IMG/VR virus record: IMGVR_UViG_2713896783_000037 | Direction: 5' to 3' (one strand) | DNA: 4,987 bases | Source: a virus | Lineage: Duplodnaviria > Heunggongvirae > Uroviricota > Caudoviricetes | Shown here: piece by piece, positions 1 to 4,987 of the stretch | Layout of the letters: every line of letters begins with the position of its first letter | How positions within the stretch are numbered: position 1 is the stretch's first letter | Notes under the pieces: generated by a model | The model's input: only the letters and a program-made list of their open reading frames with translations | The model's database searches: none | Told to the model about the DNA's origin: nothing | Position numbers and translations under genes: made by a program

Positions 1-45
1 ATAAAACCGGGTGATGCAAAAGTAGCCGTTTGATTCACAAGGCCA

Positions 46-74
46 TTGACGCATCGCCCGGTTAGTTTTAACCT
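46..74 (+). promoter_or_regulatory. Candidate sigma70 promoter for the tRNA gene (TTGACG-17 bp-TAACCT)
   Basis: TTGACG at 46-51 and TAACCT at 69-74 with a 17-bp spacer, about 40 bp upstream of the mature tRNA 5' end. The -10 hexamer is weak; this is a pattern match only. Confidence 0.25.
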
Positions 75-114
75 TGTCCACCGTGATTCACGTTCGTGAA
101 CATGTCCTTTCAGG

Positions 115-190
115 GCCGATATAGCTCAGTTGGTAGAGCAGCGCATTCGTAATGCGAAGGTCGTAGGTTCGACTCCTATTATCGGCACCA
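115..190 (+). tRNA. thrW: tRNA-Thr, anticodon CGU
   Basis: 76-nt cloverleaf: acceptor stem GCCGATA/TATCGGC, D-loop AGCTCAGTTGGTAGAGC, anticodon loop containing CGT, T-arm GGTTCGACTCC, encoded 3' CCA. Matches my recollection of enterobacterial thrW. Confidence 0.9.
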
Positions 191-204
191 TTTAAATCAA
201 TAAG

Positions 205-1179
205 TTACACATCATTAGTACCTTCCTTATTTTTTGACTGGGACAAATTTGGGACCGATGGGTTCAGGATCGAGTCTATTTGCCGTGCGTGTTCGGTAAG
301 GTGATTAGGTGCAAGGTGAGCATATCGACGAACCATTTCGATAGACTCCCAGCCTCCCATTTCCTGTAACACTGACAACGGGACTCCGGCTTGAACCAGC
401 CAACTTGCCCAGGTGTGTCTCAAGTCGTGAAATCTGAAATCATCAATACCAGCCCGTCTCAGCGCCGCTTTCCAGGCTGTGTTTGCGTCATACCGCATCT
501 TCCTTACTGTTGGCGCTTTCGTTCCGTCTGGTTTGGTACAGCTTTCCTTGTACACAAATACCCAACGGTGATGATTACCGATTTGTTTTTTCAATACGCG
601 ACATGCAGTATCATTCAGCGCAACGCCAATTGCGCGGTTTGATTTACTCTCTTCCGGGTTTATCCATGCCACCCGGCGCTGCATATCTATTTGTTGCCAT
701 TCAAGGTTGATGATGTTCGAGCGTCTTAAGCCTGTTGCCAGTGCAAATTCAACAACAGACTTTAATGGCTCCGGACATTCATCAATCAGCCTTTGTGCTT
801 CATGGGGCTCCAGCCAGCGGAGCCGTTTATTCTTTGGTTGAGGCACTTTAATAATTGGTGCCTTATCGAGCATTTTCCATTCACGCTCTGCGGCTCTTAG
901 CAGGGCCTTTATAAATGAAAGATGCGTAGCCTTCGTTGCAACGGACGCTGGTTTTGGCGTGTATTCTGGAACAGGTTTCCCTTTTTTTCTGCATGCTTCT
1001 GCCCTGAGTTTCCAGTTTTCCTCATGACGCCGGTTCGTCATTTTCTGCATTGCTGAATAAATTTTTGATTCAGTAATGTCTCTTAGTTGCATTCCTGCGA
1101 AATGTTGAAGCCAGAATCCGATCTGCTTTCCATTGAGCCTGTTTCTCTGCGCGACGTTCGCGGCGGCGTGTTTGTGCAT
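205..1179 (-). CDS. int: Tyrosine recombinase (phage integrase), 5'-truncated; catalytic domain intact
   Basis: Catalytic signature residues are present: R in ATGLRRSN, H-x-x-R in [11 protein letters not shown] in VRRYAHL. The stop is 15 bp from the tRNA 3' end. Integrase-derived sequence begins only at about 1122; the first 19 codons of the ORF ([19 protein letters not shown]) are lambda N coding DNA read in the +1 frame, and an in-frame stop lies at 1201-1203. The N-terminal (arm-binding) region of a full-length integrase of this kind therefore appears to be missing. Confidence 0.8.
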
Positions 1180-1183
1180 CCAT
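1124..1183 (-). pseudogene. N: Antiterminator N, 5' fragment (first 20 codons only)
   Basis: ATG at 1183-1181 is preceded by AGGAGAATCCAG and encodes [20 protein letters not shown], the arginine-rich boxB-binding N-terminus of lambda N. After codon 20 the sequence switches to integrase DNA and the N frame runs on as [17 protein letters not shown] to a stop at 1070. Confidence 0.8.
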
Positions 1184-1340
1184 CTGGATTCTCCTGTTAG
1201 TTAGCTTTGGTTGTGTGTGGGAGTCGTAGTCCTGAACGAAAACACCCCGCAATGGCACATTGGCTGCTAATCCGGATTCGCACTTCCGGCCAATGCTTCG
1301 TTTCGTATCACACACACCAAAGCCTTCTGCTTTGAATGCT

Positions 1341-1371
1341 GCCCTTCTTCAGGGCTTAATTTTTAAGAGCA
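1341..1371 (-). promoter_or_regulatory. nutL (boxA plus boxB hairpin)
   Basis: On the minus strand: TGCTCTTAA (boxA-like) followed by GCCCTGAAGAAGGGC (boxB stem-loop, identical to lambda nutL boxB as I recall it). Lies in the pL leader upstream of the N start. Confidence 0.7.
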
Positions 1372-1404
1372 TCACCTTCATGGTGGTTAGTGCGTCCTGC
1401 TGAT

Positions 1405-1473
1405 GTGCTTAGTATCACCGCTAGTGGTATTTGTGTCAACACCGCCAGAGATAATTTATCACCGCAGATGGTT
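1405..1473 (-). promoter_or_regulatory. pL promoter with operators OL1, OL2, OL3
   Basis: Minus-strand -35 TTGACA (plus 1434-1439) and -10 GATACT (plus 1411-1416). Three 17-bp cI/Cro operator sites: OL1 1413-1429 TATCACCGCTAGTGGTA, OL2 1437-1453 CAACACCGCCAGAGATA, OL3 1457-1473 TATCACCGCAGATGGTT. Confidence 0.85.
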
Positions 1474-1554
1474 ATCTGTATGTTTTTTATATAGATTTAT
1501 TTTTTGCAGGGTTGTGTGGCTTGGGAGGTGATCGAGAGATCAGAATTGCGTTGT

Positions 1555-1944
1555 TTAGTGAGTTGCACCTATTAATTTTAAAATAAATACAATTGGTGTT
1601 TTTCGAGTTTTTCTTAACTCTTCATGCAGCTCCGTTCTCAGAATATATGATTTTTCGAGTTTGAAATTCTTGCGACCAGGCGTCTTATTGCCAGGCTCAG
1701 GAAGTGGAAGGCGTGTTTGAATGTCGAGTGGTGGACAGTCATAGAAGTAAATTCTATAAAGCTCAAGCGGTTCCCTACGTTCTTGTGATTGATGTTTTCC
1801 ATTAAGATGGGAAAGAACCATTGACCATATTACTTTCATTATGCATTGCGCAGTCAGTTCATGCTCGGCGAAGTGTTTACGATGCGTAGCATGAACACGC
1901 TGCATGAAAAAACCCGCATCAATTAAAATTGCTGCTTTCTTCAT
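1555..1944 (-). CDS. Hypothetical protein (129 aa, basic) in the rexA/rexB position of the immunity region
   Basis: The only ORF in the six-frame track between OL and cI. ATG at 1944-1942 with a weak GGGA Shine-Dalgarno. AT-rich relative to flanking lambda-like DNA. No family recognised; the N-terminal MKKAAILIDAGFF resembles the first strand-Asp motif of PIN/NYN-type folds, but this is a weak impression only. The last ~16 codons lie in DNA homologous to lambda's non-coding region right of OL. Confidence 0.5.
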   Translation of the reverse strand: MKKAAILIDAGFFMQRVHATHRKHFAEHELTAQCIMKVIWSMVLSHLNGKHQSQERREPLELYRIYFYDCPPLDIQTRLPLPEPGNKTPGRKNFKLEKSYILRTELHEELRKTRKTPIVFILKLIGATH

Positions 1945-1953
1945 AAGAGTCCC

Positions 1954-2014
1954 AAAAAAATAGCCCAGAGCCGTTATGCAGATATTAACAATTGTCTGCG
2001 AACGGGGCTGGGCT
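1954..2014 (-). terminator. Intrinsic terminator immediately downstream of cI
   Basis: On the minus strand: AGCCCAGCCCCGTT...AACGGCTCTGGGCT imperfect GC-rich stem (7+5 bp with a 2-nt internal mismatch, inner GCAGA/TCTGC pairing) followed by ATTTTTTT. Begins 57 nt after the cI stop and ends 9 nt before the ORF129 ATG. Confidence 0.6.
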
Positions 2015-2024
2015 TGGTTTAATT

Positions 2025-2054
2025 AATCTATGCCAAGTTGACTGTGCCGTCAAC
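2025..2054 (-). promoter_or_regulatory. Candidate promoter (TTGACG-17-TAGATT) overlapped by the inverted repeat GTTGAC-N6-GTCAAC
   Basis: Minus-strand -35 TTGACG (plus 2048-2053) and -10 TAGATT (plus 2025-2030) with a 17-bp spacer. A perfect 6-bp inverted repeat at plus 2037-2054 overlaps the -35. Pattern only. Confidence 0.25.
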
Positions 2055-2071
2055 ATAAAACTTACTTCCTA

Positions 2072-2788
<717 letters not shown>

Positions 2789-2796
2789 TTAAATCT

Positions 2797-2860
2797 ATCA
2801 CCGCAAGGGATAAATATCTAACACCGCGCGTGTTGACTACTTTACCTCTGGCGGTGATAA
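2797..2860. promoter_or_regulatory. Right operator OR3-OR2-OR1 with divergent promoters PRM (leftward) and PR (rightward)
   Basis: OR3 2797-2813 TATCACCGCAAGGGATA, OR2 2819-2835 TAACACCGCGCGTGTTG, OR1 2843-2859 TACCTCTGGCGGTGATA. PR -35 TTGACT 2832-2837 and -10 GATAAT 2855-2860. cro Shine-Dalgarno TAAGGAGG at 2873-2880. Confidence 0.92.
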
Positions 2861-2876
2861 TGGTTGCATGTACTAA

Positions 2877-3086
<210 letters not shown>

Positions 3087-3093
3087 ATAACCC

Positions 3094-3125
3094 CGCTCTT
3101 ACACATTCCAGCCCTGAAAAAGGGC
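3094..3125 (+). promoter_or_regulatory. nutR (boxA CGCTCTTACACATTCCA plus boxB GCCCTGAAAAAGGGC), followed by the tR1 region
   Basis: boxA at 3094-3110, boxB hairpin at 3111-3125. The following 3126-3200 contains the palindromes ACACC-TAT-GGTGT and GTATGCA-TTTATT-TGCATAC, typical of the lambda tR1 rho-dependent terminator region. Confidence 0.8.
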
Positions 3126-3204
3126 ATCCAATTAAACCACACCTATGGTGTATGCATTTATTTGCATACATTCAATCAATTGTTATCTAAGGAAATACTT
3201 ACAT

Positions 3205-3498
3205 ATGGTTCGTGCAAACAAACGCAACGAGGCTCTACGAATCGAGAGTGCGTTGCTTAACAAAATCGCAATGCTTGGAACTGAGAAGACAGCGGAAGCT
3301 GTGGGAGTTGATAAGTCGCAGATCAGCAGGTGGAAGAGAGACTGGATTCCAAAGTTCTCAATGCTGCTTGCTGTTCTTGAATGGGGGGTCGTTGACGACG
3401 ACATGGCTCGATTGGCGCGACAAGTTGCTGCGATTCTCACCAATAAAAAACGCCCGGCGGCAACCGAGCGTTCTGAACAAATCCAGATGGAGTTCTGA
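3205..3498 (+). CDS. cII: Transcriptional activator CII
   Basis: 97-aa product MVRANKRNEALRIESALLNK...ERSEQIQMEF, identical to lambda CII as I recall it. True start is the ATG at 3205 (RBS TAAGGAAATACTTACAT), not the upstream ATG at 3145 used by the ORF track. Confidence 0.95.
   Translation: MVRANKRNEALRIESALLNKIAMLGTEKTAEAVGVDKSQISRWKRDWIPKFSMLLAVLEWGVVDDDMARLARQVAAILTNKKRPAATERSEQIQMEF
3214..3227 (-). promoter_or_regulatory. CII-binding site of PRE (TTGC-N6-TTGC)
   Basis: Plus GCAAACAAACGCAA is the reverse complement of TTGCGTTTGTTTGC, the direct-repeat CII recognition motif flanking the -35 of the leftward establishment promoter, embedded in the first codons of cII as in lambda. Confidence 0.6.
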
Positions 3499-3520
3499 GG
3501 TCATTACTGGATCTATCAAC
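3442..3520 (-). ncRNA. oop: oop antisense RNA (overlaps the cII 3' end)
   Basis: Minus strand reads GTTGATAGATCCAGTAATGACCTCAGAACTCCATCTGGATTTGTTCAGAACGCTCGGTTGCCGCCGGGCGTTTTTTATT. This matches my recollection of lambda oop, including the terminal GC hairpin and U-run. A pO-like promoter (CATAAT -10) lies just upstream within the start of O. Confidence 0.7.
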
Positions 3521-3530
3521 AGGAGTCATT

Positions 3531-4329
3531 ATGACAAATACAGCAAAAATACTCAACTTCGGCAGAGGTAACTTTGCCGGACAGGAGCGTAATGTGGCAG
3601 ATCTCGATGATGGTTACGCCAGACTATCAAATATGCTGCTTGAGGCTTATTCGGGCGCAGATCTGACCAAGCGACAGTTTAAAGTGCTGCTTGCCATTCT
3701 GCGTAAAACCTATGGNNNNNNNNNNNNNNNNNNNNNNNNNNNNNNNNNNNNNNNNNNNNNNNNNNATGAATATTATCAAGCAGCAAGGCGGCATGTTTGG
3801 ACCAAATAAAAACATCTCAGAATGGTGTATCCCTCAAAACGAGGGAAAATCCCCTAAAACGAGGGATAAAACATCCCTCAAATTGGGGGATTGCTATCCC
3901 TCAAATTGGGGGATTGCTATCCCTCAAAACAGGGGGACACAAAAGACACTATTACAAAAGAAAAAAGAAANNNNNNNNNNNNNNNNNNNNNNNNNNNNNN
4001 NNNNNNNNNNNNNNNNNNNNGCAGAGTGGATGTTTGACATGGTGAAGACCATCGCGCCATCAGCCAGAAAACCGAATTTTGCTGGGTGGGCTAACGATAT
4101 CCGCCTGATGCGTGAACGTGACGGACGTAACCACCGCGATATGTGTGTGCTTTTCCGCTGGGCCTGCCAGGACAACTTCTGGTCCGGTAACGTGCTGAGT
4201 CCGGCCAAACTCCGCGACAAGTGGACCCAGCTCGAAATCAACCGTAACAAGCAACAGGCAGGCNTGANAGCCAGCAAACCAAAACTCGACCTGACAAACA
4301 CNGACTGGATTTACGGGGTGGATNTATGA
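3531..4329 (+). CDS. O: Replication initiator O (lambda-type), interrupted by assembly gaps
   Basis: N-terminus MTNTAKILNFGRGNFAGQERNVADLDDGYARLSNMLLEAYSGADLTKRQFKVLLAILRKTYG. Middle segment MNIIKQQGGMFGPNKNISEWCIPQNEGKSPKTRDKTSLKLGDCYPS. C-terminal domain AEWMFDMVKTIAPSARKPNFAGWANDIRLMRERDGRNHRDMCVLFRWACQDNFWSGNVLSPAKLRDKW...DWIYGVD, with the ATGA stop/start overlap onto the P start. Two 50-N runs (3716-3765, 3971-4020), isolated Ns at 4264, 4268, 4302 and 4324, and a 23-bp duplication make frame continuity undeterminable. Confidence 0.85.
3716..3765. other. Assembly gap (50 N) inside gene O
   Basis: Run of 50 N. The corresponding lambda segment is about 99 bp by my recollection, so the gap length looks arbitrary. 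Confidence 0.95.
3829..3937 (+). repeat. Origin iterons (O-binding sites) inside gene O; five copies, followed by an A-rich tract
   Basis: Five inverted-repeat iterons of the form ATCCCTCAAA...GGGGGAT, starting at 3829, 3849, 3873, 3896 and 3919 (spacing 20-24 bp), then CAAAAGACACTATTACAAAAGAAAAAAGAAA running into the gap. Lambda has four as I recall; the third here is present twice. Confidence 0.85.
3874..3919 (+). repeat. Perfect 23-bp tandem duplication (TCCCTCAAATTGGGGGATTGCTA x2) within the origin iterons
   Basis: 3874-3896 and 3897-3919 are identical. 23 is not a multiple of 3, so the O reading frame is shifted after this point relative to lambda (KLGDCYPS then NWGIAIPQNRGTQKTLLQKKKE instead of KQGDTKDTITKEKRK). 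Confidence 0.8.
3971..4020. other. Assembly gap (50 N) inside gene O, just after the origin A-rich tract
   Basis: Run of 50 N. The corresponding lambda segment is about 124 bp by my recollection, so the gap length looks arbitrary. Confidence 0.95.
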
Positions 4330-4637
4330 AAAACATCGCCGCACAGATGGTTAACTTTGACCGTGAGCAGATGCGTCGGATCGCCAACATCGATAACCAG
4401 GACATGACGATATCGGTCTGGGTCTTTCCTGATACTGATATTTCAGATGTATCGCGTGAGTTAATTGCGGCAATTAAACAGGGGTATCTAACAGTAAAAG
4501 CCGCCGGGGTATGGGCGGGGGGCATTGAAACACCTTCGGTGGAAACTCCATCGGAAGGCTCTAAATTTTTTGGTTTTGATATGGATAACGAATTCATCAG
4601 TGGTTTTGATGTAGGGGCATGGGGAGTATTACTCTGA
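4326..4637 (+). CDS. Chimeric ORF: first 21 codons of replication protein P fused to 82 codons of unrelated coding sequence
   Basis: [21 protein letters not shown] matches the lambda P N-terminus (nucleotide identity through 4389). From 4390 the sequence is unrelated ([45 protein letters not shown]...[11 protein letters not shown]). The frame stays open for 82 codons and ends in a TGATG stop/start overlap with the next ORF, suggesting the 3' end of a real gene. Confidence 0.55.
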
Positions 4638-4987
4638 TGGCGAAAAATGACTTTAAAGCGTTTGCAACTGATCGAAATGCCAATGTTATGTCGCAGGAGG
4701 AATGGGAAGCGTTGCCTGCGCTTATATCCGGATTTACAGCAGGGAAAGCATCCAGTGCGCAAGTCAATAAGGTTATTCGGCAGGCCAGCTTTATTGCTGC
4801 AGCTCTGGCCCAGTTTGTAAGTGATAAAACGCAACGGGATGTGCTTGATAATGGTGATCTGCCCGGTTTTGTTGAATTGCTGGGATCGGGGTTTGCTGTT
4901 GAATACCTGAGCCGCAAGAATCCGTTTGGCGATATCAAATCGGACGGCACGGTGAAAACGGCTCTTCAAAACCTTGGTTTGGGAGAA
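4637..4987 (+). CDS. Hypothetical protein, 5' part only (runs off window); possibly a phage tail-fibre N-terminal region
   Basis: ATG at 4637 overlaps the upstream stop (TGATG). Product [82 protein letters not shown]... has protein-like composition, whereas the opposite-strand ORF looks like antisense junk. The tail-fibre assignment is a pattern-level impression only. Confidence 0.55.

Follow-up and report, generated by a model that had tools for sequence, protein, structure and literature searches.

Phage integrases of the lambda and P22 type are heterobivalent, and their arm-type binding domain is needed for recombination of attP with attB and of attL with attR. The thrW tRNA gene is the target of the P22 integrase and of those of SfI, SfII, SfIV and SfV, all of which have one attP core in common there; SfIV has an annotated excisionase gene immediately upstream of int. 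The antiterminator N of lambda binds boxB RNA through an arginine-rich motif (residues 1-22), NusA through about residues 34-47, and RNA polymerase through about residues 73-107. Escherichia coli O157:H7 arose from a lineage that includes O55:H7 CB9615, where thrW holds a lambdoid prophage much more complete than the O157:H7 element described below. It opens with full-length int and, where xis would lie, a helix-turn-helix gene; then follow an ea22-like pseudogene, exo, bet, gam, kil, cIII, ral, sieB and N. Phage phi458 (OP434518), from avian pathogenic E. coli, is a spontaneously induced, functional prophage (PMC9701743). The closest described system is prophage Sp1 of O157:H7 Sakai, for which Asadulghani et al. 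2009 (PMC2669165, Table 1) scored the repressor and Cro as conserved, integration and replication as defective, and excision and the remaining functions as absent; general recombination was likewise scored absent (PMC2669165).

The stretch of DNA analysed here (the window, 4,987 nucleotides) is the left end of this prophage, known as CP-933H in EDL933, integrated in thrW of E. coli O157:H7. Positions 1-1560 were 100% identical to Sakai, EDL933 and numerous other O157:H7 chromosomes, while positions 1-3715 were 99.97% identical to Sakai; sequence identity and the thrW position together place the window in Sp1/CP-933H of the O157:H7 lineage. The Sakai reference labels the locus 'prophage Sp1, lambda-like phage' (10,586 bp), and the name CP-933H also occurs in the record of phage 2B8. 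In Sakai, the gene order of Sp1 begins with intD (ECs_0271, a pseudogene), ECs_0272 ('phage early gene regulator') and a hypothetical gene, continues through cI, cro, cII, O (pseudogene) and P (pseudogene), and ends with tail-fibre genes, pinE, a regulator and an IS remnant. Two 50-N runs in the window, at 3716-3765 and 3971-4020, take the place of 100 and 124 nt in Sakai, which means that window coordinates beyond 3715 are shifted and non-collinear with the reference; single Ns occur at 4264, 4268, 4302 and 4324.

The first bases of the window are proA-thrW intergenic DNA. They are followed by thrW itself, the integration target, on the plus strand (115-190; tRNA-Thr, anticodon CGT), which was identified by ARAGORN and is annotated as thrW in Sakai. 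The attL core (145-191) was found by repeat search as a perfect 47-bp direct repeat of the thrW 3' end, and homology to phage attP starts at 145. Both core repeats are present, the copies being 10,586 bp apart with attR to the right. In Sakai, the Sp1 attR lies at L001 22731-22782 and the P4-like prophage Sp2 begins right there, at L001 22760; thrW in O157:H7 holds two elements in tandem, Sp1 and then Sp2.

Next to attL, on the minus strand, is a truncated integrase gene (int', 205-1123), comprising codons 83-387 and the stop codon of a tyrosine integrase of the SfIV/SfV/phi458 type, as judged by nucleotide and amino acid identity, Pfam PF00589 and mapped catalytic residues. Across positions 145-1123, identity to the attP-int region of SfIV and phi458 was 99.4% (973/979 nt), the range among the SfI, SfII, SfIV and SfV integrases was 98.5-99.4%, and identity to P22 int was 78%. 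In the ORF list, int' forms the greater part of a composite reading frame of 324 codons (205-1179, minus strand), which PGAP calls 'site-specific integrase' and which is the pseudogene intD in the curated Sakai record. An earlier reading made from the sequence alone (the sequence-only reading) had described the apparent integrase N-terminus as N read in the +1 frame. Translation from the ATG at 1179, situated 4 nt past the ATG of N, agreed: codons 1-19 consist of N DNA read in +1, and ORF residues 20-324 correspond to residues 83-387 of the 387-aa SfIV integrase (304/306 identical).

The same reading had described the integrase as short at its N-terminus yet possessing its catalytic residues, and had proposed an alignment to full-length, thrW-targeting integrases to measure the loss. 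This alignment showed that the N-terminal 82 residues (21%) are missing and that all six catalytic residues are kept (R152, K179, H251, R254, W277 and Y286 in ORF numbering; R215, K242, H314, R317, W340 and Y349 in full-length numbering), aligned with R212, K235, H308, R311, H333 and Y342 of lambda Int. PF00589 matched int' with 161 bits, its profile being covered from position 1 to 171 of 172, identifying a tyrosine recombinase catalytic domain. An N-terminal arm-type DNA-binding domain was not recognized in int', where residues 1-82 have been exchanged for 19 unrelated ones, and BLASTP against lambda Int and phmmer against PDB aligned the catalytic domain alone, with no N-terminal domain match. 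Integrase PHROG profiles matched int' from profile position 81 onward only, Xer-type profiles aligned from residue ~140 only, and residues 3-44 of the full-length integrase gave a weak DUF6538 match. From these profile starting points, the weak DUF6538 match and the known domain layout of lambda Int, we infer the domain boundary; the 82 lost residues probably include the arm-binding domain. There is an annotation pitfall here, in that pipelines call the 324-codon ORF a 'site-specific integrase' in most O157:H7 genomes, when it is really a pseudogene, truncated at its 5' end and supplied with its start codon and first 19 codons by another gene in another frame.

That other gene is a lambda-type N. 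Minus-strand sequence of the lambda type runs from pL, via nutL and the N ribosome-binding site, into N. The description of this start module as lambda-like was borne out by 92% identity to lambda and 97% to ev099 over 1123-1597. The pL promoter (1411-1439, minus strand; TTGACA-17 nt-GATACT) was identified by a promoter scan (10/12 matches) and by alignment to lambda pL/OL, the OL operators overlapping it. Alignment to lambda nutL placed nutL at 1341-1371 on the minus strand, with boxA TGCTCTTAA at 1371-1363 and boxB GCCCTGAAGAAGGGC at 1355-1341. The boxB is that of lambda, while boxA differs from lambda CGCTCTTAA at the first base; since ev099 also has TGCTCTTAA, the variant would appear to be a feature of the lineage and not of decay. 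The nutR site survives too, directly downstream of cro, where boxA CGCTCTTAC and boxB GCCCTGAAAAAGGGC were read directly from the sequence.

The N stub (N', 1124-1183, minus strand) consists of codons 1-20, is identical to lambda and ev099, and matches Pfam N36 over positions 1-19 only. Its ATG is at 1183-1181, one base away from the position that the sequence-only reading had implied, and codon 20 (GCA) is at 1126-1124. In its own frame, N' belongs to a fusion ORF of 37 aa (1070-1183, minus strand), seen on translation and lying inside Sakai ECs_0272 'phage early gene regulator'; this joins 20 N residues to 17 out-of-frame int residues and stops at 1072-1070. Residues 1-20 are those of lambda N, so that most of the predicted arginine-rich, boxB-binding motif is kept and residues 21-22 are lost. 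The regions that bind NusA and RNA polymerase are absent, the ORF leaving N after codon 20 and ending 17 codons further on; full-length N proteins in O55:H7 and phi458 have 107-110 aa. Because these contact regions (within N residues 21-107) are gone, the stub is predicted to be unable to antiterminate at the remaining nutL and nutR sites. The minus strand showed no terminator-like site from pL down to the stop codon of int, and for this reason induced pL transcripts may read directly into int'.

The point at which N gives way to int was mapped by aligning the window base by base with lambda, ev099, SfIV and phi458, in three-way alignments to both types of parental sequence. Read on the minus strand, the window shows no difference from lambda, ev099 and phi458 from before the start of N through ...ATGGAAAGCAG, after which it diverges; the match amounts to 61 nt from the ATG, or 20 codons plus 1 nt. 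The deletion joint is therefore at 1123/1124, as expected from the proposal that N is broken after codon 20 and joined out of frame to a 5'-truncated int. The limit of lambda-like sequence, given previously as about 1123, is exact, in that 1123 is the last base matching lambda in alignment with lambda, ev099 and phi458. C1123 is the sole base common to both parental sequences (a 1-bp microhomology), and other E. coli genomes match one side of the joint only, splitting at 1123-1129. Since microhomology at the joint is at most 1 bp, it arose by illegitimate recombination; homologous or site-specific recombination would not give such a signature.

Two other features near the joint were considered and rejected. 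A GCTTT pentamer near both breakpoints might have provided a longer microhomology, but crossover there would give GATCCGGCTTTCC, where the observed sequence is GATCTGCTTTCC. The GATC to which attention had been drawn is indeed present, at 1120-1123; however, it lies wholly in int-derived DNA, occurs already in the intact int of SfIV and phi458, and was inherited instead of being created by the joint. There are 17 GATC sites in the 4,987-nt window.

The content of the lost interval can be read from relatives that carry it between the same two genes, and these confirmed the claim that everything between N and int is absent, including xis and the recombination and kil genes. The place beside int that is taken by excisionase in SfIV, and by the helix-turn-helix gene in O55:H7, is occupied in the window by the N' stub. 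In phi458, the breakpoints correspond to positions 979 and 8409, and the 7,429 bp between them, absent from Sp1, hold exo, bet, gam and kil along with three ORFs, an ea10-like ORF, the 5' end of int and codons 21-110 of N. Like Sp1, phi458 has this int allele (99.4%), a closely similar N 5' end (97.7%) and O-P region (98.2%), and homologous attP flanks, the attR-proximal flank of Sp1 being homologous to the attP flank of phi458; unlike Sp1, it is complete and functional, has the 7,429-bp interval, and has another immunity region. The CB9615 prophage encodes an N of 107 aa, with a 5' end and leader 96% identical to Sp1, beside a different int allele (76% nucleotide identity where the 3' part of int and the thrW flank align).

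The scar is thus very probably the result of a single internal deletion, by illegitimate recombination, in the integrated mosaic lambdoid prophage Sp1. Its ancestor would have been a lambda-like phage whose cI immunity was that of lambda, with O/P replication and a b region like that of ev099; its integration module would have been of the SfV/phi458 type, directed at thrW and belonging to the P22 family. Deletion from int codon 82 to N codon 21 would have taken away the N-terminal (arm-binding) region of the integrase, xis, the exo-bet-gam-kil-cIII block and N residues 21-107. The length of about 7.4 kb is given in phi458 coordinates, being measured on relatives since the search for the exact parent before deletion yielded no genome; the combination of lambda cI immunity with the Sp1 int allele was not encountered, phi458 and O55:H7 having other immunity and ev099 having lambda int. 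The tail-fibre segment from window position 4390 resembles myophage genes, for which reason the ancestor was mosaic or exchanged modules at some point.

A different route to the same joint is the fusion of two tandem thrW prophages, one SfV-like (contributing int) and the other lambda-like (contributing N to P), by a deletion that took most of the first and the left arm of the second. Tandem occupation is certainly a property of this site, given that Sp2 abuts Sp1, and the int allele is that of the SfV-family Shigella phages; furthermore, strain 7784 (of O157 background) and many other E. coli have an SfV/CPS-53-like prophage with this int at thrW, and the tail-fibre region of Sp1 is of myophage type. 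Several observations speak against this route. In phi458, the same int (99.4%) is joined with a lambda-type pL operon, comprising exo, bet, gam, kil and N, in one functional genome, and the O55:H7 thrW prophage has the same architecture. One lambda-like genome, ev099, is collinear with Sp1 both from N to P and, just inside attR, in the b region with its AraC-type regulator and IS remnant, and the flank near attR is homologous to the phi458 attP flank. The 10,586-bp element is bounded by one attL/attR pair only, with no internal att copy left. Fusion of tandem prophages would require a bigger and more contrived deletion, and we regard it as improbable beside a deletion within one prophage.

Whichever way the joint was formed, the deletion removed the DNA that had separated int from pL, and this raises the question of whether the scar is inert. 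It is conceivable, though we think it improbable, that pL drives SOS-dependent, N-independent expression of an arm-less integrase, a 37-aa peptide with the N motif, or both. Such products might hinder incoming phages that integrate at thrW or depend on lambda N, which would provide a function for the unexplained induction of Sp1 early genes by mitomycin C. The fuller proposal, in which the scar has been co-opted so that inactivation of cI during the SOS response leads pL to express the arm-less integrase, the boxB-binding peptide N(1-20), or both, against incoming phages, is slightly less probable again. In its favor, int' is open for 324 codons with its catalytic residues all kept; its ATG is 4 nt past that of N, behind the N ribosome-binding site; the minus strand has no terminator-like site from pL to the int stop codon; and N residues 1-20 span nearly the whole arginine-rich motif. 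The residual early genes of Sp1 are indeed induced by mitomycin C, with a significance that was unknown to the authors (PMC2669165). However, there is no signal of selection, as the 6/979 nt that distinguish int' from phage alleles equally fit a recent origin; the rest of Sp1 is decaying, with O frameshifted and both P and the NYN gene truncated; and pL is kept off by cI during normal growth. The mitomycin C response is itself consistent with an intact, cleavable cI of the lambda type.

Very little needs to be said for the notion that the joint is an assembly chimera, or that the N-like 60 nt form the genuine start of an integrase gene, since the abrupt change in homology at one base is the only point in its favor and it is refuted by an identical joint in 215 independently assembled complete genomes and four IMG/VR contigs, and by integrase and N homologues that extend 82 and 87 residues further, respectively. 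Full-length int homologues do not align over 1124-1179, and no related phage uses the N-like sequence as the start of its integrase. The 215 genomes were found among 5,426 complete E. coli genomes by full coverage of a 301-nt probe centered on the joint; all other probe matches covered one half only and broke at window positions 1123-1129. Those carriers listed with a named serotype were all O157, making the joint a clean marker for genomes that carry Sp1. An exact 33-mer across the joint occurred in four IMG/VR contigs and had no matches in GTDB species-representative genomes. Strain 7784 (NZ_CP018247.1), a UK cattle isolate from an O157 long-read sequencing study, lacks the Sp1 joint and has at thrW a largely complete SfV/CPS-53-like prophage (L004 19142-40157) with a full-length copy of the same int allele; evidently, the site has been re-occupied or exchanged within the lineage.

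The deletion within N and int is one of several degenerative changes in Sp1. In the position of rexAB is an ORF of 129 aa (1555-1944, minus strand), which represents the N-terminal part of a 285-aa NYN-domain protein of ev099 and 2B8 (phrog_5783). Pfam and NCBIfam returned nothing for this ORF, which was identified through PHROGs and phage BLAST; its 5' part matches many Stx2a phages at the DNA level. The NYN gene has a breakpoint near 1597, where Sp1 is without 576 bp relative to ev099. In one IMG/VR contig (L009), which shares the N::int joint, the NYN-gene deletion is only 156 bp, as against 576 bp (both measured on ev099), and this suggests that the N::int deletion preceded later, stepwise decay.

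Within the ori iterons of gene O, there is a 23-bp tandem duplication at 3873-3918 (ATCCCTCAAATTGGGGGATTGCT, two copies). It brings the number of iteron-like repeats to five, against four in lambda, and shifts the O frame; Sakai O is a pseudogene. A second deletion joint is found at 4389/4390, where P is broken after about 21 codons and continues in frame into the terminal part of a DUF2612-type structural gene. The next tail-fibre gene is 97.7% identical to those of the myophages vB_EcoM-606R2, -611R5 and -683R1. At this second joint, all of the nin, Q, lysis and head genes have been lost, together with most of the tail genes.

With xis gone and the arm-binding region of the integrase apparently gone also, Sp1 is predicted to be unable to excise by itself. 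The earlier statement that the element is locked in the chromosome holds in this restricted sense, and is in keeping with published results, where excision was scored absent and Sp1 gave no circularization, replication or packaging (PMC2669165, Tables 1 and 2). Because attL and attR are intact, a phage of the phi458 or SfV type may still bring about excision in trans by supplying integrase and excisionase. Otherwise, the central proposal of the sequence-only reading, a deletion from within N to within int, is supported by the alignments, by intact relatives, by the pseudogene call in Sakai and by the published phenotype (PMC2669165).

When set beside known systems, the window combines two familiar halves. 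With respect to the Sf and P22 integrases, the Sp1 copy lacks codons 1-82 and an adjoining xis. With respect to lambda and ev099, the pL promoter, OL operators and nutL boxB are conserved, as is N up to codon 20, and cI to P are 98-99% identical; the differences are that N stops at codon 20 and the pL operon downstream of N is gone and, from lambda, that a truncated NYN-domain gene of the ev099 kind is present in place of rexAB. Sp1 of Sakai and CP-933H of EDL933 have the same thrW site, joint and att repeats as the window and nothing of substance is different; the window comes from another isolate or assembly, with one substitution at 1793 (T for C). The element is a previously sequenced, annotated and experimentally characterized prophage, being neither a new kind nor a new member of a kind. 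The Sakai intD pseudogene and the defects of Sp1 were known beforehand, and prophage decay is ordinary; what is added here is the base-level joint, the 82 lost residues, the size of the deletion on phi458 and the more complete relatives. Beyond good annotation this has little significance, and Sp1 is a textbook case of a grounded prophage that keeps its repressor.

Follow-up and report, generated by a model that had tools for sequence, protein, structure and literature searches.

Defective lambdoid remnants include Rac, DLP12 and Qin of Escherichia coli K-12, as well as cryptic lambda fragments obtained in the laboratory by selecting for the loss of replicative killing. In E. coli O157:H7, the cryptic prophage called Sp1 in strain Sakai and CP-933H in EDL933 (S-loop 16 and O-island 8 in other nomenclatures) has already been annotated and studied. 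Its repressor and Cro were scored as positive, Int as defective, Xis as absent and replication as defective, and neither circularisation, nor replication, nor packaging takes place (PMC2669165). In addition, the early genes of Sp1 are clearly induced by mitomycin C, with no DNA amplification afterwards (PMC2669165). The DNA considered here is a stretch of 4,987 nucleotides (the window), which a preliminary description had presented as a minimal lambda immunity island, domesticated and unable to excise, replicate or lyse. This stretch makes up the left half of Sp1 (CP-933H), a heavily deleted lambda-like prophage beside thrW in E. coli O157:H7, so the element is not new, and its inability to excise and replicate, like its failure to be packaged, is a published property of Sp1 (PMC2669165).

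Identity and genomic context

The window and Sakai Sp1 share 99.97% identity over their aligned stretches. Within the Sp1 interval 300042-310627 there is 1 mismatch in 3,715 nt, the remaining differences being only the window's own N positions, and a further O157:H7 genome is 100% identical. In Sakai the annotation of the region reads "prophage Sp1, lambda-like phage" and marks int, O and P as pseudogenes. Sp1/CP-933H and the window agree in the thrW site, in the pseudogenes of int, O and P and in cI, cro and cII, and they do not differ in substance, although the window record has N gaps and ambiguous bases and some Sp1-bearing strains have IS629 at the third joint described below, or larger deletions. 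The window also agrees with Table 1 of the published study in its defective int, its lack of xis, its defective replication genes and its intact repressor and Cro (PMC2669165). As a whole, it is very likely that the locus is the immunity and replication remnant of this cryptic prophage, left by internal deletions. Its left border is formed by the following features.

115 to 190, plus strand: thrW, tRNA-Thr (CGU), from ARAGORN, Rfam (tRNA, 71.8 bits) and the Sakai annotation; its 3' part is the phage attachment site
145 to 191, no strand assigned: attL core, a 47-bp direct repeat that matches the SfI attP core region and recurs 10.6 kb downstream as attR

The Sp1 remnant measures 10.6 kb and lies at thrW, between proA-thrW and the P4-like prophage Sp2; both in Sakai and in a second O157:H7 locus, proA is found upstream and the integrase of Sp2 downstream. 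A further 5.7 kb of the element follows the window, with tail-fibre genes, pin, PD-T4-3 and an AraC regulator, and ends at the 47-bp attR repeat, which is 100% identical to attL (11600-11646 in the Sakai locus compared, 22731-22777 in the second locus). According to the annotation of this flanking 5.7 kb in the genome copies, Sakai included, the sequence past the window does not restore a prophage, in line with the first description of the element as a remnant.

The joints in N and P

The early region is bounded by two joints, and the features on which they rest are listed here.

205 to 1123, minus strand: truncated integrase gene ('int), residues 83-387 of an SfI-type tyrosine recombinase (SfI alignment, Pfam; annotated as incomplete or pseudogene)
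1123, no strand assigned: joint 1, at which N nucleotide 61 meets int codon 82/83
1124 to 1183, minus strand: N' remnant, codons 1-20 of lambda N, with the start codon at 1183-1181
4326 to 4389, plus strand: P' remnant, 64 nt from the start of lambda P (21 codons and 1 nt; lambda alignment, translation)
4389 to 4390, no strand assigned: joint 2, P nucleotide 64 joined in frame to codon 145 of a DUF2612 baseplate gene, with no microhomology
4390 to 4637, plus strand: 3' end (82 codons) of the DUF2612 baseplate/tail gene fused to P', equivalent to Sakai pseudogene ECs_0279
4637 to 4987, plus strand: start of the tail-fibre gene ECs_0280 (annotation), the first gene of a tail-fibre, tfa and pin invertible cassette that runs past the window

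At joint 1, the integrase has lost its N-terminal 82 residues; the rest still matches Pfam Phage_integrase (E 2.4e-47), and homology to SfI covers window 145-1123 (SfI 21231-22209, 98.9% identity). Homology to lambda and to phage ev099 begins at 1123, so that one base is common to both sides. Of lambda N, the first 61 nt are left (20 codons plus 1 nt), and the residues kept are identical to residues 1-20 of lambda N and include its arginine-rich boxB-binding motif. The open frame of 'int continues through N' to an out-of-frame ATG at 1179, giving a 324-codon ORF (205-1179) that corresponds to Sakai pseudogene ECs_0271. N' itself reads on for 17 codons, out of frame with int, before reaching a stop (37-aa ORF, 1070-1183), and Sakai ECs_0272 is a longer, 81-codon version of this ORF. 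At joint 2, lambda homology stops at window 4389 (lambda 39645); P starts at lambda 39582, and 64 nt of it are therefore kept. The sequence that follows (4390-4637) is 97.7% identical to positions 35969-36216 of phage vB_EcoM-611R5, and the full-length baseplate protein matches Pfam DUF2612 (E 2.5e-47). The claim that each deletion joint keeps about 20 codons of the adjacent lambda gene is thus confirmed, with 20 codons plus 1 nt of N at 1123 and 21 codons plus 1 nt of P at 4389.

A survey of 5,426 complete E. coli genomes with 80-nt probes gave full cover of joint 1 in 215 and of joint 2 in 204, and for this reason the joints are not artefacts of assembly or cloning. Every carrier with a named serotype among the matches listed is O157:H7, and the sources listed are cattle, food or human.

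Mis-joins, or a laboratory lambda cassette, were also considered as the origin of the structure. The window record holds two 50-N runs, which stand for 100 and 124 real bases, and four single Ns, and lambda pL/cI cassettes are common in laboratory strains. However, both runs fall within O, a long way from either joint, and are consistently filled in the complete genomes; the carriers among the matches listed come from cattle, food and patients, through several submitters; and on either side there is no vector but phage genes (int and baseplate). The cI gene differs from that of lambda at four positions, none of them the cI857 position (cI857 is A66T), and these substitutions are natural and common to ev099. 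Such an origin, refuted by identical joints in more than 200 complete genomes, retains practically no probability, and the suggestion of a constructed element falls with it. The other suggestion of the preliminary description, a natural relative of lambda, holds: the region is 97.2% identical to lambda and 99.0% to ev099, and its cI is that of ev099.

The similar length of the two stubs had been attributed alternatively to coincidence or to recombination at conserved gene starts. The joints have no sequence in common, their microhomology is 1 nt (joint 1) and 0 nt (joint 2), and the partner sequences begin inside genes, at unrelated positions. When lambda, ev099, SfI and the prophage of strain CB9615 are compared, homology is unbroken across N codon 20 and P codon 21, and therefore neither joint lies at a mosaic boundary. 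No cause of the symmetry was detected in the joint sequences, the microhomology, the partner genes or the mosaic boundaries. Since the joints share no sequence, have 0-1 nt of microhomology and lie off mosaic boundaries, the symmetry seems best read as a coincidence between ordinary, unrelated deletions.

The stub lengths differ by only 3 nt, for which the chance is roughly 2% if the endpoints are uniform within their own genes, in a comparison made post hoc. This near equality is improbable a priori and counts against reading it as coincidence.

Lesions inside the island

The island is less intact than first described, and two of its genes are damaged.

1555 to 1944, minus strand: rex-slot gene, truncated (ECs_0273 in Sakai, Z0308); of the 285-aa NYN-domain protein, 116 native codons are left, followed by 13 foreign ones
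1597, no strand assigned: joint 3, a 576-bp loss in comparison with ev099
3531 to 4329, plus strand: O pseudogene with ori, annotated as "frameshifted" or pseudogene; the coordinates are compressed by the two 50-N runs (100 and 124 nt)

Through the loss at joint 3, the rex-slot gene is without its last 170 codons (3' end) and the t_imm terminator is gone as well; the site is a hotspot of IS629 insertion and excision among O157:H7 strains. The full-length gene is present in ev099 (4543-5400 of the locus compared), and only residues 158-205 of its product match Pfam NYN; the remnant gives no Pfam NYN match. The proposal that the remnant would express whatever sits in the rex slot is therefore not sustained, because only 116 of the 285 codons of the gene there are left, without the single stretch that matches NYN. 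In the case of O, a 23-bp tandem duplication (units 3873-3895 and 3896-3918; TRF, period 23, 100% match) has raised the number of iterons to five, versus four in lambda, and it is the cause of the frameshift that follows residue 141 in the translation of a gap-free copy. The window consequently does not hold a functional lambda replicon, that is, an intact O and P with a four-iteron ori. Among the survivors that had been named, pL/OL, cI, OR, cro, cII, oop and the origin are all present, and O persists solely as a frameshifted pseudogene.

The immunity switch

The components of the switch are the following.

1341 to 1371, minus strand: nutL, with boxB at 1341-1355 and boxA at about 1364-1371 (lambda alignment; the boxB hairpin was found by scan)
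1411 to 1473, minus strand: pL (1439-1411) and OL, with OL1 1413-1429, OL2 1437-1453 and OL3 1457-1473 (aligned to the annotated lambda operators)
2072 to 2785, minus strand: cI repressor, 237 aa, intact (Pfam HTH_3 and Peptidase_S24)
2796 to 2861, no strand assigned: OR and pR, with OR3 2796-2812, OR2 2819-2835, OR1 2843-2859 and pR 2833-2861 (compared with lambda, ev099 and SfI)
2886 to 3086, plus strand: cro, encoding a protein identical to lambda Cro
3205 to 3498, plus strand: cII (Z0310 / ECs0276; PMC3355084), encoding a protein identical to lambda CII
3447 to 3556, minus strand: oop antisense RNA unit, with po at 3556-3528 and a terminator hairpin at 3474-3447 (promoter and terminator scans)

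Window 2068-3715 is 98.4% identical to lambda. Both operators are tripartite, with lambda half-site sequences, and lie beside pL (TTGACA-17-GATACT in the promoter scan) and pR (TTGACT-17-GATAAT). The differences specific to the window are the central base of OR2, which is the only operator change in OR, and the pR spacer. The cI protein is identical to that of ev099 and to lambda cI in 233 of its 237 residues (substitutions T3A, K71N, R129K and D139G); the locus thus has a repressor close to lambda cI, with an HTH and an S24 autocleavage domain. By these comparisons the switch looks intact. The repressor is very probably active, because mitomycin C induces the residual early genes, a published result (PMC2669165). 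A literature search gave no report of an immunity test of Sp1/CP-933H against lambda.

Distribution and possible domestication

It might be supposed that the cI-cro-cII switch is a domesticated module under selection, either as immunity of lineage I O157:H7 to lambda-immunity phages or as an SOS-responsive control of the tail-fibre cassette or of host genes. In favour of this, no early genes other than cI, cro and cII have stayed intact amid five lesions, the element is transcriptionally SOS-responsive, and a deletion has put the tail-fibre genes directly downstream of pR. Trimethoprim-sulfamethoxazole gives about 40-64-fold induction of two of these genes in CP-933H, Z0314 and Z0316 (PMC4048457). 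This induction fits read-through from pR, and a terminator scan predicted no intrinsic terminator on the plus strand between pR and the tail-fibre genes. The block ECs0272-ECs0280 was found in every tested strain of lineages I and I/II (100%), but in 0/12 lineage II strains (PMC1890555). The 99.9% identity of the region among O157:H7 strains is uninformative on selection in so young a clone. Joint 2 is missing from 11 of the 215 genomes with joint 1, and in strain 1613 a deletion next to IS629 has removed the stretch from cI to the tail fibre, both included. Moreover, the truncated rex-slot gene and the frameshifted O indicate continuing decay, and no phenotype has been reported. Domestication, which the preliminary description had taken up, is thus unproven for an element absent from the lineage II strains tested and lost from strain 1613, and we regard it as unlikely.

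Origin of the remnant

The anatomy of the locus would be explained by an ancestor of the SfI/SfV/e14 kind, a hybrid phage that integrated at thrW by an SfI-type integrase, had lambda immunity in its early region, with an NYN gene where lambda has rex, and carried a module for a contractile tail. Some 5.7 kb between int codon 82 and N codon 20 would have been lost by illegitimate deletion, and with it the arm-binding domain of Int, xis, exo-bet-gam, kil, cIII and the greater part of N; a second deletion of about 23 kb, from P codon 21 to the baseplate gene, would have taken P, ren, nin, Q, the lysis and head genes and most tail genes. The later lesions would be the 576-bp deletion with IS629 traffic in the rex slot and the 23-bp iteron duplication that shifted the frame of O. 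We infer this order of the deletions, and also their independence. Selection against lethal functions (kil, N-dependent expression, O/P-driven replication and lysis) may have favoured such losses. The lambda switch would still work, with a SOS-cleavable cI, OL/OR, cro and cII, holding pL and pR shut in the lysogen; DNA damage would open both promoters, hence the mitomycin C induction of the residual early genes, and no excision, replication or lysis could follow.

Alternatively, the two stubs might be the ends of one fragment instead of two deletion scars, if a 3.8-kb lambda fragment (N codon 20 to P codon 21) had replaced the interior of an SfV/e14-like thrW prophage by one double illegitimate recombination. 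This capture would need one coincidence only to explain the near-equal stubs, and strain Z1836, a lineage II-like O157:H7, has a complete thrW prophage with a full-length int 99.6% identical to that of the window, a homologous right end and a different, non-lambda immunity region. Nevertheless, identity to Z1836 is 99.6% over the first 1,123 bp on the left, which comprise the proA end, thrW and int, and only 97.2% at the right end, and Z1836 is therefore not the parent. The orientation and gene order of the block are those expected of an SfI-type genome, SfI itself pairs this int with lambda immunity, and both models call for two illegitimate joints that arose independently, with 0-1 nt of homology. 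The capture is accordingly very unlikely. Internal deletions remain the preferred reading, since the same int, lambda immunity, gene order and orientation in SfI mean that simple deletions reproduce the layout. Against this reading, no undeleted direct ancestor was found when the Z1836 and O55:H7 CB9615 prophages were compared; the latter strain has an unrelated int at thrW. The tail module, too, is unlike that of SfI in its DNA sequence.

Comparison with known systems

The immunity region of lambda is that of the window in its Cro and CII proteins (identical), in OL, OR, nutL, oop and the ori iterons, and in 97.2% DNA identity over the shared parts. However, lambda has rexA and rexB where the window has a truncated NYN gene, and full N and P genes where the window has stubs of 20 and 21 codons and an O frameshifted by an extra iteron unit. 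Phage ev099 (Radostvirus ev099) is closer, with 99.0% identity over the shared region and the same NYN gene in the rex slot, although it is a complete 47-kb genome with full N, O and P and a 285-aa NYN gene, and the deletions belong to the window. Other wild lambda-immunity phages include 2B8, mEp332, CL707 and HK244; such phages are reportedly the subject of Degnan et al. 2007 (PMID 17376085). Shigella phage SfI, together with SfV, SfII and SfIV and with e14 of K-12 as kin, has the thrW attachment core and int of the window (98.9%); its early region, of lambda type, agrees with the window in order and orientation, and it also has a contractile-tail module and, after this, tail-fibre genes. 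In contrast to the window, SfI is intact and carries rexAB and gtr genes, and its tail genes have no DNA-level similarity to the window apart from 78 nt. Finally, Rac, DLP12, Qin and the laboratory cryptic lambda fragments show the same decay pattern as Sp1, in which kil, N, O/P replication and lysis are lost and the regulators are kept, in remnants of other immunity types.

A known cryptic prophage at thrW

The window, which opens with the end of proA followed by the thrW gene, makes up the left half of a cryptic prophage already known, since the E. coli O157:H7 Sakai record names the interval "prophage Sp1, lambda-like phage" (10,586 bp), and a 47-bp repeat recurs 10.6 kb downstream as attR. 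The EDL933 counterpart of Sp1 is CP-933H. At least 80% of the window has been found in one place in 203 of 5,426 complete E. coli genomes, and the serotype-named genomes among the top matches are all O157:H7, at 99.9% identity. Sakai differs from the window by one base in 3,715, and a gap-free O157:H7 copy (L001) is 100% identical across the non-N parts and shows that the two 50-N runs, both in gene O, replace 100 and 124 real bases. In the Sakai annotation, int (ECs_0271), O (ECs_0277) and P (ECs_0279) are pseudogenes, and cI, cro and cII are genes. The element is already annotated and experimentally characterised as Sp1/CP-933H: its annotation dates from the O157:H7 genomes of 2001, and immobility and SOS-responsive transcription were measured in 2009.

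Features of the window
115-190: thrW, tRNA-Thr(CGU)
145-191: 47-bp repeat that recurs as attR
205-1179, minus strand: truncated integrase frame, opened by an overlapping ATG 4 bases downstream of that of the N' frame
1070-1183, minus strand: N stub, a 37-aa ORF (N') with the first 20 residues of N, including the arginine-rich boxB-binding motif
1123: joint 1, int/N
1597: joint 3, in the rex slot
2025-2053, minus strand: sigma-70-like site TTGACG-17-TAGATT in the 127 bp that separate cI from the rex-slot gene
2827: OR2 central base, T to C, O157-specific against lambda, ev099 and SfI
2839: pR spacer between -35 and -10, T to C, O157-specific against the same three phages
3873-3918: perfect 23-bp tandem duplication in O/ori
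4389-4390: joint 2, P/DUF2612 baseplate gene

Two joints with no common cause found

Alignment places both joints where the preliminary description had put them, with N cut after 61 nt and P after 64 nt. At joint 1, window 145-1123 matches Shigella phage SfI (attP core and int) with 98.9% identity, and homology to lambda and to phage ev099 starts at 1123, a single base being common to both sides. From the N start codon at 1183 (minus strand), residues 1-20 are kept, followed by 17 out-of-frame codons to a stop. The int gene is without its first 82 residues, has a complete Pfam catalytic domain, and stays open through the N stub to the ATG at 1179, forming a 324-codon ORF. Transcripts from pL could yield a boxB-binding peptide and an arm-domain-less Int, and those from pRM may also reach N' and 'int because the upstream terminator t_imm was removed by joint 3. 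At joint 2, lambda homology stops at window 4389 (lambda 39645; P starts at lambda 39582), and residues 1-21 of P continue in frame into the final 82 codons of a DUF2612 baseplate protein, a part that is 97.7% identical to phage vB_EcoM-611R5. A survey with 80-base probes centred on the joints found full coverage of joint 1 in 215 and of joint 2 in 204 of the 5,426 complete genomes, which shows that both are real and have become fixed in a natural lineage. An assembly artefact or a construct is excluded by this survey, by the same joints in the gap-free complete genomes that were checked, and by the position of the N runs inside O, which bears out the earlier preference for a natural relative of lambda.

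No common cause has been found for the near-equal stubs. The four breakpoint sequences share nothing, microhomology amounts to 1 nt at joint 1 and 0 nt at joint 2, and the partner breakpoints, at int codon 82 and baseplate codon 145, are internal and unrelated in position. In lambda, ev099, SfI and the prophage of O55:H7 strain CB9615, homology runs unbroken through codon 20 of N and codon 21 of P, so that neither point is a module boundary. This continuity, together with the microhomology of 1 and 0 nt, rules out conserved mosaic boundaries as well as the recombination at conserved gene starts that had been suggested to explain the symmetry. The chance of both endpoints falling in the first 64 nt is about 2% by our arithmetic, if each is uniform within its own gene, a figure that carries little weight because the comparison was picked after seeing the data. 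The matching stub lengths look coincidental.

A core that is still decaying

The core had been described as exactly the lambda genetic switch and its nearest neighbours. Most of this stands, since pL/OL, cI, OR, cro, cII, oop and the origin are present, but O is frameshifted and the rex-slot gene is a remnant. OL1-3, pL and nutL align with lambda; cI keeps its HTH and S24 peptidase domains (Pfam), differing from lambda cI at four residues and from ev099 cI at none; Cro and CII are identical to the lambda proteins; and OR1-3 are conserved save for the OR2 central base, one pR spacer base also being different. The promoters pL and pR, as well as the promoter and terminator of oop, were also picked up by consensus scans. 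An Rfam search of the window returned nothing except the tRNA, and oop is therefore confirmed instead by its promoter, terminator and homology. In O, the 23-bp duplication copies the iteron-3 unit, giving a fifth iteron unit and shifting the frame after residue 141; it is present in four of the four O157:H7 copies examined (L001, Sakai, and L006 and L007, which carry IS629 at joint 3).

In ev099, the rex slot holds a gene for a 285-aa NYN-domain protein. Here, a 576-bp loss at window 1597 has left 116 native codons of this gene and has taken t_imm and the only stretch matching the Pfam NYN model. No Pfam or PADLOC match was obtained for the remnant, and the weak NYN or HEC-09 match of the full-length ev099 protein is confined to the part deleted here; a function for the ORF was rejected on these grounds, and what the rex slot had been expected to express is thus a truncated gene. 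The sigma-70-like site might be the gene's own promoter. Joint 3 is an IS629/IS1203 hotspot (L006 1798-3111; L007 2685-4005), with three states among O157:H7 genomes.

States of joint 3
State A: IS forward, no target duplication, AATTGG[IS]AGGCTG
State B: IS reversed, TTA duplication
State C (window, Sakai, EDL933): no IS, 7 bases of the inferred pre-insertion site missing

State C, found in 108 genomes as against 215 with joint 1, looks like the product of imprecise IS excision.

With the O frameshift, the rex-slot truncation and IS-adjacent loss, the element is still decaying and is not the minimal island first envisaged. Its domestication is unproven. By array hybridisation, every strain of lineages I and I/II had ECs0272-ECs0280, which is exactly this block, as against 0 of 12 lineage II strains (PMC1890555); 11 genomes have joint 1 without joint 2; and strain 1613 carries IS629 at joint 3, beside which the region from cI through the tail fibre has been lost (L008 2046-4845). 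Sequence conservation within O157:H7 is uninformative on selection, because the clone is too young.

Expression, induction and neighbouring genes

Asadulghani et al. scored Sp1 as positive for repressor and Cro, defective for Int and replication, and devoid of Xis and of all late functions, and detected no circular form, replication or packaging (PMC2669165); the inability to excise, replicate or package is thus already published. In the same study, the residual early genes were clearly induced by mitomycin C, an effect whose significance was termed unknown by the authors (PMC2669165). This induction would be explained by an intact, RecA-cleavable lambda repressor that still holds pL and pR, both being freed by DNA damage. 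As the last steps of the wiring after induction, we infer that pL would read the N stub and truncated int, and that pR would read cro, cII, O' and the P' fusion and then run straight into the tail-fibre and assembly genes, because the nin terminators and the Q requirement are deleted. A terminator scan predicted no intrinsic terminator between pR and the tail-fibre genes. Read-through from pR agrees with the induction of the CP-933H tail-fibre genes Z0314 and Z0316 under trimethoprim-sulfamethoxazole (logFC 6.0 and 5.3; PMC4048457). The preliminary interpretation thus holds in part, the element being best described as a natural, immobile remnant whose repressor is probably active. A literature search on Sp1/CP-933H found no published test of lambda immunity, and a locus-tag search no functional study of Sp1 cI, Zhang 2007 being the sole relevant match.

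It has also been considered, as a very improbable reading, that the block is a selected trait specific to lineage I and not debris. Joint 2 would have placed a cassette of tail-fibre, fibre-assembly and invertase genes under SOS-inducible control of the cI/pR switch, N and Q being dispensable, and joint 1 would have put the arm-domain-less int and the 37-aa N arginine-rich peptide under pL; the products could serve other defective O157:H7 prophages (e.g., by fibre donation or host-range change) or hinder infection by lambda-type phages. Any phenotype arising from lambda immunity or from SOS-driven fibre expression would serve as a marker that sets O157:H7 lineages I and I/II apart from lineage II.

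Other genes of the element lie beyond the window. L001 19636-20409 (minus strand), about 2.5 kb past the window end and beside the pin invertase gene, matches PD-T4-3 in PADLOC over its full length (E 2e-140). From this match and a Pfam LEM-3-like GIY-YIG nuclease domain, Sp1 is predicted to carry a known anti-phage defence gene, in the slot that corresponds to mcrA in e14. Near attR, L001 21233-21976 (plus strand) encodes an AraC-family regulator (WP_000246059.1), which the different thrW prophage of O157:H7 strain Z1836 also encodes. It is probably PatE, an activator of acid-resistance operons reported to be encoded by CP-933H (PMC3681947, citing Bender et al. 2012).

The significance of the analysis is small beyond bookkeeping. 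It adds the nucleotide-level anatomy of the two large deletions and evidence that nothing detectable accounts for the likeness of the stubs in length. It also brings to light two more lesions in the supposedly 'intact' core, namely the frameshift in O and the truncation of the rex-slot gene at a hotspot of IS629, and offers a plausible reason for the mitomycin C induction of Sp1, until then unexplained.

Origin and comparison with related prophages

The occupant of thrW varies within O157:H7, as seen in strains 1613 and Z1836, the latter holding an SfV/e14-like full-length prophage, itself split by a Mu-like prophage (L010, L011 and L013). The int of this prophage is 99.6% identical to that of the remnant, but the prophage has non-lambda immunity and only 97.2% identity at its right end, which makes it a relative rather than the parent; its baseplate gene, of YmfQ type whereas that of Sp1 is of DUF2612 type, also speaks against direct parentage. 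Strain CB9615 carries a different, intact lambdoid prophage at thrW, which was rejected as a source of the undeleted ancestor (int 76% identical, different repressor). SfI was in turn rejected as donor of the tail end, where the DNA match is 78 nt only.

The preferred origin is an SfI-like hybrid that underwent two illegitimate deletions in its interior; that the N'-to-P' block came instead from a single capture of a lambda fragment seems most unlikely. In SfI coordinates, joint 1 corresponds to the loss of about 5.7 kb (5' int, xis, exo, bet, gam, kil, cIII and most of N) and joint 2 to that of about 23 kb (P, nin, Q, lysis, terminase and head genes to the baseplate), which together with the remaining 10.6 kb add up to about 40 kb, as is usual for genomes of this type of phage. 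The lethal functions of an induced defective lambdoid prophage are kil, N-dependent expression, O/P-driven replication and lysis. From established lambda biology, the choice of lost genes would have a rationale, all lethal functions being gone from Sp1. Finally, the hybrid that the two deletions call for resembles a natural phage: SfI has the same type of int and the thrW site together with an early region of lambda immunity, ordered and oriented as in Sp1, and after this region come the late genes and a contractile tail.

Follow-up and report, generated by a model that had tools for sequence, protein, structure and literature searches.

In phage lambda, the genes rexA-rexB are expressed in lysogens, and their products form a two-protein system that consists of a sensor and a membrane channel. 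The interval between cI and N is a mosaic hotspot that holds rexAB in lambda and bstA in the prophage BTP1, and the promoter of the repressor is probably shared with the genes placed there (PMC8585504). In the phages ev099, 2B8 and E212, a gene of 858 bp annotated as 'NYN domain-containing protein' is located between cI and N. Its product has 285 amino acids and belongs to phrog_5783; intact versions are ev099 gp48 (YP_009909946.1), 2B8 gp46, E212 QVW53964.1 and the copies of Stx2a phages. We found no experimental papers on this NYN family in the literature.

Sp1 of E. coli O157:H7 has been described as a 'highly degraded' lambdoid prophage that shows no excision, replication or packaging and in which mitomycin C induces the residual early genes (PMC2669165). 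CP-933H is the equivalent of Sp1 in strain EDL933 (PMC3355084). Here, we analyse a stretch of 4,987 nucleotides, referred to as the window throughout, and in particular an ORF of 129 codons that occupies the position next to cI. We conclude that this ORF is in all likelihood a pseudogene, namely the 5' 116 codons of a 285-codon NYN gene that was truncated in Sp1, with a probable insertion sequence (IS) scar at the joint.

The window and prophage Sp1

Many E. coli O157:H7 chromosomes match positions 1-3715 of the window with 100% identity, and at least 80% of this part is present in 204 complete genomes. Compared to Sp1 of strain Sakai, the same part shows 99.97% identity with one mismatch, and in the Sakai annotation thrW precedes the entry 'prophage Sp1, lambda-like phage'. 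The DNA of the window is that of prophage Sp1/CP-933H, integrated at thrW of E. coli O157:H7. A scan with Rfam gave no match besides the tRNA. The features of the window are collected in Table 1.

Table 1. Features of the window; positions are counted from its first nucleotide.
Feature	Position	Strand	Basis
tRNA-Thr (CGU), thrW, prophage integration site	115..190	+	ARAGORN, Rfam tRNA
Integrase pseudogene without N-terminus	205..1125	-	RefSeq 'site-specific integrase, incomplete, missing N-terminus'
Antiterminator N remnant, first 20 codons, joined to int'	1124..1183	-	ORF translation; ev099/lambda N homology starts at window 1123
Hairpin GCCCTGAAGAAGGGC (minus strand), which we take to be lambda nutL boxB	1341..1355	-	Hairpin found; segment lambda-homologous
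PL promoter, TTGACA-17-GATACT	1439->1411	-	Promoter scan
OL1, OL2, OL3	1413-1429, 1437-1453, 1457-1473	-	Comparison with annotated lambda operators
Lambda-like non-coding DNA, OL3 to rexB end in lambda	1474..1596		blastn against lambda and ev099
Foreign 13-codon tail PIVFILKLIGATH and stop	1555-1596	-	Read from lambda-homologous non-coding DNA; joint sequence
Deletion joint, probable IS629 excision scar	1595..1597		576 bp of ev099-type sequence absent
Native 5' part of NYN gene, codons 1-116	1597..1944	-	blastn against ev099
Intergenic upstream part of NYN cassette	1945..2067	-	Cassette boundary, promoter scan
cI repressor, lambda immunity type, intact	2072..2785	-	RefSeq name 'LexA family protein'
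OR3-OR1 with PRM and PR	2796..2861	+	Alignment with annotated lambda operators; PR from promoter scan
Right of cI: OR/PRM/PR, cro, cII, damaged O, P remnant, tail-fibre gene start			

In the immunity region, cI differs from lambda cI in 4 of 237 residues (233/237 identical), and the operators are nearly identical, with one mismatch each in OL1 and OR2 and one in the spacer adjacent to OR1. Since cI and the operators are this close to those of lambda, Sp1 is predicted from sequence to confer lambda immunity. The prediction fits the induction of the residual early genes by mitomycin C (PMC2669165).

On the leftward side, codons 1-20 of N run out of frame into the N-terminally truncated integrase. 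It follows from this N'-int' fusion that a large deletion, the second besides the one discussed below, removed the whole PL operon with cIII, kil, gam, bet, exo and xis. The fusion also gives rise to an ORF of 81 codons at 1070-1315, which is ECs_0272 in Sakai and is annotated there as 'phage early gene regulator'.

On the rightward side, the start of P (region 4326-4987 of the window) is annotated as two partial CDSs that end at 4637, the position where the tail-fibre gene begins; the late region between P and the tail fibre is missing. The corresponding Sakai entries are ECs_0279 (pseudogene) and ECs_0280. Two runs of 50 Ns at 3716-3765 and 3971-4020 face gaps of 100 and 124 bases in Sakai and are therefore not one-for-one masks, and single Ns are found at 4264, 4268, 4302 and 4324. 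Because the lengths of the N runs differ from Sakai, the region of the O gene and the ori iterons is not colinear with the reference, and ORFs in that region are unreliable.

An NYN gene truncated after codon 116

The ORF at 1555-1944 lies on the minus strand, the same strand as cI, and runs from an ATG start through 129 codons to its stop. It is placed between the lambda-type cI (2072-2785) and OL (1413-1473), which is the slot of rexAB in lambda. Its product is basic, with a pI of 9.8 and 22 K+R versus 13 D+E residues. The GC content is 39.2% for the ORF, compared to 46.2% for cI and 46.0% for the whole window. Homology to lambda, as detected by blastn, covers window 1123-1597 (lambda 35300-35771), stops, and begins again at 2068 (lambda 37223), just outside the stop codon of cI. 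No DNA homology to lambda 35827-37222 was detected, and searches of Pfam, NCBIfam and PADLOC gave no match to Rex proteins. In ev099, a cassette of 988 bp with 41.0% GC replaces lambda 35827-37222, comprising rexB, rexA and a spacer; its edges are the rexB stop codon on one side and a point just outside the cI stop codon on the other. The initial annotation had read the slot in the same way, with rexAB absent, a single basic ORF on the cI strand in their place, and an AT-rich composition that suggests a separately acquired cassette.

A promoter-like site is located on the minus strand in the spacer between cI and the NYN gene (2053->2025, TTGACG-17-TAGATT, 9 of 12 matches) and is present in ev099 too. 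Promoter-like sites in this region are no more numerous than in shuffled sequences, and we take this site as no more than a lead for a promoter that belongs to the NYN gene itself.

The suggestion that the ORF could be an unrecognised and possibly active exclusion gene is not supported. Its sequence is already known: it is annotated in RefSeq and belongs to a degraded prophage that has long been described. In Sakai, the ORF is ECs_0273, a 'hypothetical protein' of the same length and position, and the product is WP_000708827.1, for which the newer PGAP name is 'PIN domain-containing protein'. For ECs_0273, no expression or phenotype data were found in the literature.

The truncation becomes evident by comparison with phage genomes. 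In a megablast search, two records span the whole query in two pieces over 1378 bp, whereas the query has 801 bp. Pairwise blastn aligns window 1123-1597 with ev099 locus 2823-3298 and window 1597-3715 with 3875-5993, and from these coordinates 576 bp are missing from the window. The missing 576 bp contain codons 117-285 together with the stop codon and the terminator. The block 1597-3715 is 99.6% identical to ev099 at the DNA level, and residues 1-116 are identical to the 285-aa phage protein at 115 of 116 positions, the exception being H51 in the window and R51 in the phage. The joint is located at 1596/1597. Homologues thus show that the ORF is what is left, at the 5' end, of a longer gene that was disrupted at a joint near 1600, an outcome that the initial annotation had foreseen together with a 3' end that crosses this joint. 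Longer versions next to cI-like repressors, whose existence it had raised, are found with 285 aa in ev099, 2B8, E212 and the Stx2a phages. It had put about 16 tail codons in DNA that is non-coding in lambda; the tail read from this DNA comprises 13 codons and a stop.

Profile searches agree with this assignment for the retained part. Taken alone, the ORF gives no Pfam match even at E <= 10 and no NCBIfam or PADLOC match. PHROGs is the sole set that recognises it, through a match to phrog_5783 with E = 1.4e-41 that is limited to profile positions 1-108 of 246. One could argue from the short length and the AT-rich composition, and from nothing further, that the ORF is a chance open frame with no gene ancestry. 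We give this practically no credence in view of the phrog_5783 match and the agreement of 115 of 116 residues with a family that is conserved across Gammaproteobacteria (7035 hits). In addition, when the local 700 nt were shuffled 2000 times, an ATG-ORF of at least 129 codons arose in just 2 cases.

The deleted stretch contains the intrinsic terminator that follows the intact gene in ev099 (locus 3357-3336). With this terminator gone in Sp1, the PRM transcript could read on through cI and the remnant and reach the N'-int' fusion, crossing OL/PL and nutL in antisense orientation. The start codon of the ORF is kept, and cI and PRM upstream are intact. Given these intact elements and the mitomycin C response of the Sp1 early genes, the remnant may still be transcribed together with cI from PRM and a polypeptide may be made.

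The Stx2a-converting O157 phages carry an identical intact gene of 285 aa in the same slot, within a different immunity region. The start of their match at 1597 had suggested that they share the breakpoint of the window; this is ruled out, as they carry the intact gene. Some O157 strains may hold the intact NYN gene and the Sp1 remnant together. In Stx2_EH0505 (locus L017, 3491-4348) and about 48 similar records, the NYN gene lies between a 933W-type N and a different repressor, and Stx2a phages have an ORF of 113 aa between the NYN gene and the repressor. In E. coli GPEC1031 (locus L007, 6166-7023), an NYN gene of the full-length type is annotated as two partial ORFs (pseudogene), which is an independent decay of the gene; the lambda-like prophage of this strain also has IS2 in bet and IS100 in P. 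Further broken alleles are P0006, P0007 and P0009.

The deletion joint and its IS629 alleles

In the protein database, every truncated relative breaks off after Thr116, and the continuations differ. We compared the joint alleles as the bases between CTCGAAAAACA and AATTGTATTT in gene orientation. In the intact phages, the joint reads GCCTTAAG... and the gene continues. AR-0427 has GCCATAACC, a plain deletion of about 569 bp with no IS. In TR01, TW14359, EC4115 and SS52 (60 complete genomes), the joint is GCCA[TAA]-IS629/IS1203 (1310 bp)-[TAA]CC, an insertion into an AR-0427-type site with a clean 3-bp target duplication. FDAARGOS_293 and others (38 genomes) carry the IS in opposite orientation without duplication, GCCT-IS-CC, an allele that is no simple derivative of the other alleles seen. 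The right-hand IS junction of this type recurs in 644-PT8, in which the NYN remnant, cI, cro, cII, O and P are deleted up to the tail-fibre gene. The SRA contig L018 reads G-TCA-TAACC and keeps the last three IS bases, while 9.1_Anguil has GCC and encodes a protein of 126 aa (P0001). Among the joint alleles are CC, GCC, GCCATAACC, GTCATAACC and the two IS orientations. The window shares the joint CC with Sakai, EDL933 and 86-24. This is the commonest IS-free allele: 108 complete genomes hold at least 80% of the IS-free joint query, and nearly all of those sampled are 100% identical to the window. This prevalence could speak against the pseudogene reading, but it is explained equally well by clonal descent.

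With at least 7 alleles among O157 genomes (L031-L035, L018, L019), this IS629/IS1203 site is hypervariable. In contig L019, the NYN remnant is joined to the P4-like genes AlpA, Ash and primase. In 38 genomes, IS1203 sits at the NYN joint and not in gene O; the replication gene O of F6294 is interrupted by another copy of IS1203.

The alleles end in tails that give proteins of 129, 126, 154 and 127 aa, and an annotated partial CDS of 118 codons (354 nt) stops within the IS. They differ in tail frame, and one lineage is without the ORF entirely. The PGAP labels 'frameshifted' and 'incomplete' are confined to joint alleles other than that of the window. With a tail that varies in frame and length, an IS within the ORF and the loss of the ORF in one lineage, the ORF shows no sign of constraint.

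IS629 is present at the joint in related genomes, among which a target duplication and the corresponding empty site are also seen, and the IS-free alleles differ by few bases. For this reason, the joint in the window is, from sequence comparison, best read as the scar of an IS excision. Relative to AR-0427, the 7 bases GCCATAA are absent from the window, and this loss ends exactly at the edge of the target duplication. In the window, in L018, which keeps the IS-terminal TCA, and in 644-PT8, the losses or the bases kept lie directly at the IS boundary. Excision of IS629 that depends on IEE is known to leave adjacent deletions ranging from a few nucleotides to over 40 kb (PMC9943667). A polymorphic IS629 site of Sp1, IS.29, is listed in PMC3271280 and may be the joint described here.

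The same features weigh against a truncation in which IS629 played no role at the window joint, with independent small deletions at a slippage-prone A-rich site and a later insertion of IS629 in some lineages. A 7-nt direct repeat AAAAACA does flank the deleted segment in ev099, and AR-0427 is IS-free and represents the exact empty site for the TR01-type insertion. However, the repeat-mediated joint AAAAACA-CATAACC is seen in no allele, so that a deletion between the direct repeats as sole cause is ruled out, and neither the exact boundary of the GCCATAA loss nor the IS-terminal bases in L018 are in line with slippage, while IS-anchored variation is documented for IS629 with IEE (PMC9943667). 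We regard this alternative as unlikely, if still worth considering. The ORF would be a pseudogene here too, and the origin of the joint alone would differ.

We therefore favour the IS-excision reading and propose the following course. The parent NYN-domain (PIN-like) gene is a stand-alone cargo ('moron') cassette that takes the place of rexAB between cI and OL in some lambdoid phages. A deletion of about 569 bp would have taken codons 118-285 along with the stop codon and the intrinsic terminator; IS629/IS1203 would then have inserted at the deletion joint; and an imprecise excision of the IS would have lost the 7 further bases and produced the joint seen in the window. Across this joint, reading continues for 13 codons into lambda-like non-coding DNA before a stop is reached. 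We infer the order of deletion, insertion and excision from the structure of the alleles, not from phylogeny.

The intact NYN family and known systems

The intact protein matches the Pfam NYN domain (PF01936) with 36.8 bits, above the gathering cut-off of 24.2 bits, at residues 158-205 and thus in the region deleted in the window. It also gives a weaker match to TIGR00288 and, in PADLOC-DB v2, weak local matches at residues 155-206 to HEC-09 (E = 2e-4) and 'NYN' (E = 1.4e-3). For the retained part, NYN descent is established through its 115/116 identity to this Pfam-passing protein and through the match to phrog_5783. A homologue search with the ORF as query gave truncated or fragmentary E. 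coli relatives exclusively, and the full-length query was required to reveal the family. It comprises 7035 proteins at E <= 1e-3, typically of 260-290 aa, with hosts among Enterobacterales, Pseudomonas, Halomonas, Shewanella, Acinetobacter and Proteus.

The core of PIN-like domains is a five-stranded parallel sheet. An AlphaFold model of the intact protein, built from 38 sequences, has a mean pLDDT of 87 and main strands at residues 3-9, 61-69, 116-120, 182-186 and 205-209. Comparison of the model fold matches NYN structures, and FEN-type 5' nucleases come after these. A PDB sequence search with the family profile gave nothing at E <= 1, so that the fold comparison was needed. The segment AAILIDAGFF, from which a PIN/NYN-type fold had been tentatively guessed in the initial annotation, corresponds to strand 1, which ends in the invariant Asp9; with a parent protein that passes the Pfam NYN cut-off, the guess proved correct.

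According to the model, the window ORF retains strand 1 with Asp9, helices 1-2, strand 2 with Asp69 and the helix 98-112, that is, two of the five main strands of the parent. An alignment of 37 full-length members has 66 columns with at least 90% identity, of which 18 fall in residues 1-116 and 48 in residues 117-285. The conserved acidic residues are D9, D69, D153, D164, D170, D181, D189, D191, D205, D209, E221 and D224, and D9 and D69 are the only ones of these twelve that the window retains. Lost are, among others, D164, D170, the G188-D189-S-D191-F192 motif (GDSDF) and the Lys/Arg-rich C-terminal tail. From two of five strands in the model and two of twelve conserved acidic residues, we infer that the remnant cannot be an active NYN nuclease. 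Any product of the remnant is expected to be inert or unstable, and the ORF is very probably an ordinary dead gene.

It is conceivable that the fragment is retained for a function, either as a dominant-negative form of, or antidote to, the full-length NYN protein of Stx2a phages, or as a self-immunity element at the level of its 5' DNA, similar to aba of BstA. Its start codon, upstream region, cI and PRM are intact, the Stx2a phages of O157 have identical full-length copies, and the self-immunity element of BstA consists of 29 bp upstream and the first 34 bp of the gene (PMC8585504). Nevertheless, sister alleles alter the frame or length of the tail, hold an IS in the ORF or delete it, the fragment is predicted in the model to be without three of the five main strands, and the identity among O157 copies is all accounted for by clonal descent. 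We consider a retained function very improbable. Even a shade less probable is the broader proposal that the PRM-transcribed fragment, or its 5' DNA, modulates the NYN protein of Stx2a phages and that the intact family is a single-gene anti-phage RNase moving between the moron slots cI-N, Q-holin and int-adjacent. If this were true, a decayed prophage would supply an antidote or dominant-negative factor against the weapon of a sister prophage.

The intact gene is found in several genomic contexts. Among 5426 complete genomes of E. coli, 74 have a full-length copy. The interval between cI and N is its position in the lambdoid, P22-like and Stx2a phages of E. coli. A homologue is located on the opposite strand between the antiterminator Q and the holin in prophages of E. 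albertii and Edwardsiella (L036-L041), next to the integrase end in a Pseudomonas syringae prophage (L012-L015), isolated and immediately downstream of glmS in Proteus (L008-L011), and at an isolated chromosomal site in Pantoea (L042). These homologues in other cargo slots show 47-87% identity. The NYN gene behaves as a mobile single-gene module. Judged by where it lies and by its domain, the intact gene would most likely encode a lysogen-expressed RNase that excludes or aborts superinfecting phage, a proposal to which we assign a little less than an even chance.

By itself, the window matters little, as it adds another decayed gene in a highly degraded prophage. ECs_0273/WP_000708827.1 is better annotated as a truncated NYN-gene remnant than as a protein, and the hypervariable IS629 joint could serve as a marker for O157 strains. 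The intact parent is a widespread NYN cargo gene that occupies three of the classic moron slots of lambdoid phages, among them that of rexAB and the cI-N interval of Stx2a phages, and is a reasonable candidate for a prophage exclusion nuclease. It is the 285-aa gene and not the fragment that is worth testing, with a putative function that is absent from the window.

Compared to described systems, the window ORF is the same locus as ECs_0273/WP_000708827.1, the annotation of which is silent on the truncation. With the 285-aa lambdoid NYN protein, it shares residues 1-116, the slot between cI and N/OL and the strand, and it differs by lacking residues 117-285, the Pfam match, GDSDF, three of the five strands, the basic tail and the terminator. 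Among nucleases of PF01936, such as the MARF1 NYN domain (PDB 5yaa) and the LabA-like VPA0982 (2qip), the parent stands out by long core insertions and the Lys/Arg-rich tail; nuclease activity is predicted for the parent, and the window copy is a domain fragment. Further NYN-domain nucleases are Regnase-1/MCPIP1 and B. subtilis Rae1/YacP. The joint resembles IS629 excision in EHEC as promoted by IEE in its IS alleles, its exact empty site, its scars with small losses or IS ends, and a large IS-adjacent deletion (PMC9943667), although excision at this joint is putative. BstA of the Salmonella prophage BTP1 is likewise encoded by one gene that follows directly on that of the repressor; the proteins are unrelated, and abortive infection has been demonstrated for BstA, whereas the role of the NYN protein is predicted (PMC8585504). 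With lambda rexA-rexB, the NYN cassette agrees in slot, strand, position downstream of cI and AT-rich composition (40.9% GC for rexAB versus 41.0% for the NYN cassette). There is no sequence relationship between the two, and in contrast to rexAB, the NYN cassette contributes a single gene for a predicted soluble nuclease, which is broken here.

Follow-up and report, generated by a model that had tools for sequence, protein, structure and literature searches.

A GC-rich hairpin followed by a run of seven T stands between the cI repressor gene and the small open reading frame ORF129 in a stretch of Caudoviricetes DNA (IMG/VR record IMGVR_UViG_2713896783_000037), and a promoter-like element is found between cI and the hairpin. 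The question raised by this locus is to which of the two genes these signals belong, and what the RNA encoded between them could do. The window means here the whole stretch of 4,987 nucleotides that was analysed. The original prediction regarded the hairpin as a terminator placed after cI, but comparison of sequences indicates that 1954-2054 forms the 5' control unit of the NYN gene downstream and is not an accessory of cI, and that this unit travels with the NYN gene both inside and outside phages. Taken as a whole, a leader unit of the NYN gene with a possible RNA antitoxin is the best explanation, which we hold with moderate confidence.

A truncated NYN gene in a decayed prophage

The window covers the left part of CP-933H (EDL933), a cryptic lambdoid prophage of E. 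coli O157:H7 that is called Sp1 in Sakai, and the integration site of CP-933H/Sp1 adjoins the tRNA-Thr(CGU) gene thrW. The Sakai coordinate equals the window position plus 299,868, which places the element at 1954-2018 on Sakai 301,822-301,886, minus strand. The prophage is heavily decayed, with an integrase pseudogene fused to the first codons of N, a frameshifted O, and a truncated P that is joined to tail-fibre genes; PL/OL and the lambda-type cI, cro and cII are kept. The neighbouring genes and the deletion discussed below are as follows:

1555-1944, minus strand: ORF129 (ECs_0273), a truncated NYN nuclease gene, from alignment to the 285-aa protein
1597-1598, no strand: junction of a 576-bp deletion, from blastn of the window against phage ev099 and from junction sequences
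2072-2785, minus strand: cI repressor of lambda type (ECs_0274), the upstream neighbour, from Pfam (HTH_3 and Peptidase_S24) and annotation; its stop codon is 2074-2072

A plus-strand open reading frame at 1992-2099 was judged spurious, and its length varies with the context (35 aa here, 80 aa in another locus, L003).

By megablast against phage genomes, this DNA was also found in ev099, 2B8, E212 and dozens of Stx2a-converting phages. There the hairpin is followed by a gene of 858 bp, gp48 in ev099, whose annotation is NYN domain-containing protein. The window is without 576 bp that are present in ev099 (2599-3174 of locus L001), and this deletion took the 3' half of the NYN gene together with the tIMM-like terminator that follows the intact gene in ev099. 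ORF129 corresponds to residues 1-116 of the 285-aa NYN protein with one substitution (R51H), followed by 13 unrelated residues that are read from lambda-like non-coding DNA. The Pfam NYN (PF01936) match of the full protein covers aa 158-205, inside the deleted part; ORF129 itself has no Pfam match and does not hold a complete NYN fold, and it keeps the invariant aspartates D9 and D69 and is without the other five of the seven (D164, D170, D189, D191 and D224). The intact 285-aa homologue carries the Pfam NYN domain, the fold and the conserved acidic residues; its AlphaFold2 model has a mean pLDDT of 85.6, and the best solved match is the NYN ribonuclease domain of MARF1 (5yaa). Our results clearly demonstrate that the NYN gene of CP-933H/Sp1 is truncated and that only the promoter-RNA half is intact. 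The element with the 5' end of the NYN gene was found in 275 of 5426 complete E. coli genomes and the 3' half in only 77-79, so most E. coli copies are the truncated O157 form. If our reading of the unit is true, the odd-looking terminator and promoter of the window are explained as the surviving half of a decayed cassette.

The family of the NYN protein comprises more than 7000 clusters at 90% identity; its counterpart among the PHROGs is PHROG 5783, with the annotation 'unknown function'. In PADLOC-DB 2.0 the intact protein gave weak matches only (HEC-09, E = 2e-4; NYN, 1.4e-3), and no match was obtained for ORF129.

The hairpin, its promoter and the linkage to NYN genes

The features of the control unit in the window, from the promoter to the U-tail, are:

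2048-2053, minus strand: -35 hexamer TTGACG of the NYN-unit promoter, from a consensus scan and positional conservation
2037-2054, no strand: perfect inverted repeat GTTGAC-N6-GTCAAC overlapping the -35, read from the sequence
2025-2030, minus strand: -10 hexamer TAGATT after a 17-nt spacer, with its end 10 nt upstream of where stem pairing begins, from a consensus scan and comparison
2016-2019, minus strand: predicted start of transcription, some 7 nt downstream of the -10, from promoter geometry
1954-2018, minus strand: putative NYN-leader RNA motif with three stacked helices, apical loop and U-tail, from covariance model R1 (65.9 bits, E = 1e-17), the fold and covariation in homologues
2008-2014, minus strand: 5' strand of P1, AGCCCAG, pairing with 1962-1968 (CUGGGCU) as the base of the terminator stem, from the fold
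2001-2005, minus strand: 5' strand of the middle helix, CCGUU, pairing with 1971-1975 (AACGG), in the enterobacterial and Acinetobacter variant only
1995-1999, minus strand: 5' strand of P2, GCAGA, pairing with 1978-1982 (UCUGC), from the fold
1983-1994, minus strand: apical loop CAAUUGUUAAUA, with an AUUGUUA core conserved in homologues
1954-1960, minus strand: U7 tract of the predicted intrinsic terminator, read from the sequence

Read from its base, the hairpin of 53 nt (2014-1962, minus strand) has 7 bp, then a 2x2 internal loop, 5 bp, a bulge, another 5 bp and a 12-nt loop at the tip, and it is followed by A1961 and seven U (1960-1954). As originally predicted, the GC-rich stem begins 57 nt after the cI stop and the U-run ends 9 nt before the ATG of ORF129 (1944-1942). 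The RNA folding check that had been proposed for the minus strand was run on a 79-nt stretch and gave -25.9 kcal/mol; none of 200 dinucleotide shuffles was as stable (-14.75 +/- 2.75 kcal/mol, z = -4.05). With a 7-bp basal stem holding 5 G-C pairs, a hairpin energy of -24 to -26 kcal/mol and A plus U7 behind it, the hairpin has every sequence feature of an intrinsic terminator, which supports this predicted role. A simple terminator scan missed it because the loop limit of the scan is 8 nt. A palindrome at 2008-2037 is weak, with 76% complementarity.

Such a terminator might be the ordinary end of the cI operon, where it would stop PRM/PRE transcripts as a substitute for lambda tIMM, and the promoter-like element might be a chance match nearby. 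The short distance from the cI stop, the strong stem and the U7 tract agree with this, and promoter-like sites in the whole window are not enriched over shuffles (4 observed, 6.8 +/- 2.7 in shuffles). We nevertheless consider it very improbable in view of the Stx2a phages, where a 933W-type cI is followed by the unrelated ORF113 and only then by the element block and the intact 285-aa NYN gene, so that the hairpin is separated from cI by an open reading frame and adjoins the NYN gene. This block is ordered as an 18-nt remnant of the 3' end of lambda cI (gaagagacgtttgggtga), the promoter-like site, the hairpin, U7 and the NYN gene; the hairpin stays with the NYN gene, apart from cI, and the block has moved as one unit. 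A cI terminator is also at odds with the separate tIMM-like terminator that the intact phage has after the NYN gene, with the conserved position of the promoter among homologues, and with the occurrence of the hairpin before NYN genes in non-phage contexts of several phyla, where covariation and conserved loops are found. Convergent origin of terminators is disfavoured because the loop sequences are conserved.

The assignment to the NYN gene is also based on a protein-led sample of 80 NYN loci from different species. Covariance model R1, built from a seed of 26 sequences, was run over 451 kb on both strands, and all 38 matches with E < 1e-3, which include loci outside the seed, lie immediately 5' of an NYN start and on the strand of the gene. 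Counting weaker matches and visually clear Bacteroidales variants, the motif is present in about 42 of the 80 loci, and its carriers are Gamma- and Betaproteobacteria, Acidobacteriota, Bacteroidota and Elusimicrobiota. The hairpin with its U-tail was seen before the NYN start in Tatumella, Yersinia, Photorhabdus, Xenorhabdus, Ewingella, Pasteurella, Pseudomonas, Acinetobacter, Proteus, Marinobacterium, Halomonas, Cupriavidus, Burkholderia and Acidovorax, and also in Acidobacteriaceae, Elusimicrobiales and many Bacteroidales MAGs. The motif is lacking in about 38 of the 80 loci, almost all of one clade (Rhodanobacteraceae and relatives), in which the protein can exist without the RNA, and this argues against an obligatory antitoxin.

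At least five T are found in the 9 nt after P1 in 33 of 33 homologous motifs, and the distance from P1 to the NYN start codon is 11-54 nt (median 27). This stretch is too short for another promoter, so the NYN gene should be transcribable only through the terminator. ORF129 had been expected to be expressed either by read-through or from its own promoter; the route through the terminator stands, as there is no room for a promoter, but ORF129 is not an intact gene, and the question of its expression is largely moot in CP-933H/Sp1 because the NYN gene is truncated by the 576-bp deletion.

A search that started from the RNA was conducted in viral contigs, with a strict pattern that combined the 5' half with the 3' internal loop. 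It gave 13 sites, and all 13 have a complementary 3' strand of P1, although this strand is absent from the pattern. Ten sites have enough downstream DNA, and in eight of them an NYN gene follows; behind the other two (L211 and L214) comes integrase-bearing DNA. A looser pattern of 14 specified bases gave essentially random sites in viral contigs, with 2 weak model matches in 80 loci. No protein partner is conserved beside the NYN gene, which stands alone in surroundings that are varied and often related to mobility or defence: a type I restriction-modification system in Pseudomonas, glmS in Proteus, toxin-antitoxin genes and prophage remnants in Pantoea, and a directly abutting prophage integrase in Halomonas.

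The promoter-like element TTGACG-17-TAGATT (2053-2025), which had been pointed out between cI and the hairpin, matches the sigma-70 consensus at 9 of 12 positions. Alone in the window it is not above chance, and it becomes convincing only by comparison with other loci. Promoter positions were compared in 29 proteobacterial, acidobacterial and elusimicrobial loci, whose flanks are otherwise unalignable, and the controls were other positions in the same loci. A sigma-70-type site (at least 9/12, with the -10 ending 5-16 nt before P1) was found in 19 of the 29 loci and in 1.3% of the control positions (Mann-Whitney p = 2e-19, a value that overstates independence, as the loci are related by descent). 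TAGATT is at the identical place in Tatumella, Photorhabdus, Pseudomonas thivervalensis and Cupriavidus. All 11 Bacteroidales-type loci have TAnnTTTG at 12-13 nt before P1, which we take to be the Bacteroidetes -7 promoter motif. In each phylum, a promoter of the type expected there ends about 8-13 nt upstream of the stem, and the element of the window is very probably a real promoter, judging from this comparison. A transcript starting just before the hairpin had also been proposed, and the geometry supports it, with a predicted short RNA of about 60-65 nt.

The inverted repeat that overlaps the -35 is present as described, and its reading as a dimeric protein-binding site has fared less well. 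Perfect inverted repeats of 6 nt, with 2-10 nt between the arms, occur by chance in 18.5% of random 65-nt segments of this sequence, and because they are so common the repeat is not significant by itself. Only the two closest genera, Tatumella and Yersinia, retain TTGAC-N6-GTCAA, with the spacer altered, and the repeat is not kept in Photorhabdus, Xenorhabdus, Ewingella and Pseudomonas. The repeat was dropped as a candidate conserved operator, being limited to two genera and common by chance, and a dimeric operator over the -35 is at most weakly suggested.

The secondary structure is conserved together with parts of the sequence. In the MAFFT alignment, which is not fitted to the structure, 83.4% of the cells are in standard pairs and each of the 13 pairs has compensatory double changes. 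The covariation score of 0.581 was reached by none of 500 shuffles (0.244 +/- 0.022), and slid registers stayed at or below 0.216. With 34 sequences aligned to the model, the score was 0.56, against 0.23 +/- 0.02 in shuffles (again 0 of 500). Paired cells amount to 83-86% over both alignments, RNAalifold agrees, and compensatory changes are found in 8 of 8 P1 columns (26-34 homologues) and 5 of 5 P2 columns; here too the statistics overstate independence, as the loci are related by descent.

Most of the non-enterobacterial members have the form GCCCYUGG-CAGUAM-[P2 stem-loop]-CCGANC-CCARGGGC-UUUU. The internal loop CAGUAM/CCGANC is conserved in most other phyla, whereas the window has the Watson-Crick helix CCGUU/AACGG at this place; in Acinetobacter the helix is CCGUC/GAUGG, kept through changed bases that are compensatory. 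In our view the internal loop presumably recalls the AGUA/GA(A/C) signature of the sarcin-ricin or bulged-G (loop E) protein-binding module, a resemblance that holds only for most non-enterobacterial homologues, since the variant of the window has a helix instead. The AUUGUUA core of the apical loop is shared by Enterobacterales, Pseudomonas, Proteus, Marinobacterium and a Thiohalomonadales MAG. The hairpin is thus more than a terminator: its stems covary, and loop sequences on which termination would not depend are conserved from phylum to phylum.

Possible function of the leader RNA

Based on the anatomy of the unit, the sigma-70 promoter (2053-2025) would start transcription about 4 nt before the three-helix hairpin, and P1 with U7 would terminate most transcripts, giving a structured RNA of about 62 nt (60-65). 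A minority of transcripts would read through to a weak ribosome-binding site and to the nuclease ATG 9 nt beyond the U-run. The hairpin would also stop the PRM/PRE transcripts leaving cI, and because of this the cargo would be uncoupled from PRM, unlike lambda rexAB. An attenuating leader, in which the terminator throttles the nuclease gene, is likely, as judged from anatomy and conservation, and the attenuator or toxin-antitoxin-like arrangement of the original prediction fits the comparative data. The analysis shows the anatomy of the unit, its linkage to the NYN gene, the covariation of the structure, the conserved places of promoter and U-tail and the truncation, and from these we infer the actual transcription start, the efficiency of termination, the toxicity of the nuclease and its neutralisation by the RNA.

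The leader might act purely in cis, with a ligand or, as autoregulation, the NYN protein itself being sensed and termination at P1 being tuned, and the short RNA would then have no role of its own. The loops are conserved and the gene is transcribable only through the terminator, in agreement with such a leader, and stabilising or melting the fold would alter read-through because P1 doubles as the terminator. We still regard a purely cis-acting leader as rather unlikely. The conserved structured core is present, but the RNA begins only about 4 nt before P1, which leaves no sequence for an alternative fold, and no antiterminator pairing is seen: in the cI read-through RNA no antiterminator fold was found, and its 146-nt fold retains the terminator hairpin with a z of only -1.5. 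The stretch from the U-tail to the start codon is without conservation, and the motif is small for a ligand aptamer.

In addition to attenuation, the abundant RNA may bind and restrain the putative toxic nuclease, which we propose tentatively from the likeness to ToxIN and AbiF/RCd22. What suggests this antitoxin idea is that the loops are conserved, that a protein partner is lacking and that the contexts are mobile or related to defence. The RNA and the nuclease would then behave as an RNA-antitoxin/toxin module that lambdoid phages carry in the rexAB slot.

In type III toxin-antitoxin systems (ToxIN, CptIN, TenpIN), the RNA gene is located directly upstream of an endoribonuclease-type toxin gene with an intrinsic terminator between them. 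This terminator sets the ratio of RNA to protein, and the systems are often carried on mobile elements and act in abortive infection. The toxin, which is of ToxN/AbiQ-like fold, processes an antitoxin that is made up of tandem direct repeats. The layout of an RNA upstream of the gene with a terminator is shared by the NYN unit, but no tandem or direct repeats were found in 1900-2110, and the protein is a Pfam NYN member with a fold like that of MARF1 NYN instead of a ToxN/AbiQ fold.

Another likeness is with AbiF/RCd22 of the phi027 prophage of Clostridioides difficile (abiF RNA motif, RF03085), for which dual cis/trans action has been shown experimentally (PMC12373285). It is composed of a housekeeping-sigma promoter, a structured ncRNA, a Rho-independent terminator and a solitary gene for a toxic RNA-targeting protein without its own promoter; the short RNA predominates and the mRNA arises by read-through (PMC12373285). 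This system is likewise prophage-borne, and its order and logic are the same as those inferred for the NYN unit. On the other hand, the element (E <= 10) and the window (E <= 1) have no RF03085 match, the AbiF protein is Abi_2/HEPN-like while the protein here has the NYN fold, and RCd22 consists of two motif copies with a separate terminator, whereas here a single motif has a basal stem that is itself the terminator. The architecture of type III systems and of AbiF is thus matched, but membership in either fails because of the absence of repeats, the absence of an abiF match and the different fold.

With regard to the phage, the unit occupies the same slot as lambda rexA-rexB/tIMM, from the cI stop to OL/PL, and a tIMM-like terminator stands behind the intact cassette. 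The lambda rexAB genes are co-transcribed with cI. They are likewise cargo expressed from the prophage, but the genes are unrelated, and while rexAB is coupled to cI, the terminator and the separate promoter would uncouple the cargo here. The cassette also resembles the lambdoid morons (Juhala et al. 2000) as an autonomous insert between conserved phage genes with its own promoter and a downstream terminator, and like a moron it has been swapped among phages of different immunity types. Unlike morons, the NYN unit adds a conserved structured RNA and a terminator between promoter and gene, and it is not phage-specific.

If our reading is true, a widespread structured RNA of chromosomes and phages in at least five phyla, absent from Rfam 15, joins the catalogue of bacterial ncRNAs, and a regulatory or antitoxin partner is assigned to a large family of uncharacterised solitary NYN nucleases. 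A replacement of rexAB would also be identified in a set of lambdoid and Shiga-toxin phages, as a candidate prophage exclusion system. It is a speculative possibility, of low probability in our estimate, that the RNA and the NYN nuclease form an unrecognised type III-like abortive-infection family across phyla, situated in the rexAB slot of lambdoid and Stx2a phages, which would use a single structured RNA, with a sarcin-ricin-like docking loop in most lineages, instead of tandem repeats. About 200 O157-type genomes, in which Sp1/CP-933H retains the promoter-RNA half alone, would then carry an orphan antitoxin RNA that could disarm the intact module of incoming NYN-carrying Stx phages.

Base-pairing alternatives and catalogue searches

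The RNA could also act by base pairing. As a type I-like antisense RNA, its apical loop would pair with the translation-initiation region of the NYN mRNA and block translation, and the CAAUUG of the window loop can indeed pair with UAAUUG at codons 8-9. This appears extremely improbable, as the duplex energies of the loops with -20..+60 of the mRNA were no better than those of shuffled loops over 34 loci (mean z +0.07), and z was below -2 in only 2 of the 34.

A trans-acting sRNA that pairs with host or phage mRNAs, like AgvB or AsxR, with its adjacency to the NYN gene being incidental, would agree with a short, prophage-borne RNA that has its own promoter and terminator. The O157 prophages encode many RNAs of 51-60 nt, and AgvB and AsxR are anti-sRNAs (PMC4104026). 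We consider a base-pairing sRNA improbable, since the linkage to NYN genes is tight across phyla that differ in hosts and targets, which a host-mRNA target would hardly explain, and the single-stranded 5' end is only about 4 nt long. The Sakai Hfq-CRAC catalogue, which bears on Hfq binding only, has no sRNA at 301,822-301,886, and the RNA is absent among the Hfq-bound EcOnc RNAs; this speaks against a base-pairing sRNA, and it is also a point against the leader RNA of our best explanation.

In Rfam 15, no family match was obtained for the element (E <= 10) or for 20 diverse loci (gathering threshold); the group-B and Bacteroidales examples (E <= 10) gave noise only, and the search of the whole window (E <= 1) gave the tRNA and noise only. 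No description of an NYN-associated RNA element was found in the full-text literature that was searched, and the unit of promoter, structured RNA and terminator before solitary NYN genes in several bacterial phyla is apparently undescribed. Among the catalogued prophage RNAs, EcOnc20 of Sp5 sits in the PL leader of a phage without the cassette.

Possible integration sites and an old joint around the NYN unit

Two copies of the leader-RNA motif, one from the RNA-first search of viral contigs (L214, 4248-4291) and one in front of an NYN gene (L217, 7272-7315), are identical, their 5' flanks are near-identical, and the sequences diverge directly after the U-tail. In L217 the NYN gene follows, whereas L214 has different sequence of about 1 kb and a tyrosine integrase gene; a further site from the same search, L211, resembles L214 in what comes after the motif. 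Possibly the RNA gene offers an integration site at its 3' end, in the manner of tRNA and tmRNA genes. In Halomonas elongata (L226, 6001-7960), a prophage integrase gene on the opposite strand shares the NYN gene's final 35 nt, which suggests integration into or beside the NYN 3' end.

In the Stx2a phage LC616031 (L003, 2980-3337), 18 nt from the 3' end of lambda cI (gaagagacgtttgggtga) survive as a fossil between ORF113 and the NYN unit. ORF113 is an unrelated ORF and belongs to PHROG 3467, of unknown function. The fossil marks an old recombination joint, and the NYN unit has been carried across immunity types. In Proteus (L221-L223, 6001-6795), the NYN gene and its RNA lie on the chromosome as an insert of a single gene, with an ABC transporter operon on one side and glmS on the other; attTn7 is also found in the glmS region in many bacteria.

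Variants of the leader RNA

The motif copies in L210 (214-256) and L215 (10711-10753) lack their own U-tail (GGGGCAACUG), and a second hairpin, this one bearing a U-tract, lies 10 nt past the motif (CCCCCAGG-N6-CCUGGGGGUUUUGUUUU). RNA fold and terminator are two distinct elements in such copies. The terminator motif is absent from L018-L061, the homologous loci of Rhodanobacter, Dyella, Frateuria and relatives. In many of these loci a -10-like GTAGAAT/GTAAAAT lies about 110 nt upstream of the NYN start; after it comes a G+C-rich hairpin that has no U-tail and whose loop is CAUCC- or CUAUGG-like. This arrangement may represent a leader of reduced or alternative form.

In the window, a weak palindrome at 2008-2037 (17-nt arms, 76% complementary) joins the -10/leader region to the 5' strand of P1, the basal stem of the motif. 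It would be present only in read-through transcripts from cI, and in a 146-nt fold the terminator was not displaced by it.

Remnants of lambda-type genes in the window

The first ~20 codons of a lambda-type N are joined directly to an integrase gene without its N-terminus, and therefore PL/OL now drives the N'-integrase fusion remnant, which adjoins thrW. Replication gene P is cut off after ~21 codons and fused to the DNA that precedes a tail-fibre gene. The features are as follows.

205-1179 and 1070-1315, minus strand: lambda-type N remnant and integrase gene without N-terminus
~1400-1470: PL/OL
3716-3765 and 3971-4020: masked N-runs in O
~3829-3935: usual ori iterons in O
near 4264-4324: single ambiguous bases in O
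4326-4640: truncated P and the DNA fused to it
4637: tail-fibre start

Follow-up and report, generated by a model that had tools for sequence, protein, structure and literature searches.

A fragment of lambda P fused to the 3' end of a baseplate wedge gene in the cryptic prophage Sp1 of Escherichia coli O157:H7

Gene content of the degraded prophage at thrW

The window, a stretch of 4,987 nucleotides, carries the tRNA gene thrW, a truncated integrase gene, the remains of a lambda-type immunity and replication region and the first part of a tail-fibre gene (Table 1). It was 99.6-100% identical to O157:H7 genomes at thrW and, by this identity, is the left half of the cryptic prophage Sp1 of E. 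coli O157:H7 Sakai, named CP-933H in EDL933, at the tRNA-Thr gene thrW. The element is bounded by 47-nt thrW repeats at 5001 and 15587 of L001, 10,586 bp apart. The tRNA was the sole match in an Rfam scan, and no Chi sites were found in the prophage. The initial annotation had proposed to look for a tail-gene cluster and the other attachment site beyond position 4987; tail-fibre genes, chaperones, an invertase and the second thrW repeat indeed follow there.

Table 1. Features of the window, with coordinates counted from its first letter
Feature	Position	Strand	Basis and remarks
tRNA-Thr(CGU) thrW	115..190	+	ARAGORN, Rfam; left attachment repeat in its 3' 47 nt
Integrase, thrW-type, truncated	205..1122	-	Pfam Phage_integrase; lacks about 60 N-terminal codons
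Lambda N'	1123..1183	-	BLAST to lambda and direct reading; first 20 codons plus 1 nt
cI repressor, lambda-type, intact	2072..2785	-	ORF list; PGAP protein WP_001274756.1
PR promoter, TTGACT-17-GATAAT	2833..2861	+	Promoter scan; L001 7689-7717
Lambda O, frameshifted	3531..4329	+	PGAP 'frameshifted'; origin with 5 iterons
P'	4326..4389	+	64/64 identity to the start of lambda P; 21 codons plus 1 base
Baseplate wedge gene, 3' end	4390..4637	+	DUF2612; partner residues 145 (part) to 226 plus stop
Recurrent deletion endpoint, GGGGTAT/CTAACAGTAAAAG	4481..4500, between 4485 and 4488	+	Other prophage remnants
Tail-fibre gene, 5' constant part	4637..4987	+	PHROG tail-fibre families, PGAP; 264 aa in EDL933
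Left crossover site (pix-like), cut by the window end	4969..4987	+	Inverted repeats

The essential modules are broken, with int, N and P truncated and O frameshifted, and the gene annotation contains no Q, lysis, head or tail genes in the element. With its attachment repeats and its missing or broken modules, the element is a defective (cryptic) lambdoid prophage. The integrase was 54% identical to residues 81-377 of a 384-aa integrase and is labelled 'missing N-terminus' by PGAP. A 324-aa ORF (205-1179, minus strand) results from the integrase running on into an alternative frame of N, and the integrase/N' boundary at 1122/1123 is a second deletion joint. Because N is truncated, antitermination at tR1 is lost. 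The cI protein is identical to the repressor of an O121:H19 lambdoid prophage. PR lies upstream of cro, cII, O, P' and the tail-fibre genes, in a region 98.4% identical to lambda.

Alignment to lambda O revealed a 23-bp tandem iteron duplication in O (3883-3905 and 3906-3928), by which O was inactivated independently of P. Judged from these lesions, Sp1 is unable to replicate for two independent reasons, the frameshifted O and the truncated P. The earlier proposal that the origin module would be idle without P fits the published description of Sp1 as a highly degraded lambdoid prophage that has cI and cro, is defective in int and replication, lacks genes for morphogenesis and lysis and does not amplify upon mitomycin C treatment, yet has early genes induced by this drug (PMC2669165); to this the dead O is now added.

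The joint between P and the baseplate wedge gene

Downstream of O and the origin, in the position of lambda P, an ORF of 103 aa (4326-4637, plus strand, from the ORF list) starts with a codon that overlaps the O stop in the sequence ATGA (4326-4329). Its identity to lambda drops to chance level beyond P', and the joint lies between A4389, derived from P, and T4390, derived from the partner gene. The two flanking strings have no base in common, hence no microhomology was found, and the sequence ATCGAT (4389-4394) arises from the joint itself. Base 64 of P is followed by the second base of wedge codon 145, and codon 22 (ATC, Ile) combines the first base of lambda AAC with the last two of partner GTC (Val145). 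In the chimera, residues 23-103 correspond to residues 146-226 of the partner, in frame and with a register offset of 369 nt. The open frame is unremarkable since it is the partner's own and a joint has a prior of 1/3 to be in frame. At the other end, the start of the tail-fibre gene is coupled to the stop of the chimeric ORF by a TGATG overlap (TGA 4635-4637, ATG 4637-4639), which is the native layout in the donor phages. The initial annotation had cut P after codon 21, ended the lambda identity at 4389/4390 within ATCGAT and described an in-frame fusion coupled through TGATG onto the next ORF. All of this was borne out, the P part being strictly 21 codons and one base.

The window contains two 50-N runs, which represent 100 and 124 bases, and four single Ns near the joint, so the joint could be taken for an assembly or sequencing artefact. 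This is scarcely credible and was refuted with a 121-nt probe spanning the joint, which was contiguous in 204 of the 5426 complete E. coli genomes; these 204 have the identical joint and come from many laboratories and sequencing platforms. Outside them, the two halves of the probe matched apart, in genes annotated 'replication protein P' and 'DUF2612 / baseplate wedge 1', and the split matches broke at exactly 4389/4390. A 243-aa antisense ORF across the joint (4238-4969) was taken as a shadow ORF because homologous genes account for the whole plus strand and the antisense product matched no PHROG family.

The partner was identified from its DNA. From 4390 to its end, the window was 97.7% identical to phage vB_EcoM-611R5, and the part from 4390 to 4700 was 100% identical to a prophage of E. 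coli strain C1. In both, a gene of 226 aa ends in the matching DNA and the tail-fibre gene comes next, and with this the full-length partner that the initial annotation had proposed to look for in related prophages was found. The full-length protein matched Pfam DUF2612 (PF11041, E 2.5e-47, 161.6 bits), whereas the 103-aa fusion reached 20.3 bits, under the gathering cut-off of 23.5. The profile of the full-length partner also matched solved baseplate wedge proteins, namely gp89 (9zd7, 1.4e-8) and the distant relatives gp17 of XM1 (7kh1, 1.8e-6) and gp23 of Pam3 (7yfz, 1.7e-4). The joint lies inside the wedge domain, within the profile positions 14-164 that align to XM1 gp17. In its native setting the DUF2612 gene follows baseplate J and precedes the tail-fibre gene, and the late module to which it belongs was found with at least three different early modules. 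Compared with the DUF2612 proteins of lambdoid-organised myoviruses, represented by vB_EcoM-611R5 and the strain C1 prophage, the chimera retains the C-terminal residues with 97-100% DNA identity and the same stop-start overlap with the tail-fibre gene, but lacks the first 145 residues, and the baseplate J gene that would precede it is deleted. Compared with lambda P, a helicase loader (PF06992), identity covers the opening 64 nt and the ATGA overlap, but residues 22-233 are missing. The suspicion that the fragment is the C-terminus of a structural gene from a tail or baseplate module, unrelated to P, was supported by the DUF2612 match, the wedge structures and the position between J and the fibre. 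A C-terminal module common with YmfQ was rejected, as the sequences are unrelated. With a pLDDT of 41, an AlphaFold model of the whole wedge protein, for which 31 sequences were aligned, was too poor for use of its fold.

PGAP splits the chimeric ORF into two 'phage replication protein' pseudogene pieces, one of these labels covering L001 9357-9617, and several database proteins with the same C-terminus are named 'replication protein P'. If these names were right, residues 22-103 would be a divergent but intact replication protein. The same DNA is, however, annotated as DUF2612 or baseplate wedge in about 300 other genomes, the 103-aa ORF had no match to Phage_lambda_P (PF06992) at E <= 0.01, NCBIfam searches with the fusion, the partner, the fibre and the 129-aa ORF found no family, and the profile fits the solved wedge proteins. 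Moreover, the proteins so named have unrelated N-termini (holin, portal, baseplate J and others). Since they have only the wedge C-terminus in common, the name was propagated from the O157 chimera. By these comparisons a replication protein has practically no chance of being correct and this reading is refuted. The labels 'replication protein' and 'replication protein P' given by RefSeq and older annotations to the baseplate-derived part are wrong, and they have spread to unrelated chimeras. The published gene list (PMC1890555) names ECs0277 and ECs0279 'replication protein' and calls ECs0280 a tail fibre, and from the order of the locus tags the chimeric ORF appears to be ECs0279 (Z0313). Neither PMC2669165 nor PMC1890555 gives the joint at base resolution, the identification of the baseplate wedge or the iteron duplication in O.

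Origin of the scar

We consider the joint a scar of homology-free recombination inside one mosaic thrW phage, which left a chimeric pseudogene, and put the probability of this reading at about three in four. The ancestor would have been a temperate phage at thrW with a lambda-type immunity and replication region and a DUF2612-type myovirus late region. An illegitimate recombination that required no homology would have joined P to the wedge gene, with a loss of about 25-30 kb comprising the rest of P, ren and the nin region, Q, the lysis, terminase, head and tail genes and most of the baseplate genes. A cassette of tail-fibre, chaperone and Pin-invertase genes would have been left behind at the right end of the prophage. 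This reading builds on direct observations, namely the joint and its two parents, the set of missing genes, the inactivated O and the intact cI.

Intact single prophages that combine a lambda-like early region with a DUF2612 late region exist, for example in strain C1, where about 28 kb of replication, nin, Q, lysis, head and tail genes lie between the equivalent positions. The large deletion put forward in the initial annotation is supported by this equivalent and by the missing P, Q, lysis and head genes; that it happened in one step is plausible and is what we infer. Probes from the immunity region, the right end, the integrase and DUF2612 retrieved only mosaic relatives. Since the exact ancestor, with the thrW integrase, lambda O/P and DUF2612 late genes, was not found, the single step is unproven.

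The joint could also stem from recombination between two elements, a lambda-like thrW prophage and a neighbouring, tandem or imported myovirus remnant with a tail-fibre cassette. The blunt joint without microhomology would be compatible with this, as would the occurrence of the DUF2612 late module with several early modules. The right end of Sp1 is composite, with a 3' fragment of serU and the K-12 serU-yodB spacer, an AraC-family gene and an IS3 remnant; the serU fragment resembles an attR and, with its spacer, points to a history at another locus. In addition, the same integrase and right end (pinE, GIY-YIG, AraC, IS3') flank an SfV/e14-like prophage in strain E7476, whose baseplate gene differs. 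Because both ends are common to these two prophages, part of the Sp1 structure could stem from recombination between elements. Against two elements as the source of the joint itself speak the single prophages with the order lambdoid early region, baseplate J, DUF2612 and stf, and the one pair of thrW repeats that bounds the element. A sibling remnant (isolate 2014-01-7375 and contig L013) also argues against it; there, a lambda O-P-ren' module 99.5% identical to that of O157 meets this cassette at another point. As this joint arose independently, a common hybrid ancestor is the simplest explanation, and we regard an origin from two elements as unlikely, although it deserves some weight.

The degraded prophage itself was already known. 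Since the chimera is the scar of a loss of about 25-30 kb in a well-known dead prophage, it is a gene remnant of the ordinary kind rather than a new protein. The joint gives a base-resolution record of how a well-studied O157:H7 cryptic prophage lost its replication and late functions, which in itself matters little.

The tail-fibre cassette and the fate of the fusion

To the right of the joint, 20-nt inverted repeats with 95% complementarity (L001 9949-9968 and 11799-11818, 1.83 kb apart) flank alternative fibre C-termini and chaperone genes. A serine invertase adjoins, as in the Din-family Pin, Gin and Cin systems, and pinE matched a PHROG DNA invertase family (2.9e-97). Inverted crossover sites flank alternative fibre genes in the same way in the invertible segments of Mu (G) and P1 (C). 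In two O157 isolates, strain 9000 and EDL933, the segment was found in opposite orientations. The e14 prophage of K-12, reportedly described by Mehta et al. (2004), is likewise a degraded lambdoid prophage that has lost most of its late genes and kept tail-fibre and chaperone alternatives with a Pin-family invertase. Sp1 differs from it in the integration site and the immunity region, and the gene upstream of the fibre is DUF2612 in Sp1 but YmfQ in e14 and SfV-type phages.

The 103-aa peptide probably has no function, as far as its composition tells. Its 21 P residues should be unable to recruit DnaB, and the region of P reportedly needed for DnaB binding (Mallory et al. 1990, cited in PMC2669165) is entirely absent from it. 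The 81 wedge residues would not build a baseplate because they start in the middle of the wedge domain and the N-terminal two thirds are missing. The fusion retains the ribosome-binding site and start of P and the overlap of the wedge stop with the tail-fibre start, so read-through from PR and a hand-over of ribosomes are possible. After SOS cleavage of cI, transcripts from PR that pass tR1 could continue across O' and P' as far as the tail-fibre genes, to which ribosomes could still be passed on. The reported SOS-inducible transcription of Sp1 would then enter a tail-fibre cassette whose orientation varies among isolates.

Such a connection raises the question of whether the in-frame fusion was kept as useful, leading translation from the SOS-inducible PR operon into the switchable fibre cassette or providing a peptide that acts on the fibre. 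Amid a degraded remainder, cI, PR, stf, pinE and the two tfa genes have stayed intact, the segment still occurs in both orientations, the early genes respond to mitomycin C, the native TGATG coupling is retained and no terminator-like site was predicted on the plus strand between PR and the end of tfa. Nevertheless, a useful fusion is highly improbable. One joint in three would be in frame by chance, antitermination is lost with N, and O157 offers no second DUF2612-type baseplate for the fibre, with one such place per genome. Purifying selection would not be visible in a lineage as clonal as O157, and in the sibling remnant, which comes from a complete genome, the annotated ren' ORF ends about 100 nt before the tail-fibre start with no apparent coupling. 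Hardly less improbable, in our view, is that Sp1 as a whole is a domesticated unit. Here the lambda repressor/PR switch would drive the Pin-invertible fibre cassette through the P'-wedge' ORF, so that incoming phages could draw on an SOS-inducible reservoir or donor of fibres, and the preservation of the cassette would be linked to the deletion hot spot described below. We prefer to see the fusion as an inert scar.

A separate observation concerns this hot spot, which lies 96 nt downstream of the joint and is distinct from it. At least 13 independent prophage remnants, from E. coli and Enterobacter, have a nucleotide-precise endpoint in common at this site, with the consensus GGGGTAT/CTNACAG. 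An origin from Pin sites was rejected, as the true crossover sites are located about 470 nt further on and are unlike the hot-spot sequence, and the Enterobacter example has no invertase nearby. If the cassette was repeatedly preserved by deletions exact to one nucleotide, this would point to an undescribed mechanism of specific cleavage or template switching, and the recurrent exact endpoint is the only item here that could potentially lead to new biology.

The chimeric ORF and its two parents

The element that holds the window is the cryptic prophage Sp1 of strain Sakai, which is CP-933H in EDL933 (PMC3355084, PMC2669165). Chromosomes of E. coli O157:H7, including EDL933, were 99.6-100% identical to the window at thrW, and Sp1 is enclosed by two copies of the 3'-terminal 47 nt of thrW with a spacing of 10,586 bp. 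ORFs of the Sp1 region (ECs0272-ECs0280) are present in the O157 lineages I and I/II and missing from lineage II (PMC1890555). In the window, the tRNA gene is followed by a truncated integrase gene, a lambda-type immunity region (cI, PR, cro, cII), lambda O with the origin, the chimeric ORF and the start of a tail-fibre gene. When the sequence was extended past position 4987, as the initial annotation had suggested, the tail-fibre cassette and then the second thrW repeat were reached; in EDL933 the order 3' of the fusion is fibre gene, two chaperone genes, alternative fibre C-terminus, pinE, GIY-YIG gene, composite right end and thrW repeat. Since the N runs of the window are shorter than the real DNA, its coordinates past 3765 are compressed relative to EDL933 and O reading frames derived from it are not meaningful.

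Coordinates of the features in the window and in related loci (L001, O157:H7 thrW region of EDL933; L005, L006 and L013-L016, other loci or contigs)
Feature	Window	Other locus	Remark
tRNA-Thr(CGU)	115-190
N'/integrase joint	1122/1123		minus strand
N' (lambda N fragment)	1183-1123		minus strand
129-aa ORF	1555-1944		minus strand
50-N runs	3716-3765; 3971-4020		100 and 124 bases in EDL933
Single Ns	4264, 4268, 4302, 4324		G, C, T, T in EDL933
Frameshifted lambda O, iteron duplication	3883-3905 / 3906-3928	L001 8387-9309	duplicated unit 23 bp
Fusion	4326-4637		plus strand, 103 aa
'Phage replication protein, missing N-terminus'	4377-4637	L001 9357-9617	RefSeq/PGAP
Hot spot in wedge gene	4481-4500		GGGGTAT/CTNACAGTAAAAGC, joint between 4485 and 4488
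Hot-spot joints		L005 8061; L006 8118; L013 1496; L014 6118; L015 6124; L016 6115
ren'-wedge' joint region		L013 1222-1644
pix-like crossover site	4969-4987		window end
20-nt inverted repeats		L001 9949-9968; 11799-11818	flank 1.83-kb segment
serU piece		L001 13445-13784	outside window

The DNA at 4326-4389 agrees with the beginning of lambda P at every base (64/64), and beyond it the identity to lambda was at chance level. What starts at 4390 corresponds to the 3' end of a gene for 226 aa in vB_EcoM-611R5 (97.7% identity), and 4390-4700 was 100% identical to the prophage of E. coli strain C1. No microhomology is present where A4389 and T4390 meet. Codon 22 (ATC) combines lambda AAC with partner GTC, residues 23-103 correspond in frame to the partner residues 146-226, and the ATCGAT at the joint is a product of the joining itself. 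The initial annotation was therefore correct in describing P as cut and fused in frame to the 3' end of an unrelated gene; the coupled TGATG overlap onto the next ORF, which it had also described, is native to the donor gene and its tail-fibre gene. A 121-nt probe spanning the joint matched without a break in 204 of 5426 complete genomes. Elsewhere it broke precisely at 4389/4390 into matches to 'replication protein P' and to 'DUF2612 / baseplate wedge 1'.

That the fused C-terminus derives from a tail or baseplate gene was borne out by the full-length partner, which is present in vB_EcoM-611R5 and in the strain C1 prophage. It belongs to Pfam DUF2612 (E 2.5e-47) and PHROG 587, and in all intact relatives examined it has baseplate J on one side and the tail-fibre gene on the other. 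The family profile matched the solved baseplate wedge proteins 9zd7 gp89 (1.4e-8), XM1 gp17 (7kh1, 1.8e-6) and Pam3 gp23 (7yfz, 1.7e-4). Partner residue 145, at the joint, falls inside the profile positions 14-164 aligned to XM1 gp17, so the joint is not a domain border. The wedge fragment by itself was under the Pfam cut-off, a structure model of the full-length wedge protein was unusable (pLDDT 41), and no match to the lambda P family or any NCBIfam model was obtained. The RefSeq/PGAP label 'phage replication protein' for the baseplate-derived 3' part is an annotation error. The name 'replication protein P' is also wrong for P0007, P0017, P0029 and P0030, unrelated chimeras with only the wedge C-terminus in common; it is annotation spread from the O157 fusion.

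Origin of the joint and other lesions of Sp1

The strain C1 prophage has the order int ... cI cro cII, replication genes, nin, Q, lysis, terminase, head, sheath, baseplate J, DUF2612 and fibre, and about 28 kb lie between the counterparts of both breakpoints. This layout supports the proposal that a large deletion brought the baseplate gene to the replication region. A sibling remnant (contig L013 and a complete genome, isolate 2014-01-7375) has lambda O-P-ren' meeting the same cassette at another position, and its O-P part is 99.5% identical to O157. From the intact layout and the sibling joined elsewhere, we favour one deletion, which would have been homology-free and within a hybrid prophage with early genes of lambda and late genes of a DUF2612 myovirus. 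Recombination between elements, which we consider rather unlikely, stays a rival because probes from the immunity region, the integrase and the DUF2612 gene found no exact ancestor of Sp1, the right end is composite (serU 3' fragment with K-12 serU-yodB spacer, AraC-family gene, IS3 remnant), and both Sp1 ends also border an SfV/e14-like prophage in strain E7476.

The serU piece is made up of the 3'-terminal 62 nt of tRNA-Ser serU and 278 bp of spacer and sits between the GIY-YIG gene and the AraC-family gene, with the IS3 remnant next. The right end with this piece is also found on the thrW prophage of E7476. It indicates a composite history of the prophage right arm.

In lambda replication, a P' with 21 residues cannot load DnaB, and the initial annotation was right that the helicase is not loaded without P. 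O is dead independently of the P truncation: a 23-bp tandem duplication of an iteron unit (ATCCCTCAAATTGGGGGATTGCT) leads to five iterons in the origin and to a frameshift after about codon 141, with the C-terminal half gone. At a second joint only the first 61 nt of lambda N (20 codons plus 1 base) are left, followed by an integrase gene that is about 60 codons short at its N-terminus; the 'integrase' ORF of 324 aa begins within N in an alternative frame. The cut lengths of N (61 nt) and P (64 nt) are curiously alike. In the place of rexAB beside cI, the 129-aa ORF is a truncated NYN-domain gene, and an O121:H19 prophage and further lambdoid prophages that share this cI have about 577 bp more at this site.

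A recurrent deletion endpoint in the wedge gene

When the 81 wedge residues were used as the search query, many short chimeras were returned. An automatic screen selected 24 chimeras with an unrelated N-terminus, and in 7 of them the wedge match started exactly at Tyr177 of the wedge protein (Bonferroni binomial ~1e-6). Inspection of the sequences showed at least 13 distinct N-termini joined at this same point, GGGGTAT/CTNACAG; the partners include early-left-arm sequence, lambda Ren, holin, portal, a capsid-decoration-like protein and baseplate J. The DNA itself confirmed six independent joints, among them one in Enterobacter kobei, where the cassette is diverged and an invertase is absent nearby. 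The native left-hand genes had TAT or TAC at every joint tested. A second GGGGTAT copy 24 nt further is a weaker site, where two more chimeras were joined, and a GC-rich hairpin lies directly to the right of the hot spot. Complete genomes seldom show such events (at most 4 of 544 matching records), and the joint of the window lies elsewhere than the hot spot. One fixed end, one variable end and 2-5 shared nt suggest either a site-specific break with a protected right-hand end or a template switch after stalling of the polymerase. Three other causes were excluded: a Pin crossover site, Chi and a shared protein module.

In L013, the ren'-wedge' joint is out of frame, and a G run beyond it is one base shorter, by which the wedge frame is regained together with the TGATG overlap onto the fibre gene. 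The shorter run of this one read-set contig is absent from L017, a complete genome that has this joint too, and could be a homopolymer sequencing error or real variation.

Probable transcription through the fusion, and the invertible fibre segment

Sp1 is reported to be replication-defective and not to be amplified after mitomycin C, which does induce its early genes (PMC2669165); the reported induction fits the intact cI and PR. No terminator-like site was predicted on the plus strand from PR to the end of the first chaperone gene, and the fusion retains the start of P and the coupled stop; with these features, induced transcripts getting past tR1 should reach the fibre genes. Nothing requires a function for the fusion, and the O157 lineage is too clonal to reveal selection. 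The prior for an in-frame joint is 1/3, and a further copy of a DUF2612-type baseplate was not found in O157. As a deletion-fusion pseudogene of a prophage already known to be highly degraded, the fusion is known in kind and locus; the useful yields are the hot spot, the O gene as a second lesion and the correction of the annotation.

The cassette adjoining the fusion is intact. Its segment between the inverted repeats has opposite orientations in EDL933 and in O157 strain 9000 (L018), showing that PinE-mediated inversion has occurred within the O157 lineage, and this inversion explains why the RefSeq names of the fibre genes vary by genome.

Follow-up and report, generated by a model that had tools for sequence, protein, structure and literature searches.

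About 200 complete genomes of E. coli O157:H7 match the window (the whole stretch of 4,987 nt that was analysed) with 99.9% identity over 98% of its length. Judged by its sequence, the stretch is the defective lambda-like prophage Sp1 (CP-933H in EDL933), which adjoins thrW in E. coli O157:H7. In Sakai, the counterpart is annotated as "prophage Sp1, lambda-like phage" (ECs_0271-ECs_0285), with pseudogene labels on O (ECs_0277), P (ECs_0279) and int. The genes that we found are, in this order, tRNA-Thr(CGU), a truncated integrase gene, an N remnant, cI, cro, cII, O, a 64-nt piece of P and a tail-fibre gene. This arrangement (thrW - int' - N' - cI - cro - cII - O - P' - tail fibre), combined with the deletion joint between P' and the late region, is that of Sp1/CP-933H. 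A single substitution separates the stretch from Sakai within 1-3715, and all other readable pieces are exact substrings of the Sakai sequence. Locus and sequence are those of Sp1 in Sakai and of CP-933H in EDL933 with no substantive difference, the stretch being a gapped draft of that element. Apart from the tRNA, an Rfam scan retrieved no RNA. The following features are of importance here:

2072-2785, minus strand: cI, part of the context driving O transcription
2886-3086: cro, part of the same context
3205-3498: cII, likewise part of the context driving O transcription
3531-3715, plus strand: 5' part of O, from its ATG at 3531 to the first N run, without differences from lambda O
3716-3765: first N run (50 N), placeholder for 100 bp, nt 186-285 of Sakai O
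3829-3846, plus strand: iteron 1, ATCCCTCAAAACGAGGGA, exact match to lambda ITN1
3849-3866, plus strand: iteron 2, ATCCCCTAAAACGAGGGA, exact match to lambda ITN2
3873-3895, plus strand: first copy of the 23-bp unit, consisting of iteron 3 (3873-3890, exact match to ITN3) and the spacer TTGCT
3896-3918, plus strand: second copy of the 23-bp unit, consisting of the extra iteron 3' (3896-3913, exact match to ITN3) and the spacer
3919-3936, plus strand: iteron 4, ATCCCTCAAAACAGGGGG, exact match to lambda ITN4
3937-3970, plus strand: first section of the A+T-rich origin tract, which continues beneath the second N run (complete in Sakai)
3971-4020: second N run (50 N), placeholder for 124 bp, nt 491-614 of Sakai O
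4021-4329, plus strand: 3' part of O, out of frame, with single Ns at 4264, 4268, 4302 and 4324
4326-4389, plus strand: P remnant, 64 nt (21 codons) that align colinearly with lambda P

The immunity region (2072-3498) is lambda-like, with an intact cI of 237 aa in addition to cro and cII, and with a sequence at ~2837-2853 which we take to be the lambda operator OR1. The integrase ORF (205-1315, minus strand), which is annotated as a pseudogene or as lacking its N-terminus, is overlapped by an 81-aa ORF with the N36 motif of the N protein (Pfam PF11438, 36.8 bits). This overlap indicates that a deletion fused int to N and eliminated the recombination and early-left genes by which the two are separated in lambda. 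Beside cI, an ORF of 129 aa (1555-1944, minus strand) has no Pfam match and is termed hypothetical in the records; a PIN-domain protein is named in this region in some genomes. The sole substitution by which the stretch differs from Sakai and UTME-4 lies in this ORF (T instead of C at 1793), and the gene is truncated by IS1203 in one UK sublineage (Z1812, 9000). At the other end of the window, two alternative products are annotated for the tail-fibre gene (WP_001096963.1 and WP_001096948.1), a DNA invertase gene (pinE) is located ~2 kb further on, and position 4987 (6602 in our locus L008) is the exact point where the colinearity of Z1812 and 9000 stops. Taken together, this makes it probable that the end of the stretch coincides with the boundary of an invertible tail-fibre segment.

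Within O, the 23-bp unit ATCCCTCAAATTGGGGGATTGCT, composed of iteron 3 and its spacer, is present in two copies (3873-3895 and 3896-3918), which are followed by ATCCCTCAAA. Tandem Repeats Finder described this as an array of period 23 at 3873-3928 (2.4 copies, 100% matches, no indels), and in our own scan it was the sole perfect tandem duplication with a period of 10-59 within the stretch. The first 10 bases of iteron 4 (3919-3928) are those of iteron 3 (ATCCCTCAAA), at an offset of exactly 23 bp. Because of this identical opening, the duplication can be placed in 11 equivalent registers (starts 3873 to 3883). An earlier note on this DNA had reported a duplication of iteron 3 plus spacer at 3874-3919, which is one of the valid registers, and the duplication itself is borne out. 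The second unit copy (3896-3918) is an insertion relative to both lambda and the four-iteron Sp1 alleles introduced below. Alignment with lambda O yielded a clean 23-base insertion with no further indel in the readable parts, and located the iterons within the initiator gene, with the A+T-rich tract after them. Exact 18-bp matches to the imperfectly palindromic lambda iterons start at 3829, 3849, 3873, 3896 and 3919, which upholds the count of five O-binding repeats, against four in lambda, given in the same note. The iterons ITN1-4 of ori-lambda (NC_001416, 39034-39118; extent of the origin taken from PMC3349717) are base-for-base identical to iterons 1-4 of Sp1; their spacing and their location inside O agree as well, as does the A+T-rich tract downstream. 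What sets Sp1 apart from ori-lambda is the extra ITN3 with its spacer (23 bp), which frameshifts O, the truncated P, and its state as a non-replicating chromosomal remnant.

Since 23 equals 7 x 3 + 2, the insertion shifts the O frame by +2, as the earlier note had stated. Sakai O comprises 923 bp (the 900 bp of lambda plus 23) and is identical to that of EDL933, the 23 bp being the sole indel relative to lambda. In Sakai, the shifted frame encodes 141 native and 61 out-of-frame residues and terminates at codon 203 with a TGA at nt 607-609 of O, a position which falls into the 124 bp masked by the second N run of the stretch. Restoration of the frame within this gap had been considered possible, but neither Sakai nor EDL933 contains a compensating indel. 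The isolate from which the stretch derives, in which the stop lies under 50 N, probably lacks such an indel too, as we infer from the identical flanks. PGAP applies the label "frameshifted" to O in EDL933, 9000 and SS17. The Sakai product includes the Pfam domain Phage_rep_O (PF04492) at its full profile length (residues 22-115, 124.9 bits). The frame, which in lambda O (299 aa) continues unbroken through the linker into the C-terminal half, is lost after residue 141, so that the Sakai product is devoid of this half. In lambda, it is the C-terminal half of O that recruits and binds P. A disabling mutation, one of the options offered in the earlier note, is thus supported by an O frame that is not restored, in a prophage whose P is truncated as well.

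P ends at a joint to unrelated late-region DNA at 4389/4390. The P remnant reads on across this joint as a fusion ORF of 103 aa (4326-4637), the foreign part of which gave a sub-threshold match to Pfam DUF2612 (E = 6e-4, 20.3 bits vs. a cutoff of 23.5 bits); PGAP names the second piece of the fusion region a replication-protein fragment. With P cut after 21 codons, the replication module is dead irrespective of O, and the combination of truncated P, damaged int and missing xis means that Sp1 can neither replicate nor excise. This conforms to the survey of Sakai prophages by Asadulghani et al. 2009 (PMC2669165), where the repressor and antirepressor of Sp1 were found to be conserved, integration and replication were scored as defective and excision as absent. 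In that study, mitomycin C led to neither amplification nor a circular form of Sp1, the residual Sp1 early genes were clearly induced according to microarray data, and the Stx1 prophage Sp15 did amplify in the same strain. The O lesion is one of several in Sp1, and the defect of the prophage is already on record.

The duplication lies on an island of 205 bp (3766-3970) between the two 50-N runs at 3716-3765 and 3971-4020, the flanking gaps to which the earlier note had drawn attention. With 100 bp and 124 bp at the corresponding sites in Sakai, the N runs are placeholders of arbitrary size. The island recurs letter for letter in the Sakai sequence, and the 3' part of O (4021-4329) has Sp1-specific bases at the readable sites that distinguish Sp1 from Sp15 or lambda. 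Two of the four single Ns in this part (4302 and 4324) coincide with sites that differ between the O genes of Sp1 and Sp15, the pattern that a mixture of reads from the O genes of several prophages would produce.

To trace the duplication, we used a 37-mer covering the junction (3881-3917), which four-iteron DNA cannot seed in megablast, the longest shared words being 25 and 22 bases. A similarity search with the 205-bp island had been dropped, as its top matches were all four-iteron loci aligned in two pieces and the two states were inseparable. The junction 37-mer was present in 191 of 5,426 complete E. coli genomes, always with 100% identity, including Sakai and EDL933; EC4115, TW14359 and Xuzhou21 carry it as well. 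Among 100 listed matches (the 40 best and 60 evenly spread), all genomes with a serotype are O157 or O157:H7. In NZ_CP089272.1 (M1300706001A) the junction occurs in two places, the Sp1 locus having the usual two unit copies. An exact-pattern scan detected the junction in seven IMG/VR contigs, six of which have the Sp1 markers located inside the contig. The 37-mer was absent from 50,697 phage records, and exact-pattern scans of the JGI metagenomes and of the GTDB species representatives did not find it either; the duplication therefore appears to be confined to the chromosomal remnant of O157:H7.

One of the drafts deserves separate mention. In IMGVR_UViG_2541047164_000016 (L010; 12213-13112, minus strand), the duplication is located between Sp15-type flanks, and bases of Sp1 and Sp15 type alternate; this contig also has an additional A close to the start of O. 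Gene conversion of the duplication into the Stx1 prophage was considered on account of L010 and rejected as the likely reading in view of the alternating bases and of an arrangement that occurs in no complete genome. The latter makes it probable that L010 is a chimeric draft assembly of paralogous O genes. Suspicion of repeat-driven misassembly is justified for this region in general, but wrong for the duplication itself.

Not all Sp1 copies have five iterons. To sort the complete genomes, we used as query a four-iteron Sp1 sequence extending across the joint at P', which is specific to Sp1. Twelve complete O157:H7 genomes, among them SS52, JEONG-1266, Rafaela_II, 272, Z1812 and UTME-4, match this query at 100% in one piece of 771 bp. 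A further four-iteron match at 99.6% was obtained for 7386WT, bringing the total to ~13. The remaining Sp1 genomes among the matches listed span 794 bp, except for M1300706002 with 793 bp, and the duplication is present in ~94% of the ~204 complete genomes that bear Sp1. Two of the records have peculiarities. 7386WT combines four iterons with three unique substitutions for which neither Sp15 nor lambda offers a match; as no donor could be identified for these, a sequencing error is possible. M1300706002 has the duplication and a 1-bp homopolymer deletion, which is probably a sequencing error since cII is frameshifted in this record too.

O of UTME-4 equals Sakai O minus the 23 bp and is otherwise identical. 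It differs from lambda O at 15 sites, all of them synonymous, so the encoded protein is identical to lambda O. The lack of decay downstream of the frameshift implies that the O lesion is young. Z1812 (four iterons) and 9000 (five iterons) are identical over 6.6 kb, including a shared IS1203 insertion, apart from the 23 bp. Likewise, SS52 (four iterons) and SS17 (five iterons), which we aligned with MAFFT, have an IS1203 insertion in common; the 23 bp and a small number of substitutions distinguish them. This IS1203 insertion is a different one from that of Z1812/9000 and has the opposite orientation. Both insertions lie between the int remnant and cI (~1800-3100 in L008/L009 and ~8400-9700 in L019/L020), in different O157:H7 sublineages, each of which includes both iteron states, and they may serve as lineage markers. 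Sakai and EDL933 have the duplication and no IS1203 in Sp1. The simplest reading of this distribution would be that the duplication is older than both IS1203 insertions and was lost at least twice. Alternatively, the repeat could have been collapsed in some of the four-iteron assemblies when these were polished against paralogous O genes. O55:H7 CB9615 was considered as a direct precursor and rejected, its O allele differing from that of Sp1 at 21 sites; the thrW prophage of CB9615 is a different, full-length lambdoid that has four iterons and in which O and P are intact.

The comparison of iteron numbers in related prophages, proposed as a check in the earlier note, gave six for Sp15, four for CB9615 and four for the ~13 Sp1 genomes described above, as opposed to the 191 genomes with the duplication. 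Sp15 of Sakai has intact lambda-type O and P, and its O of 312 residues includes an extra 39 bp, an in-frame duplication of the iteron 1-2 pair. The same six-iteron expansion, with 13 extra residues in O, is known from the origins of 933W and P27 (PMC7466680). The Stx phages 933W and P27, Sp15 and Sp1 have in common that iterons were gained by tandem duplication in the same origin and the same gene. However, in the Stx phages and Sp15 the insert is 39 bp, in frame, involves iterons 1-2 and leaves a working origin, whereas in Sp1 it is 23 bp, out of frame and involves iteron 3. Sp1 thus has neither an insert divisible by three nor the 13 additional amino acids of the Stx-type expanded origin. 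On these sequences, expansion of the array has a functional precedent, but solely for gains divisible by three, Sp1 being the out-of-frame counterpart. Iterons also acted as substrates of repeat rearrangement in the classical ori- alleles r93, r96, r99 and ti12. These are in-frame deletions between iterons, in contrast to the duplication in Sp1. Another parallel is provided by the RK- mutants, survivors of the induction of trapped lambda fragments (PMC3349717), which, like Sp1, have lesions in O or the iterons abolishing initiation in a fragment that cannot be excised. The RK- mutants were obtained in the laboratory, whereas the duplication in Sp1 arose in nature and has spread in the lineage of a pathogen.

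We consider it very likely that O of Sp1 is a null allele in a dead replication module, and that the fifth iteron is a by-product of the lesion rather than an improvement of the origin. As to its formation, iterons 3 and 4 most likely mispaired via their identical 10-bp starts, by replication slippage or unequal exchange. Mispairing at a distance of 23 bp would have duplicated exactly one 23-bp period, a mechanism to which the microhomology points. Along with the fifth iteron came the O frameshift, the product of which keeps the N-terminal domain and drops the C-terminal half. The duplication is recent and appears to be open to loss again.

The null allele is compatible with a further proposal, which addresses why the lesion spread: the O frameshift may have been favoured because firing of a trapped SOS-inducible cI-pR-O unit would be lethal (replicative killing). 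Such killing by trapped lambda fragments, and survivors with initiation-blocking mutations, are documented (PMC3349717). Mitomycin C induces the early genes of Sp1 (PMC2669165), co-resident prophages could provide a lambda-type P in trans (Sakai Sp15 has intact O and P), and the duplication is found in ~94% of the complete genomes with Sp1. On the other hand, truncation of P alone may already block firing, ~13 genomes tolerate an intact O at this locus, and descent from a single ancestor explains the high frequency equally well. We regard selection for inactivation as plausible but unproven, and on balance as rather unlikely.

Much less probable in our view is that the lesion has a function in interference. 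In this case, the SOS-induced N-terminal fragment of O, the five chromosomal iterons, or both, would compete with full-length O and damp the replication of Sp15 or of incoming phages with a lambda replicon. The truncated O is transcribed after SOS induction, its product does retain the complete Phage_rep_O domain, the iterons and N-terminal O of Sp15 are near-identical to those of Sp1, and plasmids carrying oop and iterons silence lambda-type replication in trans, with a requirement for ITN3-4 (PMC3349717). However, the published inhibition depends on multicopy plasmids, whereas Sp1 is present in a single copy, and Sp15 still amplifies in Sakai after treatment with mitomycin C (PMC2669165). 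Similarly little weight can be given to the idea that the 23-bp repeat is a reversible switch by which Sp1, instead of being inert, modulates induction of the Stx1 prophage. If this were true, the five-iteron state would yield just the DNA-binding N-terminal part of O after an SOS response and could damp replication of the Stx1 phage. Loss of one copy would restore an O identical to that of lambda, which, together with P from a resident prophage such as Sp15, could fire the trapped origin or act on that of Sp15.

It is hardly credible that the extra copy is false, i.e. that reads were joined incorrectly across the iterons of paralogous O genes, the short-read artefact feared in the earlier note. 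Enclosure of the 205-bp island by two N runs, two of four single Ns at sites differing between Sp1 and Sp15, and the Sp15/Sp1 mosaic around the duplication in the draft contig L010, which is unmatched in complete genomes, would fit such an error. For the lineage, an artefact is contradicted by the 191 complete genomes that share this junction at this locus, the references Sakai and EDL933 among them, and by the exact match of the island to Sakai. Finally, the working variant with five iterons, an altered O linker and a frame restored downstream, which the earlier note had also entertained and for which lambdoids with more iterons (Sp15 and Stx phages with six, by an in-frame gain of 39 bp) would be natural precedents, has next to no chance of being correct, as the O frame of the complete genomes contradicts it, with no compensating indel in Sakai or EDL933 and a stop after 61 shifted codons, and as P is truncated and Sp1 does not amplify after induction (PMC2669165).

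The analysis settles that the repeat seen in the draft is real and that O has become a pseudogene, in line with the preferred reading of a null O allele in a dead module; the annotations of Sakai and EDL933 and the 2009 survey of the Sakai prophages already record this state of O. In our literature searches, no paper describing the 23-bp duplication was found. The polymorphism of four and five iterons, with an apparently repeated loss that restores a lambda-identical O, is the sole modestly new point, and it is a potential, if minor, typing marker within O157:H7. The region also calls for caution in assembly and polishing where several copies of a prophage coexist. Should a truncated or restored O act on the Stx1 prophage, this would have a bearing on the induction of the toxin phage. 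For the evolution of lambdoid origins, the locus illustrates the constraint imposed by origin repeats that are embedded in a coding sequence: a gain of 39 bp leads to working six-iteron origins, whereas a gain of 23 bp kills the initiator.
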